This document shows, in pieces, positions 1 through 64,000 of a stretch of DNA of 64,000 nucleotides. The stretch covers positions 224,001-288,000 of the forward strand of contig CBDBZU010000004.1 in the NCBI GenBank assembly GCA_965213625.1, in the 5' to 3' direction. Numbering within the stretch: position 1 is the first letter of the stretch; each line of letters begins with the position of its first letter. The notes beneath the pieces were generated by a model. That model ran no database searches, was not told the origin of the DNA, and saw only the letters and a list, made by a program, of their open reading frames with translations. Position numbers and translations under genes: made by a program. The DNA is from a bacterium. Lineage in GTDB: Bacteria > UBA8248.

Positions 1-3000
1 GCGGATGCCGAGATCGCGGGCGCGACGGGCGCGACCTACACGCTGACCGCTGCCGAGGAAGGCAAGACCATCAAGGTGCGGGCGACGTTCACCGACGACG
101 GCGGCAGGGAGGAGACGCTCGAGAGCGCCGCCACGGAGGCGGTCGCGGCGCTCTCGACCGTTCCGGTCTGGTCGGCGACCGTGACGGTCGGGGCGGACGG
201 GAACTTCCGGGGTTTATCCACAATGGCCAATCCGGATGTCGGATCGGCGTCCTTGGTCAGGTTCGATTACGGGTCGGAAACCACGCTCCGCTACACGGTT
301 CAGATCGTGGGCGCCAATACCGACGGCGTGATATTCAAGGTTCGGAGCCGGAACGATGACCTCTCCGGAATGTACCTGGAGTGGGCCGGCGAGACACTGC
401 CGTTGGCCTCCGCCGGCCGCCGGAGTGACGGGCGGTTCATCTGGGGCCAGAGCTGGCTCGCCGTCAACGCGCCTTCACTGAGCGCGTCCTCTTACGTCTC
501 GACGCTGCCGGAGAACGGCGCGGTCTCCGTATGCCTGCGGACCGTGGGACAGAGCTGTTCGGCGACCGTGGCGGAGAGCACCGCCAACGCGGCGCCGACG
601 GGCCTGCCGACGATTACGGGCGCGGCGCGTGTCGGCGAGACGCTGACGGCGTCGGAATCGGGCATCGCGGACGATGACGGACTGACGAACGCGAGTTTCA
701 CATGGCAGTGGATCGCGAACGACGGGACGGACGACACGGACATCGCGGATGCGACGGGCGCGACATACACGCTGACCGCCGCCGAGGAAGGCAAGACGAT
801 CAAGGTGCGGGCGACGTTCACCGACGATGGCGGAACGGAGGAGACGCTCGAGAGCGCCGTGACGGATGCGGTGGCCGCGGCGCTTCCCCGGGTTTCGATC
901 GCGGCGACCTCCTCGCCGGTGACGGAAGGCGCTGCGGCGGCGTTCACGCTGAGCCGGACGGGCGACGCGACGGCGGCGTTGACAGTAGCGGTGAGCGTGA
1001 GCGAGGCGGGCTCCGTGCTGTCGGGGACGCCGGCTTCCTCGGTGACCTTCGCGGCGGGGAACGCGACGGCCGCCCTCAGCCTGGCCACCGAGAACGACGA
1101 CGTGGACGAGGCGGACGCGAGGGTGACGGTTTCGGTGTCGTCGGGGACGGGCTACTCGGTGGCTCCGGACGCGGCCTCGGCCGGGGTGGATGTCTACGAC
1201 GACGACGCGGCGGCCTCTGGCGAGGCGACGGTCACGACGCTCTGGTCCACGACACTCGAATGGACGGACCTGAACGGCAATGTGATCGCCAACGCGGCGG
1301 ACTTCGCGGACGCGGGCTGGTCCGAGGACGGGGACGCCTTCAGGGTCTGGTACTTCGCCTACGATCCGTATGGCGGCGATCTGTGGTTGCGGATGAACTC
1401 TTCCCGGTCTGCCGGGGACATTCCCCGGCCGGGAGAGCTGACGCTGCGCATCGGCGACGAGACGGTGCAGGCCGGCGATGCGCTGTCGGCCTTCTCCGCG
1501 GGCAATATCGGGACCGTCAGCGGGGTCTGGCAGGACTGGGAGGAGGGCGACCGGGTTTCGGTGCGCCTGACGCGGACGGAAGCGGCGGAGACGACCGCCT
1601 CCCTGCCGGGGCTTTCCGTGGCGGACGCGCAAGTCAACGAGTCGTCGGGCGCGCCGCTCTCGTTCAGCGTGACGCTGGGTGCGGCGCAGACCTCTGCGGT
1701 CTCGGTGCGCTATGCGACCTCGGACGGCACGGCGACGGCGGGCGCGGACTATGAGGCGGTATCCGGAATACTACGCTTCGAGGCGGGCGAAACCTCGAAG
1801 ACGGTGTCGGTTCCGGTGATCAACGACGATCACGACGATGACGGCGAGACGATGACGCTCACGCTCTCTTCGCCGTTCGGAGCCGAGATTATCGACGGCG
1901 CGGCGACGGGGACGATCAACAACACCGACCCGATGCCGAAGGCGTGGCTCGCGCGCTTCGGGCGTGTGGCGGCGGAGCACGTAACCGGCGCGATAGGCGA
2001 GCGCCTGCGCGGCGGGGCGGGTACGCAGGTAACGCTGGCCGGGCAGGCCCTGGATTTCGGCGGGGATCCGCAACTGGTGAAAGACGAAGGCGGCGCGCTT
2101 CTGTTCGCGAAGAATGATTCGGCAGCCGCCCTCCCCACGCTGATGCGCGATTCGGGCGAGGACGTGGGGCTGCGCCCACTGGAGGAGGACGGCGAGACCT
2201 CGATTCCCGAACTCCTGCTCGCGAGTTCGTTCCACCTGGCGTCTGCGGGAGACCCCGGCTCGGACCGGCGCTGGTCCGTCTGGGGGCGGGGGGCGCGATC
2301 GAGCTTCGACGGCGCGGAAGGCGCTCTCACCCTCGAGGGCGAGGTGACGACGGCGACGCTGGGACTCGACATCGAGCAGAGCCGCTGGCTGCTCGGCGTG
2401 GCGCTCTCCCGGAGCGCGGGCGAGGGTTCCTACCTGGGCGACGCGACGTGCCGGAGCGGGTGCGACATAGAGAGCGCGCTCACGGGCGTATACCCCTATG
2501 CGCGCTACCGGGTGAGCGAGCGCCTTGAACTTTGGGGCGTCGTGGGCCACGGACAGGGGGACATGACGCTCAGCCCCGAGGGGATGGACGATATCGACAC
2601 CGACATCGAGATGAGCATGGCGGCGGCGGGGGCGCGCGGCGTTGTGCTGCCCGCCTCTGAAAAAGGAGACTTCGAGCTCGCCCTGCGGGCGGACCTGCTG
2701 GTGACGCGTACGAGTTCGGACGCGGTGTCGGAAGCGGGAACGGGCCGCCTGGCCGAGACGGAATCGGAGACGAGCCGCCTGCGGCTCCTGCTCGAGGGCT
2801 CGCGCAGCTTCAGCTTCGGTGAGCACGCCGTGCTCACGCCCTCGGTGGAGCTCGGCCTTCGCTACGACGGCGGCGATGCGGAAAGGGGCGCCGGCCTGGA
2901 ACTGGGCGGCGCGCTCCGCTATGCGGCCGGGAGTCTCACCGTGGAGGTGAGCGCGCGCGGTCTTCTCGCCCACAGCGAGAGCGATTACGAGGAATGGGGC

Positions 3001-3375
3001 GTGAGCGGTTCGGTGCGCTTGGCGCCGGGTACGGACGGGCGCGGCCTCTCGATGCGGCTGGGTTCGGGCTGGGGCGCGACCTCGGGAGGTGCGGAGCAGT
3101 TGTTCTCGCAGGCGAACGGGGCGTTCGGGGCGGGACGCTTCGACCCCGACGCGCGGCTGGACGCCGAGGTGGCTTACGGCCTCGACGCCCCGCGCGGTCT
3201 GCTGACGCCCTATACCGGCGTGGCGTACTCGGAGAATGCGGAGACGTGGCGCGCGGGCGCGCGCTGGAAGCTCGGCCCCGAATACGAGGTGAGCGTGGAA
3301 GCGAGCCTCAAAGAATCCCCAGGCGGGGAAGAACCCGAGAGCGGCTTGCTGCTTAGGGGTTCCAAGCGCTGGTAG
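1..3375 (+). CDS. Large autotransporter-like surface adhesin, 5'-truncated by window edge (Ig/cadherin-like repeats, Calx-beta domains, C-terminal beta-barrel)
   Basis: Frame is open from base 1 (ADAEIAGATGATYTLTAAEEGKTIKVRATF). Repeated module TGATYTLTAAEEGKTIKVRATFTDDGG; Calx-beta motif YATSDGTATAGADY...VPVINDDHDD; linker PKAWLARFGR followed by alternating beta strands ending in W. Confidence 0.85.
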   Translation, partial: ADAEIAGATGATYTLTAAEEGKTIKVRATFTDDGGREETLESAATEAVAALSTVPVWSATVTVGADGNFRGLSTMANPDVGSASLVRFDYGSETTLRYTVQIVGANTDGVIFKVRSRNDDLSGMYLEWAGETLPLASAGRRSDGRFIWGQSWLAVNAPSLSASSYVSTLPENGAVSVCLRTVGQSCSATVAESTANAAPTGLPTITGAARVGETLTASESGIADDDGLTNASFTWQWIANDGTDDTDIADATGATYTLTAAEEGKTIKVRATFTDDGGTEETLESAVTDAVAAALPRVSIAATSSPVTEGAAAAFTLSRTGDATAALTVAVSVSEAGSVLSGTPASSVTFAAGNATAALSLATENDDVDEADARVTVSVSSGTGYSVAPDAASAGVDVYDDDAAASGEATVTTLWSTTLEWTDLNGNVIANAADFADAGWSEDGDAFRVWYFAYDPYGGDLWLRMNSSRSAGDIPRPGELTLRIGDETVQAGDALSAFSAGNIGTVSGVWQDWEEGDRVSVRLTRTEAAETTASLPGLSVADAQVNESSGAPLSFSVTLGAAQTSAVSVRYATSDGTATAGADYEAVSGILRFEAGETSKTVSVPVINDDHDDDGETMTLTLSSPFGAEIIDGAATGTINNTDPMPKAWLARFGRVAAEHVTGAIGERLRGGAGTQVTLAGQALDFGGDPQLVKDEGGALLFAKNDSAAALPTLMRDSGEDVGLRPLEEDGETSIPELLLASSFHLASAGDPGSDRRWSVWGRGARSSFDGAEGALTLEGEVTTATLGLDIEQSRWLLGVALSRSAGEGSYLGDATCRSGCDIESALTGVYPYARYRVSERLELWGVVGHGQGDMTLSPEGMDDIDTDIEMSMAAAGARGVVLPASEKGDFELALRADLLVTRTSSDAVSEAGTGRLAETESETSRLRLLLEGSRSFSFGEHAVLTPSVELGLRYDGGDAERGAGLELGGALRYAAGSLTVEVSARGLLAHSESDYEEWGVSGSVRLAPGTDGRGLSMRLGSGWGATSGGAEQLFSQANGAFGAGRFDPDARLDAEVAYGLDAPRGLLTPYTGVAYSENAETWRAGARWKLGPEYEVSVEASLKESPGGEEPESGLLLRGSKRW

Positions 3376-3392
3376 GCGGATCCGACCAATTC

Positions 3393-3411
3393 GGGGTTGT
3401 TGAAAAACCCC
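3393..3411 (+). repeat. Solo copy of the 19-bp GGGGCTGTTGAAAAAGCCC hairpin/terminal-repeat family
   Basis: GGGGTTGTTGAAAAACCCC just after the autotransporter stop; related copies at 6233, 6437, 17528, 28973, 29137, 34625, 34906, 53779 and 53853. Confidence 0.7.
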
Positions 3412-3501
3412 CGTTAAGGGCAGCGAACGCTCCCTCCCCGGTCGCGTTCGGTCTTCCGTCTCCCGGAGGTTTTCGGCCGGGCCGTCCGGCACCTCGCCCG
3501 G

Positions 3502-6054
3502 CTATGCTTTCAGGCGGGCGCCCTCGGGGTCGAACATCTCAGAGGGCGAAGCCACGGACACGGGGAAGCGCTCGTTCATATATTGCACCTGCAGCTTGTT
3601 GCCGGCCACCGCCTGCTCGATCGGCAGATAGGCCAGCAGGAGGTATTTGCCGAGGGAGGGTCCCATACCGGCCGAGGTGACGAAGGACTCCCGTCCGCGG
3701 GCGTCGACGAGGCGCTCGCCCCCAAGCGTCAGGATCGGTTCGCTGCTGCCGGCGGGGAACCGCAACATCCCGGATTCGCCGGCGTGATCATCAACCGTCA
3801 GTGTACAAAGCTTCGCCGCCGGACCTTCGTCGCGCGCCTGCAGGTAGGCCCTCTTCCCGATGAATTCCGCGGCCTTCACGCGGGGCCGCGCCAGGCCCGC
3901 CTCCACCGGCGAGTACTCGGAGGTGAGATCGGCGCCCATGAGCGCGTATCCCTTTTCCAGGCGTCCCGTGGCGCCGTAGACGCCGATACCGACGGGCCGG
4001 GCGTCGAAGGTGCGGCCCGCCTCCCAAATCGCGTCCCACAGGCGCGCGCCGTGCGACGTGCGCGTGTAGATCTCCCATCCGCTCTCGCCCACGTAGGAAA
4101 TGCGCAGCATCGTCGTCGGCACGCCGTCGATAATCACCTCCTGCACCGTCCCGAACGGAAACGCTTCCTGTGTCAGCGGGGAGTCGGCAATCTCTGTGAG
4201 CAACGCGCGGGCATCCGGTCCCCATACCCCGATGGTGCAGAACCCCGACGATTGGTTCTCGAGCTGAACCGAGCCGTCCCCGGGAAGATGGCGGCGGAAC
4301 CAGACCTCGTCGCGCGCACCGTCGAAGACGCCGGTCACGATGCGGAACCGATCGTCCGCCAGCCTCTGGATGGTGAGGTCGGCGCGGATCCCGCCTTCCG
4401 GCGTCAGTAGCGGTGTGTAGATCGAGCTGCCCACTGGACGATCGCAGGGGTTGACCGCCAACCGCTCCAGGTAGGGCACGACGCCGGGGCCTGAGGCGTC
4501 GAAGATCTGAAAAGCGCTCAAATCCACGATCCCGACTTTCTCCCGCATGTGGAGATGCTCCGCGTTGATGATCGGTGACCACCAGCGGCGGTCCCATTCG
4601 TGCGGGCGATCCGAAATGCCGTAGCGGGCGACCAGGTCCTCGTTCGACGCGTACCACTGGGGCCGCTCCCAGCCGTGCGCTTCGTAGAATTCGGCGCCCA
4701 GGTCCGCGGTGCGATCGTGGAACGGCGCCCGGTGCATGCCGCGTTCGGACGCCCACTGCTCACGCGGATGCACGATTCCGTAAGTCTTGTTGAAGTGTTC
4801 GCGGCATCGCTGCCTGATGTGCTGCTCGGTTCGCTCGTGCGGGTAGAACCGCGTGATGTCCGAGCCGTGCGGATCGCACAGACGCGGATAGCCGTGGGTG
4901 ATCCACTCGGCGATCAGGCGCGCGGTGCCGGGGCCCTCCTTGATCCAGACGGCGGCCGCCGACCAGAGCTTCTCCACCTCGGCTGTCTCGCCCAGCACCT
5001 GCATCGCATCCGGGGTCAGGGAGAGCAGTCCGTTCACCGAATACTGCATTTCGGAACCGGCGAGCAACTCGCCCATAATCGCCCGGGCGTGCTCGAGCTG
5101 CGGCGCAAAGTCATCGCCGGTGAAGGGCAGCTCGGTGGGTGTCCGCTCCGCTTCCGCATTGGAAGGAATGTCATCGGGATGCACCAGGATGGGGCGGTGG
5201 GCGTACGAGCCGATCTCCATCGCCCCGTGACTCTGCCGCTCGTACATGAAGGTGTCCATGTCGCGGACGATCGGATAGTCGATCTCGTTTCCCGTCCTTT
5301 GCAGCAGGTCGATTGAGCCCATGTCGGCCATCTGGTGCACCGCCGGGGTGAGCGGGATGGTCGCTCCGGCGAGCGCGGCGACCCTCGGGCTCCAGACGCC
5401 GCACGCGATCACCACCTGTTCCACCTCAATCGCGCCGCGCGTAGTCGCCACGGCCCGGATGCGCGGACGGCCGAACGGCGGGCGTGATACCTCAAGCCCC
5501 GTGACCTCGGTGCCCTCCAGCACGGTCAACACGCCCTTGGCCTGCGCCCCCTCACGCATGATGGCGCCCGCCCGGACCGAGTCGACCACAGAGGCGCTCG
5601 GCGTGTAGAAGCCGCCCAGGATCACGTCACCGTTCACGAACGGCGCCCTGGCGACCACCTCGGCGGGATTAAGCAGTTCGGCCTCGATGCCCCAGCACAG
5701 GGCCGAGGTCATCCGCCGGCGCAACTCTTCCATGCGGGCATCCGTGCGCGCCACTTCGATGCCACCGCAAGTGGTGTTGACGCCGAGCGCGGCGTACTGG
5801 CGCTGGCTCTCCAGCGTCAGCATCGTGATTTCGCGATTGTGATCGGTCGGGAATATGAAGTTCGACGCGTGGCCGGTCGAACCACCTGGGTTGGGCAGCG
5901 GCCCCTTTTCTATCAGCAGCAGGTCCTCCCACCCAAGCTCCGCCAGGTGTCCCACCAGGCAATTGCCGACGATTCCGGCGCCGATCACGGCAATCGTCGC
6001 CCGCGCCGGCGGCGGCGAAGCGCTCTCGGATGGGCTGGTGATGGCGTCTTTCAG
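3502..6054 (-). CDS. FAD-dependent N-demethylase fused to a GcvT/THF-binding domain (dimethylglycine oxidase/dehydrogenase family)
   Basis: AVIGAGIVG Rossmann motif; GGSTGHA covalent-FAD His motif; GWERPQWY; C-terminal GcvT motifs (RISYVGESGWEIY, RLEKGY). Start extended from GTG 5988 to an in-frame CTG at 6054 behind GGGGGA. Confidence 0.9.
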   Translation of the reverse strand: MKDAITSPSESASPPPARATIAVIGAGIVGNCLVGHLAELGWEDLLLIEKGPLPNPGGSTGHASNFIFPTDHNREITMLTLESQRQYAALGVNTTCGGIEVARTDARMEELRRRMTSALCWGIEAELLNPAEVVARAPFVNGDVILGGFYTPSASVVDSVRAGAIMREGAQAKGVLTVLEGTEVTGLEVSRPPFGRPRIRAVATTRGAIEVEQVVIACGVWSPRVAALAGATIPLTPAVHQMADMGSIDLLQRTGNEIDYPIVRDMDTFMYERQSHGAMEIGSYAHRPILVHPDDIPSNAEAERTPTELPFTGDDFAPQLEHARAIMGELLAGSEMQYSVNGLLSLTPDAMQVLGETAEVEKLWSAAAVWIKEGPGTARLIAEWITHGYPRLCDPHGSDITRFYPHERTEQHIRQRCREHFNKTYGIVHPREQWASERGMHRAPFHDRTADLGAEFYEAHGWERPQWYASNEDLVARYGISDRPHEWDRRWWSPIINAEHLHMREKVGIVDLSAFQIFDASGPGVVPYLERLAVNPCDRPVGSSIYTPLLTPEGGIRADLTIQRLADDRFRIVTGVFDGARDEVWFRRHLPGDGSVQLENQSSGFCTIGVWGPDARALLTEIADSPLTQEAFPFGTVQEVIIDGVPTTMLRISYVGESGWEIYTRTSHGARLWDAIWEAGRTFDARPVGIGVYGATGRLEKGYALMGADLTSEYSPVEAGLARPRVKAAEFIGKRAYLQARDEGPAAKLCTLTVDDHAGESGMLRFPAGSSEPILTLGGERLVDARGRESFVTSAGMGPSLGKYLLLAYLPIEQAVAGNKLQVQYMNERFPVSVASPSEMFDPEGARLKA

Positions 6055-6123
6055 AACGGTTCCCCCGCATACGCATGGCGGTCACGACCCGCGGCATGCC
6101 CGGCCCCGGAGTCGGAAGGTCAG

Positions 6124-6179
6124 CCTTGAAACATGGCATATACGGCATATATGGCATATAATCAGCGTTATTTTCAAGG
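6124..6179. promoter_or_regulatory. Three tandem 9-bp repeats inside an 8-bp inverted repeat, candidate operator in the divergent promoter region
   Basis: TGGCATATA/CGGCATATA/TGGCATATA at 6134-6160, flanked by CCTTGAAA (6124) and TTTCAAGG (6172); TATAAT at 6157-6162. Confidence 0.45.
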
Positions 6180-6232
6180 GTTGCGAGGGTCGGGGGGGCA
6201 CCCCGGTAGCGGCGGCGAACTCGCCCCGCGAA

Positions 6233-6455
6233 GGGGCTGTTGAAAAAGCCCATTCAAGTTACGGGCGGTATGGAGTCTCACACGATGGTGGAGGGGAAAC
6301 CGGCTCGGCGCGAGCGGGTGTGATTGGTCATGTAGGGGCCGCATATATGCGGCCCATGGTCGGCAGGCGTAAAAGGCAGGGTCGCATATATGCGACCCCT
6401 ACAACTTTACATTCGTTGAACCGAATCACGAAATCAGGGCTATTTCATCAGCCCC
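6233..6455. mobile_element. MITE-like element with 19-bp terminal inverted repeats enclosing a GTAG-type REP doublet
   Basis: GGGGCTGTTGAAAAAGCCC (6233-6251) and GGGCTATTTCATCAGCCCC (6437-6455) match 17/19 as inverted repeats. Inside: GTAGGGGCCGCATATATGCGGCCC...GGGTCGCATATATGCGACCCCTAC (6332-6402). Confidence 0.75.
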
Positions 6456-6513
6456 GGGGAGCGAGCGTTTGCCGCGTCGGAAAACCGTAAGGCGTGAGGG
6501 AACAGGAGAAGCC

Positions 6514-7818
6514 ATGAGTGGCCAGCCGCAAAGTGTCGACCAGTCCGACCGGATCGTTCCCGTCAACCTGCGCCAGAGCGGCCGGACGCCCGTGGAGATG
6601 CTTATCTCCACGCGGGTGCGGAAGTCGCCCTACTGGCATCTCTCCCACGAGGCGGGCTGCTGGCGGGCCACGGTCTACAACCGCGTCTACCATCCGCGCG
6701 GCTACGTGAGGCCGGAGGCGGGCGGCGCAGCCGTCGAGCACGAGGCGCTGACGAACCACGTGACGCTCTGGAACGTCGCGGTCGAGCGGCAGATCCAGGT
6801 CAAGGGACCGGATGCGGAGCGGTTCGTCGACTACGTCATCACCCGCGACGCGACCCGCATCAGGCCGATGCAGGCGAAGTACGTCATTCTCTGCAACGAG
6901 AAGGGCGGGATTCTGAACGACCCGGTACTGTTGCGCCTGGGCGAGGAGGAGTTCTGGTTCTCGCTGGCGGACTCCGACCTGCTGTTCTGGCTTCAGGGCG
7001 TCAACGTCGGGAAGCGGATGGATGTGGAGATCAACGAGATCGACGTCTGCCCGCTGCAGATCCAGGGGCCGAAGTCACTCGCGCTGATGGTCGATCTGCT
7101 GGGCGAGGGCGTCCGGGACATCCCCTACTACGGGGTCCTCGAAGGCGAGGTCGCGGGCTGCCCGGTGGTCGTCACCCAGACCGGCTTCTCGGGAGAGAAG
7201 GGTTACGAGATCTACCTGCGCGACGCCACCCTGCACGCCGAGAAGCTCTGGCGCGCGGTGATTGACGCGGGCAAGCCGCACCGGCTCATGGTCACCGCCC
7301 CCGGCCATCAGCGCCGCATCCAGGCCGGCATCCTGTCCTGGGGGCAGGACATCGACCACGAGACGGCGCCTTTTCAGTGCAACCTGGCCTATCAGGTGCC
7401 GCGCAGGAAGCAGGGCGACTACATCGGCCGGACGGCCCTCGAACAGATGCGGGCCGAGATCGACGCGGGGCGTCCGCCGTTCTCGATGGTGATGGTGGGC
7501 ATGAAGCTGGGCGGCAAGGCAATCGACGACTACGCGCCCGACTTCTGGCTGGTCTCGGATGCCGATGGAGGCGACCCGATCGGCTACCTGACTTCGCCGT
7601 GGCACGCCCCGGAGCTGGGGTGCAACATCGCGCTGGGTTACGTGCCGATCGGCAAGTCAGCAGTCGGGACCGAGCTGCTCGTCTGGCTGCCGGATGAGTA
7701 CGCCGGCGAACCGGGGCGACCCGACCGTGCGCAGGTTTGCGAGGTCCCCTTCCGCCCATCGGTCAACCCGAGTGCGCGCGAGCTGGCGCATGCCCGCGGA
7801 GAGGACGCGGCCGACTAA
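6514..7818 (+). CDS. GcvT-family aminomethyltransferase / THF-dependent demethylase (DmdA-like)
   Basis: AGGAGA SD before ATG 6514; motifs LWNVAVERQIQVKGPDA, GGILNDPVLLRL, TGFSGEKGYEIY, RRIQAGILSWGQD. Confidence 0.85.
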   Translation: MSGQPQSVDQSDRIVPVNLRQSGRTPVEMLISTRVRKSPYWHLSHEAGCWRATVYNRVYHPRGYVRPEAGGAAVEHEALTNHVTLWNVAVERQIQVKGPDAERFVDYVITRDATRIRPMQAKYVILCNEKGGILNDPVLLRLGEEEFWFSLADSDLLFWLQGVNVGKRMDVEINEIDVCPLQIQGPKSLALMVDLLGEGVRDIPYYGVLEGEVAGCPVVVTQTGFSGEKGYEIYLRDATLHAEKLWRAVIDAGKPHRLMVTAPGHQRRIQAGILSWGQDIDHETAPFQCNLAYQVPRRKQGDYIGRTALEQMRAEIDAGRPPFSMVMVGMKLGGKAIDDYAPDFWLVSDADGGDPIGYLTSPWHAPELGCNIALGYVPIGKSAVGTELLVWLPDEYAGEPGRPDRAQVCEVPFRPSVNPSARELAHARGEDAAD

Positions 7819-8039
7819 CCCGGCCATCAACACCTTGCGACTCTGCTGTCCGCCACACAACCTCCCGGCAATTCCTCACCGATCTCAGGTCTTGAGGCGT
7901 TCGATCCACGCCGAACGGTTGGGGGTATGGCGACGGCGCCCTGGCGCCGGATCCCGGCGGATTCCGGGTAAGAAGCGCCCGGTCGGACTATAATCGAGTC
8001 GATACCGATTCAAACGGTATGGACGCACTGGGAGGAAAT

Positions 8040-9275
8040 ATGAGCAAAGCGTCCACCGGACCCGCCCTTCGTTATGGCGAATTCGTTCCCCTCGTCGCCC
8101 TTCTGATGGCGCTCGTCGCGCTCTCGATTGACGCGATACTGCCGGCGCTGCCCGCGATAGGCCACGACCTCGGGGCGCCGCGCAGAAACGACGTTCAGTT
8201 CGTCGTCACGGCCGTGCTCCTGGGGCTCGGCCTCGGGCAGATCGTTTTCGGGCCTCTCTCTGACGGAATCGGACGCAAGCCCTCTATCAATACCGGCCTC
8301 GTTCTCTTCATGCTGGGATGTGTCATGAGCATCTTCGCACACACTTTCGAGGTGATGATTGCGGGCCGCATATTGCAGGGCATCGGAATCGCGGGACCGC
8401 GCATCGTGACCGTCGCCCTGGTGCGCGATCAATACGAAGGACGCCAGATGGCCCGCCTCATGTCGTTTGCGATGGCCGTGTTCATTCTCATTCCCACCGT
8501 CGCACCAGTCCTCGGACAGGGGATACAGTGGCTGGGCGGCTGGCGCGCGATATTCGCAGCTTTCTTCATCATCGCCGCGTTCACGTTCGCATGGTTTTCA
8601 CTTCGCCAGCCGGAAACCCTGCCCTCCGACCTTCGGCGTCCCCTCTCCCCGCGCGTCATCGGTGGAGCCGTCATGGAGGTGCTCAGGATTCGGGCCGCGC
8701 TTGGATACACCGTGGCCACCGGATGCGTTTTCGCGCCGTTCGTGGCCTACCTCAGCTCCTCCCAGCAAATCTTTCAGGAGGCCTACAGGACAGGCGCGCT
8801 GTTCCCGGCCTATTTCGGCGCGCTGGCGCTCGCTTTCGGATGCGCCTCGCTCGTGAACGGGTGGCTCGTAATGAAGTACGGGATGCGCAAGCTCTCGAGG
8901 ATGGCGACGGTGTCCATGACGCTGGTCTCGTTCGTTGCGTGGGCGATGGCCTTCTCCTTCGAGGGACTACCTCCGTTGTGGCTGTTCATGACTTACCTGC
9001 TCGTCGTCTTTCTCTGCATCGGACTCCTCTTCGGAAATCTCAATGCACTCGCCATGGAACCCCTCGGCCATATCGCCGGAGTAGGAGCGGGAGTGGTTGC
9101 TTCGATCTCCACCTTTATTTCGGTGCCGTTCGGAGCGCTCGTGGGTCAAAGTTTCGATGGAACCATGTACGCCCTGATTGCCGCTTTCGGGGTCTTCGGA
9201 GCAGGGACCTACGCCGCCATGAGATGGGCTGAGAGAGGTGAAGGCGAAAAGCGCAGCCGAGATACCGCCGCTTGA
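8040..9275 (+). CDS. Bcr/CflA-family MFS drug-resistance exporter
   Basis: GGAGG SD; ALSIDAILPALP, GPLSDGIGRKP, RQPETLP; about 12 hydrophobic segments. Confidence 0.9.
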   Translation: MSKASTGPALRYGEFVPLVALLMALVALSIDAILPALPAIGHDLGAPRRNDVQFVVTAVLLGLGLGQIVFGPLSDGIGRKPSINTGLVLFMLGCVMSIFAHTFEVMIAGRILQGIGIAGPRIVTVALVRDQYEGRQMARLMSFAMAVFILIPTVAPVLGQGIQWLGGWRAIFAAFFIIAAFTFAWFSLRQPETLPSDLRRPLSPRVIGGAVMEVLRIRAALGYTVATGCVFAPFVAYLSSSQQIFQEAYRTGALFPAYFGALALAFGCASLVNGWLVMKYGMRKLSRMATVSMTLVSFVAWAMAFSFEGLPPLWLFMTYLLVVFLCIGLLFGNLNALAMEPLGHIAGVGAGVVASISTFISVPFGALVGQSFDGTMYALIAAFGVFGAGTYAAMRWAERGEGEKRSRDTAA

Positions 9276-9595
9276 TCGTGATCGTCAATCGTCCGCTGGA
9301 TATCTCCGGATATCTCAAGAACCACATTTCGCGTCGCGGTAAGTGGGTGCGGTGGTTTATGAATCGACGTGCGCGGCACGGACATAACCATAAGCAAACT
9401 GTTCGCGGGCCGGAAGTTGGAGGACGGCCCGAAAGGGACTCGCCGGGATGCGGGCGAATTGTAACGAATCCACTTTCGGTTTGATTGCAGAGCAGAAGGT
9501 GCCGATTTCAAAAAGACTCAAATATATTTATATGCTCAATAATATCAATCGGCTACGGGAATCTTGAATTTAATACCCGTGTCAGCCCGTATGAA

Positions 9596-9690
<95 letters not shown>

Positions 9691-9789
9691 GCGGGAGCGG
9701 GGCCGTCGCGTGAAAGCGTGAACCGGCCACGCGGTGGTTTGTATATCACGGACGGCGCGGGCCTGTCAGTCCGCCGCCGAGATCGCGCC

Positions 9790-9818
9790 TTGACTTTTCC
9801 GCTCACTTTTTCGATGAT
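9790..9818 (+). promoter_or_regulatory. Sigma70-like promoter for the small RNA/mini-ORF unit
   Basis: TTGACT (9790-9795), 17 nt spacer, GATGAT (9813-9818). Confidence 0.6.
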
Positions 9819-9850
9819 CCCAAGTACGTCAGAAAGGAGGTGATCCTAAT

Positions 9851-9889
9851 ATGAAAATAGACTGTAGGGACGAGGTGGCTGGAGCCTAG
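9851..9889 (+). CDS. Mini-ORF MKIDCRDEVAGA (12 aa)
   Basis: ATG AAA ATA GAC TGT AGG GAC GAG GTG GCT GGA GCC TAG directly after the extended SD. Confidence 0.5.
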   Translation: MKIDCRDEVAGA

Positions 9890-9964
9890 GGGAGAGAGCC
9901 CTGAGGAGATTCACCGGGTTCATCTTCGCCCAGGCGAATCCCCACCAGGCCACCGAACGATGTG

Positions 9965-9996
9965 AAACCCCGGTCCGCGAGGGCCGGGGTTTTTCA
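9965..9996 (+). terminator. Intrinsic terminator
   Basis: AAACCCCGGTCC-GCGA-GGGCCGGGGTTTTTCA: GC stem, GNRA loop, U tract. Confidence 0.85.
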
Positions 9997-10063
9997 CGTC
10001 ATCTATTAACGAGAAGTCTTCGTCTTTCACATCATCTGTATTCAAGGATAAGGAGCGCGTTTC

Positions 10064-10522
10064 ATGTCGCAGACGAGTTGGACGGTCTATCTCTCTGGAG
10101 AAGTGCACACGGACTGGCGCGAGCGCATCACCGAGGGCGCGGAGAAAGCGGGGCTGCCGGTCACCTTTCTCGCCCCCGTCACGGACCACGACGCGAGCGA
10201 CGATTGCGGCGTGTCGATTCTCGGCGGTGAGGAAAAACCGTTCTGGAAAGACCGCAAGGGCGCGGGCGTGAACGCCATCAGGACGCGCACGCTCATCGAG
10301 AAGGCGGACGTCGTGGTCGTGCGCTTCGGTGAAAAATACAGGCAGTGGAACGCCGCTTTCGACGCGGGCTACGCGGCAGCTCTGGGAAAAGCCCTCATCA
10401 CCCTGCACGATCCGGGCCACACCCACGCGCTCAAGGAAGTCGACGCCTCCGCCATGGCCGTGGCCGAAGAGCCCGAGCAGGTGGTGCGGATTCTGAACTA
10501 CGCCATCAACGGAGCATTGTAG
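10064..10522 (+). CDS. YtoQ-family protein (nucleoside 2-deoxyribosyltransferase-like fold)
   Basis: VYLSGEVHTDWRE, HDASDDCG, VVRFGEKYRQWNAAFDAGYA, HALKEVD; AAGGAG SD. Confidence 0.85.
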   Translation: MSQTSWTVYLSGEVHTDWRERITEGAEKAGLPVTFLAPVTDHDASDDCGVSILGGEEKPFWKDRKGAGVNAIRTRTLIEKADVVVVRFGEKYRQWNAAFDAGYAAALGKALITLHDPGHTHALKEVDASAMAVAEEPEQVVRILNYAINGAL

Positions 10523-10528
10523 CGGGCA

Positions 10529-11530
10529 TCACCTCCCCCGCACCCCGTAGGCTTCGGGATTCACGAGCGTGGAGGGTCGCTCGCCCCGGAAGTACGCGAG
10601 AACGCATTCGGTCGTGTGGTGGAGGGTGTTGCGAATCGCATCCTCGCCACGGCCGCCCAGGTGGGGGGCGAGCACGGCATTCTCGAGCCCGAAGACGGGA
10701 TGATCGTAATCGGGCGGCTCCTCGGGGAACACGTCTATCCCCGCGCCCCGGATGACGCCCTCTTGCAGAGCTTCCGTAACGGCGTCCAGATCGAAGACGG
10801 GACCCCGCGAAGTGTTGAATACGTAGGCGTCGGGCTTCATGAGGCTTAAAATCTCGCGGTTGATGATGTGCGTCGTCTCGGGCGTCAGCGGCACGTGGCA
10901 TGTCAGGTAGTCCGATTCCCTCGCCAGCTCTTCCAGGCTCACGAAGCGCACGCCCAACTTTTTCGCCGTCTCCTCATCTTGCACGATGTCGTGGGCGATC
11001 ACGTTCATGTCGAAGGCGACGGCCCGTTTCGCCACCTGCTTGCCGATGTTCCCGAAGCCCAGTATCCCCATCGTCATACCGTTCAGGGGGCGCATGGGCG
11101 GCTGAATCTCCCGCCAGAGGCCCTTGCGGATGTTCACGTCCAGCCAGCCGATGCGCCGGACGGCGCAAAGCAGCAGGCCGAAGAGGTGCTCCGCCACGGA
11201 CTGCGAGTTCTGCCCCGCCGAGTTCGCGACGAGTATGCCCCGCTCGGTGGCCGCCGGAATGTCGACGTTGTTCAGGCCCACGCCCGCGCGCACGATAATT
11301 TTCACCCCGCGCGCGTTGTCCATCACATTGCTCGTATAAGGCTCCGCCCCTGCGATGACGGCCGTTACGTCCGGCAGGGCCGCGATGACGTCTTCCTCGG
11401 GCATGTAGCCCCGGCACTCGTCCAGGCGTACCTCCAGCCCCTCCTCCACCAGGGGCTGAAAAATCTCCATCGGATCGTCGAAATTCAGGATAAATGGGGT
11501 TCCCACCCAGACCACGGGTCTATCGCTCAT
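10529..11530 (-). CDS. D-isomer-specific 2-hydroxyacid dehydrogenase (phosphoglycerate dehydrogenase-like)
   Basis: GILGFGNIG, HVPLTPET, NTSRG, DVFPEEP, PHLGG. Confidence 0.9.
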   Translation of the reverse strand: MSDRPVVWVGTPFILNFDDPMEIFQPLVEEGLEVRLDECRGYMPEEDVIAALPDVTAVIAGAEPYTSNVMDNARGVKIIVRAGVGLNNVDIPAATERGILVANSAGQNSQSVAEHLFGLLLCAVRRIGWLDVNIRKGLWREIQPPMRPLNGMTMGILGFGNIGKQVAKRAVAFDMNVIAHDIVQDEETAKKLGVRFVSLEELARESDYLTCHVPLTPETTHIINREILSLMKPDAYVFNTSRGPVFDLDAVTEALQEGVIRGAGIDVFPEEPPDYDHPVFGLENAVLAPHLGGRGEDAIRNTLHHTTECVLAYFRGERPSTLVNPEAYGVRGR

Positions 11531-11593
11531 CTGCTTTCATCTCCATTTCATTCGTTCTTTTTATCTAATGAGAAAAATCAGGGTAATTACAGT

Positions 11594-12361
11594 CTATCTA
11601 CCGCGCCATTCGGGCTTTCTCTTCTCTCTGAAGGCGAGTAAACCCTCCTTCGAATCCTCCGTGTTCAGGATGCGGTCCGCCACGTCGCGCGACATATAGA
11701 CCCTGTCCTTATAGCCCAGGTCCTCGCCCCGGCGCGCCGCCTCCTTGATGGCGCAAACCGCCATGGGTGCGGCTTCGAGAATCTCGTGCGCGTAGCGCAC
11801 AGCCGTCGGCAGAAGCGCCTCATGCGGCACCACCTCGGTGGCTATCCCCAGGCGCAGGCACTCATCCGCTGGAATGAACTTGCCGCGCATCAGGTAGCTC
11901 ATCGCCTGCGTCCAGGGAATCGCGTGCGCGCACATGGCGGGGCCGCTGACGGAAGATATTCCCCGGAGCACCTGTGGCCAGCCCATGGATCCGCGTTCCG
12001 AGAAGATCAGGATGTCGGAGTTCAGCGCAAAGCCCGCCCCCTGAGCCAGGCAGGGGCCGTTGATCGCGCAGATGACCGGCTTGTAGAGATAGCGCAGGTA
12101 GAGATAAAGCTCATCGTTCGACATTACATGGGCGTCGTTCTCGGGCATCGTCTCCACGATGTCCTTGCCCGAGCAGAAAACGTCCCCAGCTGCCGTGATG
12201 ATGGCCACCCAGATGTCCGGGTTGTGCTTGATGTCCACGTACGCGTCCTGCACCTCCTTGCGCATGGCGTAGTTGATGGCGTTTTTCTTCTCTGGCCGGT
12301 TCAGTGTGAGATACGCGACGTGGTTCTTCACTTCGTAGGTGGTTGCTTCTCGATTCGCCAT
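11594..12361 (-). CDS. Enoyl-CoA hydratase/isomerase family protein
   Basis: LTLNRPEKKNAIN, FCSGKD, KPVICAINGPC, EDSKEGLLAFREKRKPEW; start moved to MANREA. Confidence 0.9.
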   Translation of the reverse strand: MANREATTYEVKNHVAYLTLNRPEKKNAINYAMRKEVQDAYVDIKHNPDIWVAIITAAGDVFCSGKDIVETMPENDAHVMSNDELYLYLRYLYKPVICAINGPCLAQGAGFALNSDILIFSERGSMGWPQVLRGISSVSGPAMCAHAIPWTQAMSYLMRGKFIPADECLRLGIATEVVPHEALLPTAVRYAHEILEAAPMAVCAIKEAARRGEDLGYKDRVYMSRDVADRILNTEDSKEGLLAFREKRKPEWRGR

Positions 12362-12556
12362 GGCCGGGCTTCCTTTTCTGAATAGTTGCGAGTGCGATGC
12401 CCCTCGCCTCATTGAATTTTCACTAGATGGTCGCGCATTGTACCCAAAACCGACGGAGTGCGCGCTCCTTCGCTCGCAAATTTCCTTAAAGCACAACTTG
12501 TGAGAGACTCACCCCATCGCAAAAAGCAAATCCACCGAACCGATAGGAGAAGCCAC

Positions 12557-14206
12557 ATGCGCGTCGTCGACGTCATCGCCGGAATCCTGAAGCGCGAAGG
12601 GGCGGAACACCTGAACTGCTACCCGACCACCGTCCAGATCGAAGCGGCCGCGGCCATCGGTATCCGGCCCATCGTCTGCCGCCAGGAACGCGTGGGGGTG
12701 GGCATCGCGGACGGCTTCGCCCGCGTCACCAACGGGGCCTCGCCTTCCGTGTTCACCATGCAGTACGGACCGGGGGCGGAAAACGCCTTTCCTGGCATCT
12801 CGACCGCGTATTCGGATTCCACGCCCTTGCTGCTGCTCCCTCTCGGCCACGCCAGGGGGCGCGACCGCGTGTTCCCCATGTTCAGTTCCGTCGACTCCTA
12901 CGCGTCGGTTACGAAATCGGCCGAGCAGATCAACGTGCCCGAACGGGCTGCGGACGCCATGCGGCGCGCCTTTCACGCATTAAAGAACGGACGCCCCGGC
13001 CCCGTGCTCGTCGAGTTGCCCGAAGACGTGGCCGGCGCGGAAGTCTCAGAGGATATGCTTGGCGGCTACACGCCCGTGAAGAGAACGCGCGCCCAGGCGG
13101 ACCCCGAGGACGTGGAGAGCGCAGCCCACGCGCTGCTGGCGGCCGAGCGTCCGGTCCTCCTCGCGGGAGCGGGCGTGCTCTACGCCGGGGCCACCGATGA
13201 GCTGCGCGAACTGGCGGAACTCCTCCAGGTTCCCGTGATGACCACCATGGAGGGCAAAAGCGCGATTTCGGAGAGGAACCACCCCCTCGCCCTCGGCGTG
13301 GGCTCGAGCGTCATGGCGGGTCCCGCCTATCATTTCCTGAAAGATGCAGACCTCGTGTTCGCCGTCGGCACGAGTCTCACCGACCACGGCCTCGCCACGC
13401 GCGTGCCCGGCGGAAAAACCATCATTCACGCGACGAACGACCCCGTCGACATCAACAAGAATTACGCCGCCGATCATCCCGTGCTGGGCGATGCGAAGCT
13501 CGTGCTGCGCCAGTTCATCGACTGCTGCGCCGAGCAAGTAGTGAGCGAGGAAAGGCGTGAGGACATGCAGGCGCAGGTGGCGGAGGCGCGGAAGGCATGG
13601 CTCGATGAATGGGCGCCCAAACTCACATCCGATGGAAAACCCATCAACCCCTACCGCGTAATCTGGGAGTTGATGCAGAACGTGCCGCCCGCGGAGGCCA
13701 TCGTCACCCACGATTCGGGGAACCCGCGATACGAGGTCCTGCCCATGTATCTGTGCGACACGCCGAGGTCATACCTCGGCTGGGGGAAATCACACCAGCT
13801 CGGCACGGGGCTCGGCCTCGCCATGGGCGCGAAACTCGCTGCGCCCGATAAGTTCTGCGTGAACTTCATGGGCGATGCGGCGTTCGGCATGACGGGGCTT
13901 GATTTCGAGACCGCCGTGCGCGAGAACCTGCCCATCTGCACCGTGTTGCTCAAAAACTCCACCATGGCGGTCGAGACCAGTCACATGGCGCTCTCCCACG
14001 AGAAATACGGCACGCGCGACGTGGGCGGCGAATACGCAGACATCGCCAGAGCGCTGGGCGGCTGGGCGAAGCGCGTGGAAGATCCGGCGGAAGTGGGCGC
14101 GGCATTCCTGGAAGCACGGCGAAAGACCGAAGAGGGAACGCCTGCGCTGCTCGAGTTCATCACGAGCGAGGAGATGGGCTACTCCCACCCCCGTCCGTTC
14201 GGGTAG
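12557..14206 (+). CDS. Thiamine-diphosphate-dependent enzyme (acetolactate synthase-like family)
   Basis: AGGAGA SD; RQERVG, GPGAEN, GRPGPVLVELPED, MGDAAFGM...N. Confidence 0.88.
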   Translation: MRVVDVIAGILKREGAEHLNCYPTTVQIEAAAAIGIRPIVCRQERVGVGIADGFARVTNGASPSVFTMQYGPGAENAFPGISTAYSDSTPLLLLPLGHARGRDRVFPMFSSVDSYASVTKSAEQINVPERAADAMRRAFHALKNGRPGPVLVELPEDVAGAEVSEDMLGGYTPVKRTRAQADPEDVESAAHALLAAERPVLLAGAGVLYAGATDELRELAELLQVPVMTTMEGKSAISERNHPLALGVGSSVMAGPAYHFLKDADLVFAVGTSLTDHGLATRVPGGKTIIHATNDPVDINKNYAADHPVLGDAKLVLRQFIDCCAEQVVSEERREDMQAQVAEARKAWLDEWAPKLTSDGKPINPYRVIWELMQNVPPAEAIVTHDSGNPRYEVLPMYLCDTPRSYLGWGKSHQLGTGLGLAMGAKLAAPDKFCVNFMGDAAFGMTGLDFETAVRENLPICTVLLKNSTMAVETSHMALSHEKYGTRDVGGEYADIARALGGWAKRVEDPAEVGAAFLEARRKTEEGTPALLEFITSEEMGYSHPRPFG

Positions 14207-14223
14207 GTTCTAAGAAGCGCGGC

Positions 14224-15213
14224 TTACACCTCGACGACGATCTTGCCCATCTGGGTGTTCGATTCCATGTACTTGTACGCGCCTACGATATCGTCGAGAG
14301 AGAACGTCTTGGCGATGATGGGCTTGAACGCGCTCGATTCCAGGCCGTCATAGATGAATTGCCTCGCCTTCTCTCTTAATTCTTCGTTTCTCGATATTTC
14401 CATGATCGTATAGCCCCTGTATGTAAGTCCCTTTCTGATTGACGCGTACAGGGGCAAAACAGGCGCATCGGGCGAGAGGAGGCCATAGAGGAAAATCGCG
14501 CCCTGGTAGGCGGCCGCATCGGCGAGTTTCGGCAGAAAAGATCCGGCGACGGGGTCGAAAATGACGTCAACGCCTGCGCCTCCCGTGATATCCATCACCG
14601 ACTCCGCCAATTCCTCCTCGTCCGTCACAACGACGCGATCAGCACCAATGTTCAGGAGAAAATCCTTCTTGCCCGCTCCGCGCGTCGTGGCGATGGCCCG
14701 CGCGCCCAATGATTTCACGATCTGGATCGCCGCGACTCCGACGCTGCTGCTCGCCGCCGTGAGCAGGACGTTGTCGCCCTTCTTCACCCGCCCGTATTCG
14801 ACGATGGCGCCGTATGCGGTCATGTAAGCCATCCAGATGGCCGCGGCCTTCACGGACGTCAGGTGGGCAGGATAGCGGGCGGCGGCGAACGCCGGCACGA
14901 CAGCCTGCTCGCCGCACACTCCGTGCTCCACCATCGAAAAACACGGAATCGTGCTCACGCGGTCCCCGACCACAAGGTCCTCCACGCCCGGACCCACGGC
15001 GTCTATCGCCCCGCAAGCCTCGTAGCCAATGCGGGAGGGAAACACGGGTTTGTCGTGGTAGCGCCCCTCGCGGAAAAGAATCTCCGCCCGGTTGATCCCG
15101 AGCGCTTCCACGACGATGCGCACCTCGCCCTCCGCAGGCTCGAGCTCAGGAACCTCCGCCACGCGGAGCACGTCCGCGCCGCCCAATTCGTCAAAAAGAA
15201 CTGCTTTCGGCAT
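14224..15213 (-). CDS. MDR-superfamily NADPH:quinone oxidoreductase-like protein, copy 2
   Basis: GINRAE, PSRIGYEACG, TAASSSVG, GKIVV; tandem paralog of 15292-16281. Confidence 0.9.
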   Translation of the reverse strand: MPKAVLFDELGGADVLRVAEVPELEPAEGEVRIVVEALGINRAEILFREGRYHDKPVFPSRIGYEACGAIDAVGPGVEDLVVGDRVSTIPCFSMVEHGVCGEQAVVPAFAAARYPAHLTSVKAAAIWMAYMTAYGAIVEYGRVKKGDNVLLTAASSSVGVAAIQIVKSLGARAIATTRGAGKKDFLLNIGADRVVVTDEEELAESVMDITGGAGVDVIFDPVAGSFLPKLADAAAYQGAIFLYGLLSPDAPVLPLYASIRKGLTYRGYTIMEISRNEELREKARQFIYDGLESSAFKPIIAKTFSLDDIVGAYKYMESNTQMGKIVVEV

Positions 15214-15291
15214 TCGCTCATCTCCTACGTTTCATACATTCAGCTTCGCATATACTCCCGCGCCCGTCCGTTCGGGCAGATCGGCCTCAGC

Positions 15292-16281
15292 TTACGCCTC
15301 GACGACGATTTTGCCCATCTGGGCGTTCGATTCCATATATTTATGCGCCCCCACCATGTCGTCGAGCGGGAACGTCTTGGCGATGATGGGCTTGAGCGCG
15401 CCCGATTCCAGGCCGTCGTAGATGAATTTCTTCCCCCGCTCTCTTTTTTCCCGAAACTTCGTGATCTCCATGATCGTATAGCATCTGAACTTCAGGCCTT
15501 TCTTGAGAGCCGGAAGCAGGGGTATCACCGCATCCTCGGGCGAGAGGCGGCCATACAGGAAAATCGCGCCCTGGTAGGCGGCCGCTTCGGCTAGTTTCGG
15601 CAAAGACGACCCGACGACGGGGTCGAAGGTGACGTCGGCGCCCGAGCCTCCCGTAATATCCATCACCGATTCAGCCAGATCCTCCTCATCCGTCACGACC
15701 ACGTGGTCCGCGCCCGCGTTCAGGAGGAAATCCTTCTTGCCCGCCCCGCGCGTCGTGGCGATTACGCGTGCGCCGACAGATTTCGCGATCTGAATCGCCG
15801 CGATGCCGACGCTGCTGCTCGCCGCCGTGAGCAGGGCGGTATCGCCCTCCTTTATTCCTCCGAATTCGACGAGCGCTCCGTATGCGGTGAAATACGGCAT
15901 CCAGATGGCCGCGCCCTCAACAGGCGTCAGGTTGTCCGGGTAGCGGGCGGCTGCGAACGCGGGCACGACCGCCTGCTCGCCGCACACCCCGTGCTCCACC
16001 ATCGAGAAACAAGGAATCGTGCTCACGCGGTCCCCGACCGCCAGGTCCTCCACGCCCGGGCCCACGGCGTCTACCGCTCCGCAAGCCTCATAACCGATGC
16101 GGGAGGGGAACTGGGGTTTGTCGTGGTAGCGACCTTCGCGGAACATAATCTCGGCCCGGTTGATCCCGAGCGCTTCCACGGCGATACGCACCTCGCCCTC
16201 CCCGGGCTCGAGGTCAGGCACTTCCGCCACGCGGAGCACGTCCGCGCCTCCTAACTCGTCAAATAGAATCGCTTTCGGCAT
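15292..16281 (-). CDS. MDR-superfamily NADPH:quinone oxidoreductase-like protein, copy 1
   Basis: Same motifs as 14224-15213; start at MPKAILF by homology to the paralog. Confidence 0.9.
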   Translation of the reverse strand: MPKAILFDELGGADVLRVAEVPDLEPGEGEVRIAVEALGINRAEIMFREGRYHDKPQFPSRIGYEACGAVDAVGPGVEDLAVGDRVSTIPCFSMVEHGVCGEQAVVPAFAAARYPDNLTPVEGAAIWMPYFTAYGALVEFGGIKEGDTALLTAASSSVGIAAIQIAKSVGARVIATTRGAGKKDFLLNAGADHVVVTDEEDLAESVMDITGGSGADVTFDPVVGSSLPKLAEAAAYQGAIFLYGRLSPEDAVIPLLPALKKGLKFRCYTIMEITKFREKRERGKKFIYDGLESGALKPIIAKTFPLDDMVGAHKYMESNAQMGKIVVEA

Positions 16282-16305
16282 GTCTTCAATCTCCCCACAT
16301 CTCAT

Positions 16306-17133
16306 CTACAAGGGCGGCCCGATGGGCCACTCGATAATCGTCACCCCCAGAAACCACAGGGGCTCTATCCGGTATACCCACAAGTTCGCCTCCGTGTCCC
16401 CGCTCATGGCGGCGGCGGATATCCACGTCCTGATTTCGTTTCCCCCGTTTCCACCCTCATCGATCTTCGCTTGCGGCCACGCGGCGAGGCCCTTTGCGTC
16501 TGCGCGGCATAGCATGTCGATCACCTCGCGGTCCCACGCCTCGTCAATGGCGCCCTGCTCGGGGGTCCCTATCCAGTGAGAAGGCGCGCCCGTCGCCACC
16601 ACGGCCACGCGCTCGTGTCCCTCATAGCTCTCTATCAATCGCCTGAGCGATACGCCCAGCTCATATGATCGCGCGGCGGGCGGCAGGGGCGGAGCCACCG
16701 TATTTTGAAGGATCGGAACGATGGGAAGACCCGTATCGCCCATGAGCACCAGGGGCGAGACGAAGGAATGATCGAGCGCCAGTTCCCGGCACAACAAGGG
16801 GTCGAAGCCGTTCGCCAGCAACCCGCGCGTAAGGTGAGAGGCCAACTCCTCGGCCCCTTCGTATATGTCGTCCGGCAGATAAGGTTCCGTCTCCACCGGG
16901 CCGAACCGGGGACCCGCGCCGACCGCCAGTGCGGGGTATCTGTCCATGGAAAAGGCGTGCAGATGGTCGTTTCCAAGCAGGACCATCGCCTCGGCCCCTC
17001 TGTCCACGATCTCCCGGGCCATCCGGCGGTAGCCTGAGAATACCTCTTCCCTCACATCTTCCGCGGGCGCGTCATGCCGCAGCAGGAACAGGGGCGTATG
17101 GCTCGCCGCAAAGGCGCCGACAATCTCGGCCAC
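16306..17133 (-). CDS. Class III extradiol ring-cleavage dioxygenase, LigB-like catalytic subunit
   Basis: AASHTP, GNDH, LDHS, PSHW, GNEIRTW metal/catalytic motifs; GTG start just after the ligA-like stop. Confidence 0.85.
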   Translation of the reverse strand: MAEIVGAFAASHTPLFLLRHDAPAEDVREEVFSGYRRMAREIVDRGAEAMVLLGNDHLHAFSMDRYPALAVGAGPRFGPVETEPYLPDDIYEGAEELASHLTRGLLANGFDPLLCRELALDHSFVSPLVLMGDTGLPIVPILQNTVAPPLPPAARSYELGVSLRRLIESYEGHERVAVVATGAPSHWIGTPEQGAIDEAWDREVIDMLCRADAKGLAAWPQAKIDEGGNGGNEIRTWISAAAMSGDTEANLWVYRIEPLWFLGVTIIEWPIGPPL

Positions 17134-17134
17134 G

Positions 17135-17413
17135 CTATACATCCCCCTCATCGGGACGCGGAAAGGAGAGGCCCGCCAGCGCCGCCCGGAAATCCACATC
17201 CGATATGCCTGAGCGCATCTGCAGCACCCGCAGCAGGTAGGGGTTCGCGCCGAAGTTCCACAGCGCGCGCATGTCGGAATCGCGAACCGCCGCAAGTTCG
17301 GCTTCTGTGACGTCAAAGCCACGCGCGTATTCGGGCGGGTCGCGCAGGAACGCCTCGCGCTTATCGAGCGGCTGGATGTCGTGGATCAAGCGGTTCAGGG
17401 ATAGTTTCGGCAT
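17135..17413 (-). CDS. LigA-like small subunit of the extradiol dioxygenase
   Basis: 92 aa; LNRLIHD...AFLRDPPEYARGFDVTEAELAAVRDSD...GANPYLL; coupled to the ligB-like gene. Confidence 0.75.
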   Translation of the reverse strand: MPKLSLNRLIHDIQPLDKREAFLRDPPEYARGFDVTEAELAAVRDSDMRALWNFGANPYLLRVLQMRSGISDVDFRAALAGLSFPRPDEGDV

Positions 17414-17527
17414 GGAGGAAGACTACAGGAGTAGGCCGTGAAAATAAACGGGAATTACATCCATGACTCGACCGTGAGGGAGGAGGGTCTGTACCTGACG
17501 GGGAATGATGGAATCACGCCCCCTTGG

Positions 17528-17546
17528 GGGGCTGTTGAACAACCCG
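17528..17546 (+). repeat. Solo copy of the 19-bp terminal-repeat family
   Basis: GGGGCTGTTGAACAACCCG. Confidence 0.55.
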
Positions 17547-17640
17547 GCATCGGCGGCGGGCGGCATGGAGGCTCACGCGGCGGCGGAGAGGAAGCCCACG
17601 CCGTATCTTCGCCTCGCCCCTGCGGCCCGCCGAGCCTTCC

Positions 17641-17871
17641 TGCGGGCGGTTGCGGGCAAATGCGGGGAGAGCCGCGCAATTCATCGCAAATGCGGGCAAT
17701 TGCGGAGCGCGAAAAAAAATTGCGCTCATATTTGAGTCGCCTGCGCTCAGATATATGAAACAAGTCATTTTATTACAGTGCGTTGCGATATTTTCCCGCT
17801 TTCTTTTTTTATCGAAAAACCCCGTGAATTTATCGATATTTTTCGTATTTTTCGGTATTTTACCGAAATTC
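17641..17871. repeat. Intergenic block of ~10-bp phased repeats (TGCGGGCAAW and ATTTTTCG arrays), homologous to 48872-49190
   Basis: tgcgggcggt-tgcgggcaaa-tgcgggg and tgcgggcaat-tgcgg; TTTATCGAAAAACCCCGTGAATTTATC matches 48886-48912 at 24/27. Confidence 0.6.
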
Positions 17872-18173
17872 GCGGCGCATTCTTCGCGATCGGTCCCCGG
17901 GCGCGAAAGGGCGGTCCTGATCGCCTTCAGAAGGGTTGCCGCCCGAACGGAGCCGGCCGGTCTTCCTTGATGAGGGGCCGGCCGCCGCTTTCCCTTTTTC
18001 GCATTTCTCGCGTCCATGAGAACGTCTCCTCTTCGCTCCTTGGCGGAGATTCTGCCGCACCCCGATGCGGGGCGATAACCGCAAATGCGCGGATATGCGG
18101 AGCCAGGGCGCTCTGGCCGATTCCTCTCGGGCGACGGTATAATCCCGCCATCTCATCGAACGAGGAGTCCGAC

Positions 18174-19496
18174 ATGGAATGCACGCCGGACCCGGCCATC
18201 CCGCCGGGGCGCGGGAAACCGGGCAAGGAGATGACCCCCGAGGAAGCGAACGGCTTCAAGCTCCTGGGCCACTGCGATTTCGGCGGACGCAACAAGGGCG
18301 ACGTCATGCAGCTTCTCGTGAAGGACGACTTCATACTCTGCGGCCACGTGGGCATGTCCGGCGCGGGCACGAGCGTCATCGACGCCTCCAATCCCCGGAA
18401 GCCGAAAGTCGTGAACCAGATTCCCGCCCCGCGCAACACGCACAACAACAAGCTCCAGATCGTCGGCGACATCATGGTCGTCAACAACGAGCAGTTCGGC
18501 GGACGCGGCCCCGATTTCGAGCCCTTCAAGGCGGGCATCGACATCTACGACGTCTCGAACCTGCCCGAACTCCGCCCGCTGGGCTATTTCCATACAGGAG
18601 GTCGCGGGGTGCACCGGTTCTGGTTCGGCGACGGCCGCTACGCGTTCCTTACGGCGGGGGACGATGATTACATCGATCAGTTCCTGAAAATCATCGATCT
18701 CAAGAACCCCACCCGGCCCAAGGAGGTGGGCCGCTGGGCAATGCCGGGCATGCGGAACGACGAGGAGCGCGACTGGTACCAGATGGGCCAGTTCCGCTTC
18801 AAGAAAAACAGACAGGGCGAATACATCCCCTTGGGCGGCGAGGCGCCCGAGGGCGTGCAGAAAAAACGCGCCTGCGTACACATGTCCATGAACGTCGGCG
18901 ATAGATGCTACGGCGCGTGGTGGGATTCTGGCTTCATCATCCTGGACATCGCCGACATCACGAACCCGACCCTCATCAGCCACACCCAGTGGCCGCCCGA
19001 GGAGAGTTCGGCCACGCACTCCGTGCTGCCCCTGCCGGAGCGGAACCTCTGCATCGTTTCGGATGAATGCACGGCGGAGGACATGGAGGATATCGAAAAG
19101 CAAATCCGCGTGATGGACATATCGGATGAGAAAAACCCGAAGGTGCTCTCCACCTTCCCGCACCCCGAGGGCGATTACGCTGAGCGCGGCGGACGCTCCG
19201 GCCCGCACAACCTGCACGAGAACCGCCCGGATTCGCTGATCGACGAATCCAGAGTTTACATGACCTGGTTCAACGGCGGCCTGCGCGTGTTCGACATCGA
19301 AGACCCGCTGAATCCCAGAGAAGTCGCCCACTACGTGCCCGAAACGCCCAGGCGCGACCCCATCCGCCCCCTGTGGGGGAGAGACTACGAACTCCTGCAA
19401 GTCCAGGTGGACGACGTCTACATGGCCGCCGACGACAGGGCCTACATCAGCGAACGCCTGGGCGCCGGCGTGTGGATACTGGAGTCCGATTTTTAG
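18174..19496 (+). CDS. LVIVD-repeat beta-propeller protein
   Basis: GAGGAG SD and TATAAT at 18138; repeated IDASNP, IYDVSN, IIDLKNP, ILDIADITNP, VMDISDEKNP, VFDIEDPLNP; conserved His motifs (THNNK, GVHR, ATHS, GPHN). Confidence 0.85.
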   Translation: MECTPDPAIPPGRGKPGKEMTPEEANGFKLLGHCDFGGRNKGDVMQLLVKDDFILCGHVGMSGAGTSVIDASNPRKPKVVNQIPAPRNTHNNKLQIVGDIMVVNNEQFGGRGPDFEPFKAGIDIYDVSNLPELRPLGYFHTGGRGVHRFWFGDGRYAFLTAGDDDYIDQFLKIIDLKNPTRPKEVGRWAMPGMRNDEERDWYQMGQFRFKKNRQGEYIPLGGEAPEGVQKKRACVHMSMNVGDRCYGAWWDSGFIILDIADITNPTLISHTQWPPEESSATHSVLPLPERNLCIVSDECTAEDMEDIEKQIRVMDISDEKNPKVLSTFPHPEGDYAERGGRSGPHNLHENRPDSLIDESRVYMTWFNGGLRVFDIEDPLNPREVAHYVPETPRRDPIRPLWGRDYELLQVQVDDVYMAADDRAYISERLGAGVWILESDF

Positions 19497-19632
19497 GGAG
19501 GTGTTTTTTCATTATTTCCAATCACATCAGGTGTTGAAACATTTTTATTTGTAGAGTATCTTGATGCTCTGAATTTCGCCCAAATTTTATCTCATCTGTA
19601 CTAGACCAGTACACATTAGACAGAAAAATTCT

Positions 19633-21423
19633 ATGACTTTCTCGAATCGATTTAATATTGAAGACAATGAACTTCTGCGCATTCCACAGCGCGAAGGGTG
19701 GGTACATATCCGTGATTATTATGGGACGGGTGAGGCCACTAGATTTGCCGGAGTCGTCCTTCCTGTCGGTTGTGGAAAATCCGGGCTCATCGCCATTACT
19801 CCGTATGCGCTTGATGCTCACCGAGTTCTAGTCATTGCGCCTGGAACACGAATTCGTGATCAACTTGTTGATGATATGAAATCAAGTAGCGCTAATAACT
19901 TTTACGAGAAATGCGCTGTGCTCGAAATTGATGACGATTTCCCCGAAACTGTTGTTGTCGCAAGTAGGACGGTCAATCACGATGATCTGCAAAACTCGGA
20001 GATTGTCGTTTCGAATATCCAGCAAATTGCAGGTGAAGAAAACCGTTGGCTGGATGAATTTGGAGATGACTTTTTCGATTTAATTCTAGTTGACGAAGGC
20101 CACCACAACACAGCAGCGTCTTGGCAACAGGTCTTTGATCGCTTTCCTAACGCCCAAGTGATAAATTTCAGTGCGACTCCCACACGTGCTGACGGACAAC
20201 TTATGGAAGGGGCTGTGATTTACTCCTTCCCAGTAGTTCGTGCAATTCAAGCCGGATATGTGAAACGTGTAGCAGCCAAGATGTTGAGGCCTTCCGAGTT
20301 GACTTATGTTGATCAGAGTTCGGGTGAAGAGTGCACAATCGAGCTGGAAGATGTGATTAGACTTGGCCAAGAGCATGCCGAGTTCCGCCGCGGAATCGTG
20401 ATGTCAGATGAATCGCTGTCATCCATTGTGGACTGTTCTATTGGTGAGTTGCGGCGTTTACGTGAGGAAACTGAGGAACAACGCCTTAAAATCATTGCAT
20501 CAGCCTTGAATATCGATCATTGCATCCAAATTGTAGAAGCATTCCGTGCTCGGGGTATGCGAGCAGATTATGTCCATTCCCGAGTAGGACAGAACGCGAA
20601 TCAGCTTGTACTCCAAAAGCTCGCGAATCATGAGTTAGATGTAATCGTACAAGCACGAATGCTCGGTGAGGGCTTTGATCATAAGTATCTAGCTGTGGCA
20701 ATGGTAGGCAGCATCTATGCCAATCTCTCGCCGTTCGTTCAGTTTGTCGGTCGGATCATGCGCGTAGTCGAACAGAATATGCCATATAGCCAGCTTAATC
20801 GGGGAGTTGTTGTCTTCCATGCAGGTGCAAACGTCGCGCAACGCTGGAACGACTTCCGATCCTTCAGTGATGCAGATCAGGCATATTTCGCGGACCTTCT
20901 ACCTGAGGCCGAAAATATCGACTTCGACCCCACAGGCCCTACTGAACGTGAGCCTGGCGGCATTGGAAATATCCAACCTATAGATGTGGTCTCTGAAACG
21001 GATGTACTAGCAACGGACATGGATCCTATTGGAGATCCAGAAATTATTGCTTTATTACAACAACTAGCTGATCGGGGGATTACTCCAGACCAAGCAGCAG
21101 CTGGTATTCGCCGTATCCGACCGACCCGACAAGATAAGAGACTGGCGCGTCGCAATTCATTGAGCCAACGAATTCAGAATGAATCAGGCGGCATCCTAGC
21201 TCGATGTGGAATCAATCCTGGGGGACAAACACTGGACCCACGACGACAGAAGGCGAACTACCAATGGGTCGTGAGTGAATTGAACAAACGAGTGAATGCG
21301 AGCGTAGCCCAAGAAAATGCCAATCGTGAGAATTTTACTCTAGAACAGTTAGAAACTGCCCACGATGCTTTGGAAGCCCAAGTTGCAATCCTCGAAGAGG
21401 AGTTGCGAGATGCCAAAACCTAA
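19633..21423 (+). CDS. SF2 DEAD/DEAH helicase (ResIII-like) without an evident nuclease domain
   Basis: Q-motif LRIPQRE, Walker A LPVGCGKS, DEGHH, SATP, MLGEGFD, QFVGRIMR; visibly AT-richer than the flanks. Confidence 0.88.
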   Translation: MTFSNRFNIEDNELLRIPQREGWVHIRDYYGTGEATRFAGVVLPVGCGKSGLIAITPYALDAHRVLVIAPGTRIRDQLVDDMKSSSANNFYEKCAVLEIDDDFPETVVVASRTVNHDDLQNSEIVVSNIQQIAGEENRWLDEFGDDFFDLILVDEGHHNTAASWQQVFDRFPNAQVINFSATPTRADGQLMEGAVIYSFPVVRAIQAGYVKRVAAKMLRPSELTYVDQSSGEECTIELEDVIRLGQEHAEFRRGIVMSDESLSSIVDCSIGELRRLREETEEQRLKIIASALNIDHCIQIVEAFRARGMRADYVHSRVGQNANQLVLQKLANHELDVIVQARMLGEGFDHKYLAVAMVGSIYANLSPFVQFVGRIMRVVEQNMPYSQLNRGVVVFHAGANVAQRWNDFRSFSDADQAYFADLLPEAENIDFDPTGPTEREPGGIGNIQPIDVVSETDVLATDMDPIGDPEIIALLQQLADRGITPDQAAAGIRRIRPTRQDKRLARRNSLSQRIQNESGGILARCGINPGGQTLDPRRQKANYQWVVSELNKRVNASVAQENANRENFTLEQLETAHDALEAQVAILEEELRDAKT

Positions 21424-21631
21424 GTCCTTACTTAAGAATGTAAAAATCACTAAAGCAAAACGGGCACATAACTGTAAACATAATGCACGACATCGTATTG
21501 AGAAAGATGATTTGCGGCTGACCGTCAAAGAGGGCCAAAATAAGCAGAATTACTGTTTAGTCTGCGGTTCTAAATTCGTGGACACGGCGATAAACTTTCT
21601 AAGCGAGTTACGTACTTCTCTACCGGATTAG
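21410..21631 (+). CDS. Small basic zinc-finger protein (PARP-type ZnF-like), coupled to the helicase
   Basis: GAGGAG SD; ATG overlaps the helicase 3' end; AKRAHNCKHNARHRIEKDDLRL...YCLVC. Confidence 0.7.
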   Translation: MPKPKSLLKNVKITKAKRAHNCKHNARHRIEKDDLRLTVKEGQNKQNYCLVCGSKFVDTAINFLSELRTSLPD

Positions 21632-21671
21632 TTAATTTTCTGTCTAATACCTAAGCAGTTGATATCCCCCA

Positions 21672-21848
21672 CTAACCCAGCTTCTCACCGAAAAACGCGA
21701 GCGTTTTCTCCCAGGAATCCTCGCTCTGTTCGGCACGGAAGCGCTCGGGGTTGTCCTCCCACTGAAAGGTGTGGCCCGCGCCGTCGTAGCGGTGGAAGAC
21801 GTATTCGACGCCAGCGCCCTTGAGCGCCGCCTCGTAGTCGCCCACGTC
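21672..21848 (-). pseudogene. Diverged duplicate of the 3' end of the dienelactone hydrolase gene
   Basis: Near-identical to 22677-22853 (cccagcttctcaccgaaaaacgcgagcg...cgcctcgtagtcg); own TAG stop; no 5' part. Confidence 0.9.
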
Positions 21849-21912
21849 TCTATCTGTGCTATTCTGAAATTGGAATGGAACGCATCAAGAACATCCTCAG
21901 CGAGACGAAAAA

Positions 21913-22641
21913 ATGACGGACATGATCACCGACCCCATACAGACACGCCGGGCTTTGTTGACGTGGCAGCGCCCTCTGGAGCAGCCCGGTTCCCGCGACA
22001 GGTTCGCGGTGGCCGAGTTGGCGCAATGCGAAGAAGGCGTGGCGTTTTCGTATTTGGATGAGGCGCGCCTCGCGCCTGCCCTGGAAACCGGATTCGGCGG
22101 CTATCCCGGCCTCGCGCTGGGCGATCCGCACGAGGCGGACACCGCGCTCGACGTACTGGCGCGACGACTCCCGCCCCGGGGTCGACCCGACTTCCATGAC
22201 TTCATGGAGACGTTCGGCCTCTCGCCGCAAGCCGATTTCTCCTACCTCAGCCTTCTGGCCTATACAGGCGCCCGCGTGACCAGTGATAGCTTCGGGGTCA
22301 CCGAGACTTTCGAAGGTTTCGACCGTCCTTTCCGCTACGTTTTCGACGTCTCGGGTTACAGGCATTATCGAAACGATGCGCTCGACTTGGAAGTTGACGA
22401 GCCCGTGGTTTTCCAACACGACCCGACCAACGAGTATGACCCTCATGCGGTAGCGGTGGCTCGCAAGAGCGGCGTTCGCCTGGGCTATATCAACCGCCTG
22501 CAAGCTCAAACGGTTAGTGAGTGGCTTGAGCACGGAAGCGTAGACGCCCGCGTATTCAGGCTCGGCGGCCGTTCGGTATATCCACGGCTATTCGTCATGG
22601 CCGATATCGAACCGGCTTTACAAGGGGTTCATGCGACCTGA
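21913..22641 (+). CDS. HIRAN-domain protein with HipA-N-like N-terminal region
   Basis: FDVSGYRHY, HDPTNEYDPHAVAV, LGYINR (HIRAN); N-terminal LTWQ...FSY...RRLPPRGRPDF...LLAYTGA. Confidence 0.8.
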   Translation: MTDMITDPIQTRRALLTWQRPLEQPGSRDRFAVAELAQCEEGVAFSYLDEARLAPALETGFGGYPGLALGDPHEADTALDVLARRLPPRGRPDFHDFMETFGLSPQADFSYLSLLAYTGARVTSDSFGVTETFEGFDRPFRYVFDVSGYRHYRNDALDLEVDEPVVFQHDPTNEYDPHAVAVARKSGVRLGYINRLQAQTVSEWLEHGSVDARVFRLGGRSVYPRLFVMADIEPALQGVHAT

Positions 22642-22676
22642 GAATCGCTGCGGCGTAATCTCCTTCAAACCTCCCC

Positions 22677-23396
22677 TCACCCCAGCTTCTCACCGAAAAA
22701 CGCGAGCGTTTTCTCCCAGGAATCCTCGCTCTGTTCGGCGCGGAAGCGCTCGGGGTTGTCCTCCCACTGAAAGGCGTGGCCGGCGCCGTCGTAGCGGTGG
22801 AAAACATATTCCGCGCCCGCGCTTTTGAGCGCCGCCTCGTAGTCGTCCACGTCCTCCGGCGAGGGGTTCTGGTCCTCGTTTCCGAATATGCCAATGACCG
22901 GGCACGCGATGTTTCCCGTCAGCTCGATGGCGGGCGGGTTTCCTGCGCCGCGCACTTCCTTCACGCCGCCGCCGTAGAAGACCGCGCACGCGGCGTAGCG
23001 CGAATCCGTGCACGCGGCAAGCCAGCTCACGCGCCCGCCCCAGCAGTGCCCGACGACGCCGATCCGGCCCGCGTCCACGCTCTCAATAGTCGCCAGGGCG
23101 TCGAAGCCCGCTTTCAAGTCCTGCGCCGTCTGCGCGTCGTTGAACTCATCGCGCTTTATCTGCATGTCGTCACTCTTGGACCACCAGTGGTAGAGAAACG
23201 GAACCGACACCGCGTAGCCGTTCGCCCGGAAGCGCTCCGCCGATTTCACCGTGAAGGGGTCGCCCTCGATTCCCCCGTGCCCCGGAATGTGCTGGCAGAG
23301 CACCAGCCCAGGATGCGGCCCGTCGCCCGCAGGCTCGTACAGGAAAATCTCCATCTCGCTGCCCTGGACTTCAGTCATCTCGATTCGGTAGCTCAT
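22677..23396 (-). CDS. Dienelactone hydrolase family protein
   Basis: GVVGHCWGG nucleophile elbow, FGNEDQNP, YDGAGHAF. Confidence 0.92.
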   Translation of the reverse strand: MSYRIEMTEVQGSEMEIFLYEPAGDGPHPGLVLCQHIPGHGGIEGDPFTVKSAERFRANGYAVSVPFLYHWWSKSDDMQIKRDEFNDAQTAQDLKAGFDALATIESVDAGRIGVVGHCWGGRVSWLAACTDSRYAACAVFYGGGVKEVRGAGNPPAIELTGNIACPVIGIFGNEDQNPSPEDVDDYEAALKSAGAEYVFHRYDGAGHAFQWEDNPERFRAEQSEDSWEKTLAFFGEKLG

Positions 23397-23501
23397 TTTT
23401 TCCCTCTCTTTTAAAAAATAAGAAGTCTTAAGTTTTCTTCACATTGCTATAAGTCATTTTAATTTCTGCGAATGGTTGAAAACGCCTCTCGCATGAAATA
23501 C

Positions 23502-24470
23502 TCAAGCGTCCTCGAACACCAGGTTCTCAGGCACTCCCCGAATGAAAGCCTCCACGTTGTCCACAGTTATGCGCGCCTCCCGCTCAACCGCCCCCTCGGT
23601 ATGCGCGGCGACGTGCGGTGTGAGGATCACGTTATCGAGCGTTCTGAGCGGAGAATCCCCCGGCAAGGGCTCATCCGGCTCGAACACGTCGAGGCCTGCG
23701 CCCGCGATCCTCTTTTCCCGCAGCGCTTCGAGCAGGGCGTCCATATCCACCAGGCCCGCGCGCGAGGTGTTAATCAGAAACGCCGTGGGCTTCATCCCCG
23801 CGATGCGCTCTTTGGAGATGATGCCCTTCGTCTCTGGCGTCACGTGAAGCTGTATCGTCACGAAATCACAGCCCATGCACGCATCGAGCGATGCCGCGCG
23901 CGCTCCTTCTTTCGCCGCGCGCTCAGGCGTCATGCGCTTCGACCACGCCAGCACCTCCATCCCGAAGCCCCGCGCCATGGGGACGACCTTGCTTCCGATG
24001 TGCCCGAAGCCGATCACCGAGAGCGTCTTGCCCAGAAGCTCCACGCCCTGGACGCGCTCCCACACCCCCGCCCGCATGGCCGGTCCCTGGAAGGGCAGCC
24101 GCTTCGCGAGGCCTAAGACCATCATCATCGTGTGCTCGGCCACCGAGGGACTCCCCGCTCCGGGCGTCACGGAAACCGTAACGCCCCGCTCACCAGCACG
24201 CTTCATGTCCACCACACGGGGGCGCGTACCCCAGATTGAGATAAAACGCAATTTGCACGCTGTTTCAAGCAATGCAGTGTTCTTGAAATCCGTCTGAAAG
24301 CGCACGGTCAGTATGATTTCCGCATCGGCAATGCGATCCGCCATGTCCTCTTCACTCGCAGGCCGCCCGGTGAAATGGGCTACCTCGCCAAGCTCCTCGA
24401 GGCGCGCGAGCTGGGGCGAGTCTGTGAAGTTACCCTCGTAGTCATCCGGAATCACGATTTTCACATTCAC
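23502..24470 (-). CDS. D-isomer-specific 2-hydroxyacid dehydrogenase
   Basis: VIGFGHIG, INTSRAG, LDVFEPDEP, TPHVAA. Confidence 0.9.
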   Translation of the reverse strand: MNVKIVIPDDYEGNFTDSPQLARLEELGEVAHFTGRPASEEDMADRIADAEIILTVRFQTDFKNTALLETACKLRFISIWGTRPRVVDMKRAGERGVTVSVTPGAGSPSVAEHTMMMVLGLAKRLPFQGPAMRAGVWERVQGVELLGKTLSVIGFGHIGSKVVPMARGFGMEVLAWSKRMTPERAAKEGARAASLDACMGCDFVTIQLHVTPETKGIISKERIAGMKPTAFLINTSRAGLVDMDALLEALREKRIAGAGLDVFEPDEPLPGDSPLRTLDNVILTPHVAAHTEGAVEREARITVDNVEAFIRGVPENLVFEDA

Positions 24471-24642
24471 TCGCCTTAAGTCTCAGTTTCGCCGGAGGCA
24501 ATTCGCCCTGTCCGTTCATGGGTTTACGCATCCACGGTATACCCCAATATGATTGACAGAACATAGCGTCTCAAGTAGTGGTACGAAATCGGGCAAATCA
24601 CCATTGACTTGTCTCGCTTTCAGAAGGATGCGCCTAAACGCC

Positions 24643-25821
24643 ATGATGCCGGACTTAAGCCCCGAAGAATCCGAGATGGTGCGCCGCGCGCGAAAGATTG
24701 CGCGTGAGGACATCCTGCCCATCGCCGCGGCGAGGGACAGGAACTACGCGCCCGGCGAGGCCTATCCCTGGCATATCGCCGATAAGCTCGACGCCGCAGG
24801 CTTAAGAACGCTCACCGTGCCCGAAAAATACGGCGGCTTCGGCGCGCGCCATCTGGTGCAGGCCATGGTGGCCGAAGAACTCGCCTATGGCGATCTGGGC
24901 GTCGCCGTCTCGATGGACCAGACCTACAAGTTCGCCCAACTGCTCACGGTCGAGACCACCCAAAAACAGCGCGACTTGTACCTCGATGACTTCATGAACG
25001 ACTCGAGAGCCCTGCTCGCCCTCGCCACCACGGAGCCCCAGAGCGGGACCGACACCTTCCTCATGCACGACGAGCCGGGTGCAGGCCCGCGCATGACGGC
25101 GAAACAAGAGGGTGACTTCTATATCCTGAACGGCACGAAGCACTACATTTCAAACGGCGGCCTGGCGAAGTATTACTTCATCTTCGCGCGCACGGCGCCC
25201 GAGAAAAAGATGAGCGAAGGCCTCACCTGCTTCCTCGTGCCCCGCGATACGGAAGGCTTCGAGATCGGTGAGGCGCACTCGAAGCTCGGCAGGCGGCTTC
25301 TTCAAAACGGCGAACTCGTACTCAGAAACTGCCGCGTGCCCGCGCATAATCTCTTCGGCGAATGGAACGGCGGCCTCTCTATCCTGAAGCGCATGGTGAG
25401 CGGCGCGCTCATCCCGGTGATGGGTCCCTCGCGCCTCGCGTACGACCTCGCGCGGACGGCCGCGCAGGAGAGCGGCGCGGCGAGCGAACAGTGGGCGCAG
25501 ATGGCGCTCACGGAAATGTATATGCTGATTGAGGCTTCGAGAACCTACCTGTATTCTGCGGCATGGCATGCGGAGAAGCCGACGGACGATTCGAAGCGCC
25601 GTCTCATGTCCAAGGTGTTCGCGTCTGAGGCGGGCATCAAGGTCTGCCGCACCGCGATGGAAGTATGGGGGAGGTCGGGCGCGACCTGGCACGACGACAG
25701 GCCGACGCCCGAGAAATGCTGGCGCGACGTGCTGAGCTATCTGCACGGCTTCGGCACGAACGAGGCGGTGAAGCTCAAGGCCGCGCCGCTTCTCGCCCCC
25801 GCCGGTGAGGATGAATGGTAA
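24643..25821 (+). CDS. Acyl-CoA dehydrogenase-family protein (putative alpha subunit of a heteromer)
   Basis: VPEKYGGFG, ATTEPQSGTD, NGTKHYISNGG, WRD...HGFGTNE; lacks the RxQxGxPI motif. Confidence 0.85.
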   Translation: MMPDLSPEESEMVRRARKIAREDILPIAAARDRNYAPGEAYPWHIADKLDAAGLRTLTVPEKYGGFGARHLVQAMVAEELAYGDLGVAVSMDQTYKFAQLLTVETTQKQRDLYLDDFMNDSRALLALATTEPQSGTDTFLMHDEPGAGPRMTAKQEGDFYILNGTKHYISNGGLAKYYFIFARTAPEKKMSEGLTCFLVPRDTEGFEIGEAHSKLGRRLLQNGELVLRNCRVPAHNLFGEWNGGLSILKRMVSGALIPVMGPSRLAYDLARTAAQESGAASEQWAQMALTEMYMLIEASRTYLYSAAWHAEKPTDDSKRRLMSKVFASEAGIKVCRTAMEVWGRSGATWHDDRPTPEKCWRDVLSYLHGFGTNEAVKLKAAPLLAPAGEDEW

Positions 25822-25869
25822 ACTCAAATTGACGGATGTTTCCGTCACACACCCGAGAAGGAGACAGCA

Positions 25870-26838
25870 ATGCCCTCTTACAAGAAATCGGACTCACGCG
25901 CCTACTGCAAGGAGAACATGCGGGGAATCTGGGCCGCCATCCCCTACCCCTTCGATGAGAACGACAACATCGACGAGGCGGGTTTTCGCGCCGATATTCG
26001 TCATTACATCGACAACCTCGACATCAAGGGGTTTTTCGTCGGCGGGATGATCGGTGAATTCTGGTGCCTGACGAAAGAAGAGCGCCTGCGCGGACAGGAA
26101 ATCGCCTGCGACGAGGCGGGTGACGTACCCATCATCGCGCACACCGGCCACACTTCCGCCAAAGAAGCTATCGAACTCACCAACGCGGCGATTGATGCGG
26201 GCGCGACTTACGCCATTCTGGCGAATCCCTACCTCGGCGCGCAGGGGATTCCCGAGCGCGTGCGTGCGTTTTTCAAGGAATTCTGCAGCAACGTGGATAT
26301 CGGCGTGTCCCTGTTCAACACGGCGGCGACCGGCTATTCCCTCTCGGCGCCCCTGGTCAAGGCAATCGTCGAGGACAACGAAAACCTCTGCTGCATCAAG
26401 AACGCGCAGCCCAAATACCACTGCGACGAGGTGCGTGAAGCCGTGGGTGAGGATATCGTCGTGAGCGACCCCATGGAAACCCAGTGGTTCTTCAACCGCG
26501 CATATCACAAGCAGCAGACCTACATGAGCGGCCCCGACCCGTTCCTGTTGCAGCGCACCGGCAATCTCAACATGCAGCGATACACCGACTTGATCGACGA
26601 GGGGAACCTCGAGGAAGCCTGGACCGCGCGCGAGTCCATGAACCCGATTCGCCGCGTGGCCGACAAATGGCTGTGGGAGCCCTGGGCGCGGGGTGCGTTC
26701 CCCATCGCCGCGCTCAAGGACTGGATGGACCTCATGGGCATGCACGGCGGCCCCTCGCGCGCGCCGATGATCCCCCTGAGCACGGACGAGAAGGCGGAAC
26801 TGACATCGGATCTCAAGAGCGTGGGCCTCATCGACTAG
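25870..26838 (+). CDS. Dihydrodipicolinate synthase-family aldolase/lyase
   Basis: GGMIGEF, Schiff-base Lys in CIKNA, GGPSRAP; AGGAGA SD. Confidence 0.85.
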   Translation: MPSYKKSDSRAYCKENMRGIWAAIPYPFDENDNIDEAGFRADIRHYIDNLDIKGFFVGGMIGEFWCLTKEERLRGQEIACDEAGDVPIIAHTGHTSAKEAIELTNAAIDAGATYAILANPYLGAQGIPERVRAFFKEFCSNVDIGVSLFNTAATGYSLSAPLVKAIVEDNENLCCIKNAQPKYHCDEVREAVGEDIVVSDPMETQWFFNRAYHKQQTYMSGPDPFLLQRTGNLNMQRYTDLIDEGNLEEAWTARESMNPIRRVADKWLWEPWARGAFPIAALKDWMDLMGMHGGPSRAPMIPLSTDEKAELTSDLKSVGLID

Positions 26839-26874
26839 CTCGCTGAACTTCTCGCGTTCATAAGGGTTCGGCGC

Positions 26875-28023
26875 ATGGACTTCGCTCCCGCAGAGGCTAC
26901 TCTCGCGCTTCAAGGCTTGGCGCGCGATTTCGCGCGTCAGGAGATCGCGCCGCACACCGACGCGCTTGATGAGGAAAAAATCCCGGAAAACCGCTTTCCC
27001 GCTGATATCCTGGAGAAAGGCGATTCACTGGGACTGCGCACCCTGCCCGTCCCGGAGAGCCGCGGAGGAGGAGGGGCTGATCTGCTGAGCCTTTGCTTCG
27101 TGGCGGAGGAGATCGGCTGGGGGGATTTAGGCGTCGGCGTCATCTACGCGCAGGATTGGGCGCTCGCAAACGCCGTATCCCGCCTGTGGGACGAAGTGGG
27201 CTTTGCGGCGTTCGCGGAAAAATTCACGCAAGACCACCCGCTCCATCTGGCTCACCTGAAAATCGGCGATTCGCCCGCTGCCGAGGAGAAAAGTCCCTTT
27301 CCCTCCGATGCGATCCAGGGCGCGAGTATTGAGCAGAACAGGGACAGCCTGAGTCTTAACGGCGGCGCGCGGCATGTGCTGAATGGCGCGTCCGCCGGCC
27401 TGTATCTGCTGGAATCGAGTCCCACGGATGAAGGCGGTTGTCAGATTTTTCTCCTGGAAAACCGCGAGGGGGCGGGAATCGAGGTTGCCCATTACCATGA
27501 TTTGATGGGCATGCGCTCCTGCCAGGATGTCGATCTGCACCTTAACGACGTGAAACTCGAACACCCGTTCGATTGCGCGGAGGAGGATTGGCGGGACGCG
27601 ACGCACGCCACCCGCATCCTCCCTGCGGCGGCGGCGGTCGGAACGGCGAGAAAATCCTTTGAGCACGCTCTCGAGCACGCCCGCGAACGCGTGCAGGGAG
27701 GAAAACCCATCATCGAGCACCAGACGGTCGGCTTCATGCTTTGCGATAACCTCATGGAGCTGGACGCCTCCAGAAGAAGCCTCCAGGCGGCGGCTTGGGC
27801 GGCAGAGCGGGGCGAGGACGCAGACCCTTGGCGGAGTTTTCTCGCAAAAGCCTTCGCGGCGGAATCGTGCGAGCGCGTCGTGCGCCGTTCGATGGAGGTG
27901 TGGGGAGGCGCAGGCTACATGACCGAAGCGCCCATGGAACGGCTGGTGCGCGACGTCGTGGCTTTTTCCCATGCTTTCGGCATGGGCCACGCCGCGCGCT
28001 CCGCTGCGATGGACCTGCTATAA
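26875..28023 (+). CDS. Acyl-CoA dehydrogenase-family protein (putative beta subunit, degenerate active site)
   Basis: PESRGGGG, ARERVQGGKPIIEHQ, EVWGGAGY, ERLVRD; lacks the TEP motif and the GTN motif. Confidence 0.85.
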   Translation: MDFAPAEATLALQGLARDFARQEIAPHTDALDEEKIPENRFPADILEKGDSLGLRTLPVPESRGGGGADLLSLCFVAEEIGWGDLGVGVIYAQDWALANAVSRLWDEVGFAAFAEKFTQDHPLHLAHLKIGDSPAAEEKSPFPSDAIQGASIEQNRDSLSLNGGARHVLNGASAGLYLLESSPTDEGGCQIFLLENREGAGIEVAHYHDLMGMRSCQDVDLHLNDVKLEHPFDCAEEDWRDATHATRILPAAAAVGTARKSFEHALEHARERVQGGKPIIEHQTVGFMLCDNLMELDASRRSLQAAAWAAERGEDADPWRSFLAKAFAAESCERVVRRSMEVWGGAGYMTEAPMERLVRDVVAFSHAFGMGHAARSAAMDLL

Positions 28024-28056
28024 GACAAAGCGTGAACGACGCGATGATGCGAAACC

Positions 28057-28983
28057 ATGGAGGATGTGGAATTGACTGAGAGAATCGCCTACGTCAAGGG
28101 CCGGTTCGTGCCGGAATCGGAAGCGAACGTGTCCATCCTGGACAGGGGCTTCCTCTACGGCGACGGCGTCTATGACGCATCGCGCACCTTTGGCGGCCAG
28201 CCCTGGCATCTGCGGGCGCACATCGACAGGCTCTATCTATCGTGCCGCTACGCGCGGCTCGACCCCGGCATGAACGCGGACGAGATGGAAGCCCTCACCA
28301 TGGAGCTCATCGAGCGAAACCGCGGCGTATACGCCGAGGATGAGGAATTCCGCATCAACCACTGGGTGACGCGGGGGGGCGGCGTCAGCTCCGCCGCCAC
28401 CCACACGCACGGCGCGCACACGGTGGTCATCTTCACCCTGCCGATGGACTATACGCGCTACGCCCACGGCTACAGGGAGGGCGTGCCCTCGGTCGTCACC
28501 GGCGTGCGCCGCATTCCGCCTGAGTGCATCGAACCGCGCGCCAAGGTGGGCAACAAGATGAACCACGTCCAGGCCGACTTCCAGGCCCAGGAGGCGGGCG
28601 CATGGCCCATCATGCTCGACATGAGCGGCTTCGTGGCCGAGGGGTCGAGCTACAACTGCTTTTTCGTGAGAGACGGTGAAATCCTCACCCCTACGGATCA
28701 CAACTGCCTGGTCGGCGTCACCCGCACACACGTCATCGACATGGCGAAAGAACTCGGCATCCCGGTTCGCGAGACGAACCTCACGCGCTACGACCTGCTG
28801 ATCGCGGACGAGGCCTTCCACACCGGGAACAGCATCTGCATCCTCCCGGTCTCCTCGGTCGACGGAACCAAGATGGCGCACGGCGCGCCCGGCCCCGTCA
28901 CCAAGCGGCTCATGGACCTGTGGGCGAGCCAGGTGGGATGCGACTGGGCGGCGAAATCCTTAGCAGCCGTCGAGGGCTGTTGA
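28057..28983 (+). CDS. Class IV PLP-dependent aminotransferase (branched-chain/D-amino acid family)
   Basis: DRGFLYGDGVYD, HIDRL, AKVGN, AEGSSYN, LVGVTR, GPVT. The true start may be TTG 28072 behind GGAGGA. Confidence 0.9.
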   Translation: MEDVELTERIAYVKGRFVPESEANVSILDRGFLYGDGVYDASRTFGGQPWHLRAHIDRLYLSCRYARLDPGMNADEMEALTMELIERNRGVYAEDEEFRINHWVTRGGGVSSAATHTHGAHTVVIFTLPMDYTRYAHGYREGVPSVVTGVRRIPPECIEPRAKVGNKMNHVQADFQAQEAGAWPIMLDMSGFVAEGSSYNCFFVRDGEILTPTDHNCLVGVTRTHVIDMAKELGIPVRETNLTRYDLLIADEAFHTGNSICILPVSSVDGTKMAHGAPGPVTKRLMDLWASQVGCDWAAKSLAAVEGC

Positions 28984-29155
28984 AAAGTCCGCAGAAGGAG
29001 GAATGGCGGTTGTAGGGACAACCCTCCGTGGTTGTCCTTTGCAGGACGGTTGCAATCAAAACAGGCGCGGGGGGCCTCGGACAGGCACGGAGGCCTGTCC
29101 CTACGTGATCATCATGTCGCCGACCGGACGTATAGTGGGCTTTTTCAACAACTCC
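28973..29155. mobile_element. MITE-like element with the 19-bp TIR family enclosing a GTAG-type REP doublet
   Basis: AGGGCTGTTGAAAAGTCC...GGGCTTTTTCAACAACTCC; inside GTAGGGACAACCCTCCGTGGTTGTCC...GGACAGGCACGGAGGCCTGTCCCTAC (29012-29104). Confidence 0.7.
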
Positions 29156-29227
29156 CATCGAGGGGGAGCGAGCAGGAATCTACGCTATTATGGAGGATGA
29201 ATAGCGAATTGCGGTGTAAGGTGAGGC

Positions 29228-30634
29228 CTACCGCTTGCCCCCAAAACCGGCGGATAAATCGGAGCGCTCGAGAACACCGCCCATCCCCTCGTGCCCGGGA
29301 CCAAAGAAAGCGCCTGTAACCTCGCCGTCATCCCCACCAGTTTGGAAGAAAGTGTTGCCCCGCACATCAACCGAATAGCCGAGGTTGCCATCTTCCCACA
29401 TCCCGCCGCCGTCGAACTCCAGACCGGTGAAATCGAGTTGTCCGTCCAGGTCCGCCAGATTGACGTCGAGGCTGGAATCACCGACAACCACCTCTCCTGA
29501 TGGCGTGACACCTAGCAATGCGCCACTCCAGGTGGCGCTCCCCGATAATCCACCGTTTTGCGCCAGATCCATTGGCGGCTCCGGTCCGGTGGCCCAGGGT
29601 TGCGCCAGGCCGTTCCTCAAAGCGACGCCGAAGGAGACCTCACCGCCCGGAATCCCCAAATCCCCACGGACGTGAAACGACGCCTCATCCCAGGGTCCGA
29701 GATTTTCCGCCGTTATCTGTTCGGGCTGCGCCCCGGGCCTGTACCTGTCATACGCCGCGAGCAGCGCTTCTCGATCTATCAGGGAAAGGAGAAAAGGAGG
29801 CAAATTCGCCGGGACATTGGGATTCAAGGTGGCGTCCGGGAAACGCGCAGGATCGGTATGGCCGGAGAAACCCAGGGCGTGGAGCAGTTCGTGAACAAGT
29901 ACGTAGACGGTTTTATCTTCAGAGAAATATTGTACTTCCTCGCTGTCAATCAATATATGAGAAGAGTCGGCTTCCAGGATTTCACTTCGTCGCGTTCGGG
30001 TATTGTACCAGTAACGAGATTGCGATTGCGTATTGCCGACCGCGTTCTCATCGGGCGTGACTTCTCCCGGCCACTCCGACTGTGGGATGAATTCGATATA
30101 GATGTTGCCGCGCGGCACGTCATCGACGTCCAGCGGATCCGGAGCGGGCGTATCGCCAAACGAAAGACGCGCATCCCGAGGCAGAGCGGCGTTAATGATC
30201 TGAACGGCGCGCACCGCATAGTCGGTGTATTTCTCGTCCGTTCCCTGGGCGACGCGGACGAGCGGCGGACTCGGGAACGTCGCAAGTCCTGTAAGATCGG
30301 TATGAAACGCTGTCGGCCGCACATAGTCAAGAACATCGATGGCTCCCGAGCCATCCAGTACCCGCCCTTGCGAGACTTCCACCCCGTTGTGCTCGCCTGT
30401 CTTCTGGAGTTGACCGACCGGAGGCGCGGAACCAATCCCGATATGTAGAGAGCCACCGAGATCGAAAAATGGCGCCTTCGCCGCTCGTGCGGAGGGTAGC
30501 AAATCTGCTAGGGGCATCACTGCCGGAGGGGAGGGGCGCGGCGCACTGGTACCGCCTCCGCTCTCCCCACCTCCACAGCCATACAGCGACAAGATGACGA
30601 GAACGGCCGTACATAGGATTCCCGAGGACTTCAC
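29228..30634 (-). CDS. Surface lipoprotein with zinc-metallopeptidase motif and C-terminal TbpB-like beta-barrel
   Basis: Lipobox LSLYGC and Gly/Ser/Pro linker; VHELLHALGFSGH (HExxHxxGxxxH); ATWSGALLG...GAFFGPGHEGMGG...AGFGGKR C-terminus. Confidence 0.75.
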   Translation of the reverse strand: MKSSGILCTAVLVILSLYGCGGGESGGGTSAPRPSPPAVMPLADLLPSARAAKAPFFDLGGSLHIGIGSAPPVGQLQKTGEHNGVEVSQGRVLDGSGAIDVLDYVRPTAFHTDLTGLATFPSPPLVRVAQGTDEKYTDYAVRAVQIINAALPRDARLSFGDTPAPDPLDVDDVPRGNIYIEFIPQSEWPGEVTPDENAVGNTQSQSRYWYNTRTRRSEILEADSSHILIDSEEVQYFSEDKTVYVLVHELLHALGFSGHTDPARFPDATLNPNVPANLPPFLLSLIDREALLAAYDRYRPGAQPEQITAENLGPWDEASFHVRGDLGIPGGEVSFGVALRNGLAQPWATGPEPPMDLAQNGGLSGSATWSGALLGVTPSGEVVVGDSSLDVNLADLDGQLDFTGLEFDGGGMWEDGNLGYSVDVRGNTFFQTGGDDGEVTGAFFGPGHEGMGGVLERSDLSAGFGGKR

Positions 30635-30861
30635 TTCTATCCCTTTCCGAGAGCCGACCGAGCCCAGCTTTCAGGCAATGTCGACAAGGCGGCGAACTTC
30701 GCACAGAGTATATAGGGAGATTCCACCTGTTTCTATTCCCCAGCCATTCCCGCTCCTTTGCTATAGTCATTTGCCGGCATTCCCGATATATTGCCCGCCA
30801 TCAATCGCACATGTTCGCGCTTTAGCATCGCGCGCGGAGATACTCCCAGAAGGAGACTCTC

Positions 30862-31896
30862 ATGAAGGCCATGGTGTTGAGGAAAAAAGGAGCGCCATTT
30901 TCTTATGAGGACGTACCCGACCCGAAACCCGGGACGGGCGAGGCCGTGGCCCGCGTCATCGCCTGCGGCTCGGGTCTCACGATTCACCATGCGCGTGCGG
31001 GCCGCGTGGACATCGACTACCCCATGATCATCGGCCACGAGGTGGTGGGCGAGATCGTCGAGACGGGAGCCGGGGTCTCGAACGTGAAGGCGGGTGACAT
31101 CGTCACCTTCCACTGCTACCTCACCTGCGGGCATTGCCGCTGGTGCCGGGTGAACAGGGAACCCCTCTGCGACAACATGGCCGGCTTCGTCGGCAGGCAC
31201 TGCGACGGCGGTTATGCCGAATACATCAACCTCCCCGCACAGGTTTACGTTCACCTGCCAGAGAGTCTGGACTACAAGGCCCATCCCGCCGAGGCGGCCG
31301 TCATCTGCGACGCCATCGTCACCCCCTATAAGGTGGTGCGCCGCGCGCGGATCGAGCCGATGGAGACCGTCGCCGTCATCGGGGCGGGCGGCGGTGTGGG
31401 TATCCACATGGTCATGCTCGCCCGCTGGGCGAACGCGCGCGTCATCGCCGTGGACGTCTCCGAGCAAAAACTGGCCCAGTGCAAAGAACTCGGGGCGGAG
31501 GCCACGGTCGACGCCTCGAAGGAAAACGTGAAGGAGGCGCTGCTAGAACTCACGGGCGGCGTAGGCGTGAACGTGGCTATCGATTTCGTCTCCCACGACA
31601 CTACGCTTGAGGCCGCCGCCGAAGCGCTCGATAAGGGCGGCCGTCTGGTGACGCTGGGCGGGTTTACGCCCAAGCCGTTCCGCCTCTCCGCCGGAAGCCT
31701 CCTGAACGGAGAGCTCGAGGTCATGGGCAGCCGCTCGTTCACCAAACAGGAGATCATCGAATCACTCGAGCTTTGCGCGCGCGGCGAAGTCTGGCCGCTG
31801 GTCACGGAAACCTACCGGCTCGAAGAAGCCGAAAAAGTGCACGAACGCCTGGAAGCGGGCGCGATTACGGGCCGCGCGGCGATCGTGATGGACTGA
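30862..31896 (+). CDS. Zinc-dependent alcohol dehydrogenase
   Basis: IGHEVVG, CGHCRWC...C structural Zn site, GAGGGVG. Confidence 0.92.
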   Translation: MKAMVLRKKGAPFSYEDVPDPKPGTGEAVARVIACGSGLTIHHARAGRVDIDYPMIIGHEVVGEIVETGAGVSNVKAGDIVTFHCYLTCGHCRWCRVNREPLCDNMAGFVGRHCDGGYAEYINLPAQVYVHLPESLDYKAHPAEAAVICDAIVTPYKVVRRARIEPMETVAVIGAGGGVGIHMVMLARWANARVIAVDVSEQKLAQCKELGAEATVDASKENVKEALLELTGGVGVNVAIDFVSHDTTLEAAAEALDKGGRLVTLGGFTPKPFRLSAGSLLNGELEVMGSRSFTKQEIIESLELCARGEVWPLVTETYRLEEAEKVHERLEAGAITGRAAIVMD

Positions 31897-31925
31897 GCCG
31901 TTTCACTTTAACCAAAAGGCGAGCG

Positions 31926-33101
31926 ATGGATTTCACACTCACCGAACGACAGCTTGAACTGCAGAAACTGGCGCACGACTACGCCAAAAACGAACTGAAG
32001 CCCCACGTGCGCGAGCGCGAGCGAATCACCGACCCGTTAGAGAGATTCCCCTGGGACATTCTCGAGACCGGTAGCAGGCTTGGCCTGAGGACGCTCTCCA
32101 TCCCCGAGGAGATAGGCGGCGGCGGGGCCGACATCCTCACGCTTTGCATCGTGGGAGAGGAGATCGGCTGGGGGGATCTGGGCGTGGCCGTCACCTTCGA
32201 CCAGACCTGGAAAATTATCCATTTCCTCGACATCGTCTGGAACGAGGAGCAGCGCGCGAAATTCCTGCCCCGATTCCTGGAGGATCACCGCTTCCACCTC
32301 GCCGTCGGGATGACAGAGCCGGAGGTGGGTTCGGAGAATTTTATCCCCGAAGAAGGCCCCGATCTCGGCGTCCGCACGAGTGCGGTGCGAGACGGGGAAG
32401 ACTGGATCATCAACGGCAAGAAGCACTACATCAGCAACGGGGGGGTCGCCAAGCTCTACGTGCTCGTCTGCCGTACCGATCCCACCGTCGGCGTATCGCA
32501 GGGCATCACATACTTCATGGTGACGCCGGACATGGAAGGCTTTTCCATCGGCAAGATCCACGAGAAGATGGGCCAGCAGCTCTCCCAGAACGCGGAACTC
32601 ATTTTTGAGAACTGCCGCGTTTCGGACGACTACCGCGTCACACCGGTCGGCGGGGGCGTGGCGGCCCGTTCGGGTCCTTTCTCGCGCGGCTCGGTCATCG
32701 AGTCCGCCGCCACGAACTTAGGCCCCGCCCGCGCCGCTTATGAGGACGCGCTCGAATTCGCCAAAACGAGAATCCAGGGCGGAAAACCCATCATCGAACA
32801 CCAGGGCGTGGGCTTCATGCTGGCGGATTGCTTCGTCGAGTACGAGGCTTCGCGCCAGTTGCTCCACTACGCCGCCTGGCGGGCGATGCGCGATAACTAC
32901 GACCCCAAGCTCGGCTATATGGCTAAGGCCTATACTTCTGAGGCCGGTTTCCGCATCGCCACGCGCGCGCTCGAGGTCTGGGGTGGAACGGGCTACATGA
33001 CGGACGCGCCGATGGAGAAATACCTGCGCGACGTCATCAGCTTCCTCCACTCGGCGGGCACCAACCAGGCGCAACGTATCCGAACCATGAAGTATTTTTA
33101 A
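31926..33101 (+). CDS. Acyl-CoA dehydrogenase-family protein
   Basis: GMTEPEVGS, NGKKHYISNGG, RIQGGKPIIEHQ, EVWGGTGY, HSAGTNQ. Confidence 0.9.
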   Translation: MDFTLTERQLELQKLAHDYAKNELKPHVRERERITDPLERFPWDILETGSRLGLRTLSIPEEIGGGGADILTLCIVGEEIGWGDLGVAVTFDQTWKIIHFLDIVWNEEQRAKFLPRFLEDHRFHLAVGMTEPEVGSENFIPEEGPDLGVRTSAVRDGEDWIINGKKHYISNGGVAKLYVLVCRTDPTVGVSQGITYFMVTPDMEGFSIGKIHEKMGQQLSQNAELIFENCRVSDDYRVTPVGGGVAARSGPFSRGSVIESAATNLGPARAAYEDALEFAKTRIQGGKPIIEHQGVGFMLADCFVEYEASRQLLHYAAWRAMRDNYDPKLGYMAKAYTSEAGFRIATRALEVWGGTGYMTDAPMEKYLRDVISFLHSAGTNQAQRIRTMKYF

Positions 33102-33172
33102 TCACCGAACGCATATTCGCGTCGCCATTCTCATTCTCTTGAGGGCGCAAGCCCCGAAAGGCAAGGTGTAGC

Positions 33173-34210
33173 ATGAACAAGAAAATCGCCGTTCTCGGCG
33201 CAGGCGCCATCGGCGGCAGCGTGTCCGCCGATCTGACTGACGCAGGTCTCGACGTCACCGTCATCGACCAATGGCCCGAGCATGTGGAGGTGATGCGAAA
33301 AGACGGCTTACACGTCCAGATGCCCGACCTCGACCTCAAAACACCGCCCTTGCGCGCGCACCATCTGTGCGAACTGGCCTCGCTCAGGACGACCTTCGAC
33401 ATCGTCCTGCTCATCGTCAAATCCTACGACACCCGCTGGATGTGCGAACTCATCAAACCCTACCTGAAGAGCGACGGCATATTCGTCGGGGCGCAGAACA
33501 GCATGAACAACGATATGATCACCTCCATCATCGGGCGCGAGCGTGTGGTGGGCTGCTGCGTGGAGCTGTCGGCGGAGATATTCACGCCCGGCCTCATCCA
33601 GCGGAACACCCCGCGCAAGGGCACCTGGTTCGCCGTGGGGGAACTGGACGGCTCGGTCACCCCGCGCGCGGAAGAAGTACGCGACATCTTCGCGCATGTC
33701 GCCGTCACCGAGGTAAGCACGAACATCGAGGGCACCAAGTGGACGAAGCTCATCGCCAACTGCATGACCATGGGGCCCTTCGGCCTGCTGGGCCTCAAGA
33801 ACGCCGAGACCAAGGAGCTTCCGGGCGTCATCGACCTTTCGGTCGGACTCGGAAAAGAGGCGATGGCGGTAGGCGAAGCCCTGGGCTACGGGGTGGAGCC
33901 CGTGTTCGGCTTATCGTCGGATGATTTCGCGGGTTCTGACGATCAGGTGCTCGTCACGGCCATGAAGACGCTGCTCGGCCACGTGGGGCCGCGTTCGCGC
34001 ACCGCTCCGATTCAGGACCACATCAAGGGCCGAAAGAGCGAGATGGAATACATCAACGGCCTCGTCTCGCGCAGGGCGAGGGAACTCGGCATCCCCACCC
34101 CCTTCAACGACGCGGTGACCGAGATCGCGCGGATGATAGACGACGGCGAAATCGAGATGGGCCGCCCGAACTACGAGCTTCTCCAGGCGAAAATCGCCGA
34201 ACTGGTCTAG
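33173..34210 (+). CDS. Ketopantoate reductase (PanE/ApbA) family oxidoreductase
   Basis: VLGAGAIGG, VKSYDT, QNS, WTKLIAN, QD...GRKSEMEYING. Confidence 0.88.
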   Translation: MNKKIAVLGAGAIGGSVSADLTDAGLDVTVIDQWPEHVEVMRKDGLHVQMPDLDLKTPPLRAHHLCELASLRTTFDIVLLIVKSYDTRWMCELIKPYLKSDGIFVGAQNSMNNDMITSIIGRERVVGCCVELSAEIFTPGLIQRNTPRKGTWFAVGELDGSVTPRAEEVRDIFAHVAVTEVSTNIEGTKWTKLIANCMTMGPFGLLGLKNAETKELPGVIDLSVGLGKEAMAVGEALGYGVEPVFGLSSDDFAGSDDQVLVTAMKTLLGHVGPRSRTAPIQDHIKGRKSEMEYINGLVSRRARELGIPTPFNDAVTEIARMIDDGEIEMGRPNYELLQAKIAELV

Positions 34211-34247
34211 ACCGTACGTCTCTCGCCTGAAAAAAAGAGGATGCGCT

Positions 34248-34646
34248 ATGCCTTTTTACCGCTGGGACGACATGAAAAAGCGCAACATCGTCTCCACAAC
34301 GGATTCTCGGGGCAGTATGGTCCTTGGCGCGTTCACCACCCTGACGCGCCAGGAGCAACCGCCCGGAAAGGCGACCCGCCCGCACAGCCACGGCTGCGAA
34401 CAAATCATCCACATACTGGATGGCACAGGCTGGTTCCGCGTCGGTGACGAGGAGAAGTCCCTGGGCGCAGGCGAGGTGGTCCATATCCCCCTGGGAGTGG
34501 AGCATGAATTAAAGAATCCCGGCGATGACGTTCTCGTATATCTGTCTTTCAAGAACCGTTCCGAAGACTGGCCGCCGCGAGAAGCGCTCGCAGACGATGC
34601 GGCTGGAGAACAACCCGCAGCGCCGGGCCTTTTGAAAAAGACCTAA
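34248..34646 (+). CDS. Cupin domain protein
   Basis: PHSHGCEQ...GEVVHIPLGVEH. Confidence 0.85.
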   Translation: MPFYRWDDMKKRNIVSTTDSRGSMVLGAFTTLTRQEQPPGKATRPHSHGCEQIIHILDGTGWFRVGDEEKSLGAGEVVHIPLGVEHELKNPGDDVLVYLSFKNRSEDWPPREALADDAAGEQPAAPGLLKKT

Positions 34647-34924
34647 TTTCGTGATTCGGAGTATGGAACCGAGCGATGAGAGAGGAGACAACACTCCTCC
34701 CTTGAGGATCTTGAAGTTCACTCCCCCCTTGAGGGGGAGTCGAAGAGGCCGAGCGGTTTATGCGAAGGCCGATTCGGTGGGGGGACATGCCACGGATAAA
34801 AGCTCCCCCCACCAACTCGCCTGCGGGCTTCGCCCTTGTCTTGTTGACTCCCCCTCAAGGGGGGAGTGGTTCTGTCCATTCTCGTGAATTGAAGACGCCC
34901 GGAAAGGGGTTTTTCAATAGCCCC
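34625..34924. mobile_element. MITE-like element: 19-bp-family ends enclosing a 23-bp perfect inverted repeat element
   Basis: GGGCCTTTTGAAAAAGACC (34625) and GGGGTTTTTCAATAGCCCC (34906-34924); inside CACTCCCCCCTTGAGGGGGAGTC (34719-34741) and GACTCCCCCTCAAGGGGGGAGTG (34846-34868). Confidence 0.7.
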
Positions 34925-34965
34925 TTGCCGAGCCGAATGAAAACTTCCAGAAGGAGAAACCAGCC

Positions 34966-36120
34966 ATGATCGATCAGTTCCGCATGTCCGCCGTGCCGCG
35001 CGTGCGCTTCGGCAGGGGAGAAGCCGCCTCTATCGGCGCCGAAGCGAAAAGGCTGGGCATGACGCGCCCCATGCTGCTCGCTGACCCTGGACTTTCGGGC
35101 GCCGGCGTTCTCGACTCCGTGACGAAGGGACTGGATGAGGCGGGCGTCCAATACCGGCTGTATGAAGATGTGGAACCCAACCCCTCGGACCCGAGCATCA
35201 CGCGCGCCCAGGCGTTTTATGAGGCGAACGATTGCGGCGGGATAATCACCGCGGGCGGGGGAAGCGCCATAGACACCGCCAAGGCGATGGGGGCGCTCAT
35301 CGCAAACGGCGGAAAGATAAGCGACTATTACGGCGCGGACAAAGTGGAGAAATCCATTCCGCCTTTCATCACGGCCCCGACCACGGCGGGCACGGGCAGC
35401 GAGGTGACGCGCGCCTCCATCATCACCGACATCGAGCTTGGAACCAAATCGAGCATTCACTCGGACGCGCTTTATGCCAATGTGGCGGTGGTGGATTCCT
35501 CCCTGCTCGCCACGCTTCCAAAATTCTTCGCCGCGGGCGCGCTGATGGACGCCCTGACCCACGCGGTGGAATCGCTCGGCTCACCGCGCGCGACCCCCTG
35601 GACGCAGGCGCTCTGTTTCCAGGCAATCGGCCTGATCGGCCAGAACGCGCGGCGCTTCGTCGCCGACCCCGCAGATCCGGACGCCGCCGACCCCGTGGCG
35701 CTGGGAGCTTGCCTCGCGGGCGCTTCGTTCACCAATACTGGGCTGGGCATCGTGCACGGGCTCACGCACCCGGTCTTCAACTTCTTCGGCGGCCACCACG
35801 GCACCACGAACGGAATACTCTTGGCCCCCGTGATGCGCTTCAACCTGCCCGCCATGCGCGACACCTACGCCCGGCTGGCCCCGCTCCTGGCGAACCCCGA
35901 AGAGGGAGCGGACGATACGCAGGACGCGGAACTAGCGGTCGACCGCGTACGCGCCCTGGCGGATGATATCGACATCCCCGAATCGCTCGCCGCCATCGGC
36001 GCGAAAGAGGAATACCTCGACCGCATGGCGCACGAAGCGGCCGCCAGCACCACGGTCTTAACGAACCCCGTGCCCGCCGACGCGGAAGACATGAAGCGGA
36101 TTTATCTGGAGTTGATGTAG
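34966..36120 (+). CDS. Iron-containing alcohol dehydrogenase
   Basis: VEPNP, GGGSAIDTAK, PTTAGTGSE, DALTHAVE, HGLTH, HG. Confidence 0.92.
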   Translation: MIDQFRMSAVPRVRFGRGEAASIGAEAKRLGMTRPMLLADPGLSGAGVLDSVTKGLDEAGVQYRLYEDVEPNPSDPSITRAQAFYEANDCGGIITAGGGSAIDTAKAMGALIANGGKISDYYGADKVEKSIPPFITAPTTAGTGSEVTRASIITDIELGTKSSIHSDALYANVAVVDSSLLATLPKFFAAGALMDALTHAVESLGSPRATPWTQALCFQAIGLIGQNARRFVADPADPDAADPVALGACLAGASFTNTGLGIVHGLTHPVFNFFGGHHGTTNGILLAPVMRFNLPAMRDTYARLAPLLANPEEGADDTQDAELAVDRVRALADDIDIPESLAAIGAKEEYLDRMAHEAAASTTVLTNPVPADAEDMKRIYLELM

Positions 36121-36133
36121 GCTTCCCGGCGGA

Positions 36134-36754
36134 TCAGGGAACCCAGCGGCGCGCTTCTTCCCGTATCGCCCGCGACTTTTCGGTTCCTTCCATCACCAGG
36201 TTCGCAGACGGCGGGCTGCCGCTGAATTTCTCGTTCCGCCAGCAGTGGTAGCGAAGCGCTTTAGGATACGGCGTCAGGTCCATCGCCTCGAAGTAGGACG
36301 CGGGCACCTCGCCCGGCTTGTGGGGGTCCATGCGGTCTTTCTCGTATATCATCGTGCGCTTGATGACGCGCCACCGCCCGTCCCTGCGCTCGAACAGATC
36401 CACCACGCTGCTCCAGGTCGAGAAATCGAAATCATAGCCGTCCATCGTCCGCCTCTGATGCAGCGTGAGGTAATACTCGCAAACACCGCGCTCACCACTC
36501 ACGCGGACGCGCGTGTTCCCAGCAATGTGTTTCTGGGTGTCATCGGTGTGATGGCCTTCCATCATATCGCGCGATTCGGTGATGAACGCATGCGCGTTGC
36601 CCATGAACCACGAGGTAGTGATGTCCGCATCCGGATGAAAGCAATCCAGCAAACCATCCCAGTCGCCAACGTCCCGGCATACGTGCGAGAACATGCACAC
36701 CTCCATCATCTCGATTTTGTCCGCCGCCTCGTGCAGCCTCGCCTCATCGCTCAT
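36134..36754 (-). CDS. SnoaL/NTF2-like protein
   Basis: RDVGDWDGLLDCFHPDA, DLFERRDGRWRV, IYEKDR. Confidence 0.8.
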   Translation of the reverse strand: MSDEARLHEAADKIEMMEVCMFSHVCRDVGDWDGLLDCFHPDADITTSWFMGNAHAFITESRDMMEGHHTDDTQKHIAGNTRVRVSGERGVCEYYLTLHQRRTMDGYDFDFSTWSSVVDLFERRDGRWRVIKRTMIYEKDRMDPHKPGEVPASYFEAMDLTPYPKALRYHCWRNEKFSGSPPSANLVMEGTEKSRAIREEARRWVP

Positions 36755-36798
36755 CTTTCGTCTCCTTTTGCGGGCATAGCCCGCTATCCATCACTTCA

Positions 36799-38586
36799 TT
36801 AAAGAATGGTCCGCTCGCCGATAGCTGGCTCTCCATACCCCAGGCCGGGCAACTCCCAGGCGCCTGCGCCGCTTGGATTTTGTTCTCCCTGAATGTTCGC
36901 GTCGATCACGTAGGGACGACCGGCCTTCACCGCCTCATCAACCGCCGCACTCAAATCCGCCGCCTTGTCCACCCGCACGCCCGTGATGCCTGCGGATTCC
37001 GCCATTGCAGCGAAATCGGGGTTATAGGGTTTCTCGGAGGCGTGCTCCTGAAAGTCGGTGGCCAGTTCCCGGCCATCCAGATAGCCGCGCTGAAGCCCCC
37101 GGATGGAGGCGAAGGCATAGTTGTTCCAGACGACCCAGACGGCTGGGATGTCGTACTCCACCGCCGTCATTATGGCGCTTACGTGCATGGCGAAAGCGCC
37201 GTCCCCGCACACGGCGACGCAAGGCCTCTCCGGCGCGGCCAGCTTGGCGCCCAGCACACCCGCCACACCGAAGCCCATCGCGCCGAAGCCCATCGAGCCG
37301 ATGAGTGATTGCGGCCCCTTGGGGCGGCAGCACTGGATAAGCCAGTTGTGGTGGACGCCTACGTCGCTGATGAGGATGGCGTCATCGGGCAGGGCCTTGT
37401 CGATTTCATGTGCCGCCCGCTGGGGGTGCATGGGTTCGGTGTCCTCGCGGTAGCCGGGAGCCGTGAACTCCTCCCACTCGTTTCGCAAGCCGTCAATCTT
37501 CCGGAGCCACGCCTCCCGCGCTTCAGGGATTTTCACGCTCTCCCCGGCCCCAAGCGCTTCACCCACCTGATCGAGAAAAACGTCCACGTCCGCCATCAGG
37601 CCTAAGGCCACGGGGTAGTTGCGCGCGATCTCCTCGGGGTCGATATCCACGTGAATCAGCTTCGTCGGCGGAATGTTGAACGAATAGCCCGGCAGCCAGC
37701 TGCTCGAGGTGCGATCGTCGAAACGAACACCGAGTGCTAGCAGAACGTCGGCCTGGCGCGCGGCGTGGTTCGCCGGGTAGGTTCCGTTTCTGGCGATGAG
37801 GCCCAGAGCCAGGGGGTGCTTCGCATCGATGGCGCCCATCCCGCTCGATGAGCACGCCACGGGGATATTCAGCCTCTCGGCGAGCGCGACCATCTTCGCC
37901 GCGGCGCCCGCGTATTTCACGCCCTGGCCCACGAGAATCACGGGCCGCTCGGCGGTGGAAAGCATTTCGACGGCCTTTTTCACGCCATCTGGGTCCGCTC
38001 CGCACCGGCAGGAGATGTTCGCGTTCCACTCGGAGGCTTGGGGCATATCGACCTCGGTTTCTTCTTTGAAGATGTCGAAAGGCACGTCGAGCACGACGGG
38101 GCCGCGCCTTCCCGTCATCATCGTCTTCCACGCCTGGCGGGTGAACTGCGGCACCATCTCCGCCCGCGTAGGCTGGTACACGCGCTTGCAGTAAGCCTGC
38201 ACGGTCGAGGGGAAATCCGCCTGGTAGTGGCGGTAGGTCTCCTGGAACGCGCCCCGGTTGAACTGGTTGGTGGGGATGTTGCCCGTCACGGCCAGAAAGG
38301 GAACGGAGTCGAAAAAGGCGTTGGCCAAAGAAATCGGCATGTTGGCCGAACCCGGCCCGCAGGAGGTGAACGTCGCCACCGGCTTGCCCGCCACCCGGTA
38401 ATACACGTCCGCCATGAAGCCTGAGAGCGACTCGTGGCGCACCGAGAGCGTCTTTATCTCATCGGCGCGCTCATGGAGCGCATCCAGAAAGCTGATGTTC
38501 CCGTGGCCGCAAAGGCCGAAGACGTAGGGGACATCCTCCTGAACGAGATAATCGACGATGATCTGGCCACCATTCATGCGGGTCAA
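36799..38586 (-). CDS. Thiamine-diphosphate-dependent enzyme (acetolactate synthase-like)
   Basis: VFGLCGHGN, VRHE, SCGPGSAN, CGDGAFAM...WNN; TTG start behind AGGAG. Confidence 0.9.
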   Translation of the reverse strand: MTRMNGGQIIVDYLVQEDVPYVFGLCGHGNISFLDALHERADEIKTLSVRHESLSGFMADVYYRVAGKPVATFTSCGPGSANMPISLANAFFDSVPFLAVTGNIPTNQFNRGAFQETYRHYQADFPSTVQAYCKRVYQPTRAEMVPQFTRQAWKTMMTGRRGPVVLDVPFDIFKEETEVDMPQASEWNANISCRCGADPDGVKKAVEMLSTAERPVILVGQGVKYAGAAAKMVALAERLNIPVACSSSGMGAIDAKHPLALGLIARNGTYPANHAARQADVLLALGVRFDDRTSSSWLPGYSFNIPPTKLIHVDIDPEEIARNYPVALGLMADVDVFLDQVGEALGAGESVKIPEAREAWLRKIDGLRNEWEEFTAPGYREDTEPMHPQRAAHEIDKALPDDAILISDVGVHHNWLIQCCRPKGPQSLIGSMGFGAMGFGVAGVLGAKLAAPERPCVAVCGDGAFAMHVSAIMTAVEYDIPAVWVVWNNYAFASIRGLQRGYLDGRELATDFQEHASEKPYNPDFAAMAESAGITGVRVDKAADLSAAVDEAVKAGRPYVIDANIQGEQNPSGAGAWELPGLGYGEPAIGERTIL

Positions 38587-38805
38587 AATAAATCTCCTTG
38601 TAAGATAAGATAGGGAGTTATACGATGAGACTTTAGAAACTCATACAAACCCTGTCAATTTGAGGATGCGCACAAGGGCGCATGGCTTCTTTTTCGCTTG
38701 ATGAACATCCTTCGAAATTTGCCGGTTTCACTGCCTGCTTTCGAGATAGTGACAGCTCGACCGATAGAAGTATTCATTCCAGTCATTTTTAAGGAGAGCG
38801 GAACC

Positions 38806-39795
38806 ATGACCAAGACCAGATGGACAGCACTACTGAGCGCGGCTGCGTTCATGATCCTCACGCATTTCGGCGCAGCGCTGCCGGACGCCTCGGCTCAGCA
38901 ACGCATCACGATGAAGGGCGGCCAGATTCGCGGCGCCTACAACAGATGGACCAGCGCTTACGCCGTATACCTGACGAAGGAACTCAAGGGAGTTCAGGTT
39001 TCCTCCGAGTCCTCCACAGGCTCGGTTGAAAATGTTCGGGCGATCCATTCAGGCTCCGTGGAAGTGGCTTTGACGTTCTCGAGCGATTCCTTCCTGGGCT
39101 ACCGGGGCCAGGGACATTTCAAGAAACCCCAGAAGAACATGCGAACAATGACATACCTTTTCGGCTCGGTGGGCCATTTGCTGGTGCCCGCGAACAGCGA
39201 CATTAAGAAAATCGAAGATTTGAAGGGAAAGACCATCTCGATGGGCGGTCCGGGTTCGGGCTCGGCAAAAAACCTGACGGCGCTTCTCAAGCACTTGGGC
39301 ATCTGGGGCACGTTCAAGCCGGTTTACCTGGGCCGCAAAAGCCCCGAAGCCATGCGCAACGGCAAAATTGCCGGTTACAACTGGCACCCGGGTCTCGGCA
39401 ACGCGATGATCCGCGATACGGCCACCATGATGAAGATTCGCTTCATCAACATGGACGCTCCGGCCGGCAAGTCCGGGTTCTACAAGAAATTCCCCTTCTT
39501 CGGGCCCACCATGATTCCCGCGGGCGTCTACCCGAACGTGAACGTGGACACACCGACATTCGGTACAGGGACCGTCATGATCGCGGGAAGCAAGGTTTCC
39601 GCCGATCTGGTTTATAACATCATGAAAGCCATGTACTCCGAAAAGGGGCGCAAATACATCGTCTCCGCCGCCGGCAAGGTGGCGAAAGAACTATCGATCA
39701 AAAACGGCCTCAAGCTCATCAACGCGCCGCTTCATAAAGGGGCTGTCCGGTTCTGGAAAGAAGCCGGAAAAAAGATTCCGAAAGAACTCATGTAG
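38806..39795 (+). CDS. TAXI-family TRAP transporter solute receptor
   Basis: Signal peptide; STGSVENV, DLKGKTISMGGPGSG, PLHKGAVRFWKE; AAGGAG SD. Confidence 0.92.
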   Translation: MTKTRWTALLSAAAFMILTHFGAALPDASAQQRITMKGGQIRGAYNRWTSAYAVYLTKELKGVQVSSESSTGSVENVRAIHSGSVEVALTFSSDSFLGYRGQGHFKKPQKNMRTMTYLFGSVGHLLVPANSDIKKIEDLKGKTISMGGPGSGSAKNLTALLKHLGIWGTFKPVYLGRKSPEAMRNGKIAGYNWHPGLGNAMIRDTATMMKIRFINMDAPAGKSGFYKKFPFFGPTMIPAGVYPNVNVDTPTFGTGTVMIAGSKVSADLVYNIMKAMYSEKGRKYIVSAAGKVAKELSIKNGLKLINAPLHKGAVRFWKEAGKKIPKELM

Positions 39796-39823
39796 CCTCT
39801 TCATCACAGTGAAATACACAAAC

Positions 39824-39857
39824 CTCTCCGCGCGGGTTTACCCGCCCGCGCGGGGAG
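39824..39857 (+). terminator. Intercistronic GC hairpin after the TAXI receptor
   Basis: CTCTCCGCGCGGG-N8-CCCGCGCGGGGAG followed by ATTT. Confidence 0.5.
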
Positions 39858-39872
39858 ATTTCAGGGGCCTCC

Positions 39873-42020
39873 ATGACCGAAAGCGATGAAATCCAGATCG
39901 CTCATGACGCGAGCGGTAGCCGCGCTTCGGACCTAAGCGGAGCCTGGAAGTATTTCCACCAGGCCGTCTGCATCGCTTTCGCCCTCTTCGCCCTTTGGGC
40001 GGCGGGACCGGGCATCCCCGAGGACAATCTCCACCTGGGTATTTTTACTCTCGTCATGTGGGTCATGAGCTTCCTCGTCTACCCCGGGCGCAAGGATGCA
40101 ACCTGGAAAACGCCGGAAATCCTGGATTGGGGCATAGCCTTCACCCTCGTGGCCCTGCTCGCTGTTGCTATCTATCAGGCGGAAGACGTTTTAGAGCAAG
40201 GCGCGCTGGCGACGGATTGGGCGGTATGGACTGGTTGCATCCTCCTGGGCGCGACCATGTTCGCACGCCCGCGCGCCCTGGGCCTTACCCTGATAGGCCT
40301 GACCTGCCTTTGTCTGAGCTATTTCGTTTTCAACTACCTGGAACTCCAGGACAGGCCGGGCGCCTGGAATCAGACGGACTTCTGGATGGCCTTCGTCGCC
40401 ATCGTACTCGCCCTGGAGGCGGCGAGACGCGGGCTGGGGCTATGGATACCGGCCCTCGCTATCGTCGCGCTATTGTTCGCCCATTTCGGCGCTTATGCTC
40501 CCGGTCCACTCGCTCACCGGGGTTCCACAATTCACCAGATCGTGAACTACACCTTTTATTCTCAAGAAGGCATCTTCGGCGTCATGACTTCCGTCATGGC
40601 CAGCTACGTCCTGATTTTCATCTATCTGGGCGCATTCATGAATCAATCGGGGATGGGCAGGTTCTTCATCGAAATGCCCATGGCGCTCGCCGGCCGAACG
40701 GTGGGCGGACCCGCCAAGGTGGCGGTCATCGCCTCCGCCATATTCGGCTCGATTTCGGGCAGCAGCATCGCAAACGTCGTATCGACGGGCACCTTCACCA
40801 TCCCGCTCATGAAAAAAGTGGGCTTCAGGCCCCATGTGGCGGGCGCGGTGGAAAACAGCGCTTCTCTGGGCGGCCAGCTTCTGCCCCCCGTCATGGGCTC
40901 GGGCGCATTCGTCATGGCGGAGATAACGGGCGTGCCCTACGTGCGCATCATGGCCATCGCAGCCGTACCCGCGCTGCTGTATCTGCTCTCGATTATCGCC
41001 ATCGTTCACTTCGAAGCGAAGCGACACGGCATTCAGGGAATCGCCGAGGATGAACTCCCCAGTCCCAGGCTTGTTTTCGCATCCGGCTGGTTCCATCTTC
41101 TACCGCTAGCGATTCTCCTGTCTTTCCTCATCGCCGGTTACTCGCCGGATTGGTGCGCAGTCATGGCCATCTTCTCCATATTGGCGATCAACTGGATTCG
41201 CATGGTGCTGGCGCGGCTCTTTCCTGATCAATTCCAAACCCCGCAAGAGCGGTTGAATATGCGAGGCATCTTCGGCGCCATGGTGGAGGGTACGCAAAAT
41301 TCTCTCGTCGTCGGCTCGGCCGCTGCCGCGGTGGGGATCATCGTCGGGATGGTGGCCTTGACGGGACTCGGCCTCAAGATGAGCTACCTGCTCGTAGCGC
41401 TCTCGGGAGGAAGCCTCCTGTTCGCCCTGTTTCTGGTGGCGGTGGCGTCTCTCGTTCTGGGTATGGCCTTGCCCATTACCGCCTCATACCTCGTTCTGGC
41501 GGTACTCGCAGGTCCCGCCCTCGAGAACCTGGGTGTGCCCCTCATCGCCGCACACATGATCGTCTTCTGGCTGAGTCAGGATTCGAACATCACGCCGCCG
41601 GTATGCCTGGGGGCCTACGTCGCCGCTTCCATCGCTAGAGCGGACCCCTGGCAGACGGGATGGGCGAGTTTCCGGTTCGCCAAAATGCTTTATGTCATGC
41701 CGCTCCTCTTCGCCTATACGCCCATTCTGCTGACGGGTTCGGTGAAACTCACAATCTGGACGATGGGCGCGGCGTTGTTCGGCACCATTGCGTTTTCCGC
41801 CTGGACGATGGGCTACCTCAAGAGCAAGACTTCCCCTCTCGAATGGCTGCTGCTTGGCGTCGCCACCGTGTTCTGTTTTCTACCGGCGAAATTCCAACTT
41901 CCAGGCGGCATCTCCGCATACTTCGCCAACACGGCGGGAGCGGCTCTGCTGCTTCTGATCTATGCCTGGCAAAAAAGGAGTGTCGGACGAGAGCAGGAAC
42001 GCTCCGAACTACCAGCCTGA
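39873..42020 (+). CDS. TRAP transporter 4TM/12TM fused permease
   Basis: GGPAKVAV, GSISGSSIANV, GGQLLPPVMG, ITPPVCL. Confidence 0.93.
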   Translation: MTESDEIQIAHDASGSRASDLSGAWKYFHQAVCIAFALFALWAAGPGIPEDNLHLGIFTLVMWVMSFLVYPGRKDATWKTPEILDWGIAFTLVALLAVAIYQAEDVLEQGALATDWAVWTGCILLGATMFARPRALGLTLIGLTCLCLSYFVFNYLELQDRPGAWNQTDFWMAFVAIVLALEAARRGLGLWIPALAIVALLFAHFGAYAPGPLAHRGSTIHQIVNYTFYSQEGIFGVMTSVMASYVLIFIYLGAFMNQSGMGRFFIEMPMALAGRTVGGPAKVAVIASAIFGSISGSSIANVVSTGTFTIPLMKKVGFRPHVAGAVENSASLGGQLLPPVMGSGAFVMAEITGVPYVRIMAIAAVPALLYLLSIIAIVHFEAKRHGIQGIAEDELPSPRLVFASGWFHLLPLAILLSFLIAGYSPDWCAVMAIFSILAINWIRMVLARLFPDQFQTPQERLNMRGIFGAMVEGTQNSLVVGSAAAAVGIIVGMVALTGLGLKMSYLLVALSGGSLLFALFLVAVASLVLGMALPITASYLVLAVLAGPALENLGVPLIAAHMIVFWLSQDSNITPPVCLGAYVAASIARADPWQTGWASFRFAKMLYVMPLLFAYTPILLTGSVKLTIWTMGAALFGTIAFSAWTMGYLKSKTSPLEWLLLGVATVFCFLPAKFQLPGGISAYFANTAGAALLLLIYAWQKRSVGREQERSELPA

Positions 42021-42911
42021 CGGCTCGTTCTCGAAAATTCCTAGGGATTCCAGCGTCTTACGTGTGTGAACCTTGGCGTCATCGTCCAGGGGCAGAATGG
42101 GTTTTCGCGTCTCTCCCACGGGACGGCCAATTAGCTCCATCGCGTATTTCACCGTCGCCGGGTAGTTCGTCTGCAGCAAGTGCAAGAGCGTGTCCATCTT
42201 GTATTGCAGGGAGCGCGCCTTTTCGTAGTCACCGGAAATACATGCGTCGAACAGGGAGAGAACCATCCTCGGAGCGACCTCACCGCAATTGGAAAACGAC
42301 CCAGACCCGCCGACGGGAATCGACGTGAGAAGCCACTCGATGCCTGTGAACACGGAAAAATCCGCGCGGGCGCCGGATGCGATGCGGCAAGCGCCCGTAA
42401 AGTAGTTCATGTCGAAGCTGGCGTCTTTTAGAGCGTGGAGGTTCGGGAGTTTTTCCAGCATCTCTTCGAGCATCTCGTGGGAGATGGTTACCTGAAGCCT
42501 GGGGTTGTTGTAGGCGATCATCGCGATATCTGTGCTTCTTCCCAACGTCAGGAAATAATCCAGATGGGCCTCTTCCTCTGGCGCCCAATGATAGGGCGAG
42601 AGCACGACGATTCCCGTTGCGCCTATCGCCTCGGAGTGCTTCGCCAAATCAATGGAATTGTCCGGTCCCGAAGCGGTCACGTTCACGAACACGGGAACGC
42701 GGCCGGCGGCGGCTTCCACCAGGCGCTTCGCCAGTTCCTTACGCTCGTGATCACTCAGATTCAAGGACTCGCCGATATGCATGGGATGGGCGATGAAGGG
42801 AAATCCCTGTTCAATCAGGAAATTGATTTGCCTCTCGAAGGTGTCGTAATCGACGCCGCCATCGGGTTTAAACGCCGTCGTTGGCGCTCCCATGATGCCT
42901 CTGAGCTTCAT
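42009..42911 (-). CDS. Dihydrodipicolinate synthase-family protein
   Basis: HIGES, YNNP, LKDAS, GETRKP; converges on and overlaps the TRAP stop by 12 nt. Confidence 0.88.
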   Translation of the reverse strand: MKLRGIMGAPTTAFKPDGGVDYDTFERQINFLIEQGFPFIAHPMHIGESLNLSDHERKELAKRLVEAAAGRVPVFVNVTASGPDNSIDLAKHSEAIGATGIVVLSPYHWAPEEEAHLDYFLTLGRSTDIAMIAYNNPRLQVTISHEMLEEMLEKLPNLHALKDASFDMNYFTGACRIASGARADFSVFTGIEWLLTSIPVGGSGSFSNCGEVAPRMVLSLFDACISGDYEKARSLQYKMDTLLHLLQTNYPATVKYAMELIGRPVGETRKPILPLDDDAKVHTRKTLESLGIFENEPSGW

Positions 42912-42989
42912 TCGGCCTCCCTCCCATCGAGTGCTGGATACCGAAATTCATGCGCTCCTTGCGACTGTTTCAAAGCTTCTTGTTTTCAC

Positions 42990-44750
42990 TTACACCGAGA
43001 GCTCTTCCATGCTTCCGAGCTTTCTGAAGACAATCGTTCCCAGTAGGAGGAGCGCGGTCTGAACCAGCGCGAATGCCGCCACGACGCCCAATGCCTCGTT
43101 CTCCTGCAGGATGTATAGCGCCACCGCCATGGGGGCGCTGTCTTCCGTCGCCAGAAGCACGGACACCGGCAATTCCCTGATGAACATGATGAACAGCATC
43201 AGATAAGCGGCAAAGATTCCCGGCCTCAAGAGCGGCACCGTGATCTTCTTAATCGTCGCAACGAACGAGGAACCGCAGATTCTGGCGCTCTCCTCGAGTT
43301 CGGAACTCAACGATTGAAGCACCGAAGATATTGTCCTGAGGCCATAGGGCAGATAGCGCGTCATATACGCCATCATGAGCAAGAGCATGGGGAATCCATA
43401 GAGCGGCGTTTTAATCCACGTGATGAGAAAAGCCATTCCCATGATGAGGCCCGGTACGCCGATGGGCAGGGTGCTCAGGTAATCGACGGCGCCGCTGAGC
43501 CTCTTGTTCCTGCCCCTGAGAATCACCATGGCGAGGAACGTACAAAGAACCACCGTGATGAATCCGCCCACAAGTCCGAGGATGAGACTGTTTTTTGTCG
43601 CTTGAACGGCGTATTCGTATTCAAACAAGACATACGCCCAGTTGTAGATGGAAAGCTGGCTCCAGCGGAAACCGCCCAGCCAGGCGCGATTGAACGACGC
43701 CAGCAGGAGCGCTCCCAGCGGGAGGACGACCGCGAGAAGAACGTAGAAACAATTGATGGCGAGCGCGACGTATTTCCAGGGTCCCAAAGATACGCGGCTG
43801 GGGCGGTAGCCTTTCCCCGTCACGGTCACGTAACTTCTCGGCGCGATGATCTTTCGCTGGATGTAAAGGCCCAAGGCGGTGAACACCATCAAAACGCTTC
43901 CCAGTGCGGCCGCCCCGCCGATGTCCAGCGGATATTCCTCCATCTTCGTGTAGATGATCGTCGAGAGCGTCGAAATTCTCGCTATCGGACCCAACAAGCT
44001 CGGCACGCCGAATACACCCATGCTCACCACGAAAATAATCACCGCTCCGGAGAGCATGGCGGGCGTGGAGAGTGGAATCGTCACCCTCAGGGCCGTGCGC
44101 AAAACGCCGGTCCCACATACACGCGCGGATTCCTCGAGGGCGGGGTCCATCCGGTTCAGCGACCCAATCGTAAAAAGATACATATAAGGCGTATAAAAGA
44201 GCGCCATCACCATGACGATCCCGGTCATCGAATAGATGTTGAACGGCGGAGCCGACAACCCGAATAAATCGATCATCCAGCGGTTCAATATGCCCGTCCT
44301 CGGGGCGGCCAACGCCCACCACGCGACGGCGCCTAGAAACGAAGACAGAAAGAAGGGAATCAGGGTCAACGCCTCCAGAGGTCTACGGAACGGCATATCA
44401 GTGCGCGCATGGAACCAGGCGAGCGAAACGCCCGTCAGACATGAAAAAATGGACGTTCCCAGCGCAATGATCAATGTATTCAGCGTAGCGTCGAACACTT
44501 CGGAGGTGGAAAAAGTATTCGTGAAGTTCGTGAACGTGAAGATGGAATCCCCGGCTTCGGGGTGGGTCACGAATGCGCTGTACAGGAACACCGATACAGG
44601 CAAAATGGCGAGAATGGTTAGCAGACCCAGCGAACCGAGTTTCAGCGTATTTTCAGAGTTGAAAAAACGTCCCCCGGGAGTGGCGGCCGAAGCGACGGGG
44701 CTCGCCCCGTCGCCTCTGGCCTCCAAATCCGATTTCGATACGCTGCTCAA
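42990..44750 (-). CDS. ABC transporter permease (Fe3+/thiamine/polyamine type, two TM domains)
   Basis: Two EAA-like motifs (LEESARVCG, LEESARICG); VTVTGKG linker. Confidence 0.92.
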   Translation of the reverse strand: MSSVSKSDLEARGDGASPVASAATPGGRFFNSENTLKLGSLGLLTILAILPVSVFLYSAFVTHPEAGDSIFTFTNFTNTFSTSEVFDATLNTLIIALGTSIFSCLTGVSLAWFHARTDMPFRRPLEALTLIPFFLSSFLGAVAWWALAAPRTGILNRWMIDLFGLSAPPFNIYSMTGIVMVMALFYTPYMYLFTIGSLNRMDPALEESARVCGTGVLRTALRVTIPLSTPAMLSGAVIIFVVSMGVFGVPSLLGPIARISTLSTIIYTKMEEYPLDIGGAAALGSVLMVFTALGLYIQRKIIAPRSYVTVTGKGYRPSRVSLGPWKYVALAINCFYVLLAVVLPLGALLLASFNRAWLGGFRWSQLSIYNWAYVLFEYEYAVQATKNSLILGLVGGFITVVLCTFLAMVILRGRNKRLSGAVDYLSTLPIGVPGLIMGMAFLITWIKTPLYGFPMLLLMMAYMTRYLPYGLRTISSVLQSLSSELEESARICGSSFVATIKKITVPLLRPGIFAAYLMLFIMFIRELPVSVLLATEDSAPMAVALYILQENEALGVVAAFALVQTALLLLGTIVFRKLGSMEELSV

Positions 44751-44777
44751 TGCAAGACCCTCAAGTATTTCAAATCG

Positions 44778-45920
44778 TTATTTCTTCGTCCCCGATCCGA
44801 AAACCTCAATGAATTCCGCCTTCCATTTCTTCACGTCCGCCGGCGTGACTTTGCTCCAGTCGGTCGGGATGACGTTGATTTTGTCGATGGGAGGCGCAAT
44901 GCCGTCTTTCGCCAGGATGAGCTTGTTGATTTTCTCATCCTTGTGCGGCGGAAGCGGCCTGCCGGAATTCAGCGGGTTGTAATTGAGGAGCATGTGATGC
45001 CCCCTCACGCTCCGCCAGTAATCGACGAAAAGTTTCGCCATGTTGGGGTTTTTCGCCTTCGCCATGATCACGGAACCGATGGGAAGCGCCACTACACCTT
45101 CTTTAGGATAGATGGGGTCCATTTTTACGCCGGCTTTTTTGGCAATCCAGTTATGCCTGGCCATAATCGTCGTTCCGAGCCAGTACTCTCCCGCCATGAG
45201 GGAGCGCCTCTGCGCCGACCCTCTCGCCATCACGCCCGCGCCCGCAGCGCTTAACTTCTGGAAGTAGCTCTTCGGCAGCCGCTCACGAAGCCCCTTGTAC
45301 CAAAGGGTATACGTCTCTGAGGGCCTCGCATCACCGACCAGCACCTTGCCCTTGAACTCAGGCTTCAGCAAATCGTACCAGCTCGTCAGCTTGACGTTGC
45401 CCGCCAAATCCCGGTTGACCGCCATGGTGTTGATTTGCGCATCGGAAACCCAATACCCGTCGCCGTTCATGTTCGCCTTTTCCGCCAGGCTGTAATGCTT
45501 GTCTTCCGGCGAGACGTATTTCATCAGATTCCCGCGACGCTTCATCGAGTGCAGCCAGGAGGCTGCGGCAAGCACGACCACGTCGACGGACAGCTTGTTC
45601 GCCTTGATCTCCTGCTCGAAACGCTTGATGAGCGTACCCGAGCGCCTGTTGGCGAAACGGAATTTCACCTTCGGCAGCCCATATAGCTTCTTGAAGGCCT
45701 TCTCCATCTCTTTGGCCGCCTTCACGGGAGCAAGGTTCGTGGCCCAGGAGAAATTACCTTCTTTTCTGGCGCCTTCAATCAATTTCGCGACGCGGGCTTT
45801 TTCCGCGCCTTTCAACTCTTTCAGGATAGGCGCTTCCGCAGCGCGGGCGGTCCCGCCCAGCGTGAACGTAGCCGCCAGCAATACCGCCATTCCTACCGAG
45901 CAACTCAACCTTTTTTTCAT
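44778..45920 (-). CDS. ABC transporter substrate-binding protein
   Basis: Signal peptide MKKRLSC...ARA; ARKEG, SWYDLLKPEFKGK, AKNPNMAKLFVDY. Confidence 0.88.
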   Translation of the reverse strand: MKKRLSCSVGMAVLLAATFTLGGTARAAEAPILKELKGAEKARVAKLIEGARKEGNFSWATNLAPVKAAKEMEKAFKKLYGLPKVKFRFANRRSGTLIKRFEQEIKANKLSVDVVVLAAASWLHSMKRRGNLMKYVSPEDKHYSLAEKANMNGDGYWVSDAQINTMAVNRDLAGNVKLTSWYDLLKPEFKGKVLVGDARPSETYTLWYKGLRERLPKSYFQKLSAAGAGVMARGSAQRRSLMAGEYWLGTTIMARHNWIAKKAGVKMDPIYPKEGVVALPIGSVIMAKAKNPNMAKLFVDYWRSVRGHHMLLNYNPLNSGRPLPPHKDEKINKLILAKDGIAPPIDKINVIPTDWSKVTPADVKKWKAEFIEVFGSGTKK

Positions 45921-45992
45921 CGAATCTTCTCCCAGAGAAAAGTAAAGAAAATGCCGGTTCCGCGCAGGTGGGCCGTTCAACTCACCCGCCAC

Positions 45993-47087
45993 TCAATCGC
46001 TCAACACCACGCATCTTGAAGGGGAAATGTTCATGGTGACGGGTTGGCCAGTCCGTATATCCGCGTCTCCACGAACATGAACCCTCAATTCAAAATTCCC
46101 TGATTGAATCAGACAATCCCAGGATTGTCCCAGATAAACCGCGTCACTCACCTGGCCTCTAAAAACGTTTTCATCGTTCGACCCTTCTTCTCCAAGTTCG
46201 ATGTATTCGGGCCGCACGGTGACCAGCAAATCAGAACCGGCTGGAATATCGCGGTCGATTCCCTTCGCACAAAGAATTCTCGTCTCAAGGGACGGGACTT
46301 CCACCCAAAGGCCTTTTCCGCTTTCTATTTCACCGGCCTTGCCCTCGAGAATGTTCGTCACGCCGATGAAATCGGCGACGAAACTGTTGGACGGCTCGTT
46401 GTATGTCGAATGCGGGTCGCCTTCCTGCTGTATCCTACCGTCCTTCATAACGATGATCCGATCGCTCATGACCATGGCCTCGGCCTGATCGTGAGTCACG
46501 TAAATAGCTGTCAATTTGAGTTCTTTTATCAGGCTCGCCAGCTCGACCCGCATGCGCTCACGCAACTTCGCATCGAGGTTGCTGAGTGGCTCATCGAAAA
46601 GAAGAACGCGGGGGTTGTATGCCAATGCGCGGGCGAGGGACACCCGTTGCTGTTGGCCGCCGGAGAGTTTGGTGGCGTTTCTCTCTCCCAGACCGCTCAG
46701 GCCGACGAGTTCGAGCGCATTGGCGACTTTTTCGTTGACTTCTGCGCGACTCGCTCCCTGGGCCTGAATGCCGTAAGCCACGTTCTCGGAAACCGACATG
46801 TGGGGCCATATGGCGTAAGACTGAAACACCATGCCGAGCCGTCGTTTCTCTGGGGGCAGGCAAACCCCGTTGCGGCTCGAAGTGAATACCTCGTCCGCAA
46901 TAAGGATATCTCCCTCATCGGGAGTCTCCAGCCCTGCGATGCAGCGAAGTGTCGTCGTTTTTCCGCAACCGCTTGGACCCAGCAGGGTAACGAATTCACC
47001 TTCGCCCACAGTGAAACTGACGTTGTCTACCGCCAGGGTTTCCGTACCGAAGCGTTTGACCAAGTCCTTTACGACTACTTCCGCCAT
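45993..47087 (-). CDS. ABC transporter ATP-binding protein with TOBE domain
   Basis: GPSGCGKT, LSGGQQQR, DEPLSNLD, VTHDQ. Confidence 0.95.
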   Translation of the reverse strand: MAEVVVKDLVKRFGTETLAVDNVSFTVGEGEFVTLLGPSGCGKTTTLRCIAGLETPDEGDILIADEVFTSSRNGVCLPPEKRRLGMVFQSYAIWPHMSVSENVAYGIQAQGASRAEVNEKVANALELVGLSGLGERNATKLSGGQQQRVSLARALAYNPRVLLFDEPLSNLDAKLRERMRVELASLIKELKLTAIYVTHDQAEAMVMSDRIIVMKDGRIQQEGDPHSTYNEPSNSFVADFIGVTNILEGKAGEIESGKGLWVEVPSLETRILCAKGIDRDIPAGSDLLVTVRPEYIELGEEGSNDENVFRGQVSDAVYLGQSWDCLIQSGNFELRVHVRGDADIRTGQPVTMNISPSRCVVLSD

Positions 47088-47176
47088 GCAGAGGTCCTAT
47101 TCATGAATGCGATGTATATATTGGTGATGTGCTTATCCTATTCCATATCAATCAATAATGTAAGCAGTGCGAGGTA

Positions 47177-48826
47177 TTATTTCCCGGAATGACCGATTGC
47201 CGCATCCACCCGCTCGTTTTCATGCGGCATCAGATGAAATCCCTCGTATCCCGCCGCCACGATTTCCGCGCATTTTTTCGAATACACATCGAATCCGGCG
47301 ATGTAGGGCATGAACACCCGCGGCTTGCCCGGTATGTTCGCCCCCAGATACCAGGAGGTGCACTTGTAACGAATCGTCTTGGCGGTCTCCTCGTTGTTGT
47401 GCGCCACCCATGCGTCCTCCGCCTCAACCGAGGCCTCGATGGATTTCATCCCCTTTTCGCGCAAATACACGAGGCACGCGCCTATCCACTCGACGTGATG
47501 GTCGATGGAAGTCTGCATGTTCGTCAGAACCGAAGGGCTTCCGGGTCCCGTGATGGTGAACATATTCGGGAACCCCGCCGTCATAAGGCCGAGATATGTG
47601 CGGGGACCTTCTTTCCATTTGTCCTGCAATGTCCGCCCGCCGCGCCCTCTGATGTCGATTCTGAGCAGTGTGCCCGTCATGGCGTCAAAGCCCGTGGCCA
47701 GGATGAGCGTGTCGATGTCATACACCCGTCCCCCCGTCATCACTCCTTCGGGTGTTATCCTCTCGATGGGCGATTCGCTCACGTCGATCAGGTGCACGTT
47801 CGGACGGTTATAGGTCTCGAAATACTCCGTAATCACGCAAAGACGCTTGCAGCCGATGACCGTCGTGGGGCAAAGCAATTCCGCTGTTTCGGGGTCCTTC
47901 ACGATTTCCCGAATCTTGTTGCGGACGAATTCGCCCGCCGTCTGGTTCGCCTCCTCGCTGTAGCGCAAGTCCGTGAAGGCGGAGAGGAAGGGCAGCCCAC
48001 CGTGCGCCCAGCGTTTCTCGAATTCGCGCTCGCGCTCTTCTTCGCTGACCTTCATAGCCTCCTTCACGCCAAAGGTCTGGTCGAATCCGGTGGCCGATCG
48101 CTTGGCTCTCGCCCGGATTTGCGCGTAATTCGCCTTCACCTCGCGCACCCGCTCCTCTTTGATGGGGCCGTTGTTCGCGGGCACGGCGTAGTGCGCCGTC
48201 CTCTGGAAGACGAACACTTCATCCGCTTCGCGCGCGATGATGGGGGTGGACTGCATGGCGGATGATCCCGTGCCGATGACGCCCACGCGTTTGCCTGAGA
48301 AATCCACCTTCTCATGCGGCCACAAACCCGTGTGGTAAACGGGGCCGTCAAAATCGTCCAGGCCCTCGAAGGCGGGGATATTGGGCGAGGAGAGGCACCC
48401 GGTGGCCATCACGCAGAAGGTTGCCGATATACGCTCGCCGCCGTCTGTCTCGACGTTCCAGTGGCTCGCCTCCTCATCGAACACGGCCGAGACGATTCGC
48501 GTGTTGAATACGACATCCCTCCGCAAATCGAAGCGTTCGGCCACGTGCTCGACATAGCGCAGAATCTCGGGCTGGCTCGCGTAGCGCTCGCTCCATTCCC
48601 ATTCCTGCTGGAGTTCATCGGAGAACTGGTAGGAATACTGGACGCTCTCCGTGTCGCATCGCGCGCCCGGGTAGCGGTTCCAGTACCAGGTGCCGCCCAC
48701 GTCGCCGCCCGCTTCGTACACCCGCGCCCTGAAGCCGCGTGAGCGCAGCCGGTAGAGCATGAAAAGCCCGGCGACGCCTGCGCCGACGATGAGGGCGTCC
48801 AGATCCGTCTTCCTCTCGCCTTTCAA
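47177..48826 (-). CDS. Type I Baeyer-Villiger monooxygenase
   Basis: GAGVAG, GGTWYWNRYPGARCD, fingerprint FDGPVYHTGLWP, GTGSS, ATGFD, SWYLGANIPGKP. Confidence 0.95.
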   Translation of the reverse strand: MKGERKTDLDALIVGAGVAGLFMLYRLRSRGFRARVYEAGGDVGGTWYWNRYPGARCDTESVQYSYQFSDELQQEWEWSERYASQPEILRYVEHVAERFDLRRDVVFNTRIVSAVFDEEASHWNVETDGGERISATFCVMATGCLSSPNIPAFEGLDDFDGPVYHTGLWPHEKVDFSGKRVGVIGTGSSAMQSTPIIAREADEVFVFQRTAHYAVPANNGPIKEERVREVKANYAQIRARAKRSATGFDQTFGVKEAMKVSEEEREREFEKRWAHGGLPFLSAFTDLRYSEEANQTAGEFVRNKIREIVKDPETAELLCPTTVIGCKRLCVITEYFETYNRPNVHLIDVSESPIERITPEGVMTGGRVYDIDTLILATGFDAMTGTLLRIDIRGRGGRTLQDKWKEGPRTYLGLMTAGFPNMFTITGPGSPSVLTNMQTSIDHHVEWIGACLVYLREKGMKSIEASVEAEDAWVAHNNEETAKTIRYKCTSWYLGANIPGKPRVFMPYIAGFDVYSKKCAEIVAAGYEGFHLMPHENERVDAAIGHSGK

Positions 48827-48871
48827 CCCAAAACCCCTTATCCGGTTATTATTCAGACACTTAGGCCATCA

Positions 48872-49190
48872 GATATTTTCGGTTATTTATCGGAAAACAT
48901 CGTGAATTTATCTAATTTTATCTAATTTTTCAGAAATTCGGAACCGGGGACGGTGGATTCGTTCAGAAATCCGCTCCGGGTAGGCGAGAGAGCGGCCCGA
49001 AGGCTTGTGCGGCGGATGCGCCGTGCATATCGCTCCATCGACTTGCCGCTCTCGTTCGGCCGGCGAAACCGGGGGCGGGGGGTTCTCGCCGAAATCCACT
49101 CGAGGATGATAGGAGAACGCGCGCAAGTCTCATAGCGGCAATTGCGGGCAACTGCGCACGAGGAACCGGACCGCCGGAATTGCGGGCAAC
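48872..49190. repeat. Intergenic block of 10-bp phased repeats homologous to 17641-17871
   Basis: aatttatct-aattttatct-aatttttcag-aaattcg; gcggcaat-tgcgggcaac-tgcg and tgcgggcaac. Confidence 0.6.
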
Positions 49191-49331
49191 CGCGCAGCGC
49201 GAAGCGGTCGGTCGGCTTATGGCTTCTGTCGGCCAGGCGAAACCGGCGCAAGCGGCAAATGCGCGCGAGCGAACCGGTGCGACGCAGGAACATTTTTCGC
49301 GCAATTCCCCCTCATTTTTCCCGGAACGCCG

Positions 49332-49360
49332 TTGCCAAAACCGCGCCTCGCCCATAGTAT
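49332..49360 (+). promoter_or_regulatory. Sigma70-like promoter of the amidase gene
   Basis: TTGCCA, 17 nt spacer, TAGTAT. Confidence 0.55.
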
Positions 49361-49441
49361 TCCCGCATCGACCGAAACCGATAACCACGCGCTCCTCAGG
49401 ACGGGGGCGAGCCGACACGATACTTCACGAAAGGATGCGTC

Positions 49442-51754
49442 ATGGAGGATAAGAGCGGGGCGTTCCGCCTGGAAGAAGCGAGCATCGAGGATCTGCACGC
49501 GGCGATTCGCGCCGGACGCACGACTTGCGTCCAAGTCGTCGAGCACTATCTCGAACGCGTTCGCGTATTTAACGGCGTCTCCAGCATGCTCGTCACCGAA
49601 GACGGCGCGCCCATACCCGAAGCCAGGGGCGTGGTTCGCGGCGGCTCGCCGCTCGAGTTCCCGACCGGGACGGTGAAGGCGGACGACTACCTCCCCGATC
49701 TCGACAGATACAAGGGACCGCCGCTCGAGTTCGGCCGCATGGAGGCCACCGCGTCCGACCCCGACGTCCAGCAGCAGTACGGCATGATCGTCAGTATCCC
49801 GAACGCGGGCCAGGTGAACGCCCTCGCCACCCTGAACATCCGCGGCGAGCGCTCCGTTACTTGCAAGGGCGATTTCGACAGGCATCCCGCGGAAGGCCCG
49901 CTGCCGCCGGGCGCGCCGCCCATGTGCGAGGTCTTTCGCCACTACCCCGATGCGCTCGAGCGCGCGGCGGAGCTCGACGCCGAATATGGCGCAAACCCCG
50001 ACCTCGAAAAAATGCCCATGTACGGCGTGACGTTCTCCTTCAAGGACCCCTTCGACACCAAAGACATGCGCTCCACCGGCGGGGGCGACGCGGCCTATGA
50101 CATCGATTTTCCGGCGCGCGACCACATTCTCGTCAAGCAGCTCAGGAACAAGGGCGCCATCATCTTCGCCAAGGCCGTCAGCACCGAATACAACGGACGC
50201 GCGGGCGACCCGGGCGGGCGGCACGAACCCGAGAAGGTGCTGCCCTCCGTCCTGGGCTATCAGCGAAGCACGTGGGGCGGAAACCCCTCGAACCCCTACG
50301 ACACAACGCGGGCGGCCTCTCTGGGTTCGAGTTCCGGCTCCGCCCTCTCGGTGAGCACCAACATGGTGATGGCGAGCCTGGGCGAGGAGACGAGGGCCTC
50401 CTGCCGGGGGCCTTCGAACCACAACGCCGTCGCGCTCATCCTCCCGCACAAGGCCATGCTCGGCTTCGACGGCGGCGCCATCGGGGCGGACATCTATTGC
50501 GACAGGAGCGGCATCATCACGAAATCACTCGCTGACTGCGCAAAAGTCCTCGACTCTCTGAAGGACCCGGAGAACGGCTACTACGACCCGCGCGACCCGT
50601 TCACCACGGTGCCGCGCTCCTCCGTTCTGGATACGCCCTACGCGTCCCACATCAAATCGAGAGCGGAGGCCGGCGCCCTCGAGGGCGTACGGGTCGGGGT
50701 CATCCGCGAGTCGATGGTCTATCCGAGGGGTTCGAAATCGGAAGAGCCCATCGTCAACGCGGCGGCCAGGGAGATAAAAGAAGTCCTCGGCCAAAAGCTG
50801 GGAGCGAAACTTATTGAATCCACAGATCCGCTCTGGGCGGGCGACCCCGAGATCGAGACGATGAAGACGGATTTCCGCCGCGCGCTCGCCAGGCTCATCC
50901 CCGTCTTCATGCCCGACATCATGTTCAGGCTTACGCCCGAGGGCGAACCGCTCTTCAGAGAATTCGCAGAGGCCATCGTACCCACCGAGTTCGCACCGGG
51001 GGTCGTCTTCGGCTCCGGGACAATGCAGCCCATCGACTACATGCTCGACATGGGCGAAGGCAGAATCGAGCAGCCCGCAAACCTCGACCTCGCCACCGTG
51101 CAGCAGCAGGAACTCGCCATGACGTTCCGCTACCACATCCACCAGTACCTCTCGCGCCGGTCGGAGGACTGGAAGGAGCGCGGCTTCGCAGAGACTATCA
51201 CCGGCTTTCCGGAGCTGAACGCGCGCTCTAAATTCTGGGGCGACGATCACCGCGCCGCCTTCAGGAACTGGGAGGAAGTCGCGGACCCGCGCAATCCCCA
51301 CGGCAGCCGCCAGGGCGTGAACGAGCGCATCATGCTGCGCGAACTCCTGCGCCGCGTGGATATGATGGTGATCCTGGAGAACAAGCTCGACGCCCTCGTG
51401 CGCCTGCACACCCCGTTCCCGCCGGCCATCATCGGTGGCGCGGTACAGCCCGGCCTCCTGCTGAACTCCCGGCCCGAATCGCAAAGCGGACCGAACGCAG
51501 GCTTGACGGAAGTGCTCGTGCCGGCGGGCTACGTGCGCACGACGTATGACCCCGTTTTCGAACTGAGCGAGGACGGGACGCGGTTCATCTCCGCCCATAA
51601 CGATCAGGCCACCACCATCCCAGAACCCGGCCTGCCGTTCTCGCTCGTGTTCCGCGCCGAACCCGGCAAGGAAGACGTGCTGCTCCGGATCGCCTCGACG
51701 TATGAGGCTGCTTCAAAGCGCCGCATCCCACCGCCCGATTTCGGGCCGTTGTAG
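49442..51754 (+). CDS. Amidase signature-family protein (long, 770 aa)
   Basis: Ser-cisSer-Lys triad motifs FSFKDPFD, LGSSSGS, GEETRASCRGPS. Confidence 0.88.
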   Translation: MEDKSGAFRLEEASIEDLHAAIRAGRTTCVQVVEHYLERVRVFNGVSSMLVTEDGAPIPEARGVVRGGSPLEFPTGTVKADDYLPDLDRYKGPPLEFGRMEATASDPDVQQQYGMIVSIPNAGQVNALATLNIRGERSVTCKGDFDRHPAEGPLPPGAPPMCEVFRHYPDALERAAELDAEYGANPDLEKMPMYGVTFSFKDPFDTKDMRSTGGGDAAYDIDFPARDHILVKQLRNKGAIIFAKAVSTEYNGRAGDPGGRHEPEKVLPSVLGYQRSTWGGNPSNPYDTTRAASLGSSSGSALSVSTNMVMASLGEETRASCRGPSNHNAVALILPHKAMLGFDGGAIGADIYCDRSGIITKSLADCAKVLDSLKDPENGYYDPRDPFTTVPRSSVLDTPYASHIKSRAEAGALEGVRVGVIRESMVYPRGSKSEEPIVNAAAREIKEVLGQKLGAKLIESTDPLWAGDPEIETMKTDFRRALARLIPVFMPDIMFRLTPEGEPLFREFAEAIVPTEFAPGVVFGSGTMQPIDYMLDMGEGRIEQPANLDLATVQQQELAMTFRYHIHQYLSRRSEDWKERGFAETITGFPELNARSKFWGDDHRAAFRNWEEVADPRNPHGSRQGVNERIMLRELLRRVDMMVILENKLDALVRLHTPFPPAIIGGAVQPGLLLNSRPESQSGPNAGLTEVLVPAGYVRTTYDPVFELSEDGTRFISAHNDQATTIPEPGLPFSLVFRAEPGKEDVLLRIASTYEAASKRRIPPPDFGPL

Positions 51755-51796
51755 GGGTAATCGCAGGCCAAGGTGTACTAGCAGGACTCCAATACA

Positions 51797-52025
51797 GGGG
51801 CAGTTCGTGAATTTTGCAAATGACGAAACGTTGTAAGGGCGGACCCATGTGTCCGCCCGGTTTCTAATTTAGCCGTCATTCCGGCGAAAGCCGGAATGGC
51901 GAACAAACCGCCACTTCTCATGCAAGAACTCTCGGGTCGCATAAATGCGACCCGCCTTTTTTGAAGAGGTGGTTCTCGATCTGTAGGGCTACCCCTCCCC
52001 GGTGTCGCTTTACGCACCGCGCTAC
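51797..52025. repeat. Cluster of several REP-like palindromes between convergent genes
   Basis: GTAAGGGCGGACCCATGTGTCCGCCC (51833), CGTCATTCCGGCGAAAGCCGGAATGGCG (51874), CGGGTCGCATAAATGCGACCCG+CCTTTTTT (51933), GTAGGGC...GCGCTAC (51983-52025). Confidence 0.7.
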
Positions 52026-52032
52026 ATCCCCG

Positions 52033-52338
52033 CTACACGCCCCTCGCTTCGAGCGTCGGTATTCCGCTAACGTCCACCGTGCGTTCCGCGCGCGCCAGAT
52101 CGTAGTTGCGCTGCAGGTTGAGCCAGAAGCCCGAGCCGTTGCCGAAGAGCTTGCCGAAGCGGACCGCCATTTCGGCAGTGACCGGCTGCTTCTCGTTCAG
52201 GATGTCGTAGAGGGTCTGCCGGGATATGCCGAGGGCCGCGGCCACGGCCGTTTTGCTGACGCCTAAGGCAGGCAGGACGTCCTCGCGCAGGATCTCCCCC
52301 GGATGCGCCGGGTCGATGGAAGGGTGTCTCTCAATCAT
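52033..52338 (-). CDS. higA: HigA-family antitoxin (HTH-XRE)
   Basis: HPGEILREDVL, LGISRQTL, VTAEMAVRFGKLFG...FWLNLQ..YDL. Confidence 0.93.
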   Translation of the reverse strand: MIERHPSIDPAHPGEILREDVLPALGVSKTAVAAALGISRQTLYDILNEKQPVTAEMAVRFGKLFGNGSGFWLNLQRNYDLARAERTVDVSGIPTLEARGV

Positions 52339-52364
52339 CAGTGATAGTTCTCTATGTCCACTTC
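52338..52364 (-). pseudogene. higB: C-terminal stub of a HigB toxin gene
   Basis: Encodes EVDIENYH-stop with TGATG overlap onto the higA start, matching the typical HigB C-terminus (VDxxDYH); the rest of the gene is absent. Confidence 0.7.
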
Positions 52365-52411
52365 CGAAAATAAATCCGGGATAAACATCAAAATCAGGTT
52401 GGTTATTTTGC

Positions 52412-53428
52412 TCAGTTCACAATCTTGACGCGGTGTTTGGTTCCGAGTTCGGACATCAGAACCTTCACCTCCTCCCGGCCGCGGCCCAGTTCAAGCGTCT
52501 TCTCCACGTAATAGTACCTGGGATGCGATACGGTAATTTTGTAAAGTCCGGGAACCACGCGGAAAGCGGCCCCGTTACGAATCGATTTCCTCAGCGTTTT
52601 CTCTCGGACGAACCATGGGAAATACTTGGTGGCCAAGGACAGGAATTCATGTTGTTTCAGGTGTTTCATCAACCATTTTCTATGGTCGACATCAACACTC
52701 CATTGCGGAGACAGAGTGATGGAGGCCCCGCTAAAGGGATAACGCGAGTCGATGTTGGCTGGTATGATGCGAACGATTGCGGTCTTCTCCGCATGCACGT
52801 GTCGAGCGAGTTTTTTCAGCATCGGCCGGACATCGTATGTGTCGTGGGAGGATCTGTATGAACGCCTTTTGCCCGATTTCCGGTTTGTCCTCAGACGATA
52901 TGATTTCCGTTCCCTGTTGGATTTGGGTATGTCCCATTTTGTGATGGCCGGATGCCTGACCACCGAGGCGAGCGGAACGTCCGCAAAAACCCGGAACGGG
53001 TGTTTCAGTCTCGAACGAACCCGAACAACGCCAACGAAATTCGTCCTGTCCCTGTCGTCCAAAAATTCCGCTTCCATCCCCCTGGAGACCGATGAGAGGG
53101 CAACCTGGACCCGGGGAGCGGGCTCGCTTTTTCCCTTCATTGTTTCCCGCGTAGTCCAGCTTCCGCGGTAGTCGCGGCGCTTGCGGTATTTTCTGTAATA
53201 TCGCCTTTGTTTTTTTCGCAGTTGGGTAACCTGAAGCCGAACGGTTTCCACCGCCGTTTTCGGACCCGCTCGTACGGCAACCCGCTCGAATCCGAGTTCC
53301 GTGTCCGAAACGGTCCTGTGATTGTAGCCGGTCTGGTAGGGGCGTTCGCCGGCGCATCCGGCAATTACACCGACAAACACCAAAAGCAGGACACACCTAA
53401 AAAGCCGGCGACGACAACTCGATAGCAT
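52412..53428 (-). CDS. Hypothetical highly basic lipoprotein with C-terminal beta-sandwich (PEGA/carboxypeptidase-regulatory-like)
   Basis: Lipobox VIAGC after a hydrophobic stretch; RKKQRRYYRKYRKRR; VVPGLYKITVSHPRY. Confidence 0.65.
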   Translation of the reverse strand: MLSSCRRRLFRCVLLLVFVGVIAGCAGERPYQTGYNHRTVSDTELGFERVAVRAGPKTAVETVRLQVTQLRKKQRRYYRKYRKRRDYRGSWTTRETMKGKSEPAPRVQVALSSVSRGMEAEFLDDRDRTNFVGVVRVRSRLKHPFRVFADVPLASVVRHPAITKWDIPKSNRERKSYRLRTNRKSGKRRSYRSSHDTYDVRPMLKKLARHVHAEKTAIVRIIPANIDSRYPFSGASITLSPQWSVDVDHRKWLMKHLKQHEFLSLATKYFPWFVREKTLRKSIRNGAAFRVVPGLYKITVSHPRYYYVEKTLELGRGREEVKVLMSELGTKHRVKIVN

Positions 53429-53605
53429 CGGGGCACCCCACGAACATGAATGAAAAAACGCCAACGCGGCAAGGTCAATACATCTTAATTCAAATTATAC
53501 TTCAATCATTTCGATTTCAAAATGGGACAGGAAGGAACAATCGCATGCTGGTGTAGGGGGGCAGGCCTGCCGCAAATACAGCGCTCAAATTCACTCCCCA
53601 ATTGA

Positions 53606-53798
53606 GAGGGTAGAAGAAACGCCCCTTTCGACTGGAAAAGCAACCCCCCCTACCACCCCTTGTCAGGGGGGTAAAGGCGATACCCCGCCGCCGGGATGCG
53701 CCCCCGCCAGCTAGAGGGAGCTTTGCTTTTTCTTGCCCCCCTGACAAGGGGGGGTAGGGGGGGTTGCTCCCTTGACAAAGGCTTTTTCAACAATCCCC
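53606..53798. mobile_element. MITE-like element: 32-bp inverted repeat cargo with 19-bp-family ends
   Basis: GCAACCCCCCCTACCACCCCTTGTCAGGGGGG (53640-53671) and CCCCCCTGACAAGGGGGGGTAGGGGGGGTTGC (53736-53767), 31/32 inverted; right end AGGCTTTTTCAACAATCCCC; degenerate left end GAGGGTAGAAGAAACGCCCC. Confidence 0.65.
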
Positions 53799-53875
53799 AA
53801 AGGAGGAGTGTTTCTTGCTCTTTCATCGCTCATGTCAAACCCTCGGTCATCAGGACTATTTCAACACCGCCTCCC

Positions 53876-54733
53876 CTAAAACTTCCTGAGCGGCGTCGCC
53901 TCCCGGCCGAAAAGCGCGCATCTTGCGATGCGCCAGATTTCGAAATGCGTCTTCCTTAAAGTTTCCGGCGAATCCGCCAGCCAGCGGATGAGGGCGCCGG
54001 GGCCTGTGAGTCGCGAGCAGCCGCCCGCAAGACGCTCACTTCGCGCCAGCAGGGAATCGACCTGCTCGGCGATGAGGTTCAGTTCCTCATCCGTCCCGCC
54101 CGCGACGTAGAAAGAACCGAGATAGGGATACGGCTCGAACAGGCCCAGGCGTTCGGGGTCCGAAGCTTCGGGCCGCACCTCCATCACGTCCCGCAAGAGG
54201 GGCGCGTCCGCGTAGTCGATATGCAGCTTGAGTCTCAAGGATGAATAATCAAAATGCTCGCCCGAGGCAACCCGGCCATGGTAGAGCGATTCTCCGTAAA
54301 GAAGCCGCGCGCCCTCGGCCATGGAGATTCGAGTCTCCTGCACGTAGATGGAATCCGCATAGGGAATGATGGGGTCGGGCAGGAGTTCGAGGCCGCTCCC
54401 TGAGTCCATCTCGATTTTGGTCGTCGATACCACCGGCTCGCCCAGGCTCTTGTAGACCTTGGTGGCTCCCTGCGTCGTCCACAAGACGCGCGCGCCCTCA
54501 TCGATCGCGATTTCAAGCTCCAGCAAGTCGCCGCCCACGTGCCCGCCCGTGGGGTTTATGAGCGTCATGTGGGCGGGTTCTGTCCCCTCGGGGTAGAGGG
54601 GGCGCATCACTTGAAGCGGCACTCTGAAGAACGAATCCGCAAGATACGTCCGCTCACCCGAACGGGCAAAACGCGCGAAAGCGACGCCGTGGCGTCCTAC
54701 GCGGGAGGGCGCGGTGGCGCTCGCGAGCGGCAT
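53876..54733 (-). CDS. ureD: Urease accessory protein UreD
   Basis: INPTGGHVGGD, TTQGATKVYKS, PDPIIPY; last gene of the ure operon. Confidence 0.92.
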   Translation of the reverse strand: MPLASATAPSRVGRHGVAFARFARSGERTYLADSFFRVPLQVMRPLYPEGTEPAHMTLINPTGGHVGGDLLELEIAIDEGARVLWTTQGATKVYKSLGEPVVSTTKIEMDSGSGLELLPDPIIPYADSIYVQETRISMAEGARLLYGESLYHGRVASGEHFDYSSLRLKLHIDYADAPLLRDVMEVRPEASDPERLGLFEPYPYLGSFYVAGGTDEELNLIAEQVDSLLARSERLAGGCSRLTGPGALIRWLADSPETLRKTHFEIWRIARCALFGREATPLRKF

Positions 54734-55353
54734 CAGGCCTCCACGAAGAGGAGTTCGCGCTCGATCCAGCCGATCACCTCATCGAGACCCTGTTCGGCTT
54801 TCAGGTTCGTGAACAGAAACGGGCGCTCGCCGCGCATCTTCTTCGCGTCGCGGTCCATGACTTCCAGACTCGCCCCCACGAGCGGGGCCAGGTCTATCTT
54901 GTTGATCAGCAAAAGTTCGGAGCGCGTGATGCCGGGGCCGCCCTTCCGGGGAATCTTGTCCCCCGCCGACACGTCGATGACGTAGATCGACGCGTCCACG
55001 AGTTCGGGGCTGAAGGTGGCGGCCAGGTTGTCCCCCCCGCTTTCCACGAAAATGATGTCCAGCGGATGAAAATCGCGGGCGAGTATCTCCATGGCCTCGC
55101 GGTTCAAGGATATGTCCTCTCGTATCGCCGTATGCGGACACCCGCCCGTCTCCACGCCGGAGATTCTCTCGGGCGAGAGCGCGCCGCTTCTGGTGAGAAA
55201 CTCCGCGTCCTCTTTCGTGTAGATGTCGTTCGTCACCACGGCGATGGCGTACCTGTCGCGCATCCGCTTGCACAGCCTGTCCACAAGAGCGGTCTTGCCG
55301 GAGCCGACCGGCCCGCCCACGCCTATCTTTACGGGCGCCTTATCCATCATCAT
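54733..55353 (-). CDS. ureG: Urease accessory GTPase UreG
   Basis: [33 protein letters not shown]. Confidence 0.97.
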
Positions 55354-55361
55354 TTTCCTCC

Positions 55362-56042
55362 TCAAGAAACGAACAAGCGTGTGTGAAGCCTCCGGTGCGT
55401 CATGGCCCTTATCTCGTGCCCCGGCCCCCATGAACCCGCGTCCTCCAGCGAGAGTGCCGTAGCCGTCTCGACCGTCTCGCGCACCGCGCCTTCCAGGTCT
55501 GAGATGACTTGCTGGCCCTCGGTTTGCCCGAGCGGAACCAGCCGCACGGCGGCGGAGACCAGTCCGGACACCACGCCGTAGCAAAGAGATTCGAGGCCCT
55601 CTTCACAAGTCAGGCCTAAGGATTCTGCGACGCAGCCAAGCGCAATTGGATAGTGGCCGGAGGTCCGCTCCTGCCTTGCCTCCTCTTGCAGTTCGTCCAG
55701 CAAAGTATCTTCTATGAAACCCCGCGCCGTGCGCAGGAACTGCCGACCCACGCTCCTGCTCGCATCGCGCAGCGATTTCACGGGACGTGCGGCGTCGTAG
55801 GCGGCGTCGAGCGCGATTATCTTCGGGAGATCACCCTCTTTTTTCGCCAGAAAAGCTTCGCGCAGATAGACGCCGTCCAGCGTAGCCACGCCGTGTCTCA
55901 AGACGGACCCGATGAATTCTTCGAGTTCCGCCGCAGAGGCGATGCTCCCTTCTTCGACGTAGGTCTCGAGCCCGTAGGAGTGCGCGAAGGCGCCGCGCGG
56001 AAACGCGGAATCTGAAATCTGGAGGAGCCGGTAGGCGCTCAT
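55362..56042 (-). CDS. ureF: Urease accessory protein UreF
   Basis: [35 protein letters not shown]. Confidence 0.95.
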
Positions 56043-56045
56043 CTT

Positions 56046-56489
56046 TTAGTGGTGGTGTGAGTGAAAGGCGCCGAAATCATGCGTGAAGGGTTCTTTCGTC
56101 TTCTCGCACCTGACGCCCATTTTTGCGAAATACGCCTCCAGCACGGAGTCATAGGGCGTGAGGACGCGGCCATCCTGCACGCATATCGGCGCGTGGCGGT
56201 TTCCCACCTGGTAGCAGAGACGTCCCATATCGGTCCCGGATTCCGCGTAGAGGACGAGCACGTCTTCCGGGATCGCGGCGACGACCACCACCCGCTCCTC
56301 ATCCTCGAAGAGAATGTCGTTCTCCTTGAGAGGCTGTCCGGTCGGCAGTTTAACGCCGAGTTCGGTGCCGGTATCGGTGCGCACCCGCTGGCGGCTCCTG
56401 AGCCTGTCCTCCCAGCCCAGGGCCACGCGCTCGACGCGCCTTTGCTCATCGGCGCAGAGCCTGCCCCGTATTTCTTCCACGAGGATCAT
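56046..56489 (-). CDS. ureE: Urease nickel chaperone UreE
   Basis: RQRVRTDTG, YQVGNRH, His-rich tail HSHHH. Confidence 0.93.
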   Translation of the reverse strand: MILVEEIRGRLCADEQRRVERVALGWEDRLRSRQRVRTDTGTELGVKLPTGQPLKENDILFEDEERVVVVAAIPEDVLVLYAESGTDMGRLCYQVGNRHAPICVQDGRVLTPYDSVLEAYFAKMGVRCEKTKEPFTHDFGAFHSHHH

Positions 56490-56498
56490 CGCCGCCTC

Positions 56499-58211
56499 CT
56501 AGAAAAGAAAATACCGCTGCGCCATGGGAAGCACTTCTGCGGGCTCGCACGTGAGCGTCACCCCGTCCGCCTTCACCACGTAGGTTTCGGGGTCCACCTC
56601 GATATCGGGCAAGGCGTCGTTGAGCTTCATGTCCTTCTTGCCGATGGAGCGGCAGTTCGAGACGGGCGCCACAATCTTGCCCAGACCCAGCGCGTCGCCC
56701 AATCGATCCTCGGCCGCCGCCTGTGAGACGAAGGCATAGGAAGTCGGTCCGACCGCTTTCCCCATCGAGCCGAACATAGGCCGGCCCAGGACGGGCTGCG
56801 GGGTGGGGATGGAAGCGTTGGGATCGCCCATCGCCGCGTGGGCGATGAAGCCGCCCTTCACCACGACTTCTGGCTTCACGCCGAAAAAGGCTGGCTTCCA
56901 GAGCACCATGTCCGCCATCTTCCCCACTTCGATAGAGCCCACGTAATCGGAAATCCCGTGCGCGATCGCGGGGTTGATGGTGTATTTCGCCACATAGCGC
57001 CTGGCGCGGTAGTTGTCGTTGGCAGCGCTTTCCTCAGGTAGCGCGCCGCGCTGGCGCTTCATCTTGTCCGCCGTCTGCCAGGTGCGGATGACCACCTCGC
57101 CCACGCGGCCCATGGCCTGGGAATCAGAACCCATCATGCTAAACGCGCCCATGTCGTGGAGAATGTCTTCCGCCGCGATGGTCTCCGCCCGGATTCTCGA
57201 CTCGGCGAAGGCAACGTCCTCTGGAATCTTGCTGTCCAGGTGGTGGCACACCATGAGCATGTCGAGATGCTCGTCCACCGTGTTCACCGTGAAGGGACGC
57301 GTGGGGTTCGTCGAGGAGGGCAGCACGCCCGCCTCCCCGCACACGCGAATGATGTCGGGCGCATGGCCGCCGCCCGCCCCTTCGGTGTGGTAGGTGTGGA
57401 TGGTCCGGCCCTTGAACGCGGCGATGGAGGTCTCGACGAAGCCCGATTCATTCAGCGTATCGGTATGGATGCAGACCTGCACGTCCATATCCTCCGCCAC
57501 GCCGAGGCAGCAATCAATCGCCGCGGGCGTGGTTCCCCAATCCTCATGGAGTTTCAGCCCCACCGCGCCCGCGCGGATCTGCTCCATGAGAGGCGCCGGC
57601 CGCGAGGCGTTTCCCTTGCCCAGGAATCCTAAGTTCATGGGGTATGCCTCCGCCGCCTGGAGCATTCTCGCGATGTTCCACGCGCCAGGCGTGCAGGTGG
57701 TGGCGTTCGTGCCCGTGGCGGGGCCGGTTCCGCCGCCGAACATCGTGGTGACGCCCGAGGAGAGCGCCTCGTCTATCTGCTGGGGACAGATGAAGTGGAT
57801 GTGGGTATCGATGCCGCCCGCGGTGAGTATCATCCCCTCGCCCGCCAGCACTTCCGTGGCGGCGCCGACCGTCATGTCCACCCCCTGCATCAGGTGCGGA
57901 TTTCCCGACTTGCCGACCCCGACTATCTTCCCGTCCTTGATTCCCACGTCCGCCTTCACCACGCCCCAGTAGTCGAGGATCAGCGCGTTCGTGATGAGCA
58001 GGTCGAGCGCTTCAGCCTCGCGCGTCTCGGTGGGGGATTGCCCCATGCCGTCTCTGATGACCTTGCCGCCGCCGAATTTCGACTCATCGCCGTAGACGGT
58101 GCGGTCTTCTTCGACCTCGATGAAAAGCTCGGTGTCGGCGAGGCGCACCTTGTCCCCCACCGTGGGGCCGAACATGTCGGCGTAGGCGCGCCTGTCCATG
58201 CGAAAAGCCAT
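56499..58211 (-). CDS. ureC: Urease alpha subunit
   Basis: [40 protein letters not shown]. Confidence 0.99.
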
Positions 58212-58582
58212 CAGTCCGCCCCCCCGTAGCCCTCGGCGCGGGCCTTCTCCATTGCGGCCTCGCGCACGGCGGCCGAATCGAGCGCGCCTTCGGTCAGCGC
58301 GTTCAGCCCCATGGCGGTGCGCGCGCCCGCGAAGGCGACGAGCGTCACCTCTTTTTCATCGCCGGGCTCGAAGCGAACCGCCGTTCCCGCCGGAATGTCG
58401 AGCCGCATGCCGAAGGCCGCTTTCCTGTCGAAATCGAGCAGGCTGTTTACCTCGAAAAAATGAAAGTGGGAACCCACCTGTATGGGCCTGTCGCCTCGGT
58501 TCGCCACGATGAAGGTAGCGGTTTCGCGCCCCTCGTTCAGGACGATCTCGCCGTCCGCCAGAATGTATTCGCCGGGTATCAT
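58211..58582 (-). CDS. ureB: Urease beta subunit
   Basis: [27 protein letters not shown]. Confidence 0.98.
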
Positions 58583-58592
58583 GCGCTCTCCT

Positions 58593-58898
58593 TCAGCCTC
58601 GTATCGGGTCGTGCACCGTTACGAGCTTGGTGCCGTCGGGGAAAGTGCCCTCGACCTGCACATCGTGGATCATTTCGGGCACACCCTCCATCACGTCGTC
58701 TCGCGTGAGAATCGTCGCGCCGTATCGCATCAGTTCGGCCACGGATTTCCCGTCGCGCGCGCCTTCGAGCACCTCGGCCGTGATGATGCTGACGGCTTCG
58801 GGGTAATTGAGCTTGAGGCCGCGCGCGCGGCGCGCGCGCGCCAATTCCGCCGCAACGAAAACGAGGAGCTTCTCCTGCTCCCTCGGGGTCAGATGCAT
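58593..58898 (-). CDS. ureA: Urease gamma subunit
   Basis: [29 protein letters not shown]. Confidence 0.98.
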
Positions 58899-58931
58899 TG
58901 CCTGCCTCCTGTCAAAAACGCTTGTAACCGG

Positions 58932-59627
58932 CTACGCGGTCAGGCGGTCGAGCAGTGAGACGTCGCACTCGCCCTGCGCTTGTCCTGTGGCCGTGAATTC
59001 CCCTTTTTCCATCACGTAATATCGATCCGAGAGCCGCCAGGCGAACTCCAGGTACTGCTCCACGAGGATGATGCCCATGTCGCCTCGCTGCTTGATCTTC
59101 CACAGCACGTTCTCGATGTCCATGATGATGGAGGGCTGGATACCCTCGGTCGGCTCATCGAGCAGCAAGAGCTTGGGTTCGCTCACCAGCGCGCGGGCGA
59201 TGGCGAGTTGCTGCTGCTGTCCGCCGCTCAGCACGCCTCCTTTTCTCCCGAGCATTTCCCTTAAAACGGGGAATAGCTCGAAAACGCTCTCGTCATAGTT
59301 CCTGGGGCGGTCGGGATGGGCTTCCAGCCCCAGCAGGAGGTTCTCGTGCACGCTGAGTTGCGGGAAAATCTCCCGCCCCTGGGGGACGTAGGCGACACCC
59401 ATCCTCGCGCGCGCCTCGGGTCTCGAAGCAGTGATGTCGCTCTCTAAGAATTCGACTTTTCCTGCTTTGGGCTTGAGCAGACCGACGATGGATTTCAGGA
59501 ACGTGGTCTTGCCCATGCCGTTTCTGCCGATGATGCCCGCAATTTCGCCGGGGCCCACCTCGATATCGAGACCCCGCAGAATATGGCTCTCTCCGTAGTA
59601 GGCGTGGAGTTCCTCAACCCTAAGCAT
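58932..59627 (-). CDS. urtE: Urea ABC transporter ATPase UrtE
   Basis: GRNGMGKT, VPQGREIF, LSGGQQQQLAI, DEPTEGIQP. Confidence 0.95.
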   Translation of the reverse strand: MLRVEELHAYYGESHILRGLDIEVGPGEIAGIIGRNGMGKTTFLKSIVGLLKPKAGKVEFLESDITASRPEARARMGVAYVPQGREIFPQLSVHENLLLGLEAHPDRPRNYDESVFELFPVLREMLGRKGGVLSGGQQQQLAIARALVSEPKLLLLDEPTEGIQPSIIMDIENVLWKIKQRGDMGIILVEQYLEFAWRLSDRYYVMEKGEFTATGQAQGECDVSLLDRLTA

Positions 59628-60387
59628 GTTCCTCGCTTCCCCTGCCCAGATAGAGTTCGATGACCCGCTCGTCCTTATGCACGTGATCGATGGAACCCTC
59701 GCATATTACGGCCCCCTCGTGAAGCACGGTGACGCGCTCGGCGATTTCGCGCACGAATTTCATGTCGTGCTCGATGACGAGAACCGAGCGATGCTCGGCG
59801 ATGCGCCGCAAAAGCGCCGCCGTCTTATCCGTCTCCCTGTCCGTCATACCGGCCACGGGCTCGTCGACGAGCAGCAGGTCGGGGTCCTGCACCACCACCA
59901 TGCCGATTTCGAGCCACTGCTTCTCGCCGTGTGCCAGCAGGCCGGCCCGCCAGTCGCTCTTGGATGTGAGTCCGATGACGTCGAGCGTCTCCTCCACCCG
60001 CTCCCGCGCCTCGGCCGTGGCCCCGCCGAAAAGAAGCGAGGTCACCTTCTTGTCCTGTTTCACGGAGAGTTCGAGGTTATCGCGCACCGTCAGGTTCTCG
60101 TAAATCGTCGGCGTCTGGAATTTTCTGCCGATGCCTGCGTTCGATATCTCTTCCTGGCGCATCCGCGCGAGGTTGGTTTTCTCCTTGAATACCACCCGCC
60201 CCGAATCGGGCTTCACCTTGCCGGTCACGACGTCGAGCAGGGTGGTCTTCCCCGCACCGTTCGGGCCGATGACGCAGCGCAGCTCGCCTTTGTCCATGCT
60301 GAAGTTGAGTTCGTTCAGCGCCTTGAAACCGTCGAAGACGACGAACACGTCCTCCATGTAGAGTATGCTTTTCGATGTCAGCGCCAT
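59620..60387 (-). CDS. urtD: Urea ABC transporter ATPase UrtD
   Basis: FDGFKAL, GPNGAGKT, HGEKQWLEIGM, DEPVAGM. Confidence 0.95.
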   Translation of the reverse strand: MALTSKSILYMEDVFVVFDGFKALNELNFSMDKGELRCVIGPNGAGKTTLLDVVTGKVKPDSGRVVFKEKTNLARMRQEEISNAGIGRKFQTPTIYENLTVRDNLELSVKQDKKVTSLLFGGATAEARERVEETLDVIGLTSKSDWRAGLLAHGEKQWLEIGMVVVQDPDLLLVDEPVAGMTDRETDKTAALLRRIAEHRSVLVIEHDMKFVREIAERVTVLHEGAVICEGSIDHVHKDERVIELYLGRGSEEHA

Positions 60388-60395
60388 GTTTTCCC

Positions 60396-61559
60396 CTAGC
60401 CTTCGCTGCGCAAAGCCGCGAGATTCTCATCCGCCGCCGCGCGCTCCTTTCGGCGGATCCATTTTTCCAGCTTCCGTGGCGCATCGCGCACCACGCCGAG
60501 GATTCCGTCCGGGAAGAACTGAACGACCAGGACGAATATGCCGCCCAGGAAATAGAGCCAGTAATCCGGATAACTCGACGTGAGGTAGCTCCGCGCCCAG
60601 TTCACCCCGATAGCGCCGATGACGGCGCCAATGAGCGACCCCCGCCCGCCGACCGCCACCCAGATGACCATCTCGATGGAGGGCAGCACGCCGATCCGCC
60701 CGGGGGTGATGATGCCCACCTGGGGCACGTACAACGCACCGGCGACCCCCGCCAGCATGGCGGAAACACTGAAGACGAACACCTTGTAGTTCGCGGGCGT
60801 GTAGCCCGAATAGAGCACGCGGTTCTCCGCGTCCCGGATCGCCAGAAGTATCTTCCCGGCGCGTGATTTCACTATCCAGCGGCAGAGCAGGTACGCGCCG
60901 CAAAGCGCCAGCGCGGTGACGACGTATAGCCCCCGCTGCGTGGACACTTCCGTGAGCGTGAAGCCGAGCACCTTCTTGAAGTTGGTGAGGCCGTTCGTTC
61001 CGCCCAGGTTCACCTCGTTTCTGTTGAACACGAGCCAGGCGGAAAGCGCCAGCGCCTGCGTGATGATGGCGAAGTATACGCCGCGGACCCGCGTCCTGAA
61101 TGCGAGAAAACCGAAGACGGCCGCCAGCGCGCCGGGCACAAGCGCCACCGCGAGCGTGGTGAAGAAAAACGAGTGGAACGGCTTCCAGAAAAAGGGCAGC
61201 TCCTTTACCTGGTTCCAGACCATGAAGTCGGGCAGTTTGCTCTGGTAGACCCCCTCGCCGCCGATCTCGAGCGTGAGGTACATGCCCATGCAATAGGCGC
61301 CCAGGCCGAAGAATACCCCGTGGCCCATGCTCAGGATGCCGGTGTAGCCCCATATCAAATCGAGCCCCAGCGCCAGGATGGCGTAGGCCAGGAATTTTCC
61401 GAACAGGTTGAGCGTGAAATCCGAGATATGGAAAAACGAACCAGGCGTCCCGAAGGCGTTCAGCGATGGCATGGCGACGATGAACCAGAACGCCGCGAGC
61501 ACGAGAATGACGCCGCCGACTTTCTTCTCCATCCTGTCCACCAAAGTTTCACCCGGCAT
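60396..61559 (-). CDS. urtC: Urea ABC transporter permease UrtC
   Basis: DLIWGYTGILSMGH, LPDFMVW, GVYFAIITQA, SIEMVIWVAVGGRG. Confidence 0.95.
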   Translation of the reverse strand: MPGETLVDRMEKKVGGVILVLAAFWFIVAMPSLNAFGTPGSFFHISDFTLNLFGKFLAYAILALGLDLIWGYTGILSMGHGVFFGLGAYCMGMYLTLEIGGEGVYQSKLPDFMVWNQVKELPFFWKPFHSFFFTTLAVALVPGALAAVFGFLAFRTRVRGVYFAIITQALALSAWLVFNRNEVNLGGTNGLTNFKKVLGFTLTEVSTQRGLYVVTALALCGAYLLCRWIVKSRAGKILLAIRDAENRVLYSGYTPANYKVFVFSVSAMLAGVAGALYVPQVGIITPGRIGVLPSIEMVIWVAVGGRGSLIGAVIGAIGVNWARSYLTSSYPDYWLYFLGGIFVLVVQFFPDGILGVVRDAPRKLEKWIRRKERAAADENLAALRSEG

Positions 61560-61565
61560 CGCGTA

Positions 61566-63296
61566 TCAAGCCCCTCTCGTGCGGATGGCGAACAGCCCCT
61601 CCGGCCTTCTTTGCAGGAATAGGATCACCAGAACCAGAATCACCACCTTGCCGAACACCGCGCCCATCGCAGGCTCGAGCATCTTGTTCATGCCGCCGAT
61701 GCCGAAGCCCGCCACGATGGTTCCCAGAATCTTGCCCACGCCGCCCGTCACCACGACCATGAACGAATCCACGATGTAGTTCTGCCCCAGGTCGGGCCCC
61801 ACGTTGCCGACCTGGCTCAGGGCCGCGCCCGCCATGCCCGCCAGCCCCGCGCCGAATGCGAACGTGCCCGCATCCACGCGGCGTGAGGGTACGCCCAGGC
61901 AGGTACTCATGCCCCGGTTCTGGGTGACGGCGCGAATCCGCAGGCCCGCCCGCGTGCGGAAGAGGAACAGGTACGTGCCCGCCACGCAGAACACGGCCAA
62001 GGCGATGATAAACAAGCGGTTAAACGGGAACTGGACGCCGACCATCAGGTGATAGCCCCCGCTCAGCCACTCGGGGGATTTCACGTCCACGTTCTGTGCG
62101 CCGAACACCTGTCGGACGGCTTGTTGCAAAATCAGGCTGATCCCCCAGGTGGTCAGCAGCGTCTCCAGCGGACGGCCGTACAGGTAGCGGATGATGGAAA
62201 TCTCCATCAGATAGCCCATCAGGGCCGAGGCCAGGAAAGCGACGGGAAGCGCCAGCAAGAAATAATAGCCGAATAAATTTTGCGGCAGATAAGAGATGAA
62301 CAAACCCTGGATAATAAAGGTGGCGTAGGCGCCCAGCATCATCAATTCCCCGTGCGCCATGTTGATCACGCCCATGAGGCCGAATACGATGGCCAGCCCC
62401 AGCGCCATCAGCAGCAGTATGGAGCCCAGGCTCATGCCCCGGAATAATGTGCCGATGATGGCGGTCCAGCTCAGGTAGCCCTCGATCTCCTCGATGGCCT
62501 CGCTCGCCGCCCCGCGCACGGCTGGCGCCGCATCTTTAACCGCTAGGCGCTTGAGTTCCGAAAGAGCATTCAGTCCGTGAATCTCGCCGAGCACGGCGGC
62601 GGCCGAGCGCCGCTCTTGGGAATTGGGCGATTTGAGCCGAATCAGCGCCTTCGCCTCCATAAGCGCGTGACGGCCCAGCCAGTGGGTCTCGTTCTTCAGG
62701 ACCTTGTCGAGCAGCGGGATGAGGTTCTTATCCCCCACTCTCGCCAGCCGCGTCGCCGCGGCGCGGCGCAAGTTCGGGTCGGCGGAGTAGAGTTGCGCCG
62801 AGTTTTGGAGCTGGTTCAGATAGGGTTTGATGGCGCGGCGCATTCTTCTGTCGGCGCGGATTCTGCTGAGTTGTTCATCGGGAACGAACAGGGGTTTCCC
62901 ATCCGGAGATGCAAGCCGTCTTTTCCCGTGAATCGAGAAGAGGGGAACGTATTCCTTGTCCCCGCGCGTCACGGCGTCTCCGCCGATGACGAACCGGACC
63001 TCGCCCGATTCGGGCTTCCAACGATAAAGGCTGCCCTCGCGAAGCGCCAAAAGAAGGGGTAGCAGCTTTGGCTCGAGGCGCTTCGCAAGGGTGAGGGCAG
63101 CGCGTCTTCTTTTCTTTCTGTTCTTCAATCCTAACTGCGCGATTTCCGCCTGGATGGCCGGTGAAAATATTTCGGTTTTCGCTTCACCCCTTGCCGCCAG
63201 GCCAAAGCCAAGCGCGAAAACCAGAATAAGGACGCGAGATATGAATGATCTCGCCGACGCTCCACGCGGAATCGCCCTAACGCCGGCTTGCTGCAT
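61566..63296 (-). CDS. urtB: Urea ABC transporter permease UrtB with N-terminal HEAT-like extension
   Basis: GVINMAHGE, LYGRPLETLL, DSFMVVVTGG; GAAGGAGG SD before ATG 63296 (alternative GTG 63344). Confidence 0.93.
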   Translation of the reverse strand: MQQAGVRAIPRGASARSFISRVLILVFALGFGLAARGEAKTEIFSPAIQAEIAQLGLKNRKKRRRAALTLAKRLEPKLLPLLLALREGSLYRWKPESGEVRFVIGGDAVTRGDKEYVPLFSIHGKRRLASPDGKPLFVPDEQLSRIRADRRMRRAIKPYLNQLQNSAQLYSADPNLRRAAATRLARVGDKNLIPLLDKVLKNETHWLGRHALMEAKALIRLKSPNSQERRSAAAVLGEIHGLNALSELKRLAVKDAAPAVRGAASEAIEEIEGYLSWTAIIGTLFRGMSLGSILLLMALGLAIVFGLMGVINMAHGELMMLGAYATFIIQGLFISYLPQNLFGYYFLLALPVAFLASALMGYLMEISIIRYLYGRPLETLLTTWGISLILQQAVRQVFGAQNVDVKSPEWLSGGYHLMVGVQFPFNRLFIIALAVFCVAGTYLFLFRTRAGLRIRAVTQNRGMSTCLGVPSRRVDAGTFAFGAGLAGMAGAALSQVGNVGPDLGQNYIVDSFMVVVTGGVGKILGTIVAGFGIGGMNKMLEPAMGAVFGKVVILVLVILFLQRRPEGLFAIRTRGA

Positions 63297-63368
63297 ACCC
63301 CCTCCTTCGCCGTATTTGGCATATCGCCGGTATTTGCGATTCACTTGTTTTCTTTTGGCCGCCCATGA

Positions 63369-63389
63369 GGGAGCCGTGCTGCGGCTCCC
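63369..63389 (-). other. Intercistronic hairpin after urtA
   Basis: GGGAGCCG-TGCTG-CGGCTCCC. Confidence 0.5.
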
Positions 63390-63407
63390 CCCGGGCGGTT
63401 CTTGCGA

Positions 63408-64000
63408 CTAGGTGGTCGTCTTCTTGTATGTACCCTGGTGATTTACCCAGTCACAGCTCTTGTCCGGACTCGTGTACTTGCTCCAAGGTTCGGGCGCCAC
63501 GAGGCCCTTCGTCTGCGAGACGATTTCGAATTGCCCGTTCTTGAGGATCTCGCCGATGAGCACCGGCTTGTGCAGATGGTGGTTCTTCTCGTCAATCTTC
63601 TTGAATCCGCCCGGCGCCTCGAAGCCCATGCCGTAAGTCGCCTTGCGGACGTCGTCCACCTTCGTGGTGCCCGCTTTCTCCACCGCCTGCTTCCAGATGT
63701 AGACGCCGAGGTAGGCCGCCTCGATGGGGTCGTCCGTCACGCGGCTCGCACCGCCCGGCAGGCCCATTTTCTTGCAGTAGGTCTTGAAATTCTTCACGAA
63801 CTTCTTGTTCTGCGGCGTGTCGATCGACTGGTAGTAGTTCCAGGCGGCCAGGTGCCCGACGAGCGATTTCGAGTCCATACCGCGAAGCTCGTCTTCCGCC
63901 ACGCTGAACGCCATGATCGGCACGTCTTCGGAGCGCAGGCCCTGGTTCGCGAATTCCTTGTAGAAGGGCACGTTGCTGTCGCCGTTAATGGTGCTGAGCA
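63408..64000 (-). CDS. urtA: Urea ABC transporter substrate-binding protein UrtA (5' part outside the window)
   Basis: INGDSNVPFYKE, FSVAEDE, AAWNYYQS, DPIEAAY, NHHLHKP; upstream of urtBCDE. Confidence 0.95.
   Translation of the reverse strand, partial: LSTINGDSNVPFYKEFANQGLRSEDVPIMAFSVAEDELRGMDSKSLVGHLAAWNYYQSIDTPQNKKFVKNFKTYCKKMGLPGGASRVTDDPIEAAYLGVYIWKQAVEKAGTTKVDDVRKATYGMGFEAPGGFKKIDEKNHHLHKPVLIGEILKNGQFEIVSQTKGLVAPEPWSKYTSPDKSCDWVNHQGTYKKTTT

What the first reader, a model, noticed from the sequence alone, without database searches (positions are those of the whole stretch)
9790..9996. Stand-alone small RNA with a 16-nt anti-16S-tail, a 12-codon ORF and a three-way junction: candidate ribosome-binding RNA system
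Seen, in order: (1) promoter TTGACT-N17-GATGAT; (2) about 7 nt after the predicted start, AGAAAGGAGGTGATCC (9831-9846), the exact reverse complement of the conserved 16S 3' end GGATCACCTCCTTTCT and much longer than the 5-8 nt SDs noted elsewhere here; (3) ATG at 9851 opening MKIDCRDEVAGA-stop; (4) a predicted fold: P1 GGTGGCTGG 9874-9882 with CCAG(G)CCACC 9945-9954, P2 CCTAGGG 9885-9891 with CCCT(G)AGG 9899-9906 (contains the stop codon), P3 GATTCACC-GGG 9908-9918 with CCC(A)GGCGAATC 9929-9940; (5) a strong terminator at 9965-9996. It is divergent from a tRNA and insulated from ytoQ. Known: very long SD duplexes slow initiation escape, and a stem starting about 23 nt past the AUG lies just ahead of an initiating ribosome. 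I do not recognise it as tmRNA, 6S, SRP, RNase P or a riboswitch. Inference: an RNA that captures 30S/70S particles (sponge, hibernation or 16S-tail protection), or a very highly translated micropeptide gene whose structure is remodelled by translation.
Basis: partly seen in the sequence, partly recalled or inferred. Interest (0 to 1): 0.9.

Follow-up and report, generated by a model that had tools for sequence, protein, structure and literature searches.

The report
Ribosome-docking small mRNA, Ms_IGR-5 lineage
This is a real, conserved, stand-alone small RNA of about 170 nt whose 5' end can pair with the whole free tail of 16S rRNA and which carries a 12-codon reading frame running into a conserved helix; it is a divergent relative of an actinobacterial small RNA of unknown function and resembles the ribosome-bound rre small mRNAs of alpha-proteobacteria.

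Summary
The observation largely holds. The promoter, the 16-nt exact complement of this genome's own 16S tail, the 12-codon ORF, helix P1 and the terminator are all present. The 16-mer is the longest anti-16S match in the 4.15-Mb genome outside the rrn operon.

The element is single-copy. It was found in 22 of 22 same-genus and 37 of 41 same-family genomes.

It is not without relatives. It is a divergent branch of Rfam RF02471 (Ms_IGR-5, Actinomycetota, function unknown). The window scores only 16.1 bits against a cut-off of 45, but two same-family relatives score 55.1 and 47.5. Actinobacterial members share the extended SD, a 12-13-codon frame, GAGGUG, P1 and a RAAUYC bulge.

The frame stays open and changes length only by whole codons, yet the residues vary as RNA pairing dictates. 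Translation, not the peptide, therefore seems to be what is selected.

The closest functional analogue is rreB/rreR, which binds 30S subunits (PMC5711450). Function remains unknown. I class it as a new variant of a known kind.

The parts
9790..9818 (+). Sigma-70-type promoter: TTGACT, 17-nt spacer, GATGAT
   Evidence: 9 of 12 positions. The -35 TTGAC and the position of the -10 are kept in 30 of 30 family sequences aligned.
9826..9994 (+). Predicted transcript of about 169 nt, from the A of ACGUC to the U run of the terminator
   Evidence: Inferred from the promoter and terminator geometry. The Rfam and R1 model matches start at 9824-9826. Weak hint: a 169-nt contig of an RNA library covers exactly 9826-9994, and a contig from a second study ends at 9992. 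Contigs cannot prove transcript ends.
9831..9846 (+). Extended Shine-Dalgarno: 16 nt exactly complementary to the 3' tail of the genome's own 16S rRNA
   Evidence: duplex -29.9 kcal/mol. Kept in all full-length family members aligned, with a few G-for-A changes that still allow G-U pairs with the tail.
9844..9870 (+). P0: a weak hairpin, UCCU 9844-9847 with GGGA 9867-9870 plus inner pairs. It encloses the AUG and ties the last 3 nt of the SD to codons 6-7.
   Evidence: 97.1% paired, 2 compensatory pairs. In the 95-sequence alignment it is 82-91% paired with compensatory changes (alignment fitted to the model).
9851..9889 (+). 12-codon ORF MKIDCRDEVAGA plus a TAG stop
   Evidence: 28 of 28 family sequences have 12 codons and TAG; 5 of 5 sister-family sequences have 14 codons and TGA; 59 of 61 actinobacterial sequences have 12 codons and 2 of 61 have 13. 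In-frame stops occur in 0 of 64 distinct variable parts, against 11 and 40 of 64 in the other two frames.
9874..9882 (+). P1, 5' strand (GGUGGCUGG; codons 8-11)
   Evidence: Pairs with 9945-9954. 98.1% paired in A1 and 97.6% in A3 with compensatory changes. Clear compensatory variants can be read directly (L046, L050, L079, L116).
9884..9935 (+). P2: one long hairpin, base 9884-9895 with 9923-9935, with the stop codon inside the base and a variable apical part
   Evidence: 7 of 10 pairs show compensatory change and 95.8% of cells pair. The base also holds in A3 (95.0%), but part of it was fixed there by the search pattern.
9936..9944 (+). Conserved unpaired bulge GAAUCCCCA between P2 and P1 (general form RAAUYC)
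   Evidence: and the RF02471 consensus. No conserved pairing partner was found inside P2.
9945..9954 (+). P1, 3' strand (CCAGGCCACC)
   Evidence: See P1 5' strand.
9965..9996 (+). Intrinsic terminator hairpin plus U run
   Evidence: 95.2% paired with 4 compensatory pairs in A1.

Best explanation
The element is an independently transcribed small mRNA-like RNA of about 170 nt. It is a divergent member of the Ms_IGR-5 (Rfam RF02471) lineage and a functional counterpart of the alpha-proteobacterial rre genes.

Proposed mechanism, with shown and inferred steps marked.
(a) Shown by sequence: about 5 nt from the predicted 5' end lies a 16-nt tract that can pair with the entire single-stranded 16S tail (-29.9 kcal/mol). 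The surrounding 5' region is almost unstructured, so the tract is accessible.
(b) Inferred: a 30S subunit docks there unusually tightly, which places the AUG (10 nt after GGAGG, in the loop of the weak P0 hairpin) in the P site.
(c) Shown by comparison: a 12-codon frame is kept open and changes length only by whole codons. Its codons 8-11 form the 5' strand of the covarying helix P1, and its stop codon lies in the base of P2. The residues themselves are not conserved beyond what the RNA pairing dictates.
(d) Inferred: the act of translation, not the peptide, is what is selected. A ribosome that leaves the strong SD must melt P1 and the base of P2 and terminates inside the junction, so ribosome occupancy switches the RNA between a compact P1/P2 form and an opened form. 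This would control the RNA's lifetime and/or expose its conserved single-stranded RAAUYC bulge and P1 3' strand.

The output of the gene is therefore an RNA-ribosome interaction ('ribosome-regulated RNA'). Its cellular purpose is still unknown.
For: Anatomy and uniqueness.

Conservation: there is one copy in the own genome, scoring 156 bits. The element was found in 22 of 22 same-genus and 34 of 36 same-family genomes by DNA search. The R1 model found it in 37 of 41 same-family and 4 of 7 sister-family genomes. In the 51 genomes of the phylum-level group, all 25 matches of AAAGGAGGTGATCCB lie in this element (places compared).

Lineage: RF02471's only hit in the own genome is this element, at 16.1 bits. 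Same-family relatives score 55.1 and 47.5 bits against a cut-off of 45, and others score 30-43. All 9 of 9 actinobacterial loci tested are RF02471 matches at 67.9-185 bits. A pattern built from the window and the Rfam consensus hit at least 118 stretches, where my rough estimate of chance was about 2.5 for the whole collection (not computed by a tool). Of the 80 loci returned, 77 were actinobacterial.

Pattern-independent check: 25 of 27 loci selected only by the Rfam model have 15-16 contiguous pairs (G-U allowed) with the 16S tail, and all 27 have a frame open through GAGGUG.

ORF versus peptide. In actinobacteria codon 5 is NGG (W, R or G), codon 6 is ACN and codon 7 is NGU (R, C or S), so the fixed letters are nucleotides.

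Structure: (90.6% of cells paired against 35-46% when the partners are slid).

Ribosome association of relatives and analogues: rreB co-sediments with 30S subunits and is weakly translated, and replacing its start codon with a stop codon increased transcript stability (PMC5711450; abstract, Results part 1 and Discussion read). Ms_IGR-5 homologues show 'significant ribosomal reads' (PMC4974804, passage read).

Weak hint of a discrete RNA: contigs from RNA libraries of three studies cover the element. One spans exactly 9826-9994 and another ends at 9992.
Against: Nothing here tests ribosome binding, translation or function for this RNA.

The window itself fails Rfam's cut-off (16.1 against 45 bits), so its family placement rests on a chain of intermediate sequences.

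The actinobacterial set used for most counts was selected with a pattern that fixed AGGAGGTG, GAGGTG-N9-TAG and GGCGAAT. Those features, and the R1 hits on these loci (52 of 77), are partly circular. The A3 alignment was fitted to the model.

The geometry differs from rreB. Here an ATG sits at a workable distance from the SD, so this RNA may simply be translated well.

A 5'-stabiliser role of the STAB-SD/RNase J1 type has no visible nuclease in this genome. RNase J was not found in the own genome, which is 96.6% complete, nor in any of the 37 genomes of the group that were searched.

The RNA-library contigs do not prove transcription or transcript ends.
Confidence: 0.6

Rival explanations
1. 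It is a micropeptide gene: the 12-residue peptide is the effector, and the strong SD simply drives very high expression.
For: The frame is open in 94 of 94 analysable sequences, and its length changes only by whole codons. In-frame stops occur in 0 of 64 variable parts. In the window's family the start is ATG in 28 of 28 sequences, 9-11 nt after GGAGG.
Against: Residues are not conserved wherever RNA pairing leaves freedom: W/R/G at codon 5 and R/C/S/H at codon 7 in actinobacteria, and codons 2-4 vary widely. The conserved EV-A/T residues coincide with the P1 strand GAGGUGRC. Start codons are weak in many relatives: TTG in 42 of 61, and only CTG or ATA at the start position in several others. 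Synthetic RreB and RreR peptides were unstructured and no activity was found (PMC5711450).
Confidence: 0.15
2. It is a 30S sponge, hibernation factor or 16S-tail protector: the RNA titrates or shields anti-SD tails in bulk.
For: A 16-bp duplex of -29.9 kcal/mol covers the whole free tail. rreB sits on 30S subunits.
Against: The gene is single-copy. For rreB, overproduction gave no growth effect and the authors judged ribosomes to be in large excess (Discussion). A pure sponge would not need a conserved open frame, P1/P2 or the bulge. Abundance in this organism is unknown.
Confidence: 0.12
3. It is a trans-acting base-pairing sRNA whose seed is the conserved unpaired RAAUYC(C) bulge or the P1 3' strand, with ORF translation gating access to the seed.
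For: A conserved single-stranded motif lies next to the helices. No intramolecular partner was found. RF02471 is catalogued as an sRNA.
Against: No target was sought or found here. The bulge is short, and only about RAAUYC is constant across lineages.
Confidence: 0.08
4. It is a leader or attenuator of the downstream ytoQ gene.
For: ytoQ (PF11071, 220.8 bits) starts 68 nt after the terminator. No promoter-like site was called between the two. ytoQ follows the element in 20 of 22 same-genus relatives.
Against: ytoQ was not found in the fetched flanks of 13 of 13 other-genus genomes of the family, nor in 2 of 22 same-genus relatives. Actinobacterial members have unrelated neighbours. The terminator is strong and conserved.
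Confidence: 0.05

Closest known systems
Rfam RF02471, Ms_IGR-5 (actinobacterial sRNA first found in Mycobacterium smegmatis; function unknown)
   Same: Same order of parts: a short 5' leader, a 15-16-nt anti-16S tract, a 12-13-codon frame containing GAGGUG, helix P1 between the end of the frame and a downstream CAGNYCACC, a P2 hairpin starting at the stop codon, a RAAUYC bulge and a terminal hairpin. Two same-family relatives of the window pass Rfam's cut-off. One copy was found in the window's own genome and one full-length match in each of 5 actinobacterial genomes.
   Different: The window scores only 16.1 bits against a cut-off of 45. It comes from a different phylum-level group (51 genomes, unnamed by the tools). 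It uses an ATG start and a perfect A-U pair where actinobacteria mostly have a G-U wobble. Its terminator has a U run. Rfam's own consensus structure pairs the SD 3' half with codons 10-11 rather than P1. In the papers I could search, the family is treated as a non-coding sRNA.
rreB / rreR ('ribosome-regulated expression') small mRNAs of alpha-proteobacteria (Hahn et al., RNA Biol 2017, PMC5711450); Rfam RF01867 CC2171 looks like a Caulobacter example
   Same: A stand-alone transcript of about 165 nt with its own promoter and terminator; 16-17 nt of complementarity to the 16S 3' end; a very short ORF (14 or 18 codons there); a position beside a tRNA gene in Bradyrhizobium; and a conserved RNA structure.
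   Different: No detectable sequence homology: RF01867 scores 18.7 bits against a cut-off of 75, matching only the SD and the terminator. In rre genes the complementarity runs into a GTG start codon; here an ATG lies 4 nt after the duplex. In rreB most of the SD is predicted to be base-paired; here it is open. The paper names only alpha-proteobacterial orders.
STAB-SD 5' mRNA stabiliser (cry3A) and strong-SD protection of hbs mRNA in Bacillus
   Same: An SD-like tract close to the 5' end that binds a 30S subunit (PMC4113751, passage read; PMC5737220, abstract seen in the listing).
   Different: [quoted passage not shown] Here an ORF follows at a usable spacing. RNase J was not found in the own genome or in 37 of 37 genomes of the group searched. 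RNase E/G and RNase Y are present.
Ribosome-dependent leader-peptide attenuators
   Same: A short ORF whose translation would melt a downstream helix placed ahead of a terminator.
   Different: No conserved downstream gene outside one genus, no regulatory codon run, and no alternative anti-terminator identified.

Membership tests
Rfam RF02471 Ms_IGR-5 | Covariance-model score at or above the curated gathering score (45 bits) | tested here: not met
   The window scores 16.1 bits, although this is the model's only hit in the own genome. Same-family relatives G031 (55.1) and G034 (47.5) pass, and others score 30-43.
Rfam RF02471 Ms_IGR-5 | Homology through intermediate sequences | tested here: met
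   DNA search from the window reaches L038/G034 at E = 4.8e-15, and L038 is an RF02471 match above the cut-off. The family-only model R1 matches 52 of 77 actinobacterial loci full length at E <= 0.01, but these loci were pre-selected by pattern.
Rfam RF02471 Ms_IGR-5 | Shared architecture: extended SD, 12-14-codon frame with GAGGUG, P1, P2 at the stop codon, RAAUYC bulge, terminal hairpin | tested here: met
   It also holds in 27 loci chosen only by the Rfam model.
Rfam RF02471 Ms_IGR-5 | Expressed small RNA with ribosome footprints | not testable with these tools
   Reported for M. abscessus and M. smegmatis (PMC4974804 passage). For the window there are only contigs from RNA libraries.
rre small mRNAs (rreB/rreR) | At least 16 nt of complementarity to the 16S 3' end directly upstream of a very short ORF | tested here: met
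   16 nt exact at 9831-9846, followed by a 12-codon ORF.
rre small mRNAs (rreB/rreR) | [quoted passage not shown] | tested here: not met
   The ATG at 9851 lies 4 nt after the tract. The feature is as described in PMC5711450, section 18.
rre small mRNAs (rreB/rreR) | Sequence or profile similarity to a known member | tested here: not met
   RF01867 CC2171 scores 18.7 bits against a cut-off of 75, aligned only at the SD and terminator. RF02471 rings in 0 of 14 control genomes, including Caulobacter. The RreB and RreR sequences themselves were not available to compare.
rre small mRNAs (rreB/rreR) | Co-sedimentation with 30S subunits; weak translation | not testable with these tools
   Needs bench work.
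STAB-SD type 5' stabiliser | An SD-like tract near the 5' end that does not start translation and blocks RNase J1 | tested here: not met
   An ORF starts 10 nt after GGAGG. No RNase J was found.
Leader-peptide attenuator of the downstream gene | Conserved linkage to the regulated gene | tested here: not met
   ytoQ follows in 20 of 22 same-genus relatives, in 0 of 13 other-genus family genomes and not in actinobacteria.
Any other curated RNA family (tmRNA, 6S, SRP, RNase P, riboswitches) | An Rfam match | tested here: not met
   No match at gathering score on the element. All 11 sub-threshold matches in 9690-10100 fall below their cut-offs.

The most novel reading that the evidence does not exclude
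Ms_IGR-5-type RNAs (Actinomycetota plus this separate Gram-positive-type phylum) and the alpha-proteobacterial rre RNAs may form one widespread functional class. Its members would be single-copy RNAs that dock the complete 16S 3' tail and use a 12-18-codon frame as a translational gate on a structured domain. Such a device would read out, or act on, the pool of initiation-competent 30S subunits, for example by inspecting or marking 16S 3' ends or by coupling the RNA's own fate to ribosome availability. A further speculative detail: the GAGGUG inside the frame lies 9 nt before the stop codon. A terminating ribosome could therefore re-pair its anti-SD at initiation-like spacing and be held at the P1/P2 junction.
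Probability: 0.25. Interest if true: 0.8.

Novelty: new variant of a known kind. Interest (0 to 1): 0.55.

Why it matters
A small RNA conserved across at least two Gram-positive-type phyla pairs with the entire anti-SD tail of the ribosome and still has no known function. Three observations did not appear in any paper my searches reached:
- The catalogued actinobacterial 'sRNA' Ms_IGR-5 is in fact a small mRNA-like RNA with an extended SD and a frame-conserved 12-codon ORF.
- It has relatives outside Actinomycetota.
- It mirrors the alpha-proteobacterial rre genes.

Together these turn three isolated observations into one testable class. They also point to tractable model organisms such as M. 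smegmatis and Streptomyces for finding out what tight 16S-tail docking is for. Practically, Rfam's model misses this branch and could be rebuilt to include it.

Tried and rejected

At p <= 0.05 against shuffles it held in 0 of 23 family, 0 of 5 sister-family and 8 of 59 actinobacterial sequences. My regular expression skipped 8 of 95 rows, and some interior lengths were mis-cut.

A small 5' helix predicted by RNAalifold (UAC.GU with the SD): not supported. It is 79.1% paired with no compensatory change, and 45-46 sequences are unpaired at two of its pairs.

Known RNA families: none match at gathering score.

ytoQ leader: see the rival explanations.

RNase J-based STAB-SD mechanism: RNase J was not found. 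TIGR00649 and PF17770 gave no match in the own genome. PF17770 matched 0 of 37 genomes of the group. A tblastn search with an RNase J read from locus L256 found nothing at E <= 1e-3.

Gene-neighbourhood analysis in actinobacteria: the crude ORF caller gave many spurious high-G+C ORFs. By eye (recalled names, not tested) the neighbours looked like mycobacterial synteny (nitrobindin-like, rhodanese, DUF1416, YgfZ) with no obvious functional link. I dropped this line.

Weak hits L161, L162 and L200: these are coding-looking DNA without the element and were treated as false positives.

RNA-library runs: X14 laid nothing. In X1-X3 the parts of 9500-10600 outside the tRNA 3' half and the element had no cover, which is not evidence of absence. 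X1's contig starts at 9795, inside the promoter, and runs on with 16 unlike letters after 9948. X2's contig has 147 unlike letters before 9829. No DNA run was laid for comparison.

Full report
WHAT IS THERE. A sigma-70-type promoter, TTGACT-N17-GATGAT, lies at 9790-9818; it matches 9 of 12 positions, and 2 promoter-like sites were found in the 1.4-kb region against 0.3 expected from shuffles. AGAAAGGAGGTGATCC follows at 9831-9846, then ATG at 9851, 12 codons (MKIDCRDEVAGA) and TAG at 9887-9889. A G+C-rich structured stretch comes next, then a 13-pair hairpin with a U run at 9965-9996. Folded as RNA, 9824-9998 gives -73.4 kcal/mol, z = -3.77, and 0 of 200 shuffles folded as well. A tRNA-Ser(GGA) lies divergently at 9598-9690. 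The downstream ORF 10064-10522 is a YtoQ-family protein (PF11071, 220.8 bits).

THE ANTI-16S TRACT IS EXCEPTIONAL. The assembly holds one 16S gene. Its 3' end reads as the exact complement of the 16-mer. AAAGGAGGTGATCC occurs only twice in the 4.15-Mb genome, in the rrn operon and here. A scan for maximal exact matches to the anti-16S string gave 26 nt (rrn), 16 nt (this site), then one 14-mer and three 13-mers that extend into the helix-45 side. The longest match lying wholly within the 16-nt tail complement is 12 nt. The predicted duplex with the tail is -29.9 kcal/mol, against -12.4 for the ytoQ ribosome-binding site and a best of -16.5 (median -7.5) over 83 long-ORF upstream regions of the window, a crude set that includes spurious ORFs. 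The 5' 48 nt fold weakly (-5.3 kcal/mol), so the tract is predicted to be accessible, whereas the P1/P2 domain folds at -40.2 kcal/mol.

IT IS A CONSERVED, SINGLE-COPY GENE. A DNA search found the element in 22 of 22 same-genus genomes and 34 of 36 same-family genomes. The two misses are 96% and 91% complete. A covariance model built from 26 family sequences (R1) finds one copy in the own genome at 156 bits. It finds the element in 37 of 41 family genomes; the misses are 67, 96, 87 and 91% complete. It also finds it in 4 of 7 genomes of a sister family, and in neither of the two other single-genome families (0 of 1 each). The phylum-level group held by the tool has only these 51 genomes. In them the pattern AAAGGAGGTGATCCB matches 25 times, always inside this element (places compared). 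The promoter, SD, ORF, P1 and terminator align throughout.

IT IS NOT WITHOUT RELATIVES: THE Ms_IGR-5 LINEAGE. No Rfam family reaches its gathering score on the element. In E-value mode the sub-threshold list included RF02471 Ms_IGR-5 (16.1 bits, cut-off 45) and RF01867 CC2171 (18.7 bits, cut-off 75). Both consensus sequences begin with an extended SD. The Ms_IGR-5 consensus also shares GAGGUGGCUG, a stop codon nine bases later, GGCGAAU-CC and CAG-UCACC. My rough estimate of chance is about 2.5 (not computed by a tool). Of the 80 loci returned, 77 carry actinobacterial names (Mycobacterium, Rhodococcus, Nocardioides, Kineococcus, Dactylosporangium, Kitasatospora, Pseudonocardia, Frankiales and others), and 3 are close to the window's family.

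All 9 of 9 actinobacterial loci tested are RF02471 matches at 67.9-185 bits. L038, a same-family relative reached from the window by DNA search alone, scores 47.5 bits, above the cut-off. Over 61 relatives, RF02471's only hit in the own genome is this element. Other genera of the family score 30-55 bits, two of them above the cut-off, and 0 of 14 named control genomes ring. In an even sample of 151 genomes of the actinobacterial phylum, 44 match at E <= 0.001 and 20 pass the cut-off. Without four unpublished genomes the figures are 40 of 147 and 19 of 147. I therefore read the window's element as a divergent branch of this lineage that Rfam's model does not reach.

THE READING FRAME IS SELECTED, THE PEPTIDE APPARENTLY NOT. 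Among the 95 aligned sequences, 94 could be analysed; L166 is cut by its contig end. Family sequences have 12 codons and TAG in 28 of 28 cases. Sister-family sequences have 14 codons and TGA in 5 of 5 (MKKSSCSDREVAEV and variants). Actinobacterial sequences have 12 codons in 59 of 61 and 13 in 2 of 61; TAG was fixed there by the search pattern. Length therefore changes only by whole codons. The distance from the start codon to GAGGUG is 21 nt in the family and in 59 of 61 actinobacterial sequences.

In 64 distinct variable parts there is no in-frame stop, against 11 and 40 with stops in the other two frames (the rows are related, so this is indicative only). In 27 loci chosen only by the Rfam model, 25 have 15-16 contiguous pairs with the tail (G-U allowed), and 15 have an ATG, GTG or TTG frame of 12-13 codons ending in TAG (8), TGA (5) or TAA (2). 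The other 12 keep the frame open through GAGGUG, with a CTG, ATA or GTG codon at the corresponding position.

The residues themselves are not conserved. In actinobacteria codon 5 is NGG (W 21, R 22, G 5), codon 6 is ACN (all three observed third letters equally common) and codon 7 is NGU (R 27, C 17, S 3, H 1). Codons 2-4 vary widely. The invariant letters (GGAC, GUGAGGUG) are those that pair in P0 and P1. The simplest reading is that translation of a frame of fixed length and position matters, while the peptide sequence does not.

STRUCTURE. RNAalifold on the 26-sequence family alignment gives four elements:
- P0, which encloses the AUG and ties the last SD bases to codons 6-7.
- P1, between codons 8-11 and CCAGGYCACC.
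- One long P2 whose base contains the stop codon.
- The terminator.
It predicts 43 pairs, 15 of them with compensatory change. Scored on the same alignment without the unsupported 5' helix (38 pairs), this structure pairs 96.4% of cells. The per-helix figures are P1 98.1%, P2 95.8% (7 of 10 pairs compensatory) and terminator 95.2%.

On 95 sequences from both phyla the model structure pairs 90.6% of cells, against 35-46% when the partners are slid. P1 pairs 97.6% and the P2 base 95.0%. Two caveats apply: this alignment is fitted to the model, and part of the P2 base was fixed by the search pattern. P1's 3' strand was not in the pattern. Its compensatory variants can be read directly, for example in L046, L050, L079 and L116.

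A 9-nt bulge (GAAUCCCCA here, RAAUYC in general) stays unpaired, and I found no conserved partner for it inside P2. Rfam's own consensus structure instead pairs the 3' half of the SD with codons 10-11. The SD side cannot covary, so I could not decide whether that helix is a real alternative conformer.

HOW IT PROBABLY WORKS. Shown: the anatomy, its conservation, and the constraint on frame but not on residues. Inferred: a 30S subunit docks on the 5'-proximal 16-nt tract. Initiation at the AUG is geometrically possible, since the AUG lies 10 nt after GGAGG. The ribosome must then break an unusually strong SD duplex behind it while melting P1 and the P2 base ahead of it, and it terminates inside the junction. 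Ribosome occupancy would thus toggle the RNA between closed and open forms and set its lifetime or expose the bulge and the P1 3' strand.

Relatives and analogues support a ribosome-centred role:
- rreB of Bradyrhizobium (165 nt, 17-nt SD, 14 codons) co-sediments with 30S subunits and is weakly translated. Replacing its start codon with a stop codon increased transcript stability. Overproduction had no growth effect (PMC5711450; abstract, Results part 1, section 18 and Discussion read).
- Ms_IGR-5 homologues are reported to show ribosomal reads in M. abscessus and M. smegmatis (PMC4974804, passage).
- The RNA is detected in S. lividans, S. avermitilis and M. smegmatis transcriptomes (passages).

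A 5'-stabiliser role like STAB-SD (PMC4113751 passage; PMC5737220 abstract in the listing) is attractive. However, RNase J was not found in this genome or in 37 of 37 genomes of the group searched. RNase E/G and RNase Y are present.

EXPRESSION HINTS. Contigs from RNA libraries of three studies lie on the element at 98-99% identity. One 169-nt contig covers exactly 9826-9994. One 311-nt contig ends at 9992 but has an unlike 5' part. One 170-nt contig covers 9795-9948 and then diverges. Contigs cannot show transcript ends or strand, and DNA may be present in such libraries. I count this as a weak hint of an abundant discrete RNA.

RELATION TO ytoQ. ytoQ follows the element in 20 of 22 same-genus relatives, but in none of 13 other-genus genomes of the family within the flanks fetched. 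Actinobacterial neighbours are unrelated. No promoter-like site was called between the terminator and ytoQ, so some read-through in this genus cannot be excluded. It cannot be the conserved function.

NOVELTY AND VERDICT. The kind is known: rre small mRNAs since 2017, and the RF02471 sRNA family. The following did not appear in any paper reached by my searches for 'Ms_IGR-5', 'rreB', 'extended Shine-Dalgarno' with 'short ORF', 'ribosome-regulated expression' and 'IGR-5':
- The recognition that Ms_IGR-5 is an rre-like small mRNA with a frame-conserved 12-codon ORF gating a covarying helix.
- Its presence in a second phylum-level group.
- The evidence that the frame, not the peptide, is selected.
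The library searched is incomplete, and supplements were closed. Function remains unknown. I rate it a new variant of a known kind, with interest 0.55.

Noticed in passing
window 57770-58047 (+): Rfam RF02514 '5_ureB_sRNA' matches at 86.9 bits (cut-off 40). It probably reflects a conserved urease beta-subunit coding region rather than an sRNA. Not examined.
   Followed up: no
whole genome G000 and 36 related genomes: RNase J was not found. TIGR00649 and PF17770 gave no match in the own genome (96.6% complete). PF17770 matched 0 of 37 genomes of the phylum-level group, while 7 of 14 control genomes ring. A tblastn search with an RNase J from G054 found nothing. RNase E/G (353.7 bits) and RNase Y (669.8 bits) are present.
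   Followed up: partly
L096 (record titled Nitrospinaceae MAG), 1827-1930: This record carries an element nearly identical to that of G027 of the window's family, with the same peptide MKTHCRDEVTAV. The contig may be mis-binned or the label wrong.
   Followed up: no
L238, L240-L242, L245-L248, L250, L251 (actinobacterial loci): In these RF02471 members the only codon at the conserved start position is CTG (ATA in L251), with the frame open through to the stop. This suggests near-cognate initiation, or docking without efficient initiation.
   Followed up: partly
L035, L038, L040, L064; window 9598-9690: A tRNA gene sits just upstream of the element, divergently, in the window and in several other genera of the family; SRP RNA is there too in L040. 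In a Kitasatospora locus a tRNA lies next to the element on the same strand. rreB also lies beside a tRNA-Gly gene. This may be coincidence or a shared genomic niche.
   Followed up: no
G091 (C126:9255-9458 and C17:3902-4104): One actinobacterial genome shows two RF02471 matches (43.9 and 41.1 bits), unlike the single full-length copy seen in the other genomes with a match.
   Followed up: no
window 9874-9879 and 9945-9954: The P1 5' strand (GAGGUGRC) resembles the SD itself, and the P1 3' strand (GGYCACC) resembles the 16S segment GGAUCACC. P1 therefore looks like an internal copy of the SD-extension:16S duplex. The internal GAGGUG lies 9 nt before the stop codon.
   Followed up: no

Follow-up and report, generated by a model that had tools for sequence, protein, structure and literature searches.

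A 596-aa SF2 helicase and a 73-aa PARP1/DNA-ligase-III-type zinc-finger protein, encoded by overlapping genes in the stretch of 64,000 nucleotides analysed here (the window), constitute a self-contained, horizontally mobile two-gene module. The candidate function that we favour for this combination of motor and finger is DNA-break-triggered immunity, to which we assign a probability of roughly 45%. A sequence-only reading of the window had proposed a sensor-plus-helicase antiviral module; the finger, the nuclease-less motor, the conserved pairing and the defence context all stood up to analysis, while the antiviral role stands as a candidate only.

A two-gene cassette of low G+C content

The cassette and the genes to its right are laid out as follows, in window coordinates:

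19497..19632, plus strand: AT-rich leader, with a weak sigma-70-like site at 19534-19562 and a perfect palindrome at 19597-19613
19633..21423, plus strand: SF2 helicase/translocase, 596 aa (open reading frame; Pfam ResIII and Helicase_C)
21410..21631, plus strand: PARP1/DNA-ligase-III-type zinc finger, 73 aa (alignment, profile, AF2 model, Foldseek)
21659..21848, minus strand: 3'-end fragment of a DLH (dienelactone hydrolase) gene, copy 1 of a 190-nt direct repeat
21913..22641, plus strand: HIRAN-domain protein, 242 aa (Pfam HIRAN 3.7e-9; PADLOC PDC-M03B 1e-29)
22664..22853, minus strand: copy 2 of the 190-nt direct repeat, within the intact DLH gene
22677-23396, minus strand: intact DLH gene (Pfam DLH 8.7e-33)

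An abrupt compositional shift had been noted at ~19500-21660, and a composition count bears this out: positions 19497-21660 have a G+C content of 46.0%, compared with 61.8% in the 10 kb to the left and 61.4% in the 10 kb to the right, and form the lowest-G+C stretch of the 64-kb window. At third codon positions, G+C is 0.42 in the helicase gene and 0.41 in the small ORF, and 0.79, 0.84 and 0.70 in the surrounding LVIVD, DLH and HIRAN genes, respectively. By composition, the two genes form a foreign, AT-rich cassette of ~2 kb. The right edge of the inserted cassette is marked by a duplicated DLH 3' end, seen as a 190-nt direct repeat (21659-21848 versus 22664-22853, 90% identical) whose first copy, the DLH fragment, shares 92-93% identity with the 3' ends of DLH genes in congeners. 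Flanking repeats as scars of the insertion were considered and rejected, there being none at 19497 or 21660 and the sole long repeat being the DLH 3' duplication.

In congeners, the site between the LVIVD and DLH genes is occupied by PDC-M03, by a Panacea toxin-antitoxin pair or by an Mrr_N fragment; G014 and G011 have both PDC-M03A (a HipA-like kinase) and PDC-M03B (HIRAN) there. The HIRAN protein of the window is a homolog of the PADLOC candidate PDC-M03B (1e-29); of the two genes that PDC-M03 requires, the window thus holds M03B, and no M03A was found in the window's genome with PDLC04345, one of nine M03A models. The sequence-only reading had overlooked that this is a variable hotspot, in which the cassette has taken the place of the PDC-M03 kinase gene, leaving the HIRAN gene an orphan. 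The HIRAN protein was also considered as a third component of the system and rejected, since the helicase has no HIRAN homolog next to it in other loci and congeners have HIRAN and kinase without the helicase.

Within the leader, a promoter scan returned one site against 3.5 expected from shuffles, fewer than expected. The TGTACT-N5-AGTACA palindrome that the sequence-only reading had placed 5' of the helicase gene is present at 19597-19613 as claimed, but it was not found upstream of 23 homologous helicase genes and is statistically unremarkable; a 6-nt inverted repeat within ~135 nt is not beyond chance, and we therefore attach no function to it. Its identity as a host LexA box was rejected, since it was not found in the host lexA or recA upstream regions, is unconserved in homologs and is unique in the genome, the only occurrence of TGTAC-N7-GTACA in 4.15 Mb being the copy at 19597-19613.

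The helicase is a nuclease-free RadD-like motor

The larger protein is a RadD/XPB/HsdR-like (ResIII) SF2 DNA motor with intact ATPase motifs. Its two RecA-like domains carry GCGKS at residue 46, DEGH at 154, SAT at 180 and QFVGRIMR at 370, in keeping with SF2 helicases of the ResIII/DExH kind, and Pfam matches ResIII at 8e-25 and Helicase_C at 3.3e-7 while finding no nuclease or methylase domain in the protein. In the predicted structure, which has a pLDDT of 64.5 and a poor second RecA domain, the C-terminal 100 residues are confident helices, and this C-terminal region is conserved among relatives. Pfam, the motifs and the predicted model thus agree with the earlier description of a nuclease-less 596-aa helicase with intact motifs and a helical C-terminal tail.

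A Foldseek search with the helicase model returned RadD (7r7j, 7e-12) as the best match and XPB thereafter. The NCBIfam RadD model NF053632 scores 27.4 bits against the window helicase and 79.4 bits (1.7e-22) against a distant-clade member, both far below its equivalog cut-off of 720. Against PADLOC-DB v2.0.0, the helicase gave partial core matches only, with PbeA best (2.8e-12) and with type I/III/IV restriction enzymes and DpdF also matched.

These matches bear on a serious rival explanation that we consider less likely than immunity, namely that the pair acts as a mobile cassette for the repair or tolerance of DNA damage, with expression that rises with SOS in some hosts. The finger would then mark nicks, gaps or broken forks and the RadD-like motor would remodel them (e.g. 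by branch migration or protein clearing), with the host or carrier element surviving the damage. RadD and XPB, the best structural matches of the helicase, are both repair proteins; the NCBIfam RadD match of the distant-clade helicase and the absence of a toxic or nuclease effector also speak for repair. Absence of an effector domain (nuclease, toxin or NADase) is unusual in helicase-based defence, and the lack of one in the pair counts against immunity.

A divergent PARP1/DNA-ligase-III-type zinc finger in 73 residues

The 73-aa basic ORF that had been described as overlapping the helicase is present, and the peptide quoted from it stands as written. Counted from its first ATG, the small ORF spans 21365-21631 and 88 aa; the conserved form begins at ATG 21410, with GAGGAG just 5', and encodes 73 aa with a pI of 9.9. 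In the window copy it shares 14 nt with the 3' end of the helicase gene, and through this overlap the finger is predicted to be translationally coupled to the helicase.

An alignment profile, an AF2 model and a language-model search identify the small protein as a divergent PARP1/DNA-ligase-III-type zinc finger. In the window clade the ligands are C22, H28 or H20 (His in 35/35 and 33/35 members, respectively), C49 and C52, and in the distant clade they follow C-x2-C...C-x2-C, with the second Cys present in 32/33; three Cys are invariant across the family and the fourth ligand is His (window clade) or Cys (distant clade). Canonical zf-PARP ligands are C-x2-C...H-x2-C, and the family keeps four ligands of another kind and spacing. 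A C-terminal helix follows the zinc finger in the 73-aa protein, and a K/R-S-L-I tail is conserved at the N terminus.

When the finger alignment profile was run against the PDB, PARP1 F1F2 ranked first (2n8a 1.1e-5, 4av1 1.3e-5), and the Lig3 finger matched at 0.04. The AF2 model (pLDDT 91.5) and Foldseek both give the fold as a three-stranded sheet and a helix around one zinc site. In the Foldseek search with this model, 20 of the first 21 rows were PARP1 Zn1/Zn2 and one was the Lig3 finger, with probabilities of 0.51-1.00, identities of 19-25% and query-normalised TM values of 0.38-0.60; the PDB titles of the matches describe PARP1/Lig3 fingers bound to DNA breaks. On the other side, VIA-align of the model scored a RING finger (Z 5.4) about as high as PARP1 Zn2 (Z 5.0). 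The language-model search points to the PARP1/Lig3 fold. Among 1.84 billion proteins searched with the profile, one that matches at 1.1e-12 carries five zf-PARP repeats (Pfam zf-PARP 9.9e-88). Collectively, the profile, the AF2 model, Foldseek and this search substantiate the PARP-type assignment first made from the sequence.

Pfam's own zf-PARP model (PF00645), by contrast, gave no match at E<=1 on the window finger and matches only 2/68 family members, the best at E 0.0092, below the 39.3-bit cut-off. The family comprises 623 clusters at 50% identity, and of the best 150 profile matches 149 are stand-alone proteins with lengths of 61-115 aa. The one long HMM match was considered as a fusion to the helicase and rejected, being the multi-finger zf-PARP protein; a word-index search for longer finger-bearing proteins found none, which is weak evidence. 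PADLOC-DB v2.0.0 gave 0 matches for the small protein.

That the finger shares the fold PARP1 and Lig3 use for nick sensing is a further point in favour of a repair role. Both proteins have DNA-repair factors as their nearest kin (RadD, XPB, PARP1 and Lig3), an observation that runs against immunity.

The pair is conserved, widespread and mobile

The sequence-only reading had named a usual absence of the small ORF beside helicase homologs as one finding that would refute its proposal, and the proposal survives this check. The finger ORF lies on the same strand, directly 3' of the helicase, in 75/79 loci, the four misses being contig ends, and the pair is therefore strictly conserved, at 75/75 testable loci from many phyla. 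With start codons chosen by us, the beginning of the finger gene overlaps the end of the helicase gene in 64/67 loci. All-against-all clustering of 946 neighbour ORFs revealed no third conserved gene.

Relatives of the helicase number more than 3369, with identities of 64-81% among the 119 matches listed besides the window protein, and their phyla include Chlorobiota, Bacteroidota, Pseudomonadota and Acidobacteriota. The pair also occurs in at least one archaeon, represented by a metagenome-assembled Methanolobus genome. In a collection of 185,579 species (one genome each) we counted 541 tblastn-confirmed matching stretches, a sparse and patchy distribution. The scan for related loci used a protein alignment as query; a second scan, centred on an alphaproteobacterial helicase, found no further close-clade alphaproteobacterial loci. 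Some copies are pseudogenised, with the helicase frameshifted in L018 and L024 and Cys residues of the finger lost in L081.

Fifty-eight plasmid records carry the helicase. On a 5.9-kb mobilizable Klebsiella plasmid, the order on one strand is RelE-NadS-Rep-helicase-finger-MobC, with the helicase gene overlapping the rep stop, and near-identical matches occur in about nine more enterobacterial plasmids of 5.9-6.2 kb; megablast of the Klebsiella plasmid copy found no match among 5,426 complete E. coli genomes. Overlap of the helicase with rep on the 5.9-kb plasmids, about ten in all, could mean a role in plasmid replication or maintenance, which is a point against immunity. On the other plasmids examined, the pair is separate from rep and neighbours restriction-modification or toxin-antitoxin genes. 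At other loci the neighbours include integrases, Tn3, IS66 and Mu transposases, ArdC, a type IV coupling protein and TraI-like proteins; the Pfam run on neighbour domains took 135/150 ORFs and left out the L008/L009 duplicates and the ORFs of L028 and L029. The two genes together travel as variable cargo, in hotspots of defence and toxin-antitoxin genes, in integrative elements and on small plasmids.

The plasmid copies raise the possibility, improbable in our estimation, that the pair helps plasmids or other mobile elements to replicate and establish themselves. In such a role the finger would find a nick or primer-template junction at an origin or oriT, and the helicase would open DNA for the element's replication or protect the incoming strand. 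The 58 plasmid records, the rep overlap with MobC downstream, and the integrase, transposase, ArdC, coupling-protein and TraI-like neighbours are all in line with it. However, most copies, including that of the window, have no adjoining rep, relaxase or integrase, no neighbour is conserved across the family, and the pair is kept apart from rep on the other plasmids examined. Replication helicases are common in phages, whereas this helicase was found in 0/50,697 phage genomes.

The pair lies beside defence genes more often than controls

As the sequence-only reading anticipated, the pair is enriched near defence genes. At E<=1e-30, 22/49 loci have a PADLOC match within 4.5 kb, compared with 5/26 controls (Fisher one-sided p 0.024), the controls being a small sample of 26 regions, all close-clade, that lie 50-200 kb from the loci in 13 of these genomes. 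When restricted to defence families that we judged specific, the counts are 19/49 loci and 2/26 controls (p 0.003), and in the matched subset any defence match occurs in 6/13 versus 5/26 (p 0.085). The defence neighbours comprise IetAS, Dazbog, QatA, AbiE, pAgo with the Aga nuclease, a Pycsar cyclase, a dGTPase and restriction-modification. That the pair occupies variable hotspots and lies next to defence and toxin-antitoxin genes more often than controls do sits poorly with a repair role, as do the sparse, patchy distribution and the pseudogenised copies; patchiness, pseudogenes and hotspot context therefore fit accessory conflict genes better than repair genes.

We found no name for the pair in PADLOC, NCBIfam or the literature searched, and a term search of one BREX paper returned no mention of it. 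The PADLOC run, in which only PbeA and restriction-enzyme helicase cores matched in part, likewise supports the earlier view that no named system corresponds to the pair.

The association with defence genes might instead reflect hitch-hiking in mobile islands by genes with some other role, for example in countering host defences or on RNA, an account to which we give little credence. The contexts are indeed variable, and a helicase core alone cannot tell a DNA from an RNA substrate. ResIII/RadD/XPB-like cores, however, act on DNA, and the PARP1/Lig3 finger fold is, to our knowledge, a DNA-break binder in every characterised member; nor does absence from phage genomes suit a phage-borne counter-defence gene.

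Some alphaproteobacterial copies carry an SOS box

A perfect GTTC-N7-GTTC motif lies at -46 to -59 in 3/12 alphaproteobacterial loci, where three or more such boxes have a Poisson P of 6e-6 to 2e-4 against the loci's own background. In those three genomes the same motif stands upstream of lexA (3/3) and recA (2/3), and because the boxes are shared with lexA and recA, DNA-damage induction of these copies is indicated. No SOS box was found in the nine other alphaproteobacterial loci or at the window's copy, and the three boxed copies may share one ancestral promoter.

It is because three alphaproteobacterial copies carry this box, in common with lexA and recA, that we regard repair as a serious rival; together with the repair functions of the closest relatives of both parts, the boxed copies keep that role live. 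On the other side, the box is confined to three loci and possibly traces to a single ancestral promoter.

Proposed mechanism and significance

For immunity triggered by DNA breaks, the reading that we favour, we propose that the finger would recognise DNA discontinuities (nicks, ends and ss/ds junctions), as its eukaryotic relatives do, and would load or license the helicase there; the helicase would then translocate or unwind from the break. The role would most likely be immunity to invading DNA, with the linear ends, nicks or rolling-circle intermediates of that DNA as the trigger and with the nuclease-less motor stripping replication or packaging proteins or exposing ssDNA to host nucleases. 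A predicted complex of helicase and finger, run without controls, scored 0.00, which counts neither for nor against their association.

PARP-type zinc fingers are DNA-break sensors of eukaryotes. We tentatively suggest that the pair may be a nuclease-free prokaryotic immune module in which a PARP1/Lig3-type finger senses nicks and ends of the invader and directs a RadD-like motor; it might then be the first prokaryotic system built on that sensor, the sensor may have arisen or diversified in prokaryotic conflict systems, and the module would be wired to SOS in some lineages.

The pair defines a compact bacterial family of PARP-type fingers tied obligately to a helicase across many phyla and plasmids, and it bears on the origin of the PARP1/Lig3 finger. 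If immune, it would extend the named systems in two ways: by a sensor of a type that they lack, in which a PARP-like finger reads DNA discontinuities, and by an effector logic that they lack, a motor that works without a nuclease. If it serves repair, it would show a RadD-like motor under the guidance of a nick sensor that is a protein of its own, and a function of this kind spread by mobile elements. As a self-contained module of ~2 kb, present on natural 5.9-kb plasmids, it is readily tractable.

Comparison with known systems

The helicase shares its SF2 two-RecA ResIII core with E. coli RadD (YejH; 7r7j, 8h5y, 6jde) and archaeal XPB (5tnu, 6p4f), which Foldseek matches at 7e-12 to 3e-9 with 17-20% identity over ~370 columns, and is of similar size (~590 aa). 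RadD, too, has a zinc-binding element and a C-terminal domain besides its motor. In the present pair, by contrast, the zinc module is separate and PARP-type, its profile and model did not match RadD chains, and the pair is sporadic and mobile rather than a core gene.

With PARP1 Zn1/Zn2 and the Lig3 finger, the small protein shares the fold and a similar signature, A-K/G-R..C-K/R...I.KG..RL...YC..C. It differs from zf-PARP in its ligands, which are C-x5-H...C-x2-C (window clade) or C-x2-C...C-x2-C (distant clade), and from PARP1 in having a shorter loop, the loop that in PARP1 bears the base-stacking residue. Unlike the fingers of PARP1 and Lig3, it is stand-alone, bacterial and fused to no enzyme.

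Hachiman (HamAB) likewise consists of two genes, includes an SF2 helicase and occurs in defence islands, and its proposed trigger is lost DNA integrity. The present pair, in contrast, has no HamA-type nuclease or other effector, its helicase has no PADLOC Ham match, and its sensor would be a separate zinc finger.

A compositionally distinct cassette of two overlapping genes

The G+C profile at 500-nt resolution drops from 0.62 to 0.43-0.51 across 19500-21750 and recovers after it, and at 1-kb resolution the cassette stretch is the lowest in the 64-kb window. The abrupt compositional shift described in the sequence-only reading is therefore real: 19497-21660 has a G+C content of 46.0%, against 61.8% and 61.4% in the flanking 10 kb on either side, and third-codon-position G+C is 0.42 and 0.41 in the cassette genes versus 0.70-0.84 in the adjoining genes.

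Features of the cassette and its site
Ends at 19496: LVIVD-repeat gene, left neighbour of the cassette
19633-21423, plus strand: helicase ORF, 596 aa
21365-21631, plus strand: small ORF as listed, 88 aa
21659-21848: 190-nt duplicate of the 3' end of the dienelactone hydrolase gene, 90% identical to 22664-22853
21913-22641, plus strand: HIRAN-domain gene, homolog of PDC-M03B (PADLOC 1e-29)
22677-23396, minus strand: dienelactone hydrolase gene, right-hand boundary of the site

Judged against its relatives, the small gene actually begins at ATG 21410, a start that follows GAGGAG and overlaps the helicase stop by 14 nt. The resulting 73-aa protein (pI 9.9) is the overlapping basic ORF already quoted from the sequence.

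The helicase and its zinc-finger partner

The helicase matches ResIII (8e-25), Helicase_C (3.3e-7) and DEAD (2.9e-6) in Pfam, which detects no nuclease or methylase domain in it, and its ATPase motifs, as first claimed, are intact: GCGKS at 46, DEGH at 154, SAT at 180 and QFVGRIMR at 370. An AF2 model of moderate confidence (pLDDT 64.5; RecA domain 1 and the C-terminal helices good, RecA domain 2 poor) returned E. coli RadD (7r7j, 7e-12, 20% identity) and archaeal XPB as its best Foldseek matches, and among PDB entries the A1 profile matched XPBII and a fragment of HsdR. Relatives of the protein number more than 3369. Identity is 64-81% in the 119 matches listed besides the window's own protein; these were found in Prosthecochloris, Bacteroidales, Hahella, Paracoccus, Xanthobacter, Bradyrhizobium, Syntrophobacteraceae and Terriglobales, among other taxa.

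The assignment of the small protein to the PARP-type fingers holds at the level of profile and fold. The Pfam zf-PARP model matches only 2 of the 68 aligned finger proteins (A2), with a best E of 0.0092. The top PDB match of the A2 profile is PARP1 F1F2 (2n8a, 1.1e-5; 4av1, 1.3e-5); single PARP1 fingers and the Lig3 finger follow at 0.02-0.05. A confident AF2 model (pLDDT 91.5) shows three strands together with a long helix at the C terminus; of the first 21 Foldseek rows listed for it, 20 are PARP1 Zn1/Zn2 and one is the Lig3 finger, at E 0.09-0.94, probability 0.51-1.00 and 19-25% identity. A VIA search, independent of Foldseek, placed a RING finger (Z 5.4) level with PARP1 Zn2 (Z 5.0), which for a model of 73 residues is a weak signal. 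In a language-model atlas the near neighbours are all unnamed clusters; the nearest named one, a Lig3-like zf-PARP family (0.80), is no more than a lead. When 1.84 billion representatives were searched exhaustively with an HMM, 623 members emerged at E<=1e-3; 149 of the best 150 are 61-115 aa long, and the sole long match among them, a 694-aa protein matched over five stretches at E 1.1e-12, has five zf-PARP domains in Pfam (9.9e-88). We conclude that the family belongs to the PARP/Lig3 finger superfamily as a divergent bacterial branch whose ligand set has changed.

C22, C49 and C52 are invariant across A2. H28, R36 and L37 are invariant in the clade of the window copy (n=35), with H20 in 33/35, and the distant clade (n=33) has an additional Cys three residues past the first in 32/33. 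Given this conservation within each clade, the predicted zinc site is Cys-His-Cys-Cys in the window clade and Cys4 in the distant clade. The N-terminal tail (A2 residues 1-10) is kept in both clades as M-P/A-R/K-x-K/R-S-L-I, with Ser6 in 66/68 sequences, and in the distant clade is followed by an AT-hook-like S-L-G-R-P; this tail could be a helicase docking peptide or a minor-groove contact.

Conservation and decay of the pair

A helicase relative is encoded on 541 stretches in a collection with one genome per species. Among the 79 loci fetched from these, one of them an archaeal contig (Methanolobus), the finger HMM found exactly one same-strand ORF 3' of the helicase in 75; the remaining four stop inside or at the helicase gene. 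The conservation expected of the pair is thus borne out, and it extends to a clade with helicases merely 33-41% identical to that of the window. With start codons of our own choosing, the finger gene begins before the helicase gene ends in 64/67 loci; the overlap is 14 nt in 26 of them and 8 nt in 23. Clustering of 946 ORFs gave no third conserved gene, no other gene being common to more than four loci. The pair is under purifying selection and has neither an effector domain nor another conserved partner. Some copies are decaying: the helicase gene is split by a frameshift or stop in L018 and L024, and Ser replaces zinc-binding Cys residues in the finger of L081 (5431-5721).

A hotspot with alternative cargo

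In congeneric genomes with 92-93% identity in the LVIVD gene, other low-G+C cargo lies at exactly the same LVIVD/dienelactone hydrolase junction. This cargo comprises a SocA/Panacea antitoxin with a partner gene (G002, G012, G013, G016, G018), an Mrr_N fragment matching a type IV restriction model (G013), and a complete PDC-M03 pair, HipA-like M03A (6e-33) overlapping HIRAN M03B (3e-32) (G011, G014). Because this defence and toxin-antitoxin cargo differs between congeners, the site behaves as a hotspot of which the helicase pair is one alternative cargo. In the window, the M03A position is filled by the helicase cassette and the hydrolase duplicate, which sits in front of an orphan PDC-M03B without its kinase partner; one M03A model found no match in the genome, and in no other locus was HIRAN linked to the helicase. 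The orphan and the duplicate record recombination between two hotspot alleles. Elsewhere in the window, tandem minus-strand paralogs resembling zinc-type alcohol dehydrogenase/quinone reductase (14224-15213, 329 aa; 15292-16305, 337 aa), with near-identical N-terminal halves, are a local gene duplication.

Enrichment beside defence genes

Pfam annotation of 135 neighbour ORFs in 24 loci identified mobile-element genes (integrases; Tn3, IS66 and Mu transposases; a serine recombinase; ArdC; a type IV coupling protein; TraI-like proteins), toxin-antitoxin genes (AbiE, PIN, RelE) and restriction-type genes. PADLOC matched neighbours at E<=1e-30 in 11/24 of these loci, four duplicate ORFs of L008 and L009 being omitted: IetA and IetS directly upstream of the pair in two loci, Dazbog directly downstream, AbiEi, QatA, PDC-S02, a group of AbiEii, PD-T4-10_B and PDC-S68, a PLD-helicase with a DUF1156 methylase, a type II restriction-modification pair, and two generic matches (a kinase and a UvrA-like 'mad3'). 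Further, mostly distant-clade loci gave matches in 11/25: AbiE, a type I S subunit and a type I methylase, type II methylases, PDC-M41B, a dGTPase, a Pycsar cyclase, pAgo with an Aga nuclease, and one generic RecD-like match. As a control we scanned 26 regions of 9 kb, 50-200 kb from the pair, in 13 genomes with long contigs, and matched five: BREX, a restriction-modification/Ssp-like group, two ABC-ATPase 'mad3' and a kinase.

PADLOC matches beside the pair and in control regions (one-sided p)
Any match, all loci: pair 22/49, control 5/26, p 0.024
Families judged specific, all loci: pair 19/49, control 2/26, p 0.003
Any match, 13 matched genomes: pair 6/13, control 5/26, p 0.085
Specific families, 13 matched genomes: pair 6/13, control 2/26, p 0.010

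The pair is enriched beside defence genes, in a small sample and with a split into specific and generic families that is our own judgement. In L007, L008 and L009 (Brevundimonas, Cereibacter and Stakelama), a complete IetA-IetS (2274-5973; PADLOC 2e-155 and 2e-295) lies on the same strand as the helicase and stops 28 nt short of its start (6001), and the four-gene block seems to move as one unit.

Carriage on plasmids

The helicase was found on 58 plasmid records; 50,697 phage genomes gave no match. Near-identical copies are listed for about ten plasmids of 5.9-6.2 kb from enterobacteria. A complete reading of one of them, a mobilizable plasmid from Klebsiella (L090, 5907 bp), gave the order RelE-NadS-Rep-helicase-finger-MobC on a single strand, with the helicase gene overlapping the rep stop. 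This operon with rep speaks for a helper in plasmid or mobile-element replication, a role we consider improbable and rank third. On L090 the genes from RelE to the finger form one overlapping string (920-4649), and the pair takes up one third of the plasmid, a natural construct ready-made for testing. On other plasmids the pair adjoins DpnII-type restriction-modification, RelE or HipA, or DUF1778/GNAT genes.

Upstream signals and possible damage induction

The palindrome TGTACT-N5-AGTACA reported before the helicase is present (19597-19613) and unique in the genome, but it is not conserved: it is absent upstream of 23 homologous helicase genes, and was not found at the host lexA or recA. The only promoter-like site upstream of the helicase (19534-19562) is no more frequent than chance. 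A perfect GTTC-N7-GTTC lies 46 to 59 nt before the helicase start in three alphaproteobacterial loci (L011, -56; L018, -59; L019, -46). Their sources are a Xanthobacter, a Methylocystis and an uncultured member of the class; in nine further alphaproteobacterial loci the box is absent, even when one mismatch is permitted. At the loci's own background (39 in 844 kb), the chance of at least three such boxes is 6e-6 to 2e-4, although the three promoters may share ancestry. In the same genomes the direct repeat recurs, on the other strand, upstream of lexA in 3/3 and recA in 2/3 (L208-L213), and nowhere else in those 2.4-3.8-kb loci. Since the box is also found upstream of lexA and recA, and agrees with the alphaproteobacterial SOS box, some copies of the pair are probably SOS-regulated and induced by DNA damage. 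In the Methylocystis genome (L209; G038:C25) recA and the pair share a contig and are only about 11 kb apart, probably by coincidence.

The SOS box in some copies favours a mobile module for DNA-damage repair or tolerance, as do closest relatives that are all repair proteins and the lack of an effector in the pair; we rank this second, as a tentative reading.

Candidate role and comparison with known systems

Ranked first, at a probability of roughly 0.45, is DNA-break-triggered immunity against invading DNA, on account of the hotspot, the neighbours, the patchy distribution, the pseudogenised copies and the plasmid carriage. By analogy with the families of its parts, the finger would recognise nicks, ends or junctions and would direct or activate the motor there. 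Roles other than immunity, damage repair or tolerance, and the replication helper are together unlikely.

As the sequence-only reading had suspected, the pair matches no named system. PADLOC gave the helicase only partial matches to helicase cores (PbeA, 2.8e-12; type I/III/IV restriction enzymes; DpdF), NCBIfam matched the EcoAI R subunit and RadD far under the cut-off, none of the Pfam, PADLOC and NCBIfam libraries searched gives the pair a name, and the portions of the full-text literature covered by our searches made no mention of it. The pair is a mobile, self-contained combination of a RadD/XPB-like motor with a PARP/Lig3-type finger.
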